DNA of 64,000 bases, from NCBI GenBank assembly GCA_000004695.1, contig CM000153.2, positions 3,840,001-3,904,000 of the forward strand, written 5' to 3'. The position numbers were made by a program, and so were the translations under genes. The notes below the pieces were generated by a model that did not search any database, had not been told where the DNA came from, and saw nothing but the letters and a program-made list of their open reading frames with translations. Shown in pieces: positions 1-64,000 of this stretch; positions within the stretch are counted from its first letter, which is position 1, and each line of letters starts with the position of its first letter. The DNA comes from Dictyostelium discoideum (taxonomy: Eukaryota).

Positions 1-60
1 TATTAGTACCTGATTATATTTTATTAAAATATATATTTATTTATTTATTTATAAACTTAC

Positions 61-504
61 TTTTTGATTACGTGGTATTTTGCAATCCATAATATCAATT
101 CCAATTGAATCAGATATTAATGAACCAATTCCAATCACCCAATTTGAGTCATGTGAAATATTAAATGAGAATTTATTAGAAATTGTTGTTGTTGTTGATA
201 GATATGGTTTGTTTGATTGTGTTCTTTTAAATTTTATTGAATTATAATCTAATGATAACATTTTATTAACTAATTCAATCATTAATCTTCTACCGATAAT
301 CGATGATTTTGCACTATCATTGTCTTTACCAATTAACCAACTTCCATCTTTATTTGGTCTTTTGAAATTACTAATTCTATTACTTTCAATAGGATCATTT
401 ATAAAATCATTAATTTCTTTCCACTCAATATCATTTGGTTTCCATTTTGAAATATCAAACCCTAATAATAAAATATTTACTAATTCTTTTTCATTTTGGT
501 TCAT
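61..504 (-). CDS. 4'-phosphopantetheinyl transferase (AASDHPPT/Lys5/Sfp-type), N-terminal coding exon; remaining 3' exon(s) lie beyond the window start
   Basis: ORF 49..504 (-). The segment '...SSIIGRRLMIELVNKML...NKPYL...FSFNISHDSNWVIGIGS...IGIDIMD' aligns with the conserved PPTase core (human AASDHPPT 'GKPVL...FNFNISHQGDYAVLAA...VGIDIMK'). A minus-strand GTAAGT donor (plus 'acttac' at 55..60) sits directly after ...GIDIMDCKIPRNQK, so the ORF tail 'VSL*' is intron read-through. The W/FxxKE(A/S)xxK motif expected downstream is not in the window. Confidence 0.6.
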
Positions 505-552
505 TATTATTATTATTAATATTATTATTAATAAAGGAAAATAAATAAAGGG

Positions 553-603
<51 letters not shown>

Positions 604-1365
604 GGTTTGTGTGGTTAAAAATAAATTAATATGAAAATATTTAAAAAATAAAAAAAAAAATGATTTTGACTTTTTTTTTTTTTTTTTTATTTTTTATTTT
701 TTCTAAACGAGATCAAAGTGAATTACTATCTCATTTATCCAGATAATCTTAGAGTATATTAATACTCCAATTTTTTATCATTTTTAAAATAAAAATAAAA
801 ATTAAAAAAAATCACATTGTGAATTAATGTTGACATATCAAAAATTATTTTAAATTTGCAAAAAAAAAAAAAAAAAAAAAAAAAATTTAATTTCCATGAA
901 TCAAATTGTTTATTAAAAATATTGAAGTTTGTGTGTGTGAGAGTGTGGTTTTAATCTTTTAAAATTAAAATCCTAATCAATGGATCATTTTTTTAATATT
1001 AAAAATTTATTTTATAATTATTTAATTATTTAATTTTATTTTTTTTTTTAAAAAAAAAAGAAAAAATAAAAAAAAAAAAAAAAATTTATTAAATATTTTT
1101 ATTTTTATTTTTAAAAATATAATATAATCAATAACAAAAACCTATCACGAATTCTCACTTTGGTTTTTTATTTATTTTTATATATGAAATAAAAATAAAG
1201 TTTAGGGGGCGACCTGGAAAAAAAAAAAAAAAAAAAAATTTTACCTTATTGATAAGTTATTTTGATATTGTAAGTTAAATTCAAATTAATACATATTAAA
1301 ATGTTTATTGATTTGGTGTTGGTGGTAATAGTGGTTTGTTTTCCATCAACAAAAAGTATTTATTT

Positions 1366-1399
<34 letters not shown>

Positions 1400-2190
1400 T
1401 ATTATTATTTTTTTTTTTAAAAAAATATTTATTATTTCACTCACTCTCACTCTCTTTCTCTCTGTATTTATGATGTTTTTTGCAAGAAATTATAAATAAT
1501 TGAATCTACCCCTCACATAAATAGAAAAAAACACACTCACAAAATCTAATAAAATACACAAAAAAAATAAAAAATAAAAAAATAAATAAAAAAATAACAC
1601 CCCCCAACTCATATCAAAGATAAAGAATATTTAAATCTTTTTTTGTATTTTCAAAAAAAAAATTCATTTATTTTTTATAATAAAATAGAACACATAACAA
1701 TATTTTTTTTTATTTGTAGTAATATTTGTTAATTCTAATATTATTTTATATTGAATTATTTTTTATATGTAAAGTAATTAAAATTTTTTATAATTATTAT
1801 AACCTTAATTTATTTTTAAAATTATTTTTATTATTATTATTTTTTATTTTTTATTTTTATTTTCAAAATTAATTTTTATTTTTTATTTAATTGTTCACAA
1901 ACACATTTAACAACCTATTAAAAAAATTTTAAATTTTAAAAATTATAATATAAAAAATTTTAATAATAATAATAAAAATAATAATAATAGTAGTGGTACC
2001 ATTTTAAAAAAATTTATATTTATTTATTTTATTTCAAATAATTTTTAAAATTTATTTTTTTATTTAATTTAATTTTAATTATTTTTAATATTTATTCTAA
2101 TCTATTACCAATTTTTTTTCTTTGTTAAATTAATTTCGAATTTTAATACAGATAAAATACAAATTAAAAAAATAATAAAAAACACAATAG

Positions 2191-2241
<51 letters not shown>

Positions 2242-2245
<4 letters not shown>

Positions 2246-2530
2246 ATTCTACAAATACAATTTCGTTTTGTTGTGTTTCATGTGATGTATCATTATATGG
2301 CGATGTGGTTCAAGGATTTGAAACATTATTACCATGTAACCATACATTATGTAATGAATGTGAAAAAGAATCATTAGCAGTTAAATCTTGTAAATCATGT
2401 TGTTCAGACATTTTATATCATTTTCCAAATAAATATTTAAGACAATTATTAATTTTAAATCAAAAACAATTACAACAACAACAACCTCAACTTAATCAAC
2501 AACATCAACAACAAATTCCACAAGAACAAG

Positions 2531-2592
<62 letters not shown>

Positions 2593-4554
2593 ACAAAAAA
2601 ATCAATTTCAATATATTCAGAAAAACGTCATAGTTCAGAAGCAAATCAAAGTAGTTTTGTAATTTCAAAATCTAGCGATAAAATAGGAAAATCACCATCG
2701 CCTTCATCATCGTCATCATCATTTTCATCATCACCGCAATCATCACAAAGCGCAGAAGGTTCAGAGATTGATAGTAATGAAGAAGAGAATGATATTTGTA
2801 ATCAACATAATAAACAATTGATATCGTATTGTTTAGATTGTAATTGCAATATTTGTCAAGATTGTATAGATCAAATTCATAAAGAGCATAGAGAATTACA
2901 AATTGATAGAAATACGATCAATCAATTTGTTTTAGATGAAAGATCATACTTACAACAACAAAATCAAGTTCATAACCCATATTTAACACCTCAACAACAA
3001 CAACAACAACAAAATTCATCATTAGATCATCAGCTATTTGAATTGGTTAAACAGATAAAGTTATCAAAAGTTTTTAAACAACAATCTATTAATCACTACT
3101 CTGGGGAGTTTAAAAAGGTTCAAGACGAATTCCATGTCTATAAACAATTGATTGAAGAGCGTAGATTATATTTATTGAAATTCATAGAGAATCAATTCAA
3201 ATCCGAGCAATTACAATTGGATGAGCAAATTAAAACCTTGGAAAATCAAGCAGATATCATAAAGAAATGTTTAACAGATATTAAATCCCAAGATAAAAAT
3301 AAATTAAAAATAGTTAGAAACCTCTCAAAAATTAATATTAAATTAACGAAAATGGTAATCAATTCAAATAATGTAAACAATTATCAATATATTCCACCAT
3401 CGATTGCAAATCCAGATTTAGTTTCAATGTCTGATAAATTAAGATCATTGGGTAGAATTAATTATTCATTTAAAGATAATCAACATTTATTGGCTTTATC
3501 AAAGGAGAGATCATTCCAATTCGATATTGATTCAAATCATTTCCTTCCCTACAGTGAGCACCATCATGATAGTAATCCAATGAAAGATACTATACTTGCT
3601 TATAAAGTTATATCCTATCATGATATTTCCAATGGTAATCAAGTTAATAATTGTTTAGTCACAATTTCGGAGAATCAAAAATCTGGACAAATTGAAATCT
3701 CAAAACTTCAAGTGAAATCAAATCAAATTCAATCGAAAATAGTTGTACCATTGAAATCGTTTAAAACAAATTGCTCAGCTTGTTTCACAAGTAGTTTTAA
3801 CTCTGCCGCCACTTCTTCCACCACTGTTGCGAATTATGAAATGTTTTTAATTGGTGGTATCAATCATAAATCTAAAGATCTTTTAAAAGAAATAGATAAA
3901 TATAATTTACAAACCAACAAATACGAACCAATGGTTGCAACATTATCAAAACCTAAATATGGTTGTTTAACTTGTTTCGATGGGTCTCGTTATATTTATA
4001 TCTTTGGTGGTATTTTCAAATCACTACAATTAAGTAGAGCTTTCATTGAAATTGAAAGATTGGATATCACCACCAATAAATGTGAAATCATATCAAAGTT
4101 TCAAGATCCTGATCTTTTAGATTTCAGTAAAAGCCCATTAATTGCATGTCATTTTCATTCAAACTTTATTTATTACTTGACCAATAAATCATTCAAAAGA
4201 TTTAATCTTTCCAAGAATACTTTTGAAAATTTGGATTTCCCAAATCCAACACTATATGGCGATGTTGCCAATATTAATGGTTCAATATCTTTGATGTACG
4301 ATTCTGGTAGATTCATTCTATTATTTAATGATAATATTTTCCTATTCCCACTCTCTCAATTAAAACCTACTGATGTTGCTCCATTGAAATGGTATCCAAA
4401 ATATACTAAAATTAACTCTACTGATTTCACCTCCTCTTCAATGTCTTGCTTAAATTTAATTGGTTCAAAACAATCTTGGCAACAACAATCTCAAAATCCT
4501 TCTTATTTAGTTCAAAACTTACATGGTTTATTAATTTATAATGAAACTCATTAA
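2242..4554 (+). CDS. RING finger / B-box / coiled-coil (TRIM-like RBCC) protein with poly-Q tract and C-terminal kelch-like (GG-containing) repeats
   Basis: ORF 2242..4554, 770 aa, ATG directly after a 50-nt poly(A). C3HC4 RING: 'CVSC-x17-CNHTLCNEC-x9-CKSC'. B-box2: 'CNQH-x7-CLDC-x4-CQDC-x4-HKEH' (C-x2-H-x7-C-x2-C-x4-C-x2-C-x4-H-x2-H). Heptad-rich region 'DEFHVYKQLIEERRLYLLKFIENQFKSEQLQLDEQIKTLENQADIIKK'. C-terminal 'FLIGGINHK...YIYIFGGIF' is repeat-like. (CAA)n encodes Q25. Confidence 0.6.
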
Positions 4555-5014
4555 AAAAAAAAGAAAAAAAAAAAAAACAACAACACCTGTATATAAATTC
4601 TTTTTTTAAATTACCTCTATCATATCATTTATTTATAATAAAATAAAAATTATGTAAATATCATAATTTTTTTTTTACTCAAAATTAAAAAATTATATAA
4701 TGTTAGGGAATTTTTAAAAATTTGTGATCAAAATAATGGAAAATACTAAATGCCATATCTCATTTTTAATATTTTTTATTTATTTATTTTTTTAGTTTTT
4801 TAAAATTTGTAATAAAAACAATTTAAAATAAAAAAATTTAATAATCTTTTTTATTATAATAAATTTAAAATTAAACAAAAATTATTAATTTTAATATTAT
4901 TTTTTTTTTTTATTTTTATTTTTTAAATACACTAAAATAAAAAAAATAAAAAATTGGATATTTTTAAAGTTTCAATTTAAACTACTAAATTTTTAATAAT
5001 TAAATTTTGTTTGA

Positions 5015-5047
<33 letters not shown>

Positions 5048-5152
5048 TATTATTATTTCGTTTTGTTTTATAATCAATTGGTACCAATGAATTGTCTACT
5101 CTCTTTGCAGCCGATACTACTGCATTACATAGTCTTAACCAGTGAAGTTTAT

Positions 5153-5398
5153 TTACAGTTGGTAATAAATCTCTAATTGAATAATATTCATCTGTACCAA
5201 AGTTTGACTTTTTTGACAATCCAAAAGGACCAAGAAAGCAAAAAGTAAAGCATATTCTACAACATATCTCGCTTTTGTGGGATAATCTGGTAACATGTCC
5301 ATATCTTTTCCGGTTCTACTAATCATCTCTCTTAATCTATTTGCATCTATACCTAAAAAATAACTATTTACTAATGTTGATAAATTTGTTTCATCCAT
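5153..5398 (-). CDS. hypothetical small protein (81-aa ORF; 3' end uncertain, possible unrecognised intron)
   Basis: ORF 5153..5398 (-) 'MDETNLSTLVNSYFLGIDANRLREMISRTGKDMDMLPDYPTKARYVVEY...'. The first ~55 codons use A/T-ending codons typical of Dictyostelium coding DNA. The last ~25 codons (CTT/TTG/GTC-rich, T-tract then 'tacag') look like intron. No recognisable family from sequence alone. Confidence 0.3.
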   Translation of the reverse strand: MDETNLSTLVNSYFLGIDANRLREMISRTGKDMDMLPDYPTKARYVVEYALLFAFLVLLDCQKSQTLVQMNIIQLEIYYQL

Positions 5399-5827
5399 TT
5401 TTTTCTATTACTTTCTTTTTTATTGTTTTTTTCTTTGAGACAGCTGTGAAGTAAGTAAGCCAATATAAAATGTTTGTTTTTTTCTTGTGTTTTTTTTTTT
5501 TTTTAATTAATTATATTATATTATTAAAAATAAAAAAAAATAAAAAAAAAAGAAAAAAAAAAATTATTTCCAATCCTCTTTCCTATTTCATTTTTTTGAA
5601 TAATTCCCATTTTTGGAACTTTATTTTTAATAATATAAAAATACACCCCGCCGAAAATTTTATAAAATATTTTCAATATTTTTTTTTAAGTTTAAAAAAT
5701 TTTCCCCCTTTTTTTTTCAATTTTTTATTTTTTTTTATTTTTTTTTTTTTTTTATTTTATTTATTTGTTTATAAATTTTTTTTTGTGTGTATTTATTTCT
5801 TTATTGAATTAAAAATAATACCACACA

Positions 5828-8163
5828 ATGGCAAAAAAAGCAAATAAAGAACAATCACCAAAAAAAACTTCACCTACATCATCACAAGGCTCGACTGCGA
5901 CAAAGAAAAAAACGAAAACATCTGAACCAGCAGGAACTGTGAGTAAATAAATTTATCATTCCAATCTTTTTATAAACATTTTTTAATTTTTTTTTTTTTT
6001 TTTTTTTATATATATAAAAAATAGGATATTAGAAATTTCTTTGCAGTAATTAAACCATCAACTAGTGGTGAAAATGTTAAAAATGATTTATTTAGCAAAG
6101 CAAAAGAGGATAGTAATAAAGAATTTTCATTGTCAGACAAAGAAAATGATGATGTTAAAATCATTAGCAACAAAAAAGATACAACTAACAATGATAAAAA
6201 GAAGCCATCAGAAAATAAATCACCTAAAAAGAAAGAACCATCAAAATCTATTGATTTAACTTCTGATGAAGATAAAAGTTCAAGTGAAGAAGATAAAAAG
6301 AAACCATCTTCATCTTCTTCTAAAAAGAAACCATCATCTTCATCTTCTTCTTTACCAAATAAAAAAAAATCAACATTAAAAAGATTAAAGAAAAAAAGAG
6401 ATGATTCTTCATCATCATCATCATCATCAGAGTCAGATTTTGATTCAGGTTCAGATTTAGATATAGAATCAATAGACCAAAAACCAAAAACGATAACAAA
6501 AAAAAAGAATTTAAAAAGAAAATCAAAACCAGATTCATCCTCGTCAAGTGAGGATGAAACTAAACATCAAAAAGATAAGAAAATTAAATTAAAAACACCT
6601 GAAAAAAAAATAGAAGAACCTGAAAAGAAAGTAGAAATACCATCATCAACTTCATCAATATCATCTTCTCAAAAGAAAATTGTTTATTCATTTGAAGATT
6701 CAGAAGATTCAGATGCTGATAAACCGATTCCACCTTCTAAAAAACCTTCAGCAGTAGTTGTAAATGCACCCTCAACAAAAACATTTGAAAAGAAAAAAGA
6801 AAATACTGATATACCACCATCACCATCAAAAACAAAAGAAACAACTTCAACAACTACTGATACAAAACCCATAAAATCACCAAGTAAATCAAATAAAAGT
6901 ACAACACCAACAACAACAACACCAATAACAACAGAAAAGAAAAAAATAGCACAACTTGAATTTGAATCACCAATAGTTTCAATAACAGCAATTGATACAG
7001 AAAAGAAAAAAGATGGTAATAAAGATAATAAAAATAAGGAAAAAGATAAAGATTCATCACCATTTGATGAAATGGAAATTGAGGAATCAAAATCCAAAAC
7101 CATTATGCCAAATAATAATAATAATAATAAATCAAAAGAATCATCAAGTTCAACTACAAATAGTAAAAATAATACATCAATGAATGATGATTTAATATTT
7201 GATGATTTTGCGTTTTCACCAATTAAATCAGGTTCAAATAAAACAACTCCATCTAAATCAACCTCTTCTCCATCTAAAGAAACTACACCAATTAAAACAA
7301 GATCAAAAACTGTTGAATCTAAATTTGATGATGATTCAATATTTGATTCTCCTGATAAAAAAACTACAACTACCACTGCCTCTAATACAAAAACTAAAAC
7401 ACCTCCATCAAAGAAAGATAAATTCAATCATGATATTATTTTCGAGGAAAGTGATACACCACTTAATCGTGCTATTGAAGATTCTATTGTAAAGAGATCA
7501 TTGTCAGGCTTAAATAATATTGATAAAGATTCAAAAACTACAACAACAACAACAACAGAAAAAAAACAAAAACTAAAATCAGACCCATTTGATACTGAAA
7601 CCGAAGAAGAAACAGAAGATGAAGGTGATGAACCATTATATAAACAACAATCATCATCATTTGGAAGTGGTTCAATTAATCCAACCGCCACACCAACTAC
7701 ACCAACAAAGAAACCAGCAGCCACATCAACAAATGCAACACCAACTAAAAAACCAAATCCATTTATGTACATGAATGGAAGACCAACACCACCAAATAAA
7801 GGTTCAAAACCAAGACCTCAGGGTAAAGAAAATTGTCTTAGAGGTAAAGTATTTTTGGTTAGTGGTGTAATGGATTGTTTTGAAAGAGATGAAATGCATG
7901 ATATCATTAAAAGATGGGGTGGAAAAGTTGCAAAATCTGCCGTTAAACTTTTGAACTATTTAGTTAGTGGTAAAGATGTTGGTGAAAAGAAGTTAGAGGG
8001 TGCTAAAAAAGTTGGTGCTAAAATTATTACTGAAGATGAATTTTTAGAAATGATCAATAAAACTTTACCAAAACCAGTTTCGACAACTGAAACTACTCAT
8101 ATTTCCTTACCAACTCCAACTCCAACTCCAACTCCAACCCCAGCATCATCATCATCATCATCA

Positions 8164-8198
<35 letters not shown>

Positions 8199-10119
8199 AA
8201 ATTCCACAGGAATAAAGGGACCATCATTACCAGTGAGATCTGGTAGTGGTGGAAGTTCAACAGGAATTAAAGGACCATCATTACCTGTGAGATCTGGTAG
8301 TGGTGGAACGACATCATCATCACCACCTTTAACTTTTACGTCATCACCTCCAACTTCAACAACCACCGCAACAACAACAACAACATCATCACCACCAATT
8401 AGTATGGCTTCGGTAATTGTGCCAAAATCAATTTCAACAATACCAAAAGGACATGATATTTTATGGGTAGAAAAATATAGACCAAAAGTAATTGAAGATA
8501 TAGTTGGTAATCCAGGTATTTTCCAAGAGTTTGGTAAATGGTTAGATCAATGGAACTCTACAGCACCAAGAGATGCAAGTAAAAAGAATGCAGTTTTATT
8601 ATCAGGACCACCAGGTATTGGTAAAACTTCAGCAGCTTTATTAATTTGTAAGCAAAAAGGCTTTGAAGCAATTGAATTGAATGCAAGTGATGCAAGAAGT
8701 AAATCAGAGATTAAAAGATTATTATCTGGTGTATCAGATAATCAAAACATTACCAAATTCTTTGGTACAACCAATCAAGACACTGGTAAAGATGTACAAG
8801 CCAATAAAAAGATTAAAACTGCCATTATTTTAGATGAAATCGATGGTTCAAGTGGTAACTCAGATCGTGGTGGTATTGCAGAGATCATTGGTTTAATTAA
8901 GAAATCAAAGATGCCATTCATTTGTTTATGTAATGATTACTATAGTTCAAAGGTAACCTCTTTGAGAAACCATTGTATGGATTTGAAATTAAGGAAACCA
9001 ACACTCAATCAAGTCTCCTCAAGATTATTGGCAATTGCAAAACATGAAGGTATGAAAGTGTCCTCCTATATGATCGAAAAAGTTTATACTTCAAGTCATT
9101 CAGATATTAGACAATCTATAAATACCCTTCAAATGATGTCTCGTTCAAAGAGAGATTATAACAATGACAATGTCACTCAAAGCCTTCAAGAGAAAGATTT
9201 CGATATCTCTCCATTCACAGCCGCTGAATTAATCCTTCGTGAAGATAATAGTAATATCAATAAGAAATTGGATTATTTCTTCTCTGATTTCTCTTTGGTA
9301 CCATTAATAATTCAAGAGAACTATTTAAAAACTAGACCTTATGGTGGTGGTAGTCAATCAAAATATAATGATTGTGAATTGATTTCAATGGCCGCCGATG
9401 CATTAAGTGATTCCGATCAATTTGGAAGAGCCATAGGTAAGGAAATGGCTTGGAATTTATTACCAACTTATGGTGTCACCTCTTGTATTATTCCATCGGG
9501 TTATATTAGAGGTAGTCCACCAATGCCATTGTCTTTCCCTTCTTACCTTGGTAAATATTCAAATGCTTCAAAACAACAACGTTTCGTTAGAGAATTACAA
9601 TTACATATGAGATCAACCAGTAATACATTTGTAAATCGTGATGAAACTAGACTTTACTATGTACCAATGTTAAAACATCATTTAATTCAACCTTTGGTTC
9701 AAGATGATAATGATGGTATTGAAAATGTTATCAATGTAATGGATGAATATGGTTTAACTGAAGATGATAGAAATAACATTATCGAACTTTCAACATGGGG
9801 TAAAGAGGATCCACTAAAAGATGTTAAAACTCAAGTTAAATCTGCATTCACTAGAAAATTCAGAAGTACCTCCCATGCAATCTATGATGTTTCATTATTA
9901 TCTTCAAAGGGTTCTGGTGGAGGAGGAACAAATATCGCTGAAGGTTATGAAGAAGTTGAAGGTGAATCTCAAAATCAAATTGAAGAAGAAGATGAAGAAA
10001 CTGAAGAAAAAGATTCTCTTCCAAATTTAGTTAAAAAATCTTCGGTTAAATCAAAATCAGATACAAAACCAAAATCAACAAAATCAAAATCAACAACAAC
10101 AAAATCTAAAAAAAAATAA
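5828..10119 (+). CDS. rfc1: Replication factor C large subunit (RFC1); join(5828..5938,6025..10119)
   Basis: Exon 1 ATG 5828 '[37 protein letters not shown]', then GTGAGT donor at 5939. Acceptor 'aaaatag' ends at 6024, in frame with ORF 6130..10119. BRCT domain '[32 protein letters not shown]...'. RFC box/AAA+ '[17 protein letters not shown]...[18 protein letters not shown]...ILDEIDG'. Long K/S/T/E-rich N-terminal extension. 54-nt perfect tandem duplication at 8206..8313. Confidence 0.85.
8206..8313 (+). repeat. Perfect 54-nt tandem duplication inside the rfc1 coding sequence (encodes [16 protein letters not shown] twice)
   Basis: 'acaggaat(a/t)aa(g/a)gga ccatcattacc(a/t)gtgagatctggtagtggtgga' occurs twice, 54 nt apart. 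Confidence 0.8.
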
Positions 10120-10258
10120 ATTTAGAATTTCTTTGTAGGGAATTTTAAAAATTAAATAAAAAAAAATTATTAAATATTTGACAAATATTTAAATTTAATT
10201 ATATTTAAATACATTTTTATTATTATTATTTTTATTTATATTTTTTTTTTTTTTTTTT

Positions 10259-10629
10259 TTAATTTCTAACAGCACTTGGGAAAGGATGAGAGAAAGATTG
10301 AGAATACTTTTTATAATTTTCTTCTTGTTGAATGAATTGATTACAAATTTGAGCTAAATGTTGTTCATCTTCACGTAATCTTTCTTTAGTTGTTTGAATT
10401 TCAAAGATTTCCTCTAACATGGCATCGGATAATTTTGTAATATTATCTTGAATGTTTAATTTAAGATCCATTTGCATTGGAATTAAAAAGTAGTTATAAC
10501 ATTTTAACATAATATTCTTTGACATTCTATTACGAATATCTTGGAATAATTTTGAAGCTAATTCAGTTACCATTGTATGAGTTTCTTTTGGATTTAAAAT
10601 ATGATTGCTATTATTATAATTGTTGTTAC

Positions 10630-10660
<31 letters not shown>

Positions 10661-12702
10661 TGGAGTAGTTGATTTATTATTATTATTTAAACTATTATTT
10701 AATGAAACACAAGGTGAATCAGTACAGAATTTCTTTAAATCTTTATTCGATTGAAGATCCCAATAGATTAAACGAGTTGTATAGAATTCATCCATACATT
10801 TATTTTTACAGTCAGCAGCAATTTGATCGACATACTTAAAGTACATTTCTTTTACACTGTAGATAAAGTATGGATGATCTTCGACATTGACGATAGTATT
10901 CTCATGGGATGGACGAGAAACACTATCAGAACCATTGATTGATTGAATACCATAGATCATATTCTCAGATGATAGAGAGGCAGATTGAGAGATTGAAGAT
11001 GATTGTGATTGTGATTGGGATGATGGTGAACTATTATCTTGGAATAAACTTGTACTATTACCATGACGACGGAAAGATGACTTCTTTTTATTTTCAATCA
11101 TACGATCTACAATATCAACTAAACGACGTAAAATATAAGTGGCTCTCTTGAATAGTTGATCAACCAATGGTAATAAAGCTTCTTTGATCTTCTTTTGAGC
11201 TAAATCAGAAGCAGCCCAAGCGATTACAGAAGCATTGGATGGACGATTTGAACCAATGGCGCAAGCTACCTCACTAATGGACAATTCCTCTAATTGAATG
11301 ACCTCTGTGATACACTTGAATTCAGTTAATAATCTTTCAAATTGTTGACCACCATAGAGTTTATTATCATAAAAAGTGACCAATTTTTCATCGTTCAACA
11401 ATAGTATTGGTTTACCATTGTGATCATACCAATCACCGGTTTCATCTTGAGATTTCTCTTCTTCTAAAGTTTGACCATTTAATGATGGATTACCTTCGAG
11501 TGTACGGGTGACCAATTTTTCAATGCATTGAATAAACTCTATTGATACGTAAGAGTTTGCAATTTGACGTAATGTTACGGCATTGGTTCTCTCTAATTGT
11601 TGTCTAATTTGATAGAGTTGATCTTCAGAGGTTGTACGGAAAGAATTTAATCTCTTCAATACCTCTGGTACAGAATCTAAATATTTTCTCCAAGTGAATT
11701 CACTTATCCAATGTCTAAAAGCTGATAGACCTACATTACGTTCATATTTCTTATCGAATTGTAATTGCTCCAAGATGTTGAGATCTGTTTGTTGAAGTTG
11801 ATCACAAAGTTGACTTAATTGATCCTTTGAGTTACATTGAGATCTTTGAGCAGTGGATGGTAATGTTGTGAAAAAGGTTGGAGCACCAATCGATGGTGAA
11901 CCCAAGAAACGATTGGCATCTCTACCATTGGTGAATGGTTGATCACCAGTTAGAAGAGAATGGAATTTATTGAAAACAAAGATTGAACGATCCAATTTAT
12001 AATCTAATTTCTTTGCCAATTCTAACATCTCTGAACTATTGGTACCACCATTGGTGCTTGTCTCAACGAATACCAATGTACGATTATTTGATTTAGTATA
12101 TTGAGTGATCATTTCACCCATTTCATTACCAATTGATAATTTTGCAATCTTATTTGCCAATTGATTGGCTGGACTTGTCATTGATTGACCTTGAATTGTA
12201 ATTGCATTTGTTGGTTGAATCGATACCGATGGTGGTTCAATCAATAACATATTCAAATAATATCTATACTCTATGGTAATTTCAATTGGAATCGATGTCT
12301 TTTGATTTCTTTTACTAATTTCACTCGATACCATTGACAATTCAATTTGTCTATCAAATTCATAACTATCCAATGATCTATCTCTCTTAAAGGTAACTAT
12401 TGGTTCTTCACATCTTGCATTATTCATTAAAGTAATATGTAATGGTCTTAAACTACTACCTTCACCAATCATCATTGGAAATCCAATAAATGATTCAATT
12501 AATGCACTTTTACCATTACCATCTTTACCAATAAATACAAATTCTGGTGTTTCAATAAATGCATTTAAACTATTATAATAATCGTTTAAATTAATAATTT
12601 AGTTATAAAATAATAATAAAAAATAAAAAAATAAAAAAAAAAGATTTAGAAATTAACTTACTCTCTTGCAAGTACCATAATTTTATTGTAAGCTTTATAC
12701 AT
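10259..12702 (-). CDS. Dynamin-superfamily (dynamin-like) large GTPase, divergent; join(10259..12569,12662..12702)
   Basis: ORF 10259..12475 (-) extends upstream to an acceptor ('tataatag', AG at 12571..12570). 41-nt 5' exon from ATG 12702 'MYKAYNKIMVLARE' ending at GTAAGT donor (12661..12656); the junction codon is GA|T. N-terminus 'MYKAYNKIMVL...FVFIGKDGNGKSALIESFIGFP..GEGSSLRPLHITL' parallels dynamin 'MDQLIPVINKL...[40 protein letters not shown]'. Middle 'LVFVETSTNGG...LELAKKLD...SIFVFNKFH' parallels 'ILAVTPAN.DLANSDALKLAKEVDP...TIGVITKLD'. An alternative 20-nt upstream exon (12849..12868, 'MDRQSVV', GTATGT donor) is possible but less parsimonious. Confidence 0.6.
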
Positions 12703-13084
12703 GTCATCATATTTTTCATTATCAAAATTTAATGGAAATGGTATAGCTGTTGATTTACTATAAATAGTTTTGAAAAAATAAATTAATAAATCTATTTTTA
12801 GCTTTTTTTTTTTTTGATATTTTTTTTTTGATTTTTTTTTTTACATACACCACTGATTGTCTATCCATGTTTTAATACTACGTTTTTTTTTTTTTTCCTT
12901 TAATTTGTTTCAAGTTATAAAACTTTAATAAATGATGATCCTATGTGTTTATTTGTATGTACAAACTATTAATTATTTTAAAAAAAAAAAAAAAAAAAAA
13001 AAGTTAGTGTGGTGAAAAAATCTTAATTGATTGAAAAATAAATTTAATTAAAAAACAAAAAATCAAAAAAAAAAAATAAAATAA

Positions 13085-13126
<42 letters not shown>

Positions 13127-13733
13127 AAGATTAACAATGTTTTAGGTTATAATCACCCACACATATTATTAATGTATGAATGTCATATATTGTATATATG
13201 TTATGTGTTATCAAATATTGAAAATAGTTATTACTATTATTTTTATTTTTATAGTAATACTAATAATAATGTAATATGAATAACTCATACATATTCAAAT
13301 TATTAATATTATTATTAATATTATTATAATTATTATTATTATTATTATAATTATTTTTATTATTATTGTCATTAAAACTATTTTAATTCTAGCTTGATTA
13401 TTACTATTATTATTTATTTTATAGATTTTAACAATGGGTACTTGGATATCTTATCATCTCCTCTTTGTTTCATTAAAAATTTTAATATTTTTATTATTAT
13501 CCTTATAATTATTATTTTATTTTATTTAAAATTTTTTTTTTCTTTTTTTTTTTCTTTTTTTATTTTTTTATTTTATTGTTATTTTTTATTTTATTTTATT
13601 TTTACTTTCCAAAACATTGTTTCTAATCTGAATTTTGTGTGTGGGTGGGTATGTATCTGTGTTGATATTAACTTTTTCAAAAGACAGCCAAAAAAAAGAA
13701 AAAATGGCACACCTAGTTCAAACGTTGTTTTGT

Positions 13734-13768
<35 letters not shown>

Positions 13769-13785
13769 ACCAAATTAATAAATTA

Positions 13786-13786
13786 A

Positions 13787-13821
<35 letters not shown>

Positions 13822-13853
13822 AAAAATAAATAAATAAATAAATAAATAAAAAA
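13786..13853. repeat. (AAAT)n tetranucleotide microsatellite
   Basis: 'aaataaataaat...' run in the intergenic region. Confidence 0.8.
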
Positions 13854-14713
13854 ATGAATAAAAAAATGAATAAAAAAAAAAAAGAAAATAAATTAACAAG
13901 AGCGAATTCTTTTTTTATAGTTTTTTAATTTTTTTTTTTTTAAATTTTTTTTTTTTTTTTTAAAATTTCATTATAATAATTTTTTATTAAACATTTTAAA
14001 ATTTTTTTTTTTGGCGCCAATCCATATTAGTCCAAAATGAGATATATCTCTCTCTCTCACAAGTTAACTATAATATCAAGTGAAACACACACCACACACA
14101 ACACAAAAATAAACAAAAATAAAAATAAAAAATAAATTAAAAATTTTTTTTTTGTGTTTTTTTTTTTATTTTTTTATTTTTTTTTTTTTTTTTTAATTAT
14201 CAAGTAACTTTTATCACATACACTAAATTTTTTTTTTTTTCACCAAAAAAAAAAAAAAAATTAAAAAAAAAAAAAAAAAAAAAAACTATCAAAATATTTA
14301 TTATTTTTTTATATTTATAAAAATTTATTCTATTTATTCGGTTGTGGAAAACCATTATTGGGTTTTTTTTTTTTTTATCTTTATTTTTTTAATTTTTTTC
14401 ATTTTTTTTTTAATTTTTTTTTTTATTTTTTTTTTTATTTTTTTTTTATTGTTTTTTTATTATTTATTTTTTTTAACATAAAAAAAAAAAACCTATTGTT
14501 TTTAAAATAAATATTATGTGAAAAAGCAATTATGGATAGTTATTTTAATGAAATAAAACATCAACAATGTTTTAATAGAGTTAACATAAAAAGAAGTAAG
14601 GAGTTAAAACTAAATTAAAAAAAAAAAAAAAAAGATAGTTACTATCCCATAGGAACAAAAATAGAAAAACAAAAAATAAAATAAATAAATTAATTAATAA
14701 AAAAATAAAAAAA

Positions 14714-14744
<31 letters not shown>

Positions 14745-14788
14745 AATAAAATAATTTTTTTTTCTATATAAAATAAAGTATTAATTGG

Positions 14789-14821
<33 letters not shown>

Positions 14822-14981
14822 ATTATTATTTATTTTTTATTTAGAAAATTATGAAGAAGAGAGTCAAGTTTTAAAGAAAATTAGAACAACATATACAACA
14901 ACCACAACTACTAATACAATAACTAATACAACAACTAATTCTTCAAAATGTTTATTTAATGATTTATTTTCAGTGGAGTTA

Positions 14982-15950
14982 ATGGTTAAAATATTTGGAA
15001 TGTGTGACCCGTTTTCAACAGCATTAATACTTGTTTGTAAACATTGGTATAGTGTTTTAATAAATAACCAATTATCATTATGGAGGGATTTATCTGTTAC
15101 AATATTTGAAAAGAAACCTGCAACTTTTACACCAAAAAGTGATAGTATCGTTTCTTTCTTTAAAATGGGTTATGGTAAATCATTACATAATTTTTCAATT
15201 TCTTCAACATTTTCAAATAAAAATAATAATAATAACAACAACAATAATAATAAAAATACCAACAACAATAACAATAATAATGATAATAATAATAACAATA
15301 ATACCTTAGTAACACCAACATTTAATAATTATACAAGAAGAAATTCAAGAGAGTTGTTTTTAAATTTAAATAACCAAAAAAATAACAATAACAATAACAA
15401 CAACAATACTACTACCAATAATAGTATGTTTGAAAATACACAACATTGTAATATTGTAAAATTTACCAAAGAAATAAGTGGCCACTTGTCAAATTGTTTC
15501 AATTTAAAGAGTCTTGAACTTATATTACCATTGACAAATGAAGAGATGTACAAAATAGCAACCAACTGTAAATATATAAAACAATTAAGTTTCAATACTT
15601 TACTTATAAATGATAAGGGTTTAAAGAAATCATTTTCTGTAATGAAAAATTTGGATAGTCTTGCATTGATTGCATCTGGTCATGCAAATTTAGAATTCAT
15701 TAAAAGATTAGATAAACCTTGGACTCCAATGTCTACCATTTCACCTCACTCATTAAATAGTATTGCAACATTATTACCAAATCTAAAAAGTTTAAAATTT
15801 TCACTTTTACCAAATATTGGAAATCATAAAGAATTATCAACTACCGATATAATTTTAAGGCAACCAAATGATAATGATAATAATAATAATAATAATTTAA
15901 ATAATGTAAACAATAATGAAAATAGTATAATAAATAATATAAATAATATA

Positions 15951-16011
<61 letters not shown>

Positions 16012-17501
16012 TTAATAATAATAATAATAATATAAATAATAATATAAATAATATAATTAATATAAATAATGAAAACAATATAAATAATATAAATAATATA
16101 AATAATGTAAATGAAAACAATGTAAATAATAATATAAATAATATAGAAAATATAAATAACAATAATATAAATATAAATATAGATATAAATATAAATAATA
16201 ATAATAATAATAATAATGAAGAAATAATGCAAGAACAAGAGGTACAAGAAGAAATAATGGAAATTGAAAATAATAATATAAACCAAGAATTAAATAATGA
16301 AATGGAAATTGAATTGCAACAAAACCAACAACAACAACAAGAACAACAACAACCTCAATTAGAAGATATAATGCAAATTGAAGAAATATCAAAGATTAGA
16401 CCAAAGATATTTAATCCATTTACATCATTATTAAAATTAAAAGAATTAAAAGAATTAGAATTGATGAATTGCAACGTACCAAATGAATTATTGGTAAGAT
16501 GTGCATTGAATGACGAATCAAAGATTGAAAGATTGGTATTGTATAGAAATTCATTATTGACCGAATTAAAGTTTTCATGTAATACATTGAAGTATCTTAG
16601 TTTGTCATGTCTACCAATGCTTCAATCCATTGAGATTAATTGTTGTTCCTTGTTAGAGTTATCATTGGAAGGTTGTGAAAGTTTACAATCTACAACCATT
16701 TGGTGTCCATCTTTGACCGCACTTTCAATCGAGAGTTGTACTGGAACTTTGGTGATCGATTGTGCAAGTAAACTAAAGTCTTTGTCTTTGTTTGAATGCA
16801 GAGACATTGACGAGAAATCCCTAAACAAGATTGTCGATAGGTTACCAAACCTAAGAGAGTTTTATGTATATTTGGAGCGTGTAGAAAATTTACGTATTTC
16901 CTCAAATACCCTTGGGAAATTGGATATCGAGGCATGGAGTGGCATTAGATCTTGTGTTTTGGATTGTCCAAATCTAAAAGAGTTTAAAGCATCCGAGTCT
17001 TCAATCGATACCCTTTACCTCAAGGCTAATCATATCAATAGTATAGAATTGGATTTCTGTGACTCTTTACGTACGGTCCTCGTTGATCTTTTATCTTGTC
17101 AAACATTTTCTTTTACTCAAAATCATCCAACTTCCTCAAACTTTAATGTTGACTTAAATTCTTTACATTTAGATGACCCAAATTATAATATTTCAGAGAA
17201 AGATGATGAAACCAGTGGTGGTGGTAGTGAAGATTGTTTCCTTTCTCCAACTTCTTTATTCCTTCAATCTCAATTATTCATTAAAAACTGTACAATTTTA
17301 AGTGGTAATATTGTTGGTAGATTGGGCTCAAACTCTGTTGATGCACTTTCAGTAGAATTAAAATCATTAAGTACTTTTTCTTATGATATTATCAAAATTC
17401 ACAGATTAAATACATATAGAGAAGCTAAAACTTCAAGTGGTAGCATTAGATTTGTCCCAATTGGCTATAAACAACAACCAACTCAACCAAATTTTAAATA
17501 A
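14982..17501 (+). CDS. F-box / leucine-rich-repeat protein with long poly-Asn/Ile low-complexity insert
   Basis: ORF 14973..17501. First in-frame ATG at 14982 ('ELMVKIFGMCDPFSTALILVCKHWYSVL' is an F-box-like helix pattern). C-terminal half carries Cys-containing LRRs of FBXL type ('LKYLSLSCLPMLQSIEINCCSLLELSLEGCESLQSTTIWCPSLTALSIESCTGTLVIDCASKLKSLSLFECRDIDEKSLNKIVDRLPNLREF'). The frame stays open ~170 nt upstream without an ATG, so an upstream exon (acceptor 'ttttcag' at 14971) cannot be excluded. Confidence 0.6.
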
Positions 17502-18077
17502 TCTTTTTTTTTTTTAAAAAAATCAAATAATTTTTTTTTTTTAATATATATAAATATTTTAATTTTGATCAAAACAAATAAAAAAAAAAAAAAAAAACAA
17601 AAAAAAAAAAAAAAAAAAACAAATAAAAGCGCAAACAAATAAACTATATAATTTTAATTTATACTTTGTAAAGTTTTTTTTTTTTTTTTTTTTTTTTATT
17701 TTCTTCCAAGAAGTTATTTTTTGTCTTCCAAAAAACAAAAATGGATTAACTTTTTATATTTTTTATTTTTTTATTTTTTAAAACCCCACAAACTGTTGAG
17801 TCATATCCAATTCTATTTGTATTACCTATCATTCATTTGCTCTGAAATTCAATAACATTGACAATATCAATCAGCTTTTCCTTTTAAGTATAGTTTCAAC
17901 AACTTAATCATTTCTCGCCTTGAGGAATTTTAAAACCTGTTAAACCTTTTTAATATGGCTATTAAACCTGTTTTAATTTTTTTTTTTCATTTTATTTTTC
18001 ATTTTTTAATTTTTTTTTTTTTATTTTTTTTTTTATTTTTTTTTTTTTCAAAAATTTTCAATGGATAAAAGGAAATA

Positions 18078-19821
18078 ATGAATTTATGTTTGATTGATCC
18101 TTTTAAACAATCGGATGTACCAGAAACAGTAGAATACTATTTGGTTGATCCAAAGAATATTAAATCAAATTGTGCATCATTCAATAGAAGAGGTACTTTA
18201 CTTGCAGTTGGTTGTGCAAGTCCAATAGGAAAGATATTAGTATGGGATTTTGATACAAAAAAGATTGTTAGAACATTATATCATCATACTGGTTGTGTAA
18301 ATTCAATATCGTAAGTTATTTATTAATTTATTTATTTATTTATTTACTTACTTACTCGGTTATTTTTTAAAATAGTTGGTCTAGAAATGGTAAAAAGTTA
18401 CTTACGGCAAGTAATGATGGATCACTTGTACTTTGGGATTTAGCAACATCAAAAATACTCTACAGTTTAGAATTAGAGTCACCAATTTTATTTGCTGAAT
18501 TTCATCCAAGAAATAAGTAAATATTATTTTATTATTATTTATTATTTCTTATTTATTATTTATTATTTATTATATTTATTAATATATTTTGTTTTTTTGT
18601 TTTTGTTTTTGTTTTAGTGATTTATGTTTAATAGTTTTACAAAAAGGTACAGATCCAATATTATTAAATTTTAAAAGTAGTGAAAAAACACCATTGAATA
18701 TAAAATCATTAGTAACAAGTTATATAAAGAGAGAAGAGAATTCAACTGGTGTAATTCCAACTAGTGTAAATAGTAATTATAATGGTGTGGCAACATTTGC
18801 ATCATTTAATAGAAGAGGTGAAAAGATATTTTTTGGTGATAGTTGTGGTATGATATCAGTATTGGATTTTAAGAGTATGACAATCGATAGACAATTCAAA
18901 GTTGCCTCATCAAATACAACTGTGAAACAAATTGAGTTTAGTAGAAATCATAGATTCATGTTAGTTTCATCATCTGATAAAGTGTTACGTTTGATTTCAT
19001 TAGAGTCAACTAATTTGTATCAGCAGATGCGTGAATATCAAGATAGTGTCAATAGAATGCATTGGAAGAAATGTTGTTTCAGTAGTAACAATGAGTATGT
19101 AGTGGGTGGTATGAATCATAAATCAATTCATAGTATTTTCATTTGGAGTGTTAGTGGTAGTTTAGTTAAAGATTTAGAAGGTCCAAAAGAAGGACTGGTA
19201 GATGTCGTTTGGCATCCATTAAGACCAATCATTGTTAGTATAAGTTTCACTGGAGTAATTTATGTTTGGACTGCTTATTTCGAAGAGAATTGGAGTTCAT
19301 TCGCTCCTGATTTTCAAGAATTGGAAGAGAATTTAGATTATGTTGAAGATGAGGATGAATTTGATGCAAAAGATAGTGATAATGAAAATCAAGAAGTTAA
19401 CAATAATAACAATAATAATATTGGTCGTAACCCTTATAAGAAAATTAAAACTCAACAAGAATTAAATGATAAAAACTCTGAAGAAGAAGAGTTTGTAGAT
19501 GTTGATCATAATGATAGAATAACTGAATTTAGTAGTGATGAAGAGGAAGATTTATTTTGTTTCTCTGCTATTGATGATAGATACGTTTCAAATGTTAAAT
19601 TTGATGATCCAAGACATCCACTCTATGAAAAATATCAAAAAGATAAAGAAGACTCTTCTTCAACCACTTCAAATTCAACAATATCATCATCATCATCACC
19701 ATCACCATCATCATCATCAACTACAACAACAACAACTACATCTCAAAAAAAGGATGAAACTCAAAAAAAAGAAAAATCTACAAAAAAAGAAAGAAATTCT
19801 GATTCAAAAAAAAGAAAATAA
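18078..19821 (+). CDS. RBBP5 / Swd1 homologue (COMPASS/MLL complex WD-repeat subunit); join(18078..18310,18376..18516,18618..19821)
   Basis: Exon 1 'MNLCLIDPFKQSDVPE...ASFNRRGTLLAVGCASPIGKILVWDFDTKKIVRTLYHHTGCVNSI' ends at GTAAGT donor 18311. Exon 2 (acceptor 'aaatag' 18375) 'SWSRNGKKLLTASNDGSLVLWDLATSKILYSLELESPILFAEFHPRN' ends at GTAAAT donor 18517. Exon 3 starts after 'gttttag' (18617), in frame with ORF 18589..19821. Strong match to human RBBP5 N-terminus ('CTFNRWGTLLAVGCNDGRIVIWDF...CWSRDGHKLVSASTDN...SPILKVQYHPRD...ASFDRRGEYIYTGN'). Confidence 0.8.
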
Positions 19822-19997
19822 AATAAATCTATTTGTAAATAATTTATCATGGTTTTTTTTTTTTTATATTTTATATTATTTTAAGATTTTTCTATTTTAT
19901 TAAGATTAAAAAAACATATTTTATATTTATTTATTTATTTATTTTTTAATTTTTATTTTACAATTGTTTAAATTAATTTTTTTTTTTTTTTTTTTTT

Positions 19998-20462
19998 TTA
20001 ATAAATAATAGCAACACCATATGTATTTAAAATATATTCTAAAGTATCTAAAAAGTTTGGTTTTGATTTTAATGGATAAGTCATCCAAACTATTTTTTTT
20101 GAATATGGATGTTGAATAATTGGAATTTCAATATCTAAAACATAATCATAATATTGTGGATTTTCTAATGTTACATTTGTAAATTGTGGGAATTCTTTGA
20201 ATGTTGAATCACCATATACATCGAATCTTAATTTTTGAATATCAGTTTGTAATAAAACCTGAGTGTTATATCTTGTTGATAAAGTTTTCATGTCAATCTC
20301 AACAATTTCATTAACATCGTTTATACCGCCAGTTTTTTTAACAACTAAAACACCATTATGTGGAATTTGAGGTATTGGTATTCTCATTTCTTTTGGTGAT
20401 ACATGAACTATTAATTGATTAAATATTATTAATCCAATAATTATAAAAATCATTTTCATCAT
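19998..20462 (-). CDS. hypothetical secreted protein (N-terminal signal peptide), 154 aa
   Basis: ORF 19998..20462 (-) 'MMKMIFIIIGLIIFNQLIVHVSPKE...'. Hydrophobic N-terminal signal-like segment and AT3-biased codon usage. No recognisable domain. Convergent with the RBBP5 3' end. Confidence 0.4.
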   Translation of the reverse strand: MMKMIFIIIGLIIFNQLIVHVSPKEMRIPIPQIPHNGVLVVKKTGGINDVNEIVEIDMKTLSTRYNTQVLLQTDIQKLRFDVYGDSTFKEFPQFTNVTLENPQYYDYVLDIEIPIIQHPYSKKIVWMTYPLKSKPNFLDTLEYILNTYGVAIIY

Positions 20463-20840
20463 TTTTTTGACTTTTTTTTTTTTTTTTTTTTGTTTTAGAG
20501 AATTGAATTATTTAAATTGGATTTTTTTTAATTCTATAAAATTTGAATAAACAATGTTTTTTTTTCAAAATAAATAAAATTTTAAAATTATAATTAATAA
20601 AATTATTATTTTTTAAATTAAATTATTTATTTTATTTTTATTTTAAAATTATAATATTAATAGTTCTAATTATCAGTTAAAATTGATTTAAAAACAAAAA
20701 AAGATTGGATATTTAAAATATAAAAATAATTTTTAAAATTAATAGCAATTAAAAAAAAAAAAATAGTATACTCATTTGTTAGTTATTTTTTATTAATTAA
20801 ATTATAATAATTTGAAAAAATCAAGTTACAAGTTTTATTG

Positions 20841-20871
<31 letters not shown>

Positions 20872-21548
20872 AAAAAAATTTTCAATACCCAAATTTAAAT
20901 AAATATTTTAAATGTAGTTTTTTTTATTAATTATTGTTGGTTTTTTTTTTTTTTACCAATATTAAAAAAAGATAAATCTTTTTGACTAGAATTGGGAGAA
21001 ATAAATAGATAATTAAAGTAGTATCTATGTAAAATTGTTATGGGGTTTTTTATTTAAAATTTCATTTATTAAATCTTACAAATTATTTATTTAATTCATA
21101 ATATTGGTGTTAAAAATAATTGAATATGTTATTACCCCATTATTCGCTTAAACAATCATACGGTAAATTATAATTATTACACAGTTATGGGGTATTAAAA
21201 TTAATTTTTTTTTTTTTTTTTTTTTTTTCATTTATAAATATCCAAAAAAATAAATAAATTATATGATCATAATCTTTAACATTTATTTTATTTTTTATTA
21301 TTTTTTTAAACTAATATTTTTTTTAATTAATTATTTTTATTATTATTAATATATTTAATTACAGTGTGTGTGAATGCGTATTGAAGGATAGATTTTGTTT
21401 ATAAAAAAATAAAAAATAAAAAATAATGGTGCTAATACTGTGGAAATACCACCTTTTTTAAAAAAAAAAATATAATGTAGGTGGTAAATAAAAAAAAAAA
21501 ATGTGTGATCAAAGTTTTTATTTTATATTTTTGAATTTAAATTTATAA

Positions 21549-24500
21549 CTACAATCCAAATCTTTTGATTTTTTTGGTATTTGATTTGTTACCACTACTG
21601 TTATTATTATTACTATTATTGGTACTGGGTGTAGAATTTGTGATTAATGAAGATTTTTTATTATCAAAATTAATATTATTATTTATATTAGTTGTAGTAT
21701 TAGTAGTAGTTGTAGTGGTGGTAGAAGTTTGATTTACTTTTATAGTACCTTTTTCTTTAGCATTAATAATATTACTATTATCAATATTATTGTTATTATT
21801 ATTATTATTGATATTATCATTAATTTTATCTTTAATTGGATCTAATTTTCTTTTTTTATCTTTTAATGATTTTTTGATTGAGAAAAACATTGGACCCATT
21901 TCAGCTAACCAATTTGGGTCAACAGCGGTTACAATTTGCATATATTCTTTTGAGGTCATAACTAATTCATGGTAGACAATATAGTCGGGAGCATAACCAA
22001 GACCATAGAGTGCACTTGTTGGATGAAGGAAACATGGCATACCATTTCTCATGTTTACATATTCACCAATACCTTTAATCTTTGCAGAATGATGAAAGTA
22101 AGAAGAAGTGATAGCCTTTCTAATGATATCCCAATTTGAACCACATGATTCAACCTTCATATCATGTTGTACCATAATATCCAAGAGTTGACCACGAACC
22201 TCTCTAACTTTTCTCATTGCTTTAATGTGAATATAATGTTCAGCACACCATTGTGAGCTATAGTTGTTGATTTTCCATTGTTGATAAACATGTAACAATG
22301 TTAGATGATCGGATTCTGGAACAAAGAATTTCTCTCTTGAGGCATCACTCTCTTCTTCAGCACCTTTAGGTCTATAGAAAACTGATGGCATTGATAACAT
22401 ACTAACGATTGTAACTATATCTTGACCACACCCCAATTGCTCTGCAACTATAACCATTTTCGATAGTGGTGGATCCAATGGAAATTCCGACATTCTCTTA
22501 CCCAATGGTGTGATTTGACCTTGATCATCCAATGCTCCCAATACCCAAAGTTGATACATTGAATTCAAAATATTATCTTGTGGTGGTGGATCCATAAAAT
22601 CAAAATCCAATAAATTCTTTACACCCATTGATTTAAGATTCAATACTACATTACCAAGATTTGTACGTTGAATTTCTGGTATATTATTATCCATCAATTC
22701 ATATTTAAAAGCGGATTCAGTGTATAATCTATAACATCTACCAGGACCAGTACGACCAGCTCTACCTGAACGTTGATTTGCATTTGCCTTACTGATGGGT
22801 GTGACTTGTAATGAATCCATACCAACTCTTGGATTGTAAACTTTTAATTTACAATAACCAGTATCGATAACATAGAGAATACCATCGACAGTCAATGAAG
22901 TCTCTGCAATATTTGTGGCGATAATACATTTCCTAGAGCCATTATCTGCTTTTTCAAAGATTTTAGCTTGCATATCTGATGGTAATTGAGAGTAAATTGG
23001 TAACAATGTTAATGGTGGTGCTTGTGGTCCCAATTGTTTAATTCTTTCTTCAACGGTTGCACAAGTGGTTTCAATATCTTCTTGACCAGTCATAAACACC
23101 AGTATATCACCAACACCCTGAGTCACATGTATTGATAGAATTTGTTTAACTGCTGAATCAACATAATCTTCACATGGGGTTTTACTCCAAAGTACATCGA
23201 CTGGAAAAGTTCTACCTGGTATAGTGAATACGGGTACATCACCGAAAAACATTGAAAACTTTTTACTATCCATTGTTGCAGATGTTACAATTAATTTCAT
23301 ATCATATCTTCTTGACATTACCTTTTTTAAAATACCAAATAACACATCAGTATTTAATGAACGTTCATGTGCTTCATCCATAATGATTGCAGAGTATTTA
23401 TCCAAGTTTGGGTCATTAAATGACTCTCTTAATAAAATACCATCAGTCATATATTTAATTGCAGTTTCATTGGATGTACAATCTTCAAAACGAATTGAAT
23501 AACCAACTTCATTACCTAAAGTAACAGACATCTCTTCACTTACACGCTTTGCCACACTAACTGCAGCAACCCTTCTTGGTTGGGTACATCCAATTTTTCC
23601 AAATTTTGAATAGCCATCTTCATATAGATATTGAACCAATTGAGTGGTTTTACCTGAACCAGTCTCACCAACTATAATGATTACATTATTCTCTCTAATG
23701 ATCTTCATTAAATCATTTCTACAACCAAATATTGGTAAAAATTCACGTTGTTCTTTTATTGTTTTGGTTTTTGAGAATTCACTTGACCCTTCAGTTGGTT
23801 TATTTGGTGTTAAATGGGATGCAAATTGTGATTGTGCTTTATAATTTAAAACTTCACCGGTTTCTTTATCAATTTGCTCACCACCACCACCGCCATTGGC
23901 TAATTGCTGTTCTTTTTCTTTTTCATCCTCACTCTTTATACCCATAATTTTACCAATTGCCGTACCACCCAACTCCCAAACTTTCTTTTGACTTTTTATT
24001 CGGTCACGTTTCTCTCTAAACTCTTTCATTAATGCACTACCTTTTCTTGAAATAACAGCCATATCAGAAGTTGGATCTTTAACGGTTTGAACGGCACGTT
24101 GCTGTTTGGTTAACACTTGATGACCATCTAAAAAAGGTGGAATTGTATTATGAACTAAAAGATTAACTCTATTCTCATCATCTTCTTGTAAATGATCCAA
24201 ATCGATTTCATTTTGTAATATTACACCACTTTGCATTAATCTATTGGTTTCCCATCTTGAATTATCCTCATTCATTTGATTTTGTTTTGCTGTTACTTTT
24301 TTCTTTTGTGATCTTGTGAATTCTTCTTCCATCTTTTTAAATTTCTTTTCATCACCTAAAAATACACTATCAGCATTACTACTATCAAAAACACCACCTT
24401 CACCTTCATCTGCATCATAATATCCTCTATCAAATTCTTCTTCTTCATATTCTTCTTCTTTTAAATGTGGTTTTTTATTATTATTATTATTATTTTGATT

Positions 24501-25399
24501 ATTTTGATTATTTCTACCTGACCATGAATTATAATTATGAGATGGTGTTCTTTGTGGAGTGTCATATGGTCTGTTATTATTATTTCTATTATTTTGTTGT
24601 TGTTGTTTTTGTTGTTGATTATATCTACTTGGTGTTTGATCATTATCTCTATTTCTTTGAGGTGTATCAAAAGGTCTATTATCACCACCACCTCTATCGA
24701 TATCACCTTTTCTATAATCATTTCTATTTATACTTCTATCGTCCCTTTTATATGATGGATCTCTATTTGAATCTCTTGATGGTGTTTGATCATTATATCT
24801 TCTTTGTGGAGTTTCAGAGTTTTTATTAAAATCCTCACCTCTCCTATATGATGAACTTCTGTCATCTCTTTTATAATCTTCTCTATTGCTACTTCTATCA
24901 TCCCTTCTATAATCATCCCTATTACTACTACTACTACTACTTTTATCATCCCTTCTATAATCATCTCTCCTATTACTACTACCACTTCTATCATCTCTTC
25001 TATAATCATCTCTATTACTACTTCTATCATCTCTTCTATAATCATCTCTATTACTGCTCCTATCATCTCGTCTATCATATGATGATGAAGAAGAAGAAGA
25101 AGAATTTCTTTCATAATCATTTGAACGAATTGGTGTTGATTTTATCTGTCTATAATGTTTTTCAGGTTTTTTGAATGAAGATTCATCATTATCATTATAA
25201 TTATCATTATTACTATCGTCATCATTATTAAATCTATCTAATAATTCTTTTCTTCTTTTCTCTTCTTGTTCTTCTCTTTTTTCTTTTGCTAAAATATCTA
25301 AACCTAAAACTGATTTTTTCACTTGTGGTATTTTAAATTGTTCCTGTAATAAAAGTTATTGTTTCTTTTGTTAATATTAATAAACTCTAAATATTAAAG

Positions 25400-25431
<32 letters not shown>

Positions 25432-25824
25432 ATTTTTATTTTTATTTTTACCTACATCATTATTTGTTGAATTTTTTCTTGTAATTAAACCGCCTTTCAT
25501 AGTTTCTGCTAATGGTTGATTTGATTGAGTTGTTGTTGACGTATCTTTTGTAAAAGATAATGAAGTTCTTTCACCACTACTACTATTATTACTTTCATTT
25601 TTATTTGTTGATTTTTTAACTTTATCATAAATATCATCAATTATATAATCATCAGGTTTAATACCATATTGAGCACATGATTTTATAAATTGTTCTTTAT
25701 TATTGGATCTAATAACTTCATTAAAAATTCTTAATGCAAGTGTTTGATTTGTTGTTGGTAATTTTAATGATTTTGATACTTTTTCTCCAATATCTTGTAT
25801 TAAATCCCTATCAACATTATCCAT
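21549..25824 (-). CDS. Pre-mRNA-splicing factor ATP-dependent RNA helicase Prp16 / DHX38 orthologue (DEAH-box); join(21549..25343,25456..25824)
   Basis: Main ORF 21549..25322 carries DEAH-box motifs '[10 protein letters not shown]', 'DEAHERS', 'TSAT', 'TNIAETSLT', 'QRSGRAGR'. DHX38-specific stretches: '[42 protein letters not shown]', '[21 protein letters not shown]', and the C-terminal '...KRFGL' (human '...ARFGL'). N-terminal RD/RS-like 12-aa repeats [12 protein letters not shown]. Exon 1 = ORF 25387..25824 up to ...KNSTNND (donor GTAGGT at 25455). 112-nt AT-rich intron. Acceptor 'ttattacag' (AG 25345..25344), in frame to '[25 protein letters not shown]' (human '[20 protein letters not shown]'); 'GGLITRK' in exon 1 parallels DHX38 'GGLICKSK'. 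Confidence 0.85.
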
Positions 25825-26186
25825 TTTTAATATATATACATATAAATATTATTTATATTATTTGTATTTGTTTTTTCAGTTGATAATTTTTCAAAAATTG
25901 AAAAAACAAGTAAAATATCAGATTTTTGAAGGGTCTTTTTTTTTTTTTTTTTTTTTTTTAATTAACGAAATTGTTACAGATGTGGAATATTTTTTTTTTA
26001 ATTTTTTGGACTTTTAAAGAATTTTCACTTTTTTTTTTAATTTTAATTTTTTTTTTTTTTTTTTTTTTCTTCATTCCCATTTTTTATTTTTACTTTTTTT
26101 TTTATTTTTTAAATTAAATAACAAACAAAAATAAATTTATATTTTTTTAATGTGTATTTGTATAATAAAATAAATATTATAAAATT
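25825..26186. promoter_or_regulatory. 362-bp shared divergent (bidirectional) promoter region between the Prp16/DHX38 (-) and Prp2/DHX16 (+) start codons
   Basis: ATG of the minus-strand gene at 25824..25822 and of the plus-strand gene at 26187. The interval is AT-rich with T20-25 homopolymers and no ORF. Confidence 0.5.
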
Positions 26187-29100
26187 ATGAGTAGTAATAA
26201 TGAATCAATAAAGAATTGGGTATCAGATAAGATTTTCGATATCTTGGGATATCGTGAATCTACAATGGTTGATTATATAATTGCATTATCGAAAAAAGCA
26301 AAAGATGTAAATTCATTTATATCAACATTAACAGAACAAGATTTTCCAATAAATTCCAATACAAAATCATTTGCTCAAGAGTTATTAAATAAATCACAAC
26401 AAAAAATTCAAAATATAACTTCTTCATCTTCTTCATCTTCTTCAACTTCATTATCATCATCATCATCATCAAAAGATAAAGAAAAAGAAAAAATTGAATT
26501 TTTAAAAAAGAATAAATCATATAAATTAGTTATTGATCATGATGATGATATTGTAAATAGTAGTGGAAGTAGCGATAGTGATAGCGATAGTGAAAGAAAA
26601 AGAAAAAAAAAAGAAAAAAAAAAAGAAAAAAAAGATAAAAAAGATAAAAAAGATAAAAAATCATCAACAAGAAAGAAATCTGATAATAATTGGGATGATG
26701 AAATTGAACCTGAACCAATTAAACCCAATGAAAAAGAAGATGAAAATAATAATAATGAAAATAATGATAATAATAATGACAATAATAATTTACAAAAAAG
26801 GCAACCATATAAATCAATAATTGAAGAAGAAAATAATAATGATAATAATAATAATAATGGAGAGGAGGATGAATATGAAAGAGAACAAAGAGAAGTTAAA
26901 GAATTAAGTGATAGAATAAAGAAAAGAGATGAAAAATCAACTAAAAAGAAAATAGTTGATGATTCAGAAACTAAAGAATCAATTGAAAGAAAGAATAGAT
27001 TAGAACAAAATGAACAATTAGAAACTGAAAGAACTAAATCTCGTAGAAAATATTTAGTTGGTGAAGAACAAAAACGATTAATCCTCTTAAAGAGAGAGAT
27101 TGAAGAAGAGTATGAATTATTTAAAGATCAAAAATTAACAGAACAAGAGATTAAAGATTTTGAAAAAAAGAAAAAATTATATGAATTAGCAAGTCAACGT
27201 ATAAATGAATCACAACAATCTGATGACTATTATCAATTACCTTCAGAAATTAAAGATAAAGATTCATTATTAAAATCATCATATATTAATGATAATAAAA
27301 ATAAAAAAGGTAATGACTCGTCATCATCGTCATCATACAATCCAGAACAAAAAGAATGGGAACAAAATAGAATGAAATCAGCAATTTCAGAGAATAGAGG
27401 ATTATCAACAGCCAATATTGGTGGTGGTAATGAAGAGTATGAATATGTATTTGAGGATCAAATTGAATTTATTAAAGAGGAAGTATTAAAGCAAGGACAG
27501 AAGGGTGATGGTGTAATGATATTGAAACCTGGTGATGATGGGTCAGCACAAGCAAAGATGACAATTCAAGAGGTTAGAAAATCATTACCAGTTTATCCAT
27601 ATCGTGAACAATTGATTGATGCAGTCAGGGAATATCAAGTTTTGATTATAGTTGGAGAGACAGGATCTGGTAAAACCACACAAATTCCACAATATTTACA
27701 TGAAGCTGGTTTTTCAAAAACTGGTAAAATCGGATGTACCCAACCAAGAAGAGTTGCTGCCATGAGTGTTGCAGCTAGAGTAGCAGAAGAGGTGGGTTGC
27801 AAATTAGGTAATGAAGTTGGTTATTCAATTCGTTTCGAAGATTGTACATCACAGAAAACAGTTTTGCAATATATGACCGATGGTATGTTGGTGAGGGAAT
27901 TCTTAACCGCACCTGATTTGGCAAGTTACTCTGTATTGATCATTGATGAAGCCCATGAGCGTACACTTCATACTGATATTCTATTTGGACTGTTGAAAGA
28001 TATCACAAGATTTAGACCCGATCTCAAGTTGTTGATCTCATCTGCAACAATGGATGCTGAAAGATTCTCTGATTATTTCGATGGTGCGCCAACTTTTAAT
28101 ATTCCAGGAAGAAAATATGAAGTTACCACTCATTACACTCAAGCACCCGAAGCCGATTATTTAGATGCAGCGGTTGTAACAGTACTTCAAATTCATATCA
28201 CTGAACCTCTAGGTGACATTTTAGTGTTTTTAACGGGTCAAGAAGAAGTTGATCAAGCCGCTGAGATGTTGCAAACTAGAACCAGAGGATTGGGTACGAA
28301 AATAAAGGAATTAATTATCACTAGAATCTATTCAACACTTCCAACCGATTTACAAGCTAAAATCTTTGAACCAACACCACCAAATGCAAGAAAAGTAGTA
28401 TTGGCAACCAATATCGCCGAGACTTCTTTGACAATTGATGGTATTATCTATGTGATTGATCCAGGATTTTGTAAACAGAAAATGTTTAATCCACGTACTG
28501 GTATGGAATCATTGGTGATTACACCAGTAAGTAGAGCATCAGCCAATCAAAGAAAAGGAAGAGCTGGTCGTGTTGCACCTGGTAAATGTTTTAGATTATT
28601 CACTGCTTGGGCATTTGATAATGAATTAGAGGAGAATACAATTCCAGAGATACAGCGAACAAATTTAGGTAATGTTGTATTGCTGTTGAAATCAATGGGT
28701 ATCAATGATTTAATGAATTTCGATTTCATGGATCCGCCACCTGCTCAAACTTTAATCGCTGCATTGGAACAACTTTATGCATTGGGTGCTTTGAATGATC
28801 GTGGTCAGTTGACAAAATTGGGTAGAAAAATGGCTGAATTTCCAGTGGATCCACAATTATCAAAAATGATCATCGCAAGTGAAAAATATAAATGTAGTGA
28901 AGAGATTCTTACAATTTGTGCAATGTTAAGTGTTGGTAATACCATTTTCTACAGACCAAAGGATAAAGCATTTGCTGCTGATGCCGCTAGGAAATTGTTT
29001 TTCCATCCACAAGGTGACCATTTAACATTGATGAATGTCTTCAATCAATGGCGTGAATCAGGTTATGCCGTTCAATGGTGTTTTGAAAATTTCATTCAAC

Positions 29101-29498
29101 ATCGTTCAATGAAACGTGCTCAAGATGTTAGGGATCAATTGGAGCTATTATTAGAACGTGTTGAAATTCCATTGGTTTCAAATGTTGACGATACAGATTC
29201 CATTAGAAAATGTATAGCCTCTGGTTTCTTTTATAACTCTGCAAAATTAGAGAAATCAGGTTTATTTAGAACTACAAAACATAATCAAAGTGTTCAAATT
29301 CATCCCTCTTCTTGTTTATTTCAATCACCTCCGAAATGGGTTGTCTATCATGAATTGGTTTTAACTACTAAAGAATTTATGAGACAAATTGTTGAAATTC
29401 AATCTTCTTGGCTTCATGAAATTGCTCCTCATATTTATAAAGAAAAAGATGTAAATGATAATCAAAAATTACCAAAAAATATTGGTAAAAAACAAATT

Positions 29499-29507
<9 letters not shown>
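26187..29507 (+). CDS. Pre-mRNA-splicing factor ATP-dependent RNA helicase Prp2 / DHX16 orthologue (DEAH-box), single exon
   Basis: ORF 26187..29507, 1106 aa. N-terminus '[38 protein letters not shown]' parallels human DHX16 '[36 protein letters not shown]'. Helicase core '[24 protein letters not shown]...[11 protein letters not shown]...LVFLTGQEE...[25 protein letters not shown]...[17 protein letters not shown]'. C-terminal '[31 protein letters not shown]...[23 protein letters not shown]' matches DHX16, not DHX8/15/38. Confidence 0.85.
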
Positions 29508-29542
<35 letters not shown>

Positions 29543-30187
29543 ATTTTTATTTTTTTTTTTTTTTCCCAAAATAAAAAAAGAATTTTTTTTTTTTATTATT
29601 ATTAAAAAAAAAGAATCAAACAATTCAAAGTAATCAATTGGGTTTATTAAAAAAATTTATTGATTTTTGGATCTTTTATTAAAAAAAAAAAAAAAAGGGA
29701 AAAAAAGTTGGGTTTGTCAACAATTGGACGTTTTTGTTTTGTTGAATCAAAAATCTTTTTTTTTTTTTGTCGTTTTTTTTTTATTTTTTTTTTTTGATAA
29801 TTTTATTTTTTTTTTTTGATAATTTTATTTTTTTATTTTTTTCATTTTTTCAAAGAAATCATTTGATAATTACAAAGCCATAAAAAATGCAAAAATAAAA
29901 AAAAAAATTTTATGAAAAAAAATAAAAAAATAAAAAAAAAAAATAAAAAAATAAAAAAAAAAAAAAAACACAACTTTTATTTTTAGTACAACAACTAAAA
30001 AAGACTTTTAAATTATTTAAACATAAAAAAAAATCATTAAAAAAAACAAAGTTTTGTACAATACTATTTATTTATTCACTGTTGTAATATAGAAAAAAAT
30101 ATTTATTTATAGAATTAAAAAAAAAAAAAAAAAAAAATTGTAAGTGATCTTAAAAAAAAAAAAAAAAAAATAATAATAATAATAATA

Positions 30188-30223
<36 letters not shown>

Positions 30224-30920
30224 AATAAAATAAAATAAAATAAAATTTATCATTTAATTATTTGAATTGAATCAAAATAAATTAAATAAAAATAAATAAA
30301 TAAATAAAACAAAAATTCAACCCCTCTATCATGTTTTAGTTGGTGTTATTGTATCATTTTTGTGTTTTTTTTTTTTTTTATTTTTTGAAAATAATCACCA
30401 CAACCCAATATTAGCACCTCATCGAAAAAACAAACCATATCAAAAAAAAAAAAAAAAAAAGGAAAAAAAAAAAAAGGAAAAAAAAAAAAATAGAAAAAAA
30501 AAAAAATAGAAAAAAAAAATAGAAAAAAAAAATAATATTGTTAGATGTAACACACTCAAAAACCAATTTAACACACTCAAACCCATTTATTAATATTTTT
30601 AATTTATTTTTATTTTCCAATTTTTTTTTCTTTTTTTTTTTTAATTATTACTTTTTTTTTTTTTTTTTTTAATCATCATCAATTGTTAAAATATTATTAT
30701 TATTTTTTTTTTCAACTGATAAATTATATTATTTATTTATTTATTTTTTACATTTAAATATTAACAATAAAAAAAACAAATTCTACATATTTTTATTTTT
30801 TTCATAGCAATAAATTAGTCAACTTTTTTTAAAAATTTAAAAAAGGTATATAAAAAAAAAAAAACTCAAAAATCCAAAAATAACCAAATTTAAAAAGAAA
30901 TAAAATAAAAAAATAAAAAA

Positions 30921-31030
30921 ATGGATGAAGTATTAGAAATGATTGCTGATGCAGTTTCCTCATTGGTTGTTGCAATCACAGATAGTGAAGAGAAAAATAC
31001 TCTTTTTGGTGTATGTATAAAATAAGAAGA

Positions 31031-31070
<40 letters not shown>

Positions 31071-33575
31071 TAACAATTAATATTAATTTATTAATTTATT
31101 TAATTTATTTATTTTATTATTATTATTATAATATAGGATATGGTACCAGGTGTTGAATTAATTCAACAAGCAGTTAATGGAATGGCAGAAGCAGCAGAGG
31201 AAACAGTATCATTAATTGATGAAGAGTTTATTGGACAATTAGAGAGTACATCAAAACAATTAAAGAATTCAGCAGGTCAATTATATGTTCATGCAGTTCG
31301 TGCAAGAGAAGATCCATGGAATAGAGTACCACAAAAGGATGCAATTAAAGCAGCCAAACAAATTCTTCAAAATGTTGTATTATTGGTATTGATTGAAGAG
31401 CAATCAAACATTAAGGTATTGGTAAACATTGCAAAGAAAGCAGCTGAAGGTGTAAGAAGAATCGATGAGATTGAAAATATTAAGCAATTGGATGTTATGA
31501 TTGGTGACGTAAATCAATTACAAAATGAATTGGTTAAAAGATCACAACGTCGTTCAGAGGGTAGCCACAATCCAGAGCTACGTTCAAAACTTGAAGATAT
31601 CGCCACAATGGTAAACATACTCTCTGAACAACATCAAGCAAGTGCTCGTGATGTTTGTAGAAATCCAAGAGAGGAAACCCTAAGATCAAAACGTTCAGAA
31701 CTTTCAAGTAAATTATTATCAGCAATCGATGATTTAATCTACACTATTAAATTGATTTTCGAGAATAATACAAAATTCGTTGATCTCGCTTTCAAATGGA
31801 AACCAGTTCGTACAATGGCTGAAGATGAAGTTACTCGTGCCTCCGCTGTTCTTATTGATAATCTTCGTACACTTCCAAAATCAATTGAGGCTGGTAATGG
31901 TCCAGCAGCAGCTAGAGAGATTGTCAATGCTGCAAACTTACAAATTTCAAATGCAATCATCGTTGCAAATCGTTGTCAAGATCCAGTTAAAAAGAAAATG
32001 TTATTGAAACAAATTGAAGAATTAAAGAAATTGACACCAATGCTTATCTCTGCTATGAAACCAGTTTTGGAGAATCCAAATGATCAAGAAGCTCAAAAAC
32101 ATTTAGAATCTGTAATTTATTCAACCCAAAAAGCATCTGAAGCATTGGCAACCGCAGTTGTTTCTTCACCAGCAGAAATTGTTGCAGCATCTGGTGTTTC
32201 ATTAGCAAGAGATTTAGATTCTTTAGAGGAAGCAATTGCATCAGGTGATAAGAAACGTGCTCAAGTTATTCTCTCTCATATTCCAAGTGCAATTGATAAA
32301 CATATTGAATTGGCAAATGCTCTCTTAGAGACTATTACAGATCCAGGTCAACGTCATCAAATTAAACAATCCATTGAAAGATTACAAACACTTAAACCAA
32401 GAATCATTGAAAATGCAAATAGAGCAATCGCCAATCCAAATGACCATGAAGCTCGTAAAAATCTTTCATCAGATATTAAAGAAGCCAAAAAAGCAATTGG
32501 TCAAATCAGTCAACCATATGAAGTCGTTTCAGCTCTCAATACTAAAATTCATAATGATCTTGATTCACTCATTAAATGTATCGATGAAGGTGGTCCAGAT
32601 ATGCAAGTTAAAGGTGTTCAATATGCTAAAGATATAGCAAACTCTATTAAAAAACAAATTGAAGCAGCCGAGGCATACGCTCAAACTATCACTGATCCAG
32701 ATCGTAAGAAACAAGTACTAGATTCAATTGAACAACTTAAAAAACTTACTCCACAACTTTTAGAAGCAATTAGAGCATGTTTAGCAAATCCTGATGATAA
32801 AGAAGCTCGTAAGAGACTCGATGATGTCGTCAGAAGAGTTAAAGAAGCAAGTAGTAATCTTAGTCAAGTCATTCAACCAACTGCTGATGAACTTAAAGAA
32901 GAAAAGAGAAAGAGAAATGAAGAGATTGCAAGAATTGAAGCAGAGGAAAAAGCAAAAGCTCGTGCCTTATTAAAAGCTGCTGAATTGGCAAGAATTGAAG
33001 CAGAGGAAGAAAAGAAACGTTTGGCTATAATTGAAGAAGAAAAGAAACGTTTAGCTGCAGAGGAAGAGGAAAGAAAACGTGCTCCAAAACTCGTCGTTCC
33101 AGAAGGTCCAGTTAATAAAGCAGTTTTCGGTGCTGCCGCTGATGTCGCTCAAGCTTTAGAATCAAAAGTTCGTGATGGTACACCATTGGGTATACTCGTT
33201 CAATTATCCGACGAAATCGCTCAACAAATGGCTTTAATCGCAAGTTTCGCAATGAATGGTGATGTTAAAGGTATGATTACTGCTGCTCGTAAAATCGCAG
33301 ATACCATCAAACAAGTTCAAACTCAAGCTAAACATATCGCTGACAATTGCACTGATCCACGTTTAAAACAAAATGTTTTAACCTATTGCGATTGTGGTGG
33401 TAATTTCAGTACCCAACTTAAAATCCTTTGCGCCGTTAAATCAAATGATTTTAATGATCCAACCGCTGAAGAACAATTAGTTACTTGTGCTAAAGGTTTA
33501 TCAGGTGCTGTAATTAATCTTGTAAAATCTTCTGAAGCTGCATCAATTAAACAAAGAAAAGTACCACAACAATAA
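30921..33575 (+). CDS. Vinculin / alpha-catenin family protein (~842 aa); join(30921..31010,31137..33575)
   Basis: Exon 1 'MDEVLEMIADAVSSLVVAITDSEEKNTLFG' + GTATGT donor (31011). Acceptor 'atatag' (31136) joins ORF 31140..33575. 'MLLKQIEELKKLTPMLISAMKPVLENPNDQEAQ' parallels vinculin '[25 protein letters not shown]'. C-terminal tail '...LVKSSEAASIKQRKV' parallels vinculin tail '...EAEAASIKIR'. E/K/A-rich helical linker before the tail. Cannot distinguish the Dictyostelium vinculin-like from the alpha-catenin-like paralogue by eye. Confidence 0.75.
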
Positions 33576-33725
33576 ATAATAAAAAAAAAAAAAATAATAG
33601 TAATAATAATTAATATTTTTAAAAAAAATAAAATAAAAAAATGTATAGTTTATAATTGTAAAAAAAAAAAAAAAAAAACCTTTTTAAGAATGAGTTATAA
33701 CTTGAATAATCTTTATTTTATTTTT

Positions 33726-35188
33726 TTAAAAAGCAACAAATTTTTTATTCTTTACCTTTTCATTTTTAAAACTATTTTCTTTAGGTGATGGATAATCTTT
33801 GATCTCTAAACCAAATTTATCATCAGATTCTAAAATTTTAACCACTATATTGTTTTTAGTTGGACGGAACAATATTAATAAAACTATATAAAAGATTGCA
33901 TTTATTGTTTGATATAGTATTGAGATGACTTTGAATTTTACCCATGGTTCTGTGAAATGAGCACAAACAACAATCATTGGTTGAGCAATGAACCATAATG
34001 TAAAAATGATGGTAAATATTAAAATGAACTTCTTTTTCATTTCATCATTTTGTTTTCTACGACTTAGAGTGTTTCCAATTGTAAAAAAGAAAATAATGAA
34101 AACATAGATAGCCAATAAAGCGTAACCTGGGTATGTATCATAAAAGTAAATGTAGTTATTAAATTCTGGTGCTTTGAAACAAACGAAAATGTATACAATT
34201 ACACCAAAAACAAATAATAATCCAGAAACAGATAAATTAACCATTCTTTTTATCATTGAGCCATAATATAGAGAGGTTGTCCAACCTTGTCCAACCATTA
34301 AAATGAGTAATACAAATAATGAATTTGCCAAAATACTAAAAATATTACCAAATAAATTTGCATATTTTAATTCAGGTCCATCATATTTTATAATGGTTGA
34401 CCAATTTGCCAAAAATAATACCAATGAAATCAATTGCACTCCAAGTATTACAATAAAGAATTGTAATACTTTTGATTCCAATTGTTTTTTCTTTAATATT
34501 ATAATAAATACAATGGTTATTACAAACATTATGATATATAATAAAAAGTAAAACATTTGAGATTGTGGAATTGATTGTTGATCAGCTGATAGTACACTAT
34601 CGATATGATCACCATTATTTGATAATGAGAAAACATATTCTGCAAAATATTTTTTATTAACATTTGAACCAGTACCACCTCCAGTTGATCTATTACCTCT
34701 TTCACAATCAGCAATTGCAACAATCCAAAAACGATCTCTCTGTTGCATTACACTTTTAACTTGCATTCTACTCTCCCAATCCAAATCATTTGGATTATTA
34801 ACAAATGGTGAAAATTCATAGTTATTCCAAGAAACCTTTTTAAAAAATTAAATATATTAATATACTGATGTATTAAAATTTTTAAAATACCTATTAAAAA
34901 ACTTACTTTTTGTTCACATGAATATTTATTACCATAAATATCATCCAATAATTCATTATAATTCGGGTTTTTGTCGGAATATAATAAAATTTTTGTATCT
35001 TTTGATAATGAATGGAATAATTTCATTATTACATGGCCTCCTTGGTCTTGAAAACAAAATTTAGTTATAAATTTCCATTTACCTGGTGTTGAATATAAAC
35101 CACCAACTGTTATTGAATTTACAACACTAAAAAATGTACAACATGATAATAATAATAATATTATTTTTAATATTTTAAAATTTTTCAT
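33726..35188 (-). CDS. Seven-transmembrane receptor-like protein with signal peptide and lumenal N-domain (GPR180/TMEM145 'GpcrRhopsn4'-like or lung-7TM-like); join(33726..34835,34907..35188)
   Basis: Exon 1 = ORF 34748..35188 up to ...YSCEQK (94 aa, signal peptide 'MKNFKILKIILLLLSCCTFFSVV'), donor GTAAGT (plus 'acttac' 34901..34906). Acceptor 'aaaaag' (34837..34836). Exon 2 'VSWNNYEFSPFVNNPNDLDWESRMQ...' runs in frame into ORF 33726..34784, which has about 7 hydrophobic helices ('FYFLLYIIMFVITIVFIIIL', 'VLQFFIVILGVQLISLVLFLA', 'IFSILANSLFVLLILMVGQGW', ...). Confidence 0.5.
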
Positions 35189-35696
35189 CTTTTAGATTAC
35201 TTGTATTTATCTTATTTATTATTATAATGATTTTTAGTTTTTTATTTTTTTTTTTAAAATAATTTTTTTATTTTTAATTTATTATTATTATATCTATTAT
35301 AGTTATTATAATTATTATTATTTTTTTTAAGTACTTTTTATTTAATATTATCTTAATAATGTAAAGTAAAAAGGAAATAAGAATAATTAATAATTATTTT
35401 TTAATTATTTTTTAAAAAAAATATAAATAAATAATAATAATTTAAATATAAGAAACTCAAATTTAAAAAATAAAAAAAGAAAATTAAAAATAAAATGTTT
35501 AAAATAAAAATAATTATAATTAAATAATATCAAAAATACAGAAAAAAAGAAATAAAAATGTTTAAACAGTTTTAATTTGTTTAACCCTTTTTTTGAAAAT
35601 TAAAAAATAACAATTAAATTATTTATTACTTCCAAAAGTAAATCCACCTTATCTCACCCACCCTTTTAAAATATTAAAAAAGAAAGATAATTAAAT

Positions 35697-35739
<43 letters not shown>

Positions 35740-36089
35740 CCCCCACTTTTATATGATACCAAAAATGATGATATGTTATTAGTTTTATATTTAAAGGGGG
35801 TGGGTTTATTTTATTTTTTTTAAATATTAAAATGATTTTTTGATAAAATTAAAAAAACTTCTTGTAACCCTCCCATTTAATCAAAAAAAAAGTAAATCTA
35901 ATTTAAAATAATAATTTATATAAATCTGTAAAATGGTTATTTTTATTCAAAAAGAGATTGAAATAATATTTATATATATATATGGGGGGTATATATTTAA
36001 TAACCATATTTTATTTTAAATTATATAAAAAATAAAAAAATTTAAATCATAATAAAAACAAAAATAAATCCTATTTTTTAAAAATTTAA

Positions 36090-36137
<48 letters not shown>

Positions 36138-36351
36138 TATAAACGATTGTATATCTTTTTTCTTTATTTAAAAAAAAAATTGAATTTATTTTAAAATAGT
36201 AAAAAAAAAAAGACTAAAAAAAAAGATAAGATCTTTAAACATGTTTTCCAACGTTTGTCCCTTTTTTTTTTTTTTTTTTTATTTTTTTTTCTTTTTCCTC
36301 TTTTTGAAAAATTAATTTATAAAGAGTTTGTGATTTGTAGTTTGTAATTTG

Positions 36352-36389
<38 letters not shown>

Positions 36390-36402
36390 GTATTTTAAAT
36401 CT

Positions 36403-38652
<2,250 letters not shown>

Positions 38653-38653
38653 T

Positions 38654-38757
38654 TATTTTATTTTATTTTATTTTATTTTATTTTATTTTATTTTATTTTA
38701 TTTTATTTTATTTTATTTTATTTTATTTTATTTTATTTTATTTTATTTTATTTTATT
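38654..38757. repeat. (TTTTA)n pentanucleotide microsatellite, about 21 units, abutting the start codon of the FHA kinase gene (on the minus strand, the 5' UTR reads (TAAAA)n)
   Basis: 'atttta' x~21 immediately 3' (plus-strand coordinates) of the ATG at 38652..38650. Confidence 0.9.
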
Positions 38758-38868
38758 TATTTACTGTATATATATAAGTATAGCATGAATTATTATAATA
38801 GTTCTTATTACCTTTTTTTTTTTTTTTGTTTTGTTGTTATTATGTTTGAAATAAAAAAAATAATACCC

Positions 38869-38905
<37 letters not shown>

Positions 38906-39549
38906 ATTATTATATTATTTGAAATAATAAAAGATTCATACACATATAGAAATTTTTTATATATCTTAAAAAAAAAAGTATAAAAAAGGTGTTTGTGCGA
39001 ATGTGTGTTGCTAGTGAAAACTAAAATAAAAAAAAAAAATAAAAAAAAAAATAGAAAAAAAAAAAAATAATAAAAAAAAAAATAAAAATAAATTAAAAAA
39101 AAAATGAAAAAAAAAAAATAAAAAAAATAAAAATAAATAAAATAAAAATTTAAAAAAAAAAAAAAAAAAACCCTATCAATGATTTTGGGGAGCTATTTTC
39201 AAAATCTTTTTTTTTTTTGATGTTTCGCCCAAACCCTTTTTTTTTTTTTTTTTTTTTTCCCTCCTTTTTTTTTTAGTTTTTTGTTAAATACCTAATAATA
39301 TGATAATTGTTGACAAATAAAAAAAAATAAATAATTTCAAAAATAAAAAAAAAAAACTAAATAATAAAAATTTCAATGAATATTTTTGTGTATCCGATTA
39401 ATTTATAATCCAATCCTCCATTTTTGTTTTTTTAATTATCTTTTTCAAATTTTACAGATATAGTTGTAATCTTTTTTTTTTTTTTTATTATTCTTTTTTT
39501 TTCAAAAAAAAAAATTAAAAATCAAATAAATAAAAAAAAAGATTGTTGG

Positions 39550-39580
<31 letters not shown>

Positions 39581-39685
39581 AAACAGTATTTATTTTTTTT
39601 TTTATTTTTTTTTTTTTTTTATTTTTTTTTTATTTTTATTTTTATTTTTTTTTTTTTCTAAAAATAGATTAAATAAAATTACAAT

Positions 39686-40068
39686 TTATAATATAAATAA
39701 AAAAACTAAAATTAAAAAAAATGGAAATGTAAAATTAGAACTAATTGTATTGAAAGCATTATTTGGTATAGGTTTAATTAGGAAATTTGGATCGTTTGGG
39801 TAAAAATAATGTGACCCTGTTTCACCATTTTTTCTTGTCGAATATGAAATTGCATTATTTGACATTTTTGTTTGTAATTTTATTGAGAGGTTTGTTGAAT
39901 TACAATAATAAAAATAAGTAAAGTCCTCATCACAATCAATACTTCCACCATACAAACAAACACCCTTTTTAAATACTTGTAATCCATCTAATCTATATCT
40001 CCAAATTCTTTCATCAGAAAGTTTTGTTTTACTATAACTTTATTATATAATTTTAATAATGGGGGGGG

Positions 40069-40116
<48 letters not shown>

Positions 40117-40541
40117 CATTATAAATTAGCAATTACCTACGTTTCAGTTATTTGACAAAAATCCTTTTCTTTATAATTTATTATTTTATAAACAACTTTA
40201 AAGGATGTATTTAATACTTGAACGCATTCATTTAGATTTATATAATATCTACAATCTTCTCCACAAAAACAAGACATAGAAAAATAACAATCCCTTGTGC
40301 TATTTTCAAATCCACCTGAACAATCAAGTTGGAAATATGGCATGGAAAAACAATATTCTGTCCCTTTTAAAATTGCTTGGTATTGTATAGGTCCACCCTC
40401 ACAATTTGGGTTATTAAATGATTCAACTTGATAATATTTATCTTTTGATGTACCATAAAACGAATTTCCCATACTACCATTTATTAATATAAATAAAATT
40501 GATATTATAAAATAACTTGGAAAATAAAATTGATTTTTCAT
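39686..40541 (-). CDS. hypothetical Cys-rich secreted protein with hydrophobic C-terminus (possible GPI/TM anchor); join(39686..40031,40141..40541)
   Basis: ORF 40137..40541 (-) has a signal peptide ('MKNQFYFPSYFIISILFILINGSMG') and about 12 Cys. Donor GTAGGT (40140..40135) before the in-frame stop. Acceptor 'ttatag' (40033..40032); the split codon AC|T then reads into ORF 39686..39955 ('...CLYGGSIDCDEDFTYFYYCNST...FTFPFFLILVFLFIL'). 109-nt intron containing a 60-nt homopolymer. Confidence 0.4.
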
Positions 40542-40885
40542 TTTTTTTTTTTTTTTTTTTTTTTGGGGATAAATAATAAATAATATTTTAATGAAATAAA
40601 ATTATCAATATTAAAAATAAAAAGTGTAAAATTATTTTTGTTAATTTTTTTTTTTTTCTAAATAATAAAAAGAAAAAAAAAATAATAAAAAATTAATAAT
40701 CAAAAATAAAAAAAAAAACCACACCCTTCAACCCTCATTTTTTTGTGATCTATTTTTAATTTGTTTTCAATATTTTCAAAATAAAAAAAATAAATAAAAA
40801 AAACAGTGACAGAGGTCAATATTTTTAAAATAAAAAAAAAAATAATAATTATAACGGAAATGATAATTATCTATCTGTGTAACCT

Positions 40886-40933
<48 letters not shown>

Positions 40934-41073
40934 AAATAAATAAAAATAAATAAAAAAAAATATAAATAAATAAAAGAAATAAAAAATTAAATAAAAAAAA
41001 ATTTACAAAAATATAATTTTATATATCTCCTTATTACTTTATTTTAATTTAATTATTATTTATTTATTATTAA

Positions 41074-42987
41074 CTAAGTTGAAGTATTTGTTGTAGTTGT
41101 TGTATTTGAATTATTTGATTGTTGTGGTGGTACAAAAGCATTAACTAAAGTTGATAAAGAGTTATTTGATGAATCTAATTCATTTTTTGAATGATTTAAA
41201 AAATCTTTTCTTCTTGTACCTCTTAAAGATGGATAAGCAGTTTTAAAAGTTTGTTTTCTCATTTGACGATGAAATGAAGGATAGAGTAAAGTTTTACGTT
41301 CACCACTATTTTTCAAATCCTCTAAATGAATTTTAATTGAATTTCTAAATAATGATCTACTCTTATTTAAACAAAACAATGGTGCATCTTTTTGAATTGA
41401 TGATGATAATGGTGAATTTGATGGTGATGTTGAAGGTGATGTTGATGTTGATGATGTTGAACTAACTACATTATTTGTGGTGGTGGTAGTAGTCGTTGAT
41501 GAAGTGGATAATGATGATGATGATTTTTCAGAAATTTGTTGACTATTTTTTAAAGATGTAATTAAAGTATGTTGAATATGAATTTGAGTTTTTCTTTTTA
41601 AGATATCTTCATTTCTACATTTTTCACAAATTGATTCACCATTCTTTTCAAAATATTTACCACCTTCTAAAACCTCGTTACAACAGAAACATCTGAAACA
41701 AGTTGGACATAAATTTTTACCATTAACTTTTAAAAACATGCCATCTATATATTGGTTGCATTGGTCACATTTGGTACCTACCAATTCTTCGAAATGATCT
41801 TTACAATAGATTAGACCTTGATGGTCACCCAATTGACCCTCTATTTGAATAGCACATTTAGAACAAACCAAACAAGCTACATGCCATTTAAAATTCAATG
41901 CATCCATCATAACTTCGTCAACTATTGGTAATTTACAACCATAACATGTGATTTCAGAATGAGCTTCATTCATTATATGATTAACATCGCAATCAAAGCA
42001 AACCGGTTTATCGTTTCTAATATAATATAATGATGGATCCATTGGGGTTTCATCAAAACATTCTGAACATTGAAAACATTCTCTATGATAAATACCACAA
42101 TCCAATATAATTGGTCTACTTTGATTAATTGCCAATTCACATTTACTACAAATCATTGATTCAACTGTCATTTGTCGCCTTTTTCCATTATCTTCTAAAT
42201 CATTAAATATCATTGATGGATCAATTGATGATACTGGTGATGGTTCTGTTGATTTATCAATTTCAATAACTAATTTTATAATCTCTTTATCTAATTTATC
42301 ACAAATTTCTGGTATTTTATTCTCCAAAATATTTTCAATATTATCATTATTATTATTATCATCATCATCACCATTTTGTCGATTTTTATTATCAATACAA
42401 CTTGAACATTTAAATCTTCTAATATTATTGATATTTTCAACTATAAAATCTTTACCACCTAAATAACTTGTGCAATAATAACATAAAAAGCATGATCTGT
42501 GATAAATATGGTCACCCAATTCTTCAAAATCTGATGTTTTAATAACTAAATTACAACCTGAACAACTCTTAAAAAATTCAGTACCACAATCTGTACATAA
42601 CATTTCATTATTTTCAAATACACAATCTAAATTATATTTTTTTAAAGAAAAAAAAAAATCAACTTTAGTATATTATATCACAATTTTTCATTTATTCGTT
42701 TTGAATATTTATTTAAAACTTACCACTTTCACCACCCAATGGTTTTGAACATTTTACACAAACTACACATTTCCAATGATAATTTTCAGAATTTCTATTA
42801 ATTGATGGATCAGTTGCAGTTATAGGAAGATTACATTTTGGACAAATAAATGCTAATTTAGATCCTCTATTTTTAACAATTTTACTATTATTACCCCAAG
42901 CTGAAAAACTGTTATTATTAATAATGTTATTATTATTATTATTTTTATTTGAATTCTCATCGTTAATTTTATTATTATTACTATTAA

Positions 42988-43030
<43 letters not shown>

Positions 43031-44386
43031 TGAAATGATTTCAAAAGTATTATTTGTACTTGATGATAAATTTGAAGTTGATGATGTTGATGATGTTAAT
43101 GATTTATTATTACTATTACTATTATGATATAATTTTGCTAAACCAGTTGCATAAGAAGTATTGAATACTCTTTTTTCTTCAACAGATTCTTCTGAAACTG
43201 AACTAGAGTCATCATCTCTGTCATCCTCTAAAAATATTAATTCAATTGAAAAATTACTATGGAAATGTTTTAAATCTTTATGTGCTTTATCAATTTCTTG
43301 TCTTCTTATATGAATTTTAGTTCCTTCAATAAATGCTGTATGAAAACAATAACTAAACATATGACCCTTTGAATTTCTATTAAAAAATTGAATTTGAACA
43401 TCATTAACTAATAAAATATTACCACAATCTAATTCAACTTGTTGATGAATTGTTCCTTTTTTTAATTTCTTATTTTTTTTAAAAAAAAAAATAATAATAA
43501 TAATTATTAATTAATAATTAATTATAATCAATATAGTTAATAAAATAAAATAAATAATACATACAACTGGTTTTGAATAAAATACAGATTTACCTTGTTG
43601 AACAATTGATAAATATGGTTCACAACCACCACCTATATTAAAATTTGGTAATGAATTCATTTTTATCATTGATAAAACTTTTGTAATTGATGGTGGTTTT
43701 GGTATTGGTTTACCATATTGTAGTAATGCTTCGAAATATCTAACATATCTGATTTGACTTGGAATTGTTACACCCTTACTATTGTGTGTTCTTTTATTTG
43801 CAAATAATCTCATTGACTCTGATCCAGTTTGACATTGTTTATTATATAATAGCCAACATGCTAACATTGTACCAGTTCTACCTTTACCTGCTTTACAATG
43901 AACTGCAACTACATTTTCTGGATTTTGATCCAACCACATCTCCTAATTTAAAAAAATAAAAAAAAAAATAAAAAAAATAAAAAAAATAAAAAATTGTTAG
44001 TATGATTGATTGATTTATTAAAAAAAAGTATAAATAAATAAATATAAATATAAATATTCACATACCATATCATTACAAAATTCTGAAATTATATTTAAAG
44101 TTGGTGGACAATGATCATCAAATGGATATTCACTAACTCTATCTTCAAATCTGCAATGTTCATATTTTCTTTCAGAACAAAGATTATAAACTTTATAATG
44201 GTCTGCATGTAATGTATTGAAAAATCTTTGGACATCCCTCATTCTATTCCTATATAATCCTTCCAATGATTCACTAGGAAAACCCATTGCTATAACTCTG
44301 TCTGTGATATATGATAAATCAAGATCAAAATTATACATTTCAAAACGTCTTTTCTTTTTTGATACCATTTTTCTTACTAAGTCCAT
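41074..44386 (-). CDS. PTEN-type lipid/protein phosphatase + C2 domain fused to five LIM zinc-finger domains (~998 aa); join(41074..42626,42724..43468,43565..43942,44066..44386)
   Basis: Exon 1 (ORF 44018..44386) 'MDLVRKMVSKKKRRFEMYNFDLDLSYITDRVIAMGFPSESLEGLYRNRMRDVQRFF...YKVYNLCSERKY...YPFDDHCPPTL...FCNDM' parallels the human PTEN N-terminus ([57 protein letters not shown]...). GTATGT donor 44065. Exon 2 (acceptor AG 43944..43943) 'EMWLDQNPENVVAVHCKAGKGRTGTMLACWLLY...KGVTIPSQIRYVRYF' carries the PTEN P-loop HCKAGKGRTG. GTATGT donor after SKPV (43564). Exon 3 (acceptor AG 43470..43469) is the C2 domain ('GNILLVNDVQIQFFNRNSKGHMFSYCFHTAFI' parallels '[31 protein letters not shown]') plus a poly-N linker, ending in a half LIM finger 'CPKC...HWKCVVCVKCSKPLGGESG' at a GTAAGT donor (42723..42718, phase 1). 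Exon 4 (acceptor 'aatttag', AG 42628..42627) starts with the split codon G|AT then 'CVFENNEMLCTDC', completing LIM1, followed by four more LIM domains (ORF 41074..42603) and an S/T/N-rich tail. Confidence 0.7.
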
Positions 44387-44736
44387 TTTTCTTTATATTT
44401 TTTTTTTTTTTTTTTTTATTTTTTACCCAGGCAAAAAAAAAAAAAAAAAAAAAATCTTAAAAATAAAATTTATCTCTATGTAATTATTTTTTTTATTTTT
44501 GTTCTGTTTTTATTTTTTAATTTTATTTTTTTTTTTTTTTTTTGATGTAAAATTTTGGTCGTTTCTTGGTGTTTTTTTTTTTATTTTTTTTTATTTTTTT
44601 TCTTTTTTTTTTTTGAAAACCTCTATTATAAAAAAAAAAATAAAAACTATTGTTTGCTAAAATGATATGTTGTGACAAACAAATAATGGCAGATTAAGAT
44701 GAAACAAAAATCCAAACAATTACGACAGTGCCACGC

Positions 44737-44796
<60 letters not shown>

Positions 44797-45432
44797 AGTA
44801 AAGAAATTTTTGTTGGATTGTCCCAAAAAAAAAAAAAAAAATATTTTTAAAAAAAAAAAATTTAAAAATAAAAAAAAAAGATATTTTAAAAAGATATTTT
44901 TTTCAACATTAATGAAAAAAATAAAAAAAAAAAATAAAAATAAAATGAATAAAAAATTGATTATTATTTTAAAAAATAAAAATTTAAATATTTATGCTGT
45001 GGGCAAATATATTTTGTTTATTTATAAATTTTTCTTTTTTCTTTTTTTTTTTTTTTTTTTACTTTGTGTTAATATTTATATAAAAAAATGTTTAGAAAAA
45101 AAAAAAAAAAAAAAAAAAGAAAAAAATTAAAAAAAAAGAAAATTAAATTTTATCAAAATAAAAATTGATTTACACATCAAGATTTTTTTTTTTTTTTTTT
45201 TTTTTTGTTTTATTTTAATTTGTTTGTTTTAAAACCCAATTCAATTTTATTTTCTCTTTTTTTTTTGTAACCAAATTAAATGAAAATAAAGTAAAAAAAA
45301 AAAAAAAAGAAAATTGGAAAAATTTGGTTAAAAAAAAAAAAGTGGAAATTAACTCAAAAAGTGTAAGAATTTTGAGTAATACCAATAGGTAAACACATAA
45401 AATAAAAATTTATATGTAATAGTTTTATTTTA

Positions 45433-46050
45433 TTAAAAACCCATTAAAGTTTTTACTTTTTTAGCTTTATTTTCATCAGACAAACGAGATAATAATTCAA
45501 AAGCAACATATGGAGCAGTTTGTGGATTGTATGATGTAATTACATTTTTATCAATTACAATTGATTGATCTGCGATAACGTTTGCACCGAAATCTCTTAA
45601 TTGTTGTTGTCTAACACTATGTTCACGAAGAGAATTTCTGTAGGTTGTTGCATTTCTACCCTTTAAAATCCCACTTTTACCAAGTGCTAAAGCAGCAACA
45701 CAAACCGAAGCAATATGTTTACCCTTTGAATCGAAATCTCTTATTAATTGTGATACATCTTCACTATAGGCTTCTTCATAAAATGAATAATTTTCAAATC
45801 CACCTGGAATTGCCAATGCATCAAATTCATCCAAAGATTTAACAACTTCACCTAATAATACATCCACTTGAACTTTAACACCAAATGTACTTGTAACCAT
45901 TTTATTATACAATCCACATGTAACAACTTGAATATCTGCTTTATCTTCATTATTATCATCCTCTCTAGCCCAACCCATAACATCAACAAATGGTGTAAAC
46001 TCCATTACTTCAAATCCTTTACATAATAATAATAATATTTTTTTGGTCAT
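45433..46050 (-). CDS. DJ-1/PfpI (ThiJ) family protein, single exon
   Basis: ORF 45433..46050 (-), 205 aa. '[21 protein letters not shown]', '[10 protein letters not shown]' and the nucleophile-elbow-like '[21 protein letters not shown]' fit the DJ-1/PfpI class I glutamine amidotransferase-like fold. Confidence 0.75.
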
Positions 46051-46589
46051 TTTTTATTTTATATTTATTTTTTAAATCTAATAATATTTTTTTTTTTTTT
46101 TTTTTTTTTATTTTATTTTGTTTAATGTTAAAAACAAAAAAATTTAATCTGGGTGTCCACTTTTTTTTTTTTTTTTTTTTTTTTTGTGAAAATTAAAAAA
46201 AATTTATTTATGTAAACCACCCATACCCTTAAAAAAAAAGAAAAAAAAAAAAAACAAAGAATAAATTTTTTTTTTTTCTTTTTTTTTTAAATCTTTTCAT
46301 TTAAATATTTTAAAATGATAATTAAAATAAGAAAAAAAAATAAAAAAAAATAAAATAACAAAAACAAAAAATATTTAAAAAAAAAATAAAATAAAAAATA
46401 AATTAATCAAAACAGTGTGCGCATGTAACGAAACTTTTTTTTATTTTTATTTTTTTTTTTTTTTTATGACAAAGTCACTTTTCGCACAAAATTTTTTTGA
46501 AAATTTTTGAAAAAAAAAAGTCTTTTGGGGTGTAGATTTCAAAACCAATTCGTTTTTTTTATTTTGTTTTTTACATAAGATTTCATAAA

Positions 46590-47209
46590 ATGGTATGTGT
46601 ATACTATGTCAAATTTTATATCTGATATCACATCAAAGTTATTATGTTTTTCTTGAATAAATAATAAAAATATAATAATATCAAATAATACAATAATCCA
46701 TAATATTGATGATTGATTGATGATTGAAATTTTTTGATAAAAAAAAAAAAAAATAGAAAGAGGATTATGATGAAAACTAATACCAATCTCATACACCAAT
46801 CTATATCATATATCATCAATCTTTTATTTCGAAATAATAATAGACTAAAGGTACATTCAGTTTTGGTCGTAGACACACCAAGTCCCACACCTTATGCAGA
46901 AGATGCGGTAAATCATCATTCCACATCCAAAAGAAGACCTGTGCTTCATGTGGTTATCCATCCGCCAAAACCAGATCTTACAACTGGAGTATTAAAGCTC
47001 AACGTAGAAAGACCACCGGTACCGGTAGAACCAGATATTTGAAGACTGTCCACAAGAGATTCAACAGTGGTTTCAAAGAAGGTATGTTTTTTCTTAAATT
47101 CACATTTATATATATATATATCTTTACATTTATTGTTCTATACTAATTTTATTATTTATTTTTAACAAAATTAGCCTCTTTAGCCGTCAAAAAAACTGCT
47201 GCTAAATAA
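46590..47209 (+). CDS. rpl37: 60S ribosomal protein L37 (eL37); join(46590..46592,46844..47081,47175..47209)
   Basis: ATG-only first exon (46590..46592) followed by GTATGT. Acceptor 'aataatag' (46843). Exon 2 '[79 protein letters not shown]' (human RPL37 '[81 protein letters not shown]'), C4 zinc ribbon. GTATGT donor 47082. Exon 3 (acceptor 'aaattag' 47174) '[11 protein letters not shown]'. G/C-ending codons (ACC, AAG, TCC) typical of highly expressed Dictyostelium genes. The track ORF 46734..47042 is an out-of-frame artefact over exon 2. Confidence 0.85.
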
Positions 47210-48844
47210 ATAAAATCTTCAAATTAAATAGTACCTTTATTAAAAAAAAAATTAGTGTTTAGAAATTTATTGTGGAATTTTAGTTATATTTACAATTTAT
47301 TTGTTTATTAGTCTTTCTAAAAGAGACACCCATATTATTTTTATTTTTTCTCTTTTTTGTTATTTAAAAGCTTTTTTTTGTATGAATTTATAGAAACTTT
47401 ATAACTTTTTTTTTTTTTCATAAAAATAACCTGTCGATCAATATCAGAAAAAATAAATCAGTTTTTAAAACAAATAACCTCACACTTTTAACCAAAAATT
47501 TATTGTTTTTTTTGATTGAAAATAAAATAAAAATGAAATTTCCAAATATATACACTCAAAAATATCAATAAATTCGTAAAAACCTTAAAAGGGTAATTAT
47601 TAAAATAGTAAAAAAAAAATAAAAAATAAAAAAAAAAATAAAAAAAAAAAAAAAATTTTATTTTATTTTTTTTTTTTTTTAGAAAATTAAAAAGAAAAGA
47701 GTAAAAAAAAAAAAGTAAAAAATAAAAAATTAAATAAAAAAAAAAAAAAAATTAAAAATAAAAATAAAAATAAAATAATATCCTAATATCGGTAGGCCCT
47801 TAATTGTAAAATATTTTTTTATTTTTTATTTTTATTTTTTTTTTTAAAATTCTAATATTTTTTTCCTTTACCTTTTCTAAATCTAAAATAGCACAACAAC
47901 ATATAAACACTAAACATATAAAACATACGCAAATTATCAAATTTTAAGAAGACACAAGAAAATTATTTTAAAAAAAAAAGGTAAAAACAATTTTAAAAAT
48001 TATTATTATAATTTAGATTTAATTTTAAGTTTATTATAATTTTTATTTTTATTATCATTATTATTATTATTATTATTATTATCATTATTATTACTATTAT
48101 TATTATTATTATTTTTAATTTTAGATAAATAGATATATTATCCTAGTTTTGTGGATTATAAAAAAAAAAAAAAAAAAAATTTCAAAAAATAAAAACTATT
48201 AATGAATAATTGAAAAAAAAAAATAAAAAAATAAAAAAATAAAAAAAATTAGATTGTATTGCTACTTGCACCTTTCTCTTTATTTCTTTCTTTATTTTTT
48301 TATTTTTATTTTTTTTTATTTCTTCATTTCCCCCTTTTTTGTATTTTCAAATATAAACATCCATGGTGCCATTGTTTAAAATAAAACTAATTTTGGCAAT
48401 AATTATACATTTTTTTATTTAATATTTTTATTTTTTAATTTTTTTATTTTTTTATTTTTTTATTTTTTTTTCTAATAAATTAATAATAAAAAAAAAAAAA
48501 AAAAAAAAAAAAAATTTATTTGTAAAAAAAAAAAATATGGTGAATAGTAATAAAAATAAAAAAGAGAGAAAAGTAAAGAGGGTTTACACAATAAAGGGGG
48601 AAAAAAAAAAAATTTGAAAAATAAAAAAAACCAAATAAAATAATTCTTAATAAAAAAATCAATATTTTTGAATAACATACCCTTTCATCAACATCATATT
48701 AATCATCATTATTGGTTGTTGTTTAATAATTACTTTTTTTGTTTGCAATCTATACTTTTGTATCAAAAACAAACAAACACTCACCCTAATCTATTGTATT
48801 GTTATAAATATCCACCCAGCAGTTTTAATAATTATTATCAATCT

Positions 48845-48880
<36 letters not shown>

Positions 48881-49013
48881 GGGATCTATTAATTTAATAA
48901 TAATAAAAATAATAAAATAAAATAAAAAATAATAATAATAATTATTTATTTCACTCCTATTCTCTTTAAAACTTTTTGAGCATGTTTATCAGTGGTTAAA
49001 ATTCCAATAGATT

Positions 49014-49049
<36 letters not shown>

Positions 49050-50562
49050 TGTGTGTGTGTGTGTTTTTGTGGGTGAATGAGTGTGTACTATATATAAACT
49101 TTATAATAATAATAGTAATAATAATAATAATAATAATAAAAAATAATAGTAAAATTTTATAGTAGTGTTCAATAATTCATTAGTTATCGGGGGTATATTA
49201 TTAGTGGAGTTGTGTCGTTTTGATTGATGGATCAGTTTTTAGCCCATACCTTTTTATAATATTATTAATTTATTTTTCAGTTATTATCACACTCTATTTC
49301 CTTCCCCACTCACTATTATTTATTTTCATAAAATAATAGTTATCCATATAATAATTTTTAGTGTGTCAATGTGTGTTTAACTATTTTTGTTAAGAAATAA
49401 ATTAATGTAATTTCTATTTGTGTTTCCATGTTTGGTTATTAGAAATCCAAAAAAAATAAATAAAAATAAATAAAAAAAAAAAAAATAATAATATTAATAT
49501 TAAATAAAAATAAATAAAAAAAAAATAAAAAAAAAAAAAAAAGACAACACATCATATATCATATCATATCTTTTTTTAACATTGATTTTTTTTGTTTAAA
49601 AAAAAAAAAAACACATTTCCTTATAAAACTATTCACAACACTACCCCCACAATAGTGTGTTGGCACAAATTTGTTTTTTTTTTTTTTTTTTTTTTTTTTT
49701 CCTCTCACCCACTATCTCTCACATTCTCCCACTACTATTACCACTATTGCTTCTGCTGCTACTACTATTAGTAGACACATACACACACAAAAAAAAAAAA
49801 AAAAAAAAAAAAGTGGGAGAATACATCAATATTATTAATAACAATAAATTAAAAAATATATGTATATATATAAATATATAAAAAATTATGTTCATTTATT
49901 TTAATATGTGTTATGATGATCTAAGATATTGAAATTAATTATTTTAAAATTCGCCTATTAAAATTTTAATTTTTATTACTATTTTATTTTATTTTTATTT
50001 TTATTTTTTTTTAAAAAATACACACCCAAAATTTGTCTCTATTTCTCTATTCCATCTTTTTTACAAACACACCCCTCACTATTACCATCATATCAATAAC
50101 AATAATAATAAAATTGTAGTGTGTGCTGGTGGGTTGGTTTTTGTTGTTGTTGTTGTTTTTGGTGTTTTTTTTTTTTTTTTTTTGTTTTTTGTTTTGTTTT
50201 GTTGTTGTTTGAATAGATGTAACCAATAATGATAATATTGTTTTTATTTTTTTTATTTTTTTATTTTATTTTTTATTTTTTTTTTTTTTTTTTTTTTTAT
50301 TTTAAAATAATTATTTATAAATAATTTGATTTTTGGTGTTTTCCATCTTAGTGTTTTTTAATTTTTTAATTTTTTTTTGGTTGTAGTTAATTTTATTTGT
50401 TTTGTTTTTCTTTTTTTTTTTTTTTTTCTGTATCAATAATAACAATATTTAGAGGGAAAAAAATAATAAAATAATAATAACCATATCTTTTTAAATTCAA
50501 TTTTAATATTATAATATTTATTTATTTTTATTTTTTAATTCTATAACAGACCATTTGTACGT

Positions 50563-50614
<52 letters not shown>

Positions 50615-51367
50615 GGGTTTTACACCGGCTCCCATTCCCCTTGAAACATTAATTACCAAAGGGGTGGTTTTTTTAAAATTAAATTAAACCTTCCCTTTTT
50701 CGGCTAAAACCCCTAAAAAAAAAATTTTTAATTAATTAAAATAAATTAATTAATTAATTAAAATTAAAAAAATTTTTAAAAAAATTAAATTAAATTAAAT
50801 TAAATTAAGGAAACCTTTTCTTATTGGAAAATTTTTTAAAAAATTTTTTTAATTGGGTTTTTTTTTTTTTTTTTTTTAAAAAAATACTTAGATTTTTTTT
50901 TTTTTTTTTATTGTTTTGTGAACCCGAAAGACTTTTAATTTTTTATTATTTTTTTTTTTTATAACCAAAAAAAAAAAAAAAAAAGAATATTATTAAACAA
51001 TAAAACTATATACACAAGATTAATAAATAATACTTAATCATATATAAATACAAAAAAAAAAATAATAATAATAATAAAAATAAAAATCACGATATATCCA
51101 TTGGCAACGAGAAATTAAGACCATACTAATTAATTAATTTAAAAAACAGTTGTCTTCATTTTTTTTTTCGAAACCAGCACAAATCTGATTAAAAAAAAGT
51201 ATGTTATTTCTTAAAAAAAAAAAATTAATTTTATTTATTTTTTTTTATTTTTTTTTTTTTTTCCTCCTCGAAAATATCTTTTTTTTTTTTCAAAGAGAAA
51301 AAAAAAAAACCAATCATCGTTGATGCTTTTTGCTTCCCAAATTTCTATTACAAAATATAAAAAATAA

Positions 51368-51400
<33 letters not shown>

Positions 51401-51739
51401 AAATCACCAAAAAAAAAAAAAATTTTCAAAAACTTTTTTTCACATAAGCGTTTCATCACAACTTTTCTCACAAAAATAAAAAAAAAAAAAAAAACAAAAT
51501 AACAATAATAGAAAAATTTATATACAAAATTCTATTTTGTTTTGAACAAATCCTTAGGAATAAATATTTATATTATATATAAATAATTAAAAACAACTAA
51601 ATATATTGGCTTTATATTTTTTTTTTGAAAAAAAAAAACAAAAAAACAAAACTAAAAAAAACAAAAAAAAAAACGAAACAAAAAACAAACAATCTATTTA
51701 TTTATTAAATCTATTTATTGATTTAATATATTTATTAAT

Positions 51740-51740
<1 letters not shown>

Positions 51741-51802
<62 letters not shown>

Positions 51803-51805
51803 TTA
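51741..51805. repeat. (TTTA)n tetranucleotide microsatellite, about 16 units
   Basis: 'tatttatttattta...' run. Confidence 0.85.
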
Positions 51806-52252
51806 TAAAACTTAAAAAAAAAAAAAACAAATAAAAATAAAATTTTTTAAAAAAAATAAACAATAACCACTGTTGATATAGGTATATATTTAATAATAAA
51901 CAATTAGTTCTCTCAATGTAATATCAAAAATTATTTAAACTAACCTGATACACAATCATATGCACAGGTTCATATAAAATAATTTTGTCAAACTACACCA
52001 CCCCTTTTTCACACATTTTTTATCTATACATATAATTAAAATTTTTTTTTTTATTTTTTTATTATTTTATTTTATTTTTTTTGAAAATTTGTTGCACACT
52101 TCATATAAAATTAAACACAATCATTCAAACACAATAAGTTATATATAACTGTTATAATAATAATAATTATTATATTAAAAAAAAAAAAAAAAAAAAAAAA
52201 TAAATAATAATAAAAATAATAATTATTCTCATATAATGCAACAGGAGTAATT

Positions 52253-52286
<34 letters not shown>

Positions 52287-53037
52287 TAAAAAAAGTGAAC
52301 AGGAAAAAAAATAAATAAAAATAAAAAAAATAATAATAATAATATAACTCCAACTCCAACTACAACTATTATTTTTTATTATTAATAATTTATCAGTTGG
52401 TATCAAACAATTTAGTTAAAAGGTTTATTTCACATAATAAAATTTTTAAAGAAAATAAATAAAAAAAACAATAAAAAAAATAATAATCTTAAAAAAAAAA
52501 AAAAAAAAATCAAAGAAAAAAATCTTTTTTGAAATTAGTTTCTTTATTTTTCTCGTTATAATAAAAAACAAAAAAAAGAGAAAAAGAAAAAAAAAAAAAG
52601 AAAATAAAATTTATAGTTATATATCGGGAAACTCAATAAAAATTTAATAAATAAAATAGTCCATATTAAATAATATATTTTTACAACCACACCCCCAACC
52701 AATAATCAAAAAAAAAAAAAACCAAAAAAAAAAAAAAAATAATAAAACTTTGATTGATTAATTTATTATTTTATTTTATTTTTATTTTTTTTTTAATGTT
52801 AGAGTGTGTGTTAACCCCTTTTATTCACCAACCCACCATTCATCAGAATCATAAATTTTTTATTTAATATATATATATAATAATATATCTAACATATTAT
52901 TATTTTTATTAACTTTTTTTTTTCTTTTAAAAAAATAATCAGATATCAAATATTTAGATACCCCTACACTCAATAACTTTAATAATAATTTCTACCAATT
53001 AAAAAACACTTAATTTCAAGTTGATTTATTATAGAAA

Positions 53038-53072
<35 letters not shown>

Positions 53073-53364
53073 AAAAACTATCAACTATTTCAGAAAAACA
53101 AAAAAAAAAAAAAAAAGAAAAAAAAAAAAAAAAGAAAAATATATATATATAAATATATAACACAAAGTTGTAAGTATATATAAGTAATAGATAATTAATA
53201 ATAAGACCGCACGACAAGAATCACATATTACTATATTTTTTATTTCAAATTGCCCACCCATTTTATAACAAACACACTCGAAAAATTCTATTTTTTGATA
53301 GTAGTCAGGATTACTTTAGGTTTTTTTTTATTTTTTTTAGAGAATTTTGATATATATTATTTAT

Positions 53365-53403
<39 letters not shown>

Positions 53404-53445
53404 CACACACATACACCAAATTATTTATAATGTTTAGATATTATA

Positions 53446-53487
<42 letters not shown>

Positions 53488-53518
53488 TTTAATATTTTTA
53501 CCAACCACATATAATAAA

Positions 53519-53623
<105 letters not shown>

Positions 53624-54324
53624 AAAAAAACCCACATATACACACACATTTAATATATTCATAAAAAACCATAATAGATCTATTCATAAAATAATAATAA
53701 TAATAAAATAATAATAATAATAATAAAAAAAATAAAAAAAATAAAATAATAATTTGTTTTTATAAATTTATTTTATTTATTCCACCCTCTTTATTTATTC
53801 ATTTATTTATTCTTTTTTAGTCAAAAAATTTTATATACTAACATAATAATAATTGTTTAAGCAGATACTTTTATATATCTACCAATATATAAGAAATTTC
53901 TTTATTATGTTTTTAGAGAATCTCATATGAACAAAAAAAACATTCATCCAATAGCAATATATTTATTTATTTAAACAAACAAAATAGCATAACAAAAACA
54001 ACCAAAAACCCAAATCTCAAATTTATTTATTTAATTTATTTATTTATTTATTTATTTATTTCACAATAATAACAACAACACAAATTATTTTTTTTTTTTT
54101 CTTTTAATATTTTTTAATTTCAATTAGACTTTACAATTTATTGTCTCAATATTTTTTTTTTTTTTTTTTTTTTTTTTATTATATTAAATTTTATTTTTTC
54201 ATTTTTTTTTTTTATTCAATTAACACAATTTAAATCGTAATAATATTATACCCTTAAAATATCTATATAAAATATACTTATATTTTTAATTATATATTTA
54301 TAAATTCTATTTATATTATTTTTT

Positions 54325-54368
<44 letters not shown>

Positions 54369-54502
54369 AACAGATAAAAAAAAAAAAAAATAATTTAAAA
54401 CACCACAATCATACACACAATAATAAATTCTTTAAAGAAATAATTTTTTTTTTTTTTTTCCACCACAAAAAAAAAAAAAAAAAATTTTAAAACTTCAAAA
54501 AG

Positions 54503-55906
<1,404 letters not shown>

Positions 55907-56288
55907 ACAAAAATAAAAATAAAAAAATAAAAAATAAAAAATAAAAAAACAAAAAAAAAAAAAAAAAAAAAAAAGAAAAAAAAGAAAAAAAAAAAAGAAA
56001 AAAAAAAGAAAGAAAAAAATCAATTAAATCAAAAGAATAATATTTATTAATTTAAAATTTCCTTTTTTTTTAATATTTTTTTTAATTGTATAATAATTTA
56101 TAAATAATAATATAATAAAAAAAATAAAAAAAAATTAATTCAAACACTTATCAAATTTCTTTCTTGTTTCTTTCCAAATTTTTTTTTTTCTTATTAAACA
56201 AAATATAAATATGATTTTTAAAATTATATTTATATTTTGTTTAATAAGAATATTTTTAAAATCATATTTATATTTTGTTAAATTGTAA

Positions 56289-56340
56289 AATAAACAATTT
56301 CTATTGGATATCCAATAGAAATTGTTTATTTTACAATTAA
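56289..56340. repeat. Perfect 52-bp palindrome (26-bp arms) 'gtaaaataaacaatttctattggata|tccaatagaaattgtttattttac', preceded by a second nested inverted repeat (56201..56296)
   Basis: Read directly: 56289..56314 is the exact reverse complement of 56315..56340. Upstream, 56201..56234 is a near-perfect inverted copy of about 56262..56296. It lies between the TTP-like gene's 3' end and paralogue A of the VIT-vWA array, and is absent from the equivalent positions upstream of paralogues B and C. Confidence 0.8.
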
Positions 56341-56572
56341 AAAAAAAAAAAAAAATTTAAAAATAATTTATTCAAAGAAAAAAAAAAAAAAACACATCGA
56401 TAAAGAAATTTGGCAAGAGTGTTCTTGAAATGAGAAATTAAAAAGAAATTATTTTTTATTTTTTTATTTTTTTTATTTTTTTTTTTTTATTATTTTTAAT
56501 TATTCTTGAAATTTTTTATTTATTAATCTATTTATTTATTTATTTATTTATTTGTTTTTTATTTATTTAAAA

Positions 56573-59326
<2,754 letters not shown>

Positions 59327-59795
59327 TATTTTTTAAACATTGAATAAAAAAAAAAACTTGTAAATAAATGGAAAAAGCAAAACAATAATTTAAAATAAAT
59401 TTCAACACTCTTATTTTTTTTTTTTAAATTAATTTTTTATTTGTTTTAAAAATTAAAAAAATGTTTTTATATTTAAATTACACCTAAATTAACTTTGTAA
59501 ATTAAAATATTATATTTTATTAAAAGCAGTTTTTCCAATTTATAAAATTCATTGAATTTTTTAATTTCATCCAAACATAAATTTTTTTATTTCCATGAAT
59601 TTTTTTTTTTTGAATTACCACAAAAAACATATTGAATAATATTTTATATTTTTTTTTTTTTTTTTCTCAATTTTTTTTTTAATCAAAATTAAATATCCAA
59701 AAAGATTTTTTTTATTTATTTTTTTATAAGAACTTCTTTTTTTTTAATTTTTCTATTTATTTGTTTTTGTGAATGAATTTATATTAAATAACAAA

Positions 59796-60845
<1,050 letters not shown>

Positions 60846-61445
60846 TATTTTTTAAATATTGAATAAAGAAAAAAACTTGTATAAAAGGTAAGGGAGGTCG
60901 GGTGTAAAAATTTCAACATTAAAGTGGTAATTTTATGAGGTACTGATGGGTTTGTCACCTCTTTTTTTTATTTTTTTTTTCACTTTTTTTTTTATTTTCT
61001 GTGTGGCTCCCCTTAACAAAAGTCAAAACAAAAATTTAAAATAAATTTTATAACTTTTTTTTATTTTTTTTTTTTAAACTAATTTTTTATTTGTGTAAAA
61101 AATTAAAAAAATGTTTTTAATTTAAATTACACTCAAATTAACTTTGTAAATTTAATTATTATATTTAAATAAAAGCAGTTTTTACAATTTAATAAATTCA
61201 TTGAAATCATTTAATTTCATTCAAACACCAAGTTTTTTATTTCAAAGAATTTTTTTTTTTGAATCACAAAAAATTAATAACCCCATCAATTTTTTTTTTT
61301 TTCTCAATTTTTTTTTTTTTTTTTTTTTCTTATCAAAATAAAAAAAAATAAATATAAATAAAAAAAATCTTTTTTGGATATATTTATATTATTTTAATTT
61401 TTCTATTTATTTGTTTTTGTGCATGAATTTATATTAAATAACAAA

Positions 61446-63941
61446 ATGTTACAAAGTTTAAAAAATGTTTTTTTTTCAGAAACCACAACTACAACAACAA
61501 CATCAACTACAACACCAGTATCAAATTCAGCTATTAAAAGATACATTGGCAATATAAATGATTATAAGAATGCAAACTATTTTAATTATTATAGAATTTT
61601 GGAGAATAAATATGACTACCTTAGGGACACCTTTGGTTTAAAAACTTTTTCAAACAATGAAACATTCAAATTAATTGATTTTACAATTGATTCAGAAATG
61701 AATAATACTTGTATAACATCAATTTGGAATCAAAAGTATTCAAATAATTCAAGTATACCAGTTGAGGGTATTTATAAAATTCCATTAGCACCATATAGTG
61801 TCATTTCAGGATTCACAGTAGAATATCAAGATAAAGTTTTCATCGGTAAAATTAAATCAAAAGAAAAAGCACAAAATCAATACTCTGATTCAATCGCAAG
61901 TGGTGGCCAAGCATTCCTCGCAGAGAAAACTCAAGATGGTCAATTCTCATTTAGAATCGGTAATTTACCACCAAATGAAAATGTTACAATTCATTTAACA
62001 ATTATTTCAGGAGTTTGTCCTCATTTATCAAGTTTGCAAAATTGTTTCCATCGTTTCTTATTCCCAAATTATTCATTTAATTTCCAATTCAATTTAAATA
62101 TTAAATTAACATTACCAATTAAAACTATTGAATTATTATATTATCCAAATAGAGAAATTAAATTCAAAGAAAACTCTAATAATAAAGAAGCAACTCTTAC
62201 ATTCTCTTCAAAAAACGGTATTGATAGTGATATTGTCTGTATAGTTGAACCAGAGAATGATATTGAAAGACCACAATCAATTATTGAACATTCAAAATTA
62301 AATAATACATATGCAGTCAGTGTCAACTTTACACCATCATTCAGTCATTTAACATCGGATGATGTAAATCAAAAAAGTGAATTTATATTCCTCATCGATT
62401 GTTCAGGAAGTATGAGTGGTGAACCAATTAAAAAAGCAAAAAGAGCTTTAGAAATTATTATTAGAAGTTTAAATGAAAATTGTAAGTTTAATATTTATTG
62501 TTTCGGTAGTAGATTTACAAAAGCATTCGACAATTCAAAAATGTACAATGATGAAACATTAGCTCAAATTTCAGGATATGTTGAAAAAATTGATGCAGAC
62601 TTAGGAGGTACAGAATTATTACCACCAATCCGTGATATCCTTTCCACTGAATCAGATTTCGAATATCCAAGACAATTATTCATTCTTACAGATGGCGAAG
62701 TCAGTGAAAGAGATAGTTTAATAAACTATGTAGCAACAGAATCAAATAACACTAGAATCTTTACATATGGTATTGGAAATAGTGTAGATACAGAATTAGT
62801 AATTGGTTTATCAAAAGCATGTAAAGGTTATTATGAAATGATTAAAGATAACTCAAATTTCGAAGAACAAGTAATGAAATTAGTTTCAATTGCATTCGAA
62901 CCAACACTTTCAAATATTAAAGTAGATTGGGGTACAGAATTACAAATTGAACAAGGTCCAACCAAAATTCGTCCACTTTATTCAGGTGAGACTTTAATTG
63001 TTTATGCATTATTAAAAGATAATAAAATTCCTCAATCAACAGTACAAGTTTCATTAATTGGTGATGGACCAACTGGTTCAAAATTAGAATTCCCAATTAC
63101 ATTAGATTTCTCAAAAACAATTGATTATGAAAATAATTCAGTTCATACATTAGCAGCATTTAACATTATAAAAGATTTAGAAGAAGTTGAAAGAAAAGGA
63201 AATCATTCAAACAATAGAGACAGAATAGAAGAGTTAGGAAAAAGCTATGGATTAATATCAAAGTATACTTCATATATTGTCACTGCAGCTTCTGAACAAG
63301 TAACTGAAGAAACAATGAAAACTTTAAATATTATCCAAACACCAACAACAACAACAACAACATCACACTCAAATCGTAGAAGAGAAGAAGCAGATCATAC
63401 TATGAATCAAACTTTGCTTAAAAATTGTGCTGTTGTTGATGATTTATTTGAAAGTTGTGAAATGTTATCAGAAACCTCAATTAAATTTGAATGTAATAGA
63501 GTGTACAAAAAAATTCCTTCCTCTTTATCAAAGATTTTTTCATTCTTTTCATCACTATCCACATCTTCCTCTGTGAGATCAGAAGTTGTATCCAATTTTG
63601 ATAATGATATAGAATCAGAGGAAAAGAAAAATAATAGTATTAATAATAATAGTGATAGTTTATTAAAATTAATTAAACTTCAAAAAGCCAATGGATCATG
63701 GAGTTCACCATTTAGTGAATTCAAAATTGATTTATCAAAGAAACCATCAAACATTGATAGCGATGATATTTGGATCACTTTAATAGTAATCAACAAGATT
63801 CTTAATGATTATCCAACTCAACAATCTCAATATGACCTTGTAATTCAAAAGGCTTCAAAATGGGTAAAACAACAATTAACAAGATTAAACATTCCAAATC
63901 AATATGGCTCATTATTAGCTACTTCAAAATTACATATTTAA
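61446..63941 (+). CDS. VIT + von Willebrand factor A domain protein, paralogue C of the tandem array
   Basis: ORF 61419..63941; first ATG 61446 'MLQSLKNVFFSE'. Over 95% nucleotide identity to copy A across the VIT-vWA core (e.g. 'FIFLIDCSGSMSGEPIKKAKRALEIIIRSLNENCKFNIYCFGSRF' identical). Shorter Thr-rich N-terminal stretch, a different linker, and no poly-N. Confidence 0.8.
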   Translation: MLQSLKNVFFSETTTTTTTSTTTPVSNSAIKRYIGNINDYKNANYFNYYRILENKYDYLRDTFGLKTFSNNETFKLIDFTIDSEMNNTCITSIWNQKYSNNSSIPVEGIYKIPLAPYSVISGFTVEYQDKVFIGKIKSKEKAQNQYSDSIASGGQAFLAEKTQDGQFSFRIGNLPPNENVTIHLTIISGVCPHLSSLQNCFHRFLFPNYSFNFQFNLNIKLTLPIKTIELLYYPNREIKFKENSNNKEATLTFSSKNGIDSDIVCIVEPENDIERPQSIIEHSKLNNTYAVSVNFTPSFSHLTSDDVNQKSEFIFLIDCSGSMSGEPIKKAKRALEIIIRSLNENCKFNIYCFGSRFTKAFDNSKMYNDETLAQISGYVEKIDADLGGTELLPPIRDILSTESDFEYPRQLFILTDGEVSERDSLINYVATESNNTRIFTYGIGNSVDTELVIGLSKACKGYYEMIKDNSNFEEQVMKLVSIAFEPTLSNIKVDWGTELQIEQGPTKIRPLYSGETLIVYALLKDNKIPQSTVQVSLIGDGPTGSKLEFPITLDFSKTIDYENNSVHTLAAFNIIKDLEEVERKGNHSNNRDRIEELGKSYGLISKYTSYIVTAASEQVTEETMKTLNIIQTPTTTTTTSHSNRRREEADHTMNQTLLKNCAVVDDLFESCEMLSETSIKFECNRVYKKIPSSLSKIFSFFSSLSTSSSVRSEVVSNFDNDIESEEKKNNSINNNSDSLLKLIKLQKANGSWSSPFSEFKIDLSKKPSNIDSDDIWITLIVINKILNDYPTQQSQYDLVIQKASKWVKQQLTRLNIPNQYGSLLATSKLHI

Positions 63942-64000
63942 TATAAAAAAAAAAAAAAAAAAAAAAAAAAACTTGTAAATCTTTTCTTTTCTTTTCCAAT

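What the first reader, a model, noticed from the sequence alone, without database searches (positions are those of the whole stretch)
21549..29507. Two paralogous spliceosomal DEAH-box helicases (Prp16/DHX38 and Prp2/DHX16) sit head-to-head on a 362-bp shared promoter
The step-2 helicase (Prp16 orthologue, minus strand) and the step-1 activation helicase (Prp2 orthologue, plus strand) are immediate divergent neighbours, with start codons 362 bp apart. They are paralogues in the DHX8/15/16/38 family. Adjacency could reflect an old tandem duplication retained as a co-regulated pair. Few eukaryotes keep these two genes linked.
Basis: partly seen in the sequence, partly recalled or inferred. Interest (0 to 1): 0.5.

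Follow-up and report, generated by a model that had tools for sequence, protein, structure and literature searches.

The report
Ancient head-to-head spliceosomal helicase gene pair
In the social amoeba Dictyostelium, the genes for two related splicing helicases (Prp16/DHX38 and Prp2/DHX16) really do sit back-to-back 362 bp apart, and this neighbourhood is old within amoebae but is an ordinary conserved divergent gene pair, with no sign of a fresh duplication.

Summary
The window is D. discoideum AX4. The minus-strand gene (exon 1 25824-25456, 112-nt intron, exon 2 25343-21549; 1387 aa) is the Prp16/DHX38 orthologue. The plus-strand gene (26187-29507; 1106 aa) is the Prp2/DHX16 orthologue. Their ATGs flank a 362-bp, 88% A+T spacer.

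The same head-to-head pair, with spacers of 151-383 bp, occurs in D. firmibasis, Cavenderia fasciculata and Acytostelium subglobosum. These cover both dictyostelid orders, so the pair is ancestral to Dictyostelia. It also occurs on one contig of an unidentified amoebozoan that looks variosean.

The pair is broken in Polysphondylium violaceum, Tieghemostelium lacteum and Heterostelium album, and absent from two variosean-like contigs. It is also absent from about 29 informative environmental eukaryote contigs, and the genes lie on different contigs in five named non-amoebozoan species.

The neighbours are no more alike than paralogues from different species, so there is no recent duplication or gene conversion. 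Each scores closer to DHX8 than to the other.

Best reading: an old amoebozoan divergent pair, kept mainly because the promoters are tightly packed. Co-regulation is untested and evidently dispensable. The "retained tandem duplication" idea is not supported. Interest is modest.

The parts
21549..25343 (-). Prp16/DHX38 orthologue, exon 2 (aa 124-1387, stop included). Contains an RD/RS-like low-complexity region, the Prp16-specific PPFLDG block, the DEAH helicase core (DEAD, Helicase_C, HA2, OB_NTP_bind) and a C-terminal RFGL.
25344..25455 (-). Intron of the Prp16 gene: 112 nt, GTAGGT...ACAG, containing a 30-base homopolymer run at 25400-25429.
   Evidence: The spliced product equals the deposited 1387-aa protein.
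25456..25824 (-). Prp16 exon 1 (aa 1-123). Residues 1-78 form a confidently predicted four-helix, PWI-like domain, followed by a disordered linker.
25825..26186 (.). Divergent intergenic spacer between the two ATGs: 362 bp, 88.4% A+T. It must hold both core promoters and both 5' UTRs.
25961..25999 (.). The only clearly conserved non-homopolymer block in the D. discoideum / D. firmibasis spacer alignment (AATTAACGAAATTGTTACAGATGTGGAATA + T10). A candidate shared cis-element, untested. It is not enriched elsewhere in the window.
25936..25959 (.). T24 tract in the spacer.
26047..26068 (.). T22 tract in the spacer, about 120 bp upstream of the DHX16 ATG.
26187..29507 (+). Prp2/DHX16 orthologue (dhx16, Q54MH3), a single exon of 1106 aa plus stop. 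N-terminal PWI domain (aa 7-68), charged linker, DEAH helicase core.
31140..33575 (+). ctnnA (alpha-catenin/vinculin family, DDB_G0285939). This is the next gene downstream of dhx16 and part of the same small conserved synteny block in several dictyostelids.

Best explanation
Two single-copy, anciently diverged spliceosomal DEAH-box helicase genes are transcribed divergently from a 362-bp, 88% A+T spacer. One is the Prp16/DHX38 orthologue, which remodels the spliceosome after branching. The other is the Prp2/DHX16 orthologue, which activates it before branching. The arrangement is inherited. It was already present in the last common ancestor of Dictyostelia and probably earlier in Amoebozoa (phylum Evosea). 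It persists mainly because the spacer is so short (151-383 bp in every species that keeps the pair) that the two promoters are interleaved, so few rearrangement breakpoints leave both genes working. A modest benefit from coordinated expression of two enzymes that each act once per splicing cycle may add to this. It is not a recent duplication, shows no gene conversion, and is not obligatory: single inversions with one breakpoint in the spacer account for the two dictyostelid lineages where the genes are now 9-14 kb apart. Shown here: gene identities, structure, spacing, conservation pattern, and lack of concerted evolution. Inferred: promoter overlap, the reason for retention, and co-regulation.
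For: Identity and orthology. Intact head-to-head pair, all checked by tblastn: D. firmibasis, Cavenderia fasciculata and Acytostelium subglobosum (adjacent locus tags _110910/_110920). ATG-to-ATG spacers are 383, 151 and 212 bp. These species span both dictyostelid orders. Consecutive gene numbers in Synstelium polycarpum and one unnamed EukProt species also imply adjacency. Outside Dictyostelia, Logan contig L008 carries DHX16 at 2478..5573 (+) and Prp16 exons on the minus strand from 2281, a 196-bp spacer, with the Prp16-only motifs LGLD and PPFLDG. Its nearest named relatives are varioseans (Planoprotostelium, Phalansterium, Soliformovum, Protostelium, Cavostelium). The pair outlasts its surroundings: within +/-10 kb of DHX16 in C. 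fasciculata and A. subglobosum, only Prp16 (both species) and ctnnA (C. fasciculata) have a counterpart anywhere in the 64-kb window. Even D. discoideum versus D. purpureum retains blocks averaging only 2.8 genes (PMC3188802). General rule: conserved eukaryotic gene pairs are enriched for divergent orientation, short spacers and related function (PMC2871058). No recent duplication or conversion: paralogue DNA identity is 68.7% within D. discoideum versus 68.8-69.4% across D. discoideum/D. firmibasis, and protein identity is 50-52% whether or not the genes are linked. Breaks: P. violaceum has DHX16-ctnnA-x-x-Prp16 all on one strand, 8.9 kb apart. T. lacteum has Prp16(+), six genes, then DHX16(+), 14.4 kb apart.
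Against: Co-expression and promoter sharing are not demonstrated. No transcription start sites are known here. No motif is robustly shared among the deep species' spacers. C. fasciculata RNA-seq counts (dhx16 6,4,5,3,4,3,0; the Prp16 gene model 6,24,14,75,13,7,0) show no co-variation, though they are too shallow to decide and that gene model is probably fused with a neighbour. The pair was lost in 3 of the 7 named dictyostelid genomes whose DNA was examined and in two variosean-like contigs, so any constraint is weak. The pre-dictyostelid age rests on one 9.8-kb contig from an unidentified organism, placed only by best hits and a neighbour-joining tree. The comparison with background synteny decay uses only this one neighbourhood.
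Confidence: 0.6

Rival explanations
1. Selected co-regulation. The spacer is a true bidirectional promoter, and the pair is maintained by selection for stoichiometric co-expression of the step-1-activation and step-2 helicases.
For: Functionally related partners in divergent orientation with very short spacers (151-383 bp) in every species that keeps the pair. The pair is retained while all other neighbours changed. There is a conserved central block in the D. discoideum / D. firmibasis spacer. Conserved divergent pairs tend to be functionally related (PMC2871058).
Against: Three dictyostelid lineages and two variosean-like contigs live without the arrangement. No shared motif is found in deep comparisons. 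The only expression data available show no co-variation. Animals, fungi and plants manage with unlinked genes.
Confidence: 0.25
2. The adjacency is a surviving relic of the ancient duplication that created Prp2 and Prp16, kept linked since before the last eukaryotic common ancestor.
For: The two are paralogues sharing the whole DEAH core. Their N-terminal domains may also be related: both are predicted four-helix bundles with the same helix layout and the same nearest solved structures, with a weak profile-profile match (P about 1e-3). The linkage is old, being found in Dictyostelia and in a variosean-like contig.
Against: Both have clear 1:1 orthologues in animals, fungi and plants, so the duplication predates the last eukaryotic common ancestor. 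Each scores closer to DHX8/Prp22 than to its neighbour. Linkage is absent from about 29 informative environmental Prp16 contigs. The two genes are on different contigs in Spizellomyces, Geranomyces, Ptychodera, Saccoglossus and Chlorokybus. They are unlinked in human, yeast and Arabidopsis (my knowledge). The head-to-head orientation is not what unequal crossing-over produces. Retention would require very many independent losses.
Confidence: 0.07
3. Coincidence or convergence. The pair arose independently in Dictyostelia and in the L008 organism, or L008 is an assembly artefact, and the dictyostelid retention is neutral luck.
For: The closest relatives of L008 for which flanks exist (L010, L012) lack the pair. 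Only one non-dictyostelid example was found. Small syntenic blocks of 2-3 genes are the normal residue of dictyostelid genome evolution.
Against: The chance of the same two genes becoming head-to-head neighbours with a spacer under 400 bp twice is about 1e-4 per lineage. The pair is retained in both dictyostelid orders while every other adjacency in the neighbourhood decayed.
Confidence: 0.1

Closest known systems
Evolutionarily conserved head-to-head (bidirectional-promoter) gene pairs, e.g. histone H2A/H2B, RAD16/RAD7, ribosomal L13/S16 (Davila Lopez et al. 2010, PMC2871058)
   Same: Divergent orientation. A very short spacer, well under 1 kb. Partners work in the same pathway. The arrangement is conserved over long evolutionary distances.
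   Different: The partners here are ancient paralogues of one helicase family. Co-expression and promoter sharing are unproven. The pair is confined to Amoebozoa and has been broken several times.
Human DHX38 (PRP16) and DHX16; yeast PRP16 and PRP2
   Same: The encoded proteins are their orthologues: DEAH core, HA2 and OB domains, Prp16 motifs PPFLDG and C-terminal RFGL, and the DHX16 N-terminal PWI domain.
   Different: In human and yeast the two genes are on different chromosomes (my knowledge, not tested here). Dictyostelid Prp16 carries an extra N-terminal four-helix domain that human PRP16 lacks.
Tandem paralogue clusters retained from duplication (globin, Hox, histone clusters)
   Same: Paralogous genes lie next to each other.
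   Different: Orientation is inverted rather than tandem. The paralogues diverged before the last eukaryotic common ancestor and are only about 50% identical. There is no concerted evolution and no linkage in other supergroups.

Membership tests
Prp16/DHX38 orthologue group (minus-strand gene) | DEAH/RHA helicase architecture: RecA1, RecA2, HA2 winged-helix and ratchet, OB fold | tested here: met
   Pfam DEAD, Helicase_C, HA2_N, HA2_C and OB_NTP_bind all score above their cut-offs.
Prp16/DHX38 orthologue group (minus-strand gene) | Closer to PRP16 than to DHX8, DHX16 or DHX15 | tested here: met
   1222 bits to human PRP16 over residues 3-1159, versus 848 (DHX8), 769 (DHX16) and 644 (DHX15). 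Every listed hit that carries a family-specific name is PRP16/DHX38.
Prp16/DHX38 orthologue group (minus-strand gene) | Prp16-specific sequence signatures outside the core | tested here: met
   PPFLDG occurs in 117 of 121 Prp16 hits and 0 of 184 DHX16 hits. N-terminal LGLD occurs in 93 of 121 versus 0 of 184. C-terminal RFGL occurs in 69 of 121. All three are present in the window protein.
Prp16/DHX38 orthologue group (minus-strand gene) | Acts at the C to C* transition (second step) of splicing | not testable with these tools
   Inferred from orthology only.
Prp2/DHX16 orthologue group (plus-strand gene) | DEAH/RHA helicase architecture | tested here: met
   Same five Pfam domains.
Prp2/DHX16 orthologue group (plus-strand gene) | Closer to DHX16 than to DHX8, DHX38 or DHX15 | tested here: met
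   1119 bits to human DHX16 over residues 226-1102, versus 867 (DHX8), 722 (PRP16) and 729 (DHX15). Named best hits are DHX16/DEAH1. In the helicase core alone, the Chaetomium Prp2 (845) and Prp22 (863) scores are close, so the regions flanking the core carry much of the signal.
Prp2/DHX16 orthologue group (plus-strand gene) | N-terminal PWI-type domain typical of DHX16 | tested here: met
   Pfam PWI scores 22.0 bits, exactly at its 22.0 cut-off. A profile of DHX16 N-termini hits human DHX16 residues 7-72 (4e-12) and the SRm160 PWI domain (2e-4). The predicted structure is a four-helix bundle that matches PWI domains.
Prp2/DHX16 orthologue group (plus-strand gene) | Activates the Bact spliceosome together with a G-patch cofactor (Spp2/GPKOW) | not tested
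   No cofactor gene was sought, and function is inferred from orthology.
Bidirectional-promoter (head-to-head) gene pair | Divergent orientation with 5' ends less than 1 kb apart | tested here: met
   The ATGs are separated by 362 bp. The spacers in four other genomes are 151-383 bp.
Bidirectional-promoter (head-to-head) gene pair | Correlated expression of the two genes | tested here: inconclusive
   Only C. fasciculata read counts were reachable. They are very low and show no visible co-variation.
Bidirectional-promoter (head-to-head) gene pair | Shared cis-regulatory element(s) driving both directions | not testable with these tools
   There is a candidate block at 25961-25999, conserved only with D. 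firmibasis. No motif is shared across deep species beyond chance.
Bidirectional-promoter (head-to-head) gene pair | Arrangement conserved across species | tested here: met
   Intact in both dictyostelid orders and in one variosean-like contig, but broken in three dictyostelids.
Paralogue cluster retained from a tandem duplication | Neighbours are each other's closest paralogues | tested here: not met
   By score, DHX8/Prp22 is closer to each than they are to one another. This is only a proxy; no rooted phylogeny was built.
Paralogue cluster retained from a tandem duplication | Linkage present in other major eukaryotic lineages, as retention from before the last eukaryotic common ancestor predicts | tested here: not met
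   None of 80 environmental Prp16 loci has a second DEAH helicase in its flanks, and about 29 of them have at least 5 kb upstream. The two genes are on different contigs in five named non-amoebozoans.
Paralogue cluster retained from a tandem duplication | Elevated within-genome similarity (concerted evolution) | tested here: not met
   68.7% DNA identity within the genome versus 68.8-69.4% across species. Protein identity is 50-52% throughout.

The most novel reading that the evidence does not exclude
The Prp16|DHX16 head-to-head pair is a surviving trace, over a billion years old, of the inverted whole-gene duplication that produced two of the spliceosome's DEAH helicases. Under this reading it is still visible only in Amoebozoa, and both copies also keep a homologous N-terminal PWI-like four-helix domain that most other lineages lost from Prp16.
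Probability: 0.07. Interest if true: 0.6.

Novelty: new member of a known kind. Interest (0 to 1): 0.3.

Why it matters
If the pair truly shares a promoter, it offers a small natural system for asking whether the spliceosome's sequentially acting helicases need coordinated dosage. Nature has already supplied the controls, in related species where single inversions split the pair. It is also a rare case of microsynteny that appears to pre-date Dictyostelia, which is useful as a marker for amoebozoan genome evolution. It does not change how either helicase is understood, and the category of conserved divergent pairs of related genes is well known.

Tried and rejected
(1) Recent duplication or gene conversion: rejected. 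Paralogue identity is the same within and between genomes. The long 'inverted repeats' are simply the conserved helicase cores.

(2) Exon 1 of Prp16 as an inverted copy of the DHX16 5' exon, acquired in dictyostelids: rejected. BLASTP finds nothing. The domain also occurs in Prp16 of Rhizophagus, Rhizomucor, Mortierella, Lunasporangiospora and Mastigella. Only an ancient shared fold remains possible.

(3) A motif shared by the spacers of deep species: nothing beyond chance. The D. discoideum / D. firmibasis block is not enriched in the window. The sigma-70-type promoter scan is irrelevant to a eukaryote and found fewer hits than shuffles.

(4) L008 as an arthropod sequence, suggested by a high-scoring Ixodes hit: rejected. 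Ixodes groups with animals in the tree, and its gene model contains an internal duplication.

It was replaced by a scan using a Prp16-specific block.

(6) Identifying SRR10663366, SRR28521185 or GCA_025450795 from the literature: no hits.

(7) D. discoideum expression data: gene identifiers were not found in any held text or supplement.

(8) Heidel et al. 2011, for genome-wide dictyostelid synteny figures, is not held.

(9) The afdb50 fold library was unavailable.

(10) An Acipenser 'contaminant' hit turned out to be an ordinary intron-rich fish gene.

(11) No literature on this gene pair or on Dictyostelium bidirectional promoters was found.
Full report
**Observation.** The window is Dictyostelium discoideum AX4. 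The plus-strand ORF 26187..29507 (1106 aa) is identical to Q54MH3/XP_638017, named DHX16. The minus-strand gene is split. Exon 1 is 25824..25456, followed by a 112-nt GT..AG intron (25455..25344) and exon 2 at 25343..21549. The spliced 1387-aa product is identical to Q54MH4/XP_638016. The two ATGs bracket 25825..26186, which is 362 bp at 88.4% A+T with T24 and T22 tracts. "Shared promoter" is an inference.

**Identity.** Both proteins have the full DEAH/RHA architecture: DEAD, Helicase_C, HA2_N, HA2_C and OB_NTP_bind.
- Against all solved structures, the minus-strand protein is closest to human PRP16/DHX38 (1222 bits, residues 3-1159), ahead of DHX8 (848), DHX16 (769) and DHX15 (644).
- The plus-strand protein is closest to human DHX16 (1119 bits), ahead of DHX8 (867), DHX15 (729) and PRP16 (722).
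- Among the 120 best hits listed from 5.8 billion proteins for each query, every hit that carries a family-specific name is PRP16/DHX38, or DHX16/DEAH1, respectively.
- The minus-strand protein carries Prp16-only signatures. PPFLDG occurs in 117 of 121 Prp16 hits and 0 of 184 DHX16 hits. The N-terminal LGLD motif and the C-terminal RFGL are also present.

**Not a young duplicate.** The long inverted repeats between the two genes are the conserved helicase cores. DNA identity between the paralogues is 68.7% within D. discoideum, and 68.8-69.4% when one partner is taken from D. firmibasis. Protein identity is 50-52% in every combination, whether or not the genes are linked in that species. There is no concerted evolution. 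By score, each protein is closer to DHX8/Prp22 than to its neighbour.

**Synteny within Dictyostelia.** I fetched +/-10 kb around the DHX16 orthologue in six other species and checked each with tblastn.

Species that keep the head-to-head pair:
- D. firmibasis has a 383-bp spacer.
- Cavenderia fasciculata has a 151-bp spacer.
- Acytostelium subglobosum has a 212-bp spacer, and its two genes carry adjacent locus tags.
- Consecutive EukProt gene numbers imply adjacency in Synstelium polycarpum and one unnamed species.

These species cover both dictyostelid orders, so the arrangement goes back to the crown ancestor.

Species in which the pair is broken:
- In Polysphondylium violaceum the order is DHX16-ctnnA-x-x-Prp16, all on one strand and 8.9 kb apart.
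- In Tieghemostelium lacteum the order is Prp16(+), six genes, then DHX16(+), 14.4 kb apart on one contig.
- In Heterostelium album the two genes are on different scaffolds.

The first two layouts are what a single inversion with one breakpoint inside the spacer would give. That is my inference.

Around the pair, everything else has turned over. Within +/-10 kb of DHX16 in C. fasciculata and A. subglobosum, only Prp16 (both species) and ctnnA (C. fasciculata) match anything in the 64-kb window. For scale, even D. discoideum versus D. purpureum keeps perfectly conserved blocks of only 2.8 genes on average (PMC3188802).

**Outside Dictyostelia.** A 9.8-kb Logan contig (L008, run SRR10663366, 38% G+C) carries DHX16 at 2478..5573 (+). 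Exons of a Prp16 orthologue, with the LGLD and PPFLDG motifs, lie on the minus strand starting at 2281. That gives a 196-bp spacer. The nearest named relatives of its DHX16 and Prp16 are Planoprotostelium, Phalansterium, Soliformovum, Protostelium nocturnum and Cavostelium. These are varioseans, at least for the two whose taxonomy I looked up. L008 sits next to them, and outside Dictyostelia, in a neighbour-joining tree. Two related contigs lack a Prp16 neighbour: L010 with 3.7 kb of upstream sequence, and L012 with 8 kb.

A scan of JGI metagenomes with a Prp16-specific block returned 80 loci. None has a second DEAH helicase in its flanks, and about 29 have at least 5 kb upstream. The two genes lie on different contigs in Spizellomyces, Geranomyces, Ptychodera, Saccoglossus and Chlorokybus. 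The pair therefore looks amoebozoan. It is probably older than Dictyostelia, it is leaky, and it is absent elsewhere.

**Spacer and expression.**
- The D. discoideum / D. firmibasis spacer alignment shows one conserved non-homopolymer block, at 25961-25999.
- No k-mer is shared among the deep species beyond chance, and that block is not enriched in the window.
- The only expression data I could reach are C. fasciculata developmental read counts (PMC4931340, Supplementary Data 6). The counts are 6,4,5,3,4,3,0 for dhx16 and 6,24,14,75,13,7,0 for the Prp16 gene model. They are too shallow to decide and show no co-variation.

**Interpretation.** The best-supported reading is an old divergent gene pair whose survival owes most to tight packing. 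Both promoters must fit in 150-400 bp, so few breakpoints are harmless. This matches the general finding that conserved eukaryotic pairs are divergent, closely spaced and functionally related (PMC2871058). A benefit from coordinated expression of two helicases that act in succession on every intron is plausible but unproven. It is clearly dispensable, given three dictyostelid losses. The "retained tandem duplication" reading would require linkage to have been kept since before the last eukaryotic common ancestor in amoebae only, between paralogues that are not each other's nearest relatives, and in inverted orientation. I give it about 7%.

**Side finding.** Prp16 exon 1 encodes a confidently predicted four-helix domain (pLDDT about 90; helices at 4-19, 27-39, 43-51 and 60-78). 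The helix layout nearly coincides with the PWI domain at the N-terminus of DHX16 (helices at 3-20, 25-37, 41-50 and 57-76). Both models retrieve the same solved neighbours, namely GIPC GH2 domains and chain 8c6j_V. PWI domains also appear, those of Prp3, SRRM1 and RBM25. Profile-profile comparison of the two domains is end-to-end but weak (P about 1e-3, probability 10-15%). The domain is not a dictyostelid novelty. Its HMM finds Prp16 of Rhizophagus, Rhizomucor, Mortierella, Lunasporangiospora and Mastigella. It is absent from L008, Vannella, Cavostelium and, by my recollection of the sequence, human PRP16. The DHX16 profile also touches the N-termini of yeast Prp22 and human DHX8, weakly (E 0.18-0.75). 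A PWI-like N-terminal domain may therefore be ancestral to this helicase clade.

**Novelty and limits.** Both genes are annotated in public records. I found no paper on their adjacency or on Dictyostelium bidirectional promoters. The finding is a new example of a known kind.

Limits of this work:
- The pre-dictyostelid age rests on one unidentified contig.
- No rooted paralogue phylogeny was built.
- There is no genome-wide synteny baseline.
- There are no start-site data and no usable expression data.

Noticed in passing
window 25824..25456 (-), aa 1-78 of Prp16; compare window 26187..26426 (+): Prp16 exon 1 encodes a confident four-helix, PWI-like domain. Its helix layout and nearest solved structures match the DHX16 N-terminal PWI domain encoded just across the spacer. 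The domain also occurs in Prp16 of Mucoromycota and Glomeromycota fungi and of Mastigella, but not in the L008, Vannella or Cavostelium orthologues or, by my recollection, human PRP16. Remote homology to the DHX16 domain is suggestive only (hhalign P about 1e-3).
   Followed up: partly
window 31140..33575 (+); L001 14758-17408, L002 14191-16764, L003 18418-21208, L006 20099-22581: ctnnA (alpha-catenin, DDB_G0285939) lies downstream of dhx16. It stays within 1-7 kb of dhx16 in D. firmibasis, P. violaceum, C. fasciculata and T. lacteum, so the conserved block is Prp16-dhx16-ctnnA. In C. fasciculata a tRNA-Pro gene (DFA_00765) and DFA_00764 lie between dhx16 and ctnnA.
   Followed up: partly
L002 (P. 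violaceum) and L006/L007 (T. lacteum, LODT01000039.1 162001-183125): Both disrupted arrangements have the two helicase genes on the same strand, separated by 3 or 6 genes. This is the layout expected from one inversion with a breakpoint inside the former shared spacer.
   Followed up: partly
window about 24700..25050 (-), Prp16 aa about 200-300: There are tandem peptide repeats of the form [12 protein letters not shown], about six copies, in the N-terminal low-complexity region. They probably correspond to the RS/RD-rich region of animal PRP16.
   Followed up: no
L003 3727..9849 (-); L005 5544..9695 (-); protein P0124: Public gene models of the Prp16 orthologues look imperfect. C. fasciculata DFA_00767 (1597 aa) extends about 2.3 kb beyond the Prp16 homology and may be fused to a neighbouring gene. 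The A. subglobosum model starts inside the N-terminal domain, whereas the likely true ATG is at L005 9788. The T. lacteum and one unnamed EukProt model lack the N-terminal domain.
   Followed up: partly
L002 18413..21907 (+): In P. violaceum the gene directly upstream of the relocated Prp16 encodes an RSE1/CPSF_A beta-propeller protein (SF3B3, DDB1 or CPSF160 type). It may be another splicing factor next to Prp16.
   Followed up: no
protein P0242 (Ixodes scapularis DHX16 model): The deposited tick protein model contains an internal repeat of the GETGSGKT region. This inflated its score as a hit to L008's DHX16. In the tree it groups with animals.
   Followed up: yes
window 25400..25429: A 30-base homopolymer run (A on the plus strand, T in the transcript) sits inside the 112-nt Prp16 intron.
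   Followed up: no

Follow-up and report, generated by a model that had tools for sequence, protein, structure and literature searches.

The minus-strand interval 41074-44386 of the 64,000-nt stretch of Dictyostelium discoideum DNA analysed here (the window) is very probably the gene lpten, with a product, Lpten, that would be a PTEN-type PIP3 3-phosphatase whose LIM domains are likely interaction modules. The evidence supports one gene in which a PTEN phosphatase and C2 module that looks catalytically intact is fused to five LIM domains. This PTEN-LIM gene is already known. It was described by Lusche et al. 2014 (PLoS One 9:e108495; PMC4172592; GenBank KF430369), who located it by a dictyBase search, named it for its LIM domains, assigned it a phosphatase, a PTEN-C2 and five LIM domains, and cloned a cDNA encoding 114 kDa. 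A sequence-only reading of the window had found the combination impossible to place in any described family. That placement exists in the published lpten, and the observation itself is correct and not new. Published and window genes occupy the same locus, and no difference between them was detected in primers, domain list (five LIM domains in both) or mass, which is 113.7 kDa for the window model and 114 kDa for published Lpten.

Conceptual splicing joins four minus-strand exons in frame into a 2997-nt coding sequence for 998 amino acids (113.7 kDa), as follows:

44386-44066, minus strand: exon 1, codons 1-107, ATG at 44386-44384; KKKRRF and the first half of the phosphatase domain, including FDDH
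44065-43943, minus strand: intron 1, 123 nt, GTATGT...AG, 91.9% A+T
43942-43565, minus strand: exon 2, codons 108-233; P-loop HCKAGKGRTG (43900-43871), TI loop KGVTIPSQ and start of C2
43564-43469, minus strand: intron 2, 96 nt, GTATGT...AG, 94.8% A+T
43468-42724, minus strand: exon 3, codons 234-481 and base 1 of codon 482
42723-42627, minus strand: intron 3, 97 nt, GTAAGT...AG, 86.6% A+T, interrupting codon 482
42626-41074, minus strand: exon 4, codons 482-998, TAG stop at 41076-41074

Introns are richer in A+T (87-95%) than exons (70-78%), and retention of any intron leads to an in-frame stop within 3-17 codons. Comparison with D. firmibasis separates the two compartments in the same way. 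Identity is 89-95% in exons and 67-77% in introns (77% in intron 1), all exonic indels (14 of 14; 4/4 in exon 3 and 10/10 in exon 4) are multiples of three, compared to none of the nine intronic ones (4, 20, 8 and 16 nt in intron 1; 11 and 4 nt in intron 2; 29, 5 and 5 nt in intron 3), and 163 of 268 exonic substitutions fall at codon position 3. The GT..AG sites of all three introns are kept. These patterns support all three predicted introns. The proteins of three D. discoideum isolates, each annotated independently (980-985 aa), share all three junctions and vary only within low-complexity runs. The proposal that the four exons read through as one 998-aa protein is borne out: its coordinates are exact and its coding sequence is in frame, and a single gene is favoured because the published cDNA and RT-PCR (PMC4172592), the identical junctions in the three wild-isolate models and the D. 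firmibasis comparison all point to it. A look-up of the 998-aa product gave no exact match in the protein collection searched; since the three wild-isolate models are present there at 96% identity, the collection seems just to lack the record of the reference strain, and this is not read as novelty.

Identity with lpten is anchored by the published primers. Eleven of them (P1, P3, P4, P6, P8, lptenRV, seq2, seq3, seq5, seq6 and seq7) have exact matches in and around the gene, and their order and orientation are as expected; those within the exons lie as follows:

44386-44365: lptenFW (P8), exact match in exon 1
exon 2: seq2 and seq3, exact matches
43064-43037: P1 (RT-PCR), exon 3
42836-42807: seq5, exon 3
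42053-42035: seq6, exon 4
41530-41506: seq7, exon 4
41075-41100: lptenRV, exon 4, at the stop

The genomic sequence of the window contains no exact match to the RT-PCR primer P2. This primer matches exactly only in the spliced coding sequence, at 1442-1469, across the exon 3/4 junction (1444|1445). Splicing of exon 3 to exon 4, named beforehand as the decisive point, is supported by a published junction-spanning primer. The P1-P2 product is given as 300 bp in the paper and is predicted at 366 bp from the spliced model; the published figure is probably a nominal size.

The junction bears on whether the locus could instead make two products, a short PTEN and C2 protein ending at the GKF stop (42713) with intron 3 kept, and a separate LIM-only protein. 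Both reading frames exist, and the LIM frame spans 509 aa from an in-frame ATG at 42603. Even so, such an arrangement is extremely improbable, and as the main product it is effectively refuted by the cloning of a complete coding cDNA that begins at the 44386 ATG and, according to the paper, encodes 114 kDa, by primer P2, which spans the spliced junction, by LIM1, which would be broken into a six-ligand and a two-ligand piece, and by the splice sites that D. firmibasis conserves around an intron 3 differing by non-triplet indels. In addition, the PTEN and LIM parts sit in one protein in the three annotated isolates and in all dictyostelid orthologues, and PTEN-LIM reading frames derived from transcriptomes occur in other organisms. 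A sigma-70 promoter/terminator scan of the intron 3 region returned 3 hits against 3.0 in shuffles; as a bacterial model it is uninformative for a eukaryotic internal promoter. A tRNA scan of the 64,000-nt window found none.

The N-terminal part of Lpten matches PTEN in every motif compared. The P-loop HCKAGKGRTG (residues 122-131) is identical to human PTEN 123-132, the TI loop KGVTIPSQ (residues 163-170) is identical to its human counterpart (Thr167, Ile168, Gln171), FDDH (residues 89-92) aligns with human FEDH (Asp92/His93), and the N-terminal PIP2-binding motif KKKRRF (residues 10-15) aligns with human RNKRRY. Pfam dual-specificity phosphatase models cover residues 85-170, PTEN_C2 (PF10409) covers residues 190-313 (E 1.2e-30; cutoff 27.1 bits), and human PTEN structures (PDB 7juk, 1d5r) match at E about 1e-67. 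The Pfam domain matches are far above chance. Earlier assignments of a PTEN N-terminus with KKKRRF to exon 1, and of an exact PTEN P-loop with a TI loop to exon 2, both agree with these alignments. A C2 domain had been placed in exon 3, and most of this stands with one correction: the domain begins in exon 2 (residue 190; the exon holds residues 108-233), and its remainder lies in exon 3, ending at residue 313 (43229). With all tested PTEN-family catalytic motifs kept, the module is predicted to be a PI(3,4,5)P3 3-phosphatase.

In such a mechanism, the N-terminal basic motif and C2 domain would hold the catalytic pocket against the inner face of the plasma membrane, and the pocket, with its human-PTEN-like P-loop, Asp/His loop and TI loop, would take the 3-phosphate off PI(3,4,5)P3. 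Lpten would then be a second PIP3 3-phosphatase with lower output, partly redundant with PtenA. Genetic data come from Lusche et al. 2014 (PMC4172592). Loss of lpten reproduces the ptenA- phenotype weakly, with lateral pseudopods less suppressed and development otherwise normal, and actin15-driven Lpten-RFP corrects all ptenA- motility, chemotaxis and development defects. The suggested relevance to Dictyostelium chemotaxis is upheld. The rescue was obtained at 10-fold overexpression and is indirect, which leaves room for a different main role of Lpten, whether in dephosphorylating proteins, in acting on a different phosphoinositide or in scaffolding. Neither an enzymatic assay of Lpten nor a measurement of PIP3 appears in the accessible published text, the phenotype of the knockout is weak, and human PTEN also has protein-phosphatase activity, to judge from an entry in the reference list of Lusche et al. 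2014. Against this, the PIP3-specificity features are kept (the HCKAGKGRTG lysines, TI loop, Asp/His, basic motif and C2), most of these residues are invariant or nearly so among 23 family members, and a shared chemistry is the simplest explanation of full ptenA- rescue. A main activity other than PIP3 3-phosphatase is judged improbable.

Beyond the PTEN-type 3-phosphatase module, the protein continues through linkers, LIM domains and a tail:

43228-42845, minus strand: Ser/Asn low-complexity linker, residues 314-441, exon 3
42844 (C442) to 42586 (C495), minus strand: LIM1, residues 442-495, exons 3 and 4
42564-42397, minus strand: LIM2, residues 503-558, exon 4
42396-42151, minus strand: acidic/helical linker, residues 559-640, exon 4
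42150-41986, minus strand: LIM3, residues 641-695, exon 4
41946-41794, minus strand: LIM4, residues 709-759, exon 4
41769-41617, minus strand: LIM5, residues 768-818, exon 4
41616-41077, minus strand: Ser/Thr-rich tail, also rich in Asn, residues 819-998, exon 4, with dictyostelid-conserved motifs

LIM domains were defined by the eight-ligand, double-zinc-finger pattern C-x2-C-x16-23-[HC]-x2-[CH]-x2-C-x2-C-x14-24-C-x1-3-[CHD], which has five matches in Lpten, and the Pfam LIM model likewise covers five stretches (E 5.5e-37). Exon 3 supplies six of the eight LIM1 zinc ligands and exon 4 the other two, with intron 3 cutting the second zinc finger at codon 482. All of the parts expected from the sequence-only reading were found around this split: a linker and the first half of LIM1 in exon 3, and the end of LIM1, four further LIM domains and the tail in exon 4. 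The LIM domains are laid out as 2+1+2, with spacers of 7-8 residues within the LIM1-2 and LIM4-5 pairs, 82 between LIM2 and LIM3, and 13 between LIM3 and LIM4. An AlphaFold2 model of an isolate protein that is 96% identical (P0001) has ordered PTEN and C2, LIM1-2 and LIM3-5 blocks with low-confidence or disordered linkers and tail (mean pLDDT 64.8). The best solved-structure match of LIM4-5 is the PINCH/LIMS1 LIM4-5 tandem (E 6e-16), and paxillin LIMs match at E 7e-12.

We infer that the five LIM domains most likely act as interaction modules that fix the place or partners of the enzyme at the cortex; as protein-interaction modules, the 2+1+2 domains would set its cortical position or choice of partners. 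A search of later literature on the Lpten LIM domains found nothing beyond Lusche et al. 2014 and citations of that paper, and published work on Lpten yielded no Lpten-RFP localisation data or LIM-deletion experiment. A more specific possibility is that the array senses strained actin filaments in the manner of zyxin, paxillin and FHL, bringing the phosphatase to the loaded cortex. Most family LIMs have aromatics at or near the 'mechanoresponder Phe' site (criterion from bioRxiv 2020.03.06.979245): F485 in LIM1, the F of KDF in LIM2, Y/F in LIM3, mostly F in LIM4 and Y/F in LIM5. The short spacers within the LIM1-2 and LIM4-5 pairs are also in keeping with such a role. The mechanoresponder-LIM signature is nevertheless matched only in part, because there is no uninterrupted run of at least three LIM domains, the 82-residue linker separates LIM2 from LIM3, and the 13-residue LIM3-LIM4 spacer is considerably longer in three orthologues (P0005, P0007, P0008). 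By hand alignment, D. discoideum has Phe in LIM1 and LIM2 but Tyr in LIM3 and LIM5, and Leu occupies the position in LIM4, and the closest match of LIM4-5 is to PINCH/LIMS1, whose LIM4 is a non-mechanoresponder example of Sun et al. (bioRxiv 2020.03.06.979245). Strain sensing by this array is unlikely, and its candidate placement among strain-sensing LIM proteins was rejected on the 2+1+2 layout, which differs from a tandem array. Equally doubtful is the broader proposal that Lpten is a cytoskeleton- or force-addressed PIP3 phosphatase which, through LIM-actin or LIM-adhesion contacts, would clear PI(3,4,5)P3 at the tense cortex, as a module ancient in Amoebozoa.

Orthologues with the same architecture, for which a search had been suggested, do occur. 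PTEN, C2 and LIM are combined across dictyostelids, in Pelomyxa, and in transcriptome and metagenome sequences, and the fusion is thus not restricted to D. discoideum. Among 23 PTEN-LIM proteins HCKAGKGRTG is invariant, catalytic residues are invariant or nearly so, and most LIM zinc ligands are either invariant or show conservation of at least 90%. Some transcriptome-derived relatives carry an added FYVE domain. The DJ-1/PfpI gene upstream of lpten is syntenic in D. firmibasis. As a discovery the locus carries no weight because the gene, architecture, name and loss- and gain-of-function phenotypes were all published in 2014. A modest value remains in an independent four-exon model that is fully consistent and whose every junction is backed by comparison.

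Lpten resembles several known systems in part. D. discoideum PtenA and human PTEN share with it the N-terminal PIP2-binding motif, the phosphatase/C2 fold and the P-loop and TI-loop motifs, whereas Lpten has about 680 additional residues that make up its low-complexity linker, its array of five LIM domains and its conserved tail. PtenA and Lpten overlap genetically in function, although the lpten knockout is far milder than ptenA-. PINCH/LIMS1 and paxillin have LIM domains like Lpten LIM4-5, yet they are LIM-only or LD-LIM adaptors that lack an enzyme domain, and no evidence points to Lpten sharing their partners. As in Lpten, a PTEN-like phosphatase and C2 module is joined to protein-interaction domains in tensin and in auxilin/GAK. 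The catalytic motifs of the PTEN-like domains of tensin and auxilin/GAK are degenerate, whereas Lpten retains all of those tested; the match of Lpten to auxilin (PDB 3n0a) is weaker, at E 1.8e-30. TPTE2/TPIP and Ci-VSP (PDB 3awf, 3v0d, 9c49; E 1e-59 to 1e-63) likewise combine an active PTEN-type phosphatase and C2 with a second module, but theirs is an N-terminal transmembrane voltage sensor, in contrast to the C-terminal soluble LIM array of Lpten.

The gene on the minus strand at window 41074-44386 is lpten, already published in 2014 as the second PTEN gene of Dictyostelium discoideum (Lusche et al. 2014, PLoS One 9:e108495, PMC4172592). This paper was located by full-text literature search, and the identity follows from the primers of its Table S1, which map onto the window gene. 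The sequence-only reading could place a PTEN-LIM combination in no described family; the novelty that this implied falls with the published gene. By the authors' own account, lpten was discovered in a dictyBase search and owes its name to its "unique LIM domains", five of which accompany a phosphatase and a PTEN-C2 domain in the protein. The sequence is deposited in GenBank as KF430369, and the cDNA that was amplified codes for a putative protein of 114 kDa (PMC4172592). The mass of the window model is 113.7 kDa. The gene model and the primers, which were mapped onto both the window and the spliced CDS, are as follows.

Features of lpten in the window
44386-44066, minus strand: exon 1 (minus strand read directly)
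43942-43565, minus strand: exon 2 (minus strand read directly)
43468-42724, minus strand: exon 3 (minus strand read directly)
42626-41074, minus strand: exon 4 (minus strand read directly)
41077-41616, minus strand: Ser/Thr-rich tail, residues 819-998 (dictyostelid orthologue alignment)
44386-44365: primer P8/lptenFW, region of the start codon, exact match
41075-41100: primer lptenRV, end of the coding sequence plus two stop-codon bases
44566-44544: primer P3, gene flank
40585-40610: primer P4, gene flank
40441-40478: primer P6

The four exons are correctly interpreted as a single spliced gene. Joined by script, they give an in-frame CDS of 2997 nt (998 codons and a TAG stop), as the sequence-only reading had proposed. 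The introns (123, 96 and 97 nt) begin with GTATGT, GTATGT and GTAAGT and all end in AG; their A+T content is 87-95% vs 70-78% in exons, and each would end the reading frame within 3-17 codons if unspliced. LIM1 is whole solely in the spliced product because intron 3 interrupts codon 482. The exon 3/4 junction had been set as the decisive test of the fusion. RT-PCR primer P2 has no exact genomic match in the window and matches the spliced CDS exactly at 1442-1469, across the exon 3/exon 4 junction (1444|1445); published transcript data therefore use this very junction. Primers P1, seq2, seq3, seq5, seq6 and seq7 match exactly and in order along the exons. The P1-P2 product is stated as 300 bp (PMC4172592) vs 366 bp on the spliced model. 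Primers seq1 and seq4 need 4 mismatches to match the window, probably because the table as printed omits single bases, and lptencDNArv matches 40590-40626 only with 4 mismatches, running in the gene-sense direction across the P4 site.

No exact copy of the 998-aa product occurs in a collection of 15 billion protein sequences, which does contain three D. discoideum versions from wild isolates (96% identity); these differ from it only in how long their poly-Asn, Ser and Thr runs are and in a few substitutions, which indicates rapid repeat-length polymorphism within the species. The closest database protein, P0001 (D. discoideum, 982 aa), is the same as the window model across each of the three junctions, with such runs and a few substitutions as the only differences; its 90%-identity cluster contains two further isolate proteins (980 and 985 aa). 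In a comparison with D. firmibasis (orthologue P0002, 1005 aa, and its locus L001), identity is 89-95% in exons and 67-77% in introns, and each of the six splice sites keeps its GT or AG. Indel length is divisible by three in 14/14 exonic cases vs 0/9 intronic ones, and 163 of the 268 exonic substitutions fall at third codon positions.

Several neighbours share the orientation of lpten. A 205-aa DJ-1/PfpI family gene (45433-46050, minus strand) lies directly upstream; L001 is syntenic here, with this gene also upstream and oriented like lpten. Downstream are two ORFs for which Pfam gave no match, one of 134 aa, rich in Cys and hydrophobic at its N-terminus (40137-40541, minus strand), the other of 89 aa (39686-39955, minus strand). 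Both probably represent exons of a gene matching a 251-aa unannotated D. firmibasis gene downstream of lpten. Two genes downstream is a Rad53/Chk2-like kinase, a 749-aa ORF (36403-38652, minus strand) with an N-terminal FHA domain, a protein kinase domain (Pkinase E 3.4e-80) and long poly-Asn runs.

Pfam analysis of the 998-aa product bears out the proposed domains, with several dual-specificity phosphatase models across residues 85-170, PTEN_C2 at 190-313 (E 1.2e-30) and five LIM stretches (E 5.5e-37), placed by pattern search at 442-495, 503-558, 641-695, 709-759 and 768-818. The C2 domain had been assigned to exon 3, which holds except for its start at residue 190 in exon 2, the sole correction to that description. 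D. purpureum and Polysphondylium had been named among the places to look for orthologues. PTEN + C2 + LIM proteins occur in both (P. violaceum), in D. firmibasis, Tieghemostelium lacteum and Acytostelium subglobosum, in Pelomyxa schiedti, and among several transcriptome-derived and metagenomic sequences. Nearly all retain HCKAGKGRTG and the five-LIM layout. In an alignment of 23 proteins, conservation is complete or reaches at least 90% at most of the catalytic residues and LIM zinc ligands. On this distribution, the fusion is an old, conserved architecture in the Amoebozoa that could be named, and neither a lineage-specific accident nor an assembly artefact. Variants include two EukProt transcriptome proteins (P0012 and P0013, 978-979 aa) with a FYVE domain added at the C-terminus (PF01363, motif of the RKHHCRACG type) and two metagenome proteins (P0019 and P0021) with about seven LIM domains, P0019 also with a PH domain.

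AlphaFold2 on P0001 with 20 aligned homologues predicts order in PTEN+C2 (residues 1-315), where block means of pLDDT lie mostly at 70-96, and in LIM1-2 and LIM3-5 (about 65-89). The Asn/Ser linker, the inter-LIM linker (with one predicted helix) and most of the tail have pLDDT <50. Within this otherwise disordered tail, a short moderate-confidence island at P0001 ~889-900 coincides with the conserved motif FRNSIKIHLEDLK and is modelled as a small strand plus helix. Dictyostelids share DI[LI]KR[KR]TQ immediately behind LIM5 and the further tail motifs [LI]YPSFHRQM, FK[TI]AYPS and R[KR]DFL.

The human PTEN crystal structures 7juk and 1d5r are matched by residues 1-350 at E about 1e-67, and voltage-sensing phosphatases and TPTE2 at E 1e-59 to 1e-63. 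As had been recognized, the exact P-loop HCKAGKGRTG, the TI loop and KKKRRF are present: the first two (TI loop KGVTIPSQ) are the same in human PTEN, whose FEDH (Asp92, His93) and N-terminal RNKRRY pair with FDDH and KKKRRF. Judged by this alignment, the module is an intact PTEN that would be enzymatically active. Lpten is probably bound to the inner membrane by its basic N-terminus and C2 domain, where it would dephosphorylate PI(3,4,5)P3 as a second, partly redundant PIP3 3-phosphatase. Expression of lpten goes up during aggregation (Lusche et al. 2014). The authors made a knockout, in which loss of lpten phenocopied ptenA- weakly, with lateral pseudopods less well suppressed, and overexpressed Lpten-RFP from actin15, which fully rescued ptenA- (PMC4172592).

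The LIM domains most likely make protein-protein contacts that decide the site of action. The 2014 authors say only "presumably" of such contacts (PMC4172592), and a literature search found no later work on these domains. Zyxin, paxillin and FHL proteins bind tensed F-actin through tandem LIM arrays, which requires at least three tandem LIMs with a conserved Phe in each; LIM4 of PINCH (LIMS1) is a non-responder (Sun et al. 2020, bioRxiv 2020.03.06.979245). By hand alignment, the key position in Lpten is occupied by Phe in the first two LIM domains, by Tyr in LIM3 and LIM5, and by Leu in LIM4 vs Phe in most orthologues. Spacers are 7-8 residues for LIM1-2 and LIM4-5 and 13 for LIM3-4 (considerably longer in three orthologues). 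Lpten lacks a run of at least three tandem LIMs because of its spacers, including the 82-residue LIM2-LIM3 gap, and tensed-F-actin binding of the zyxin/paxillin/FHL kind seems improbable. The closest match of Lpten LIM4-5 is LIM4-5 of PINCH.
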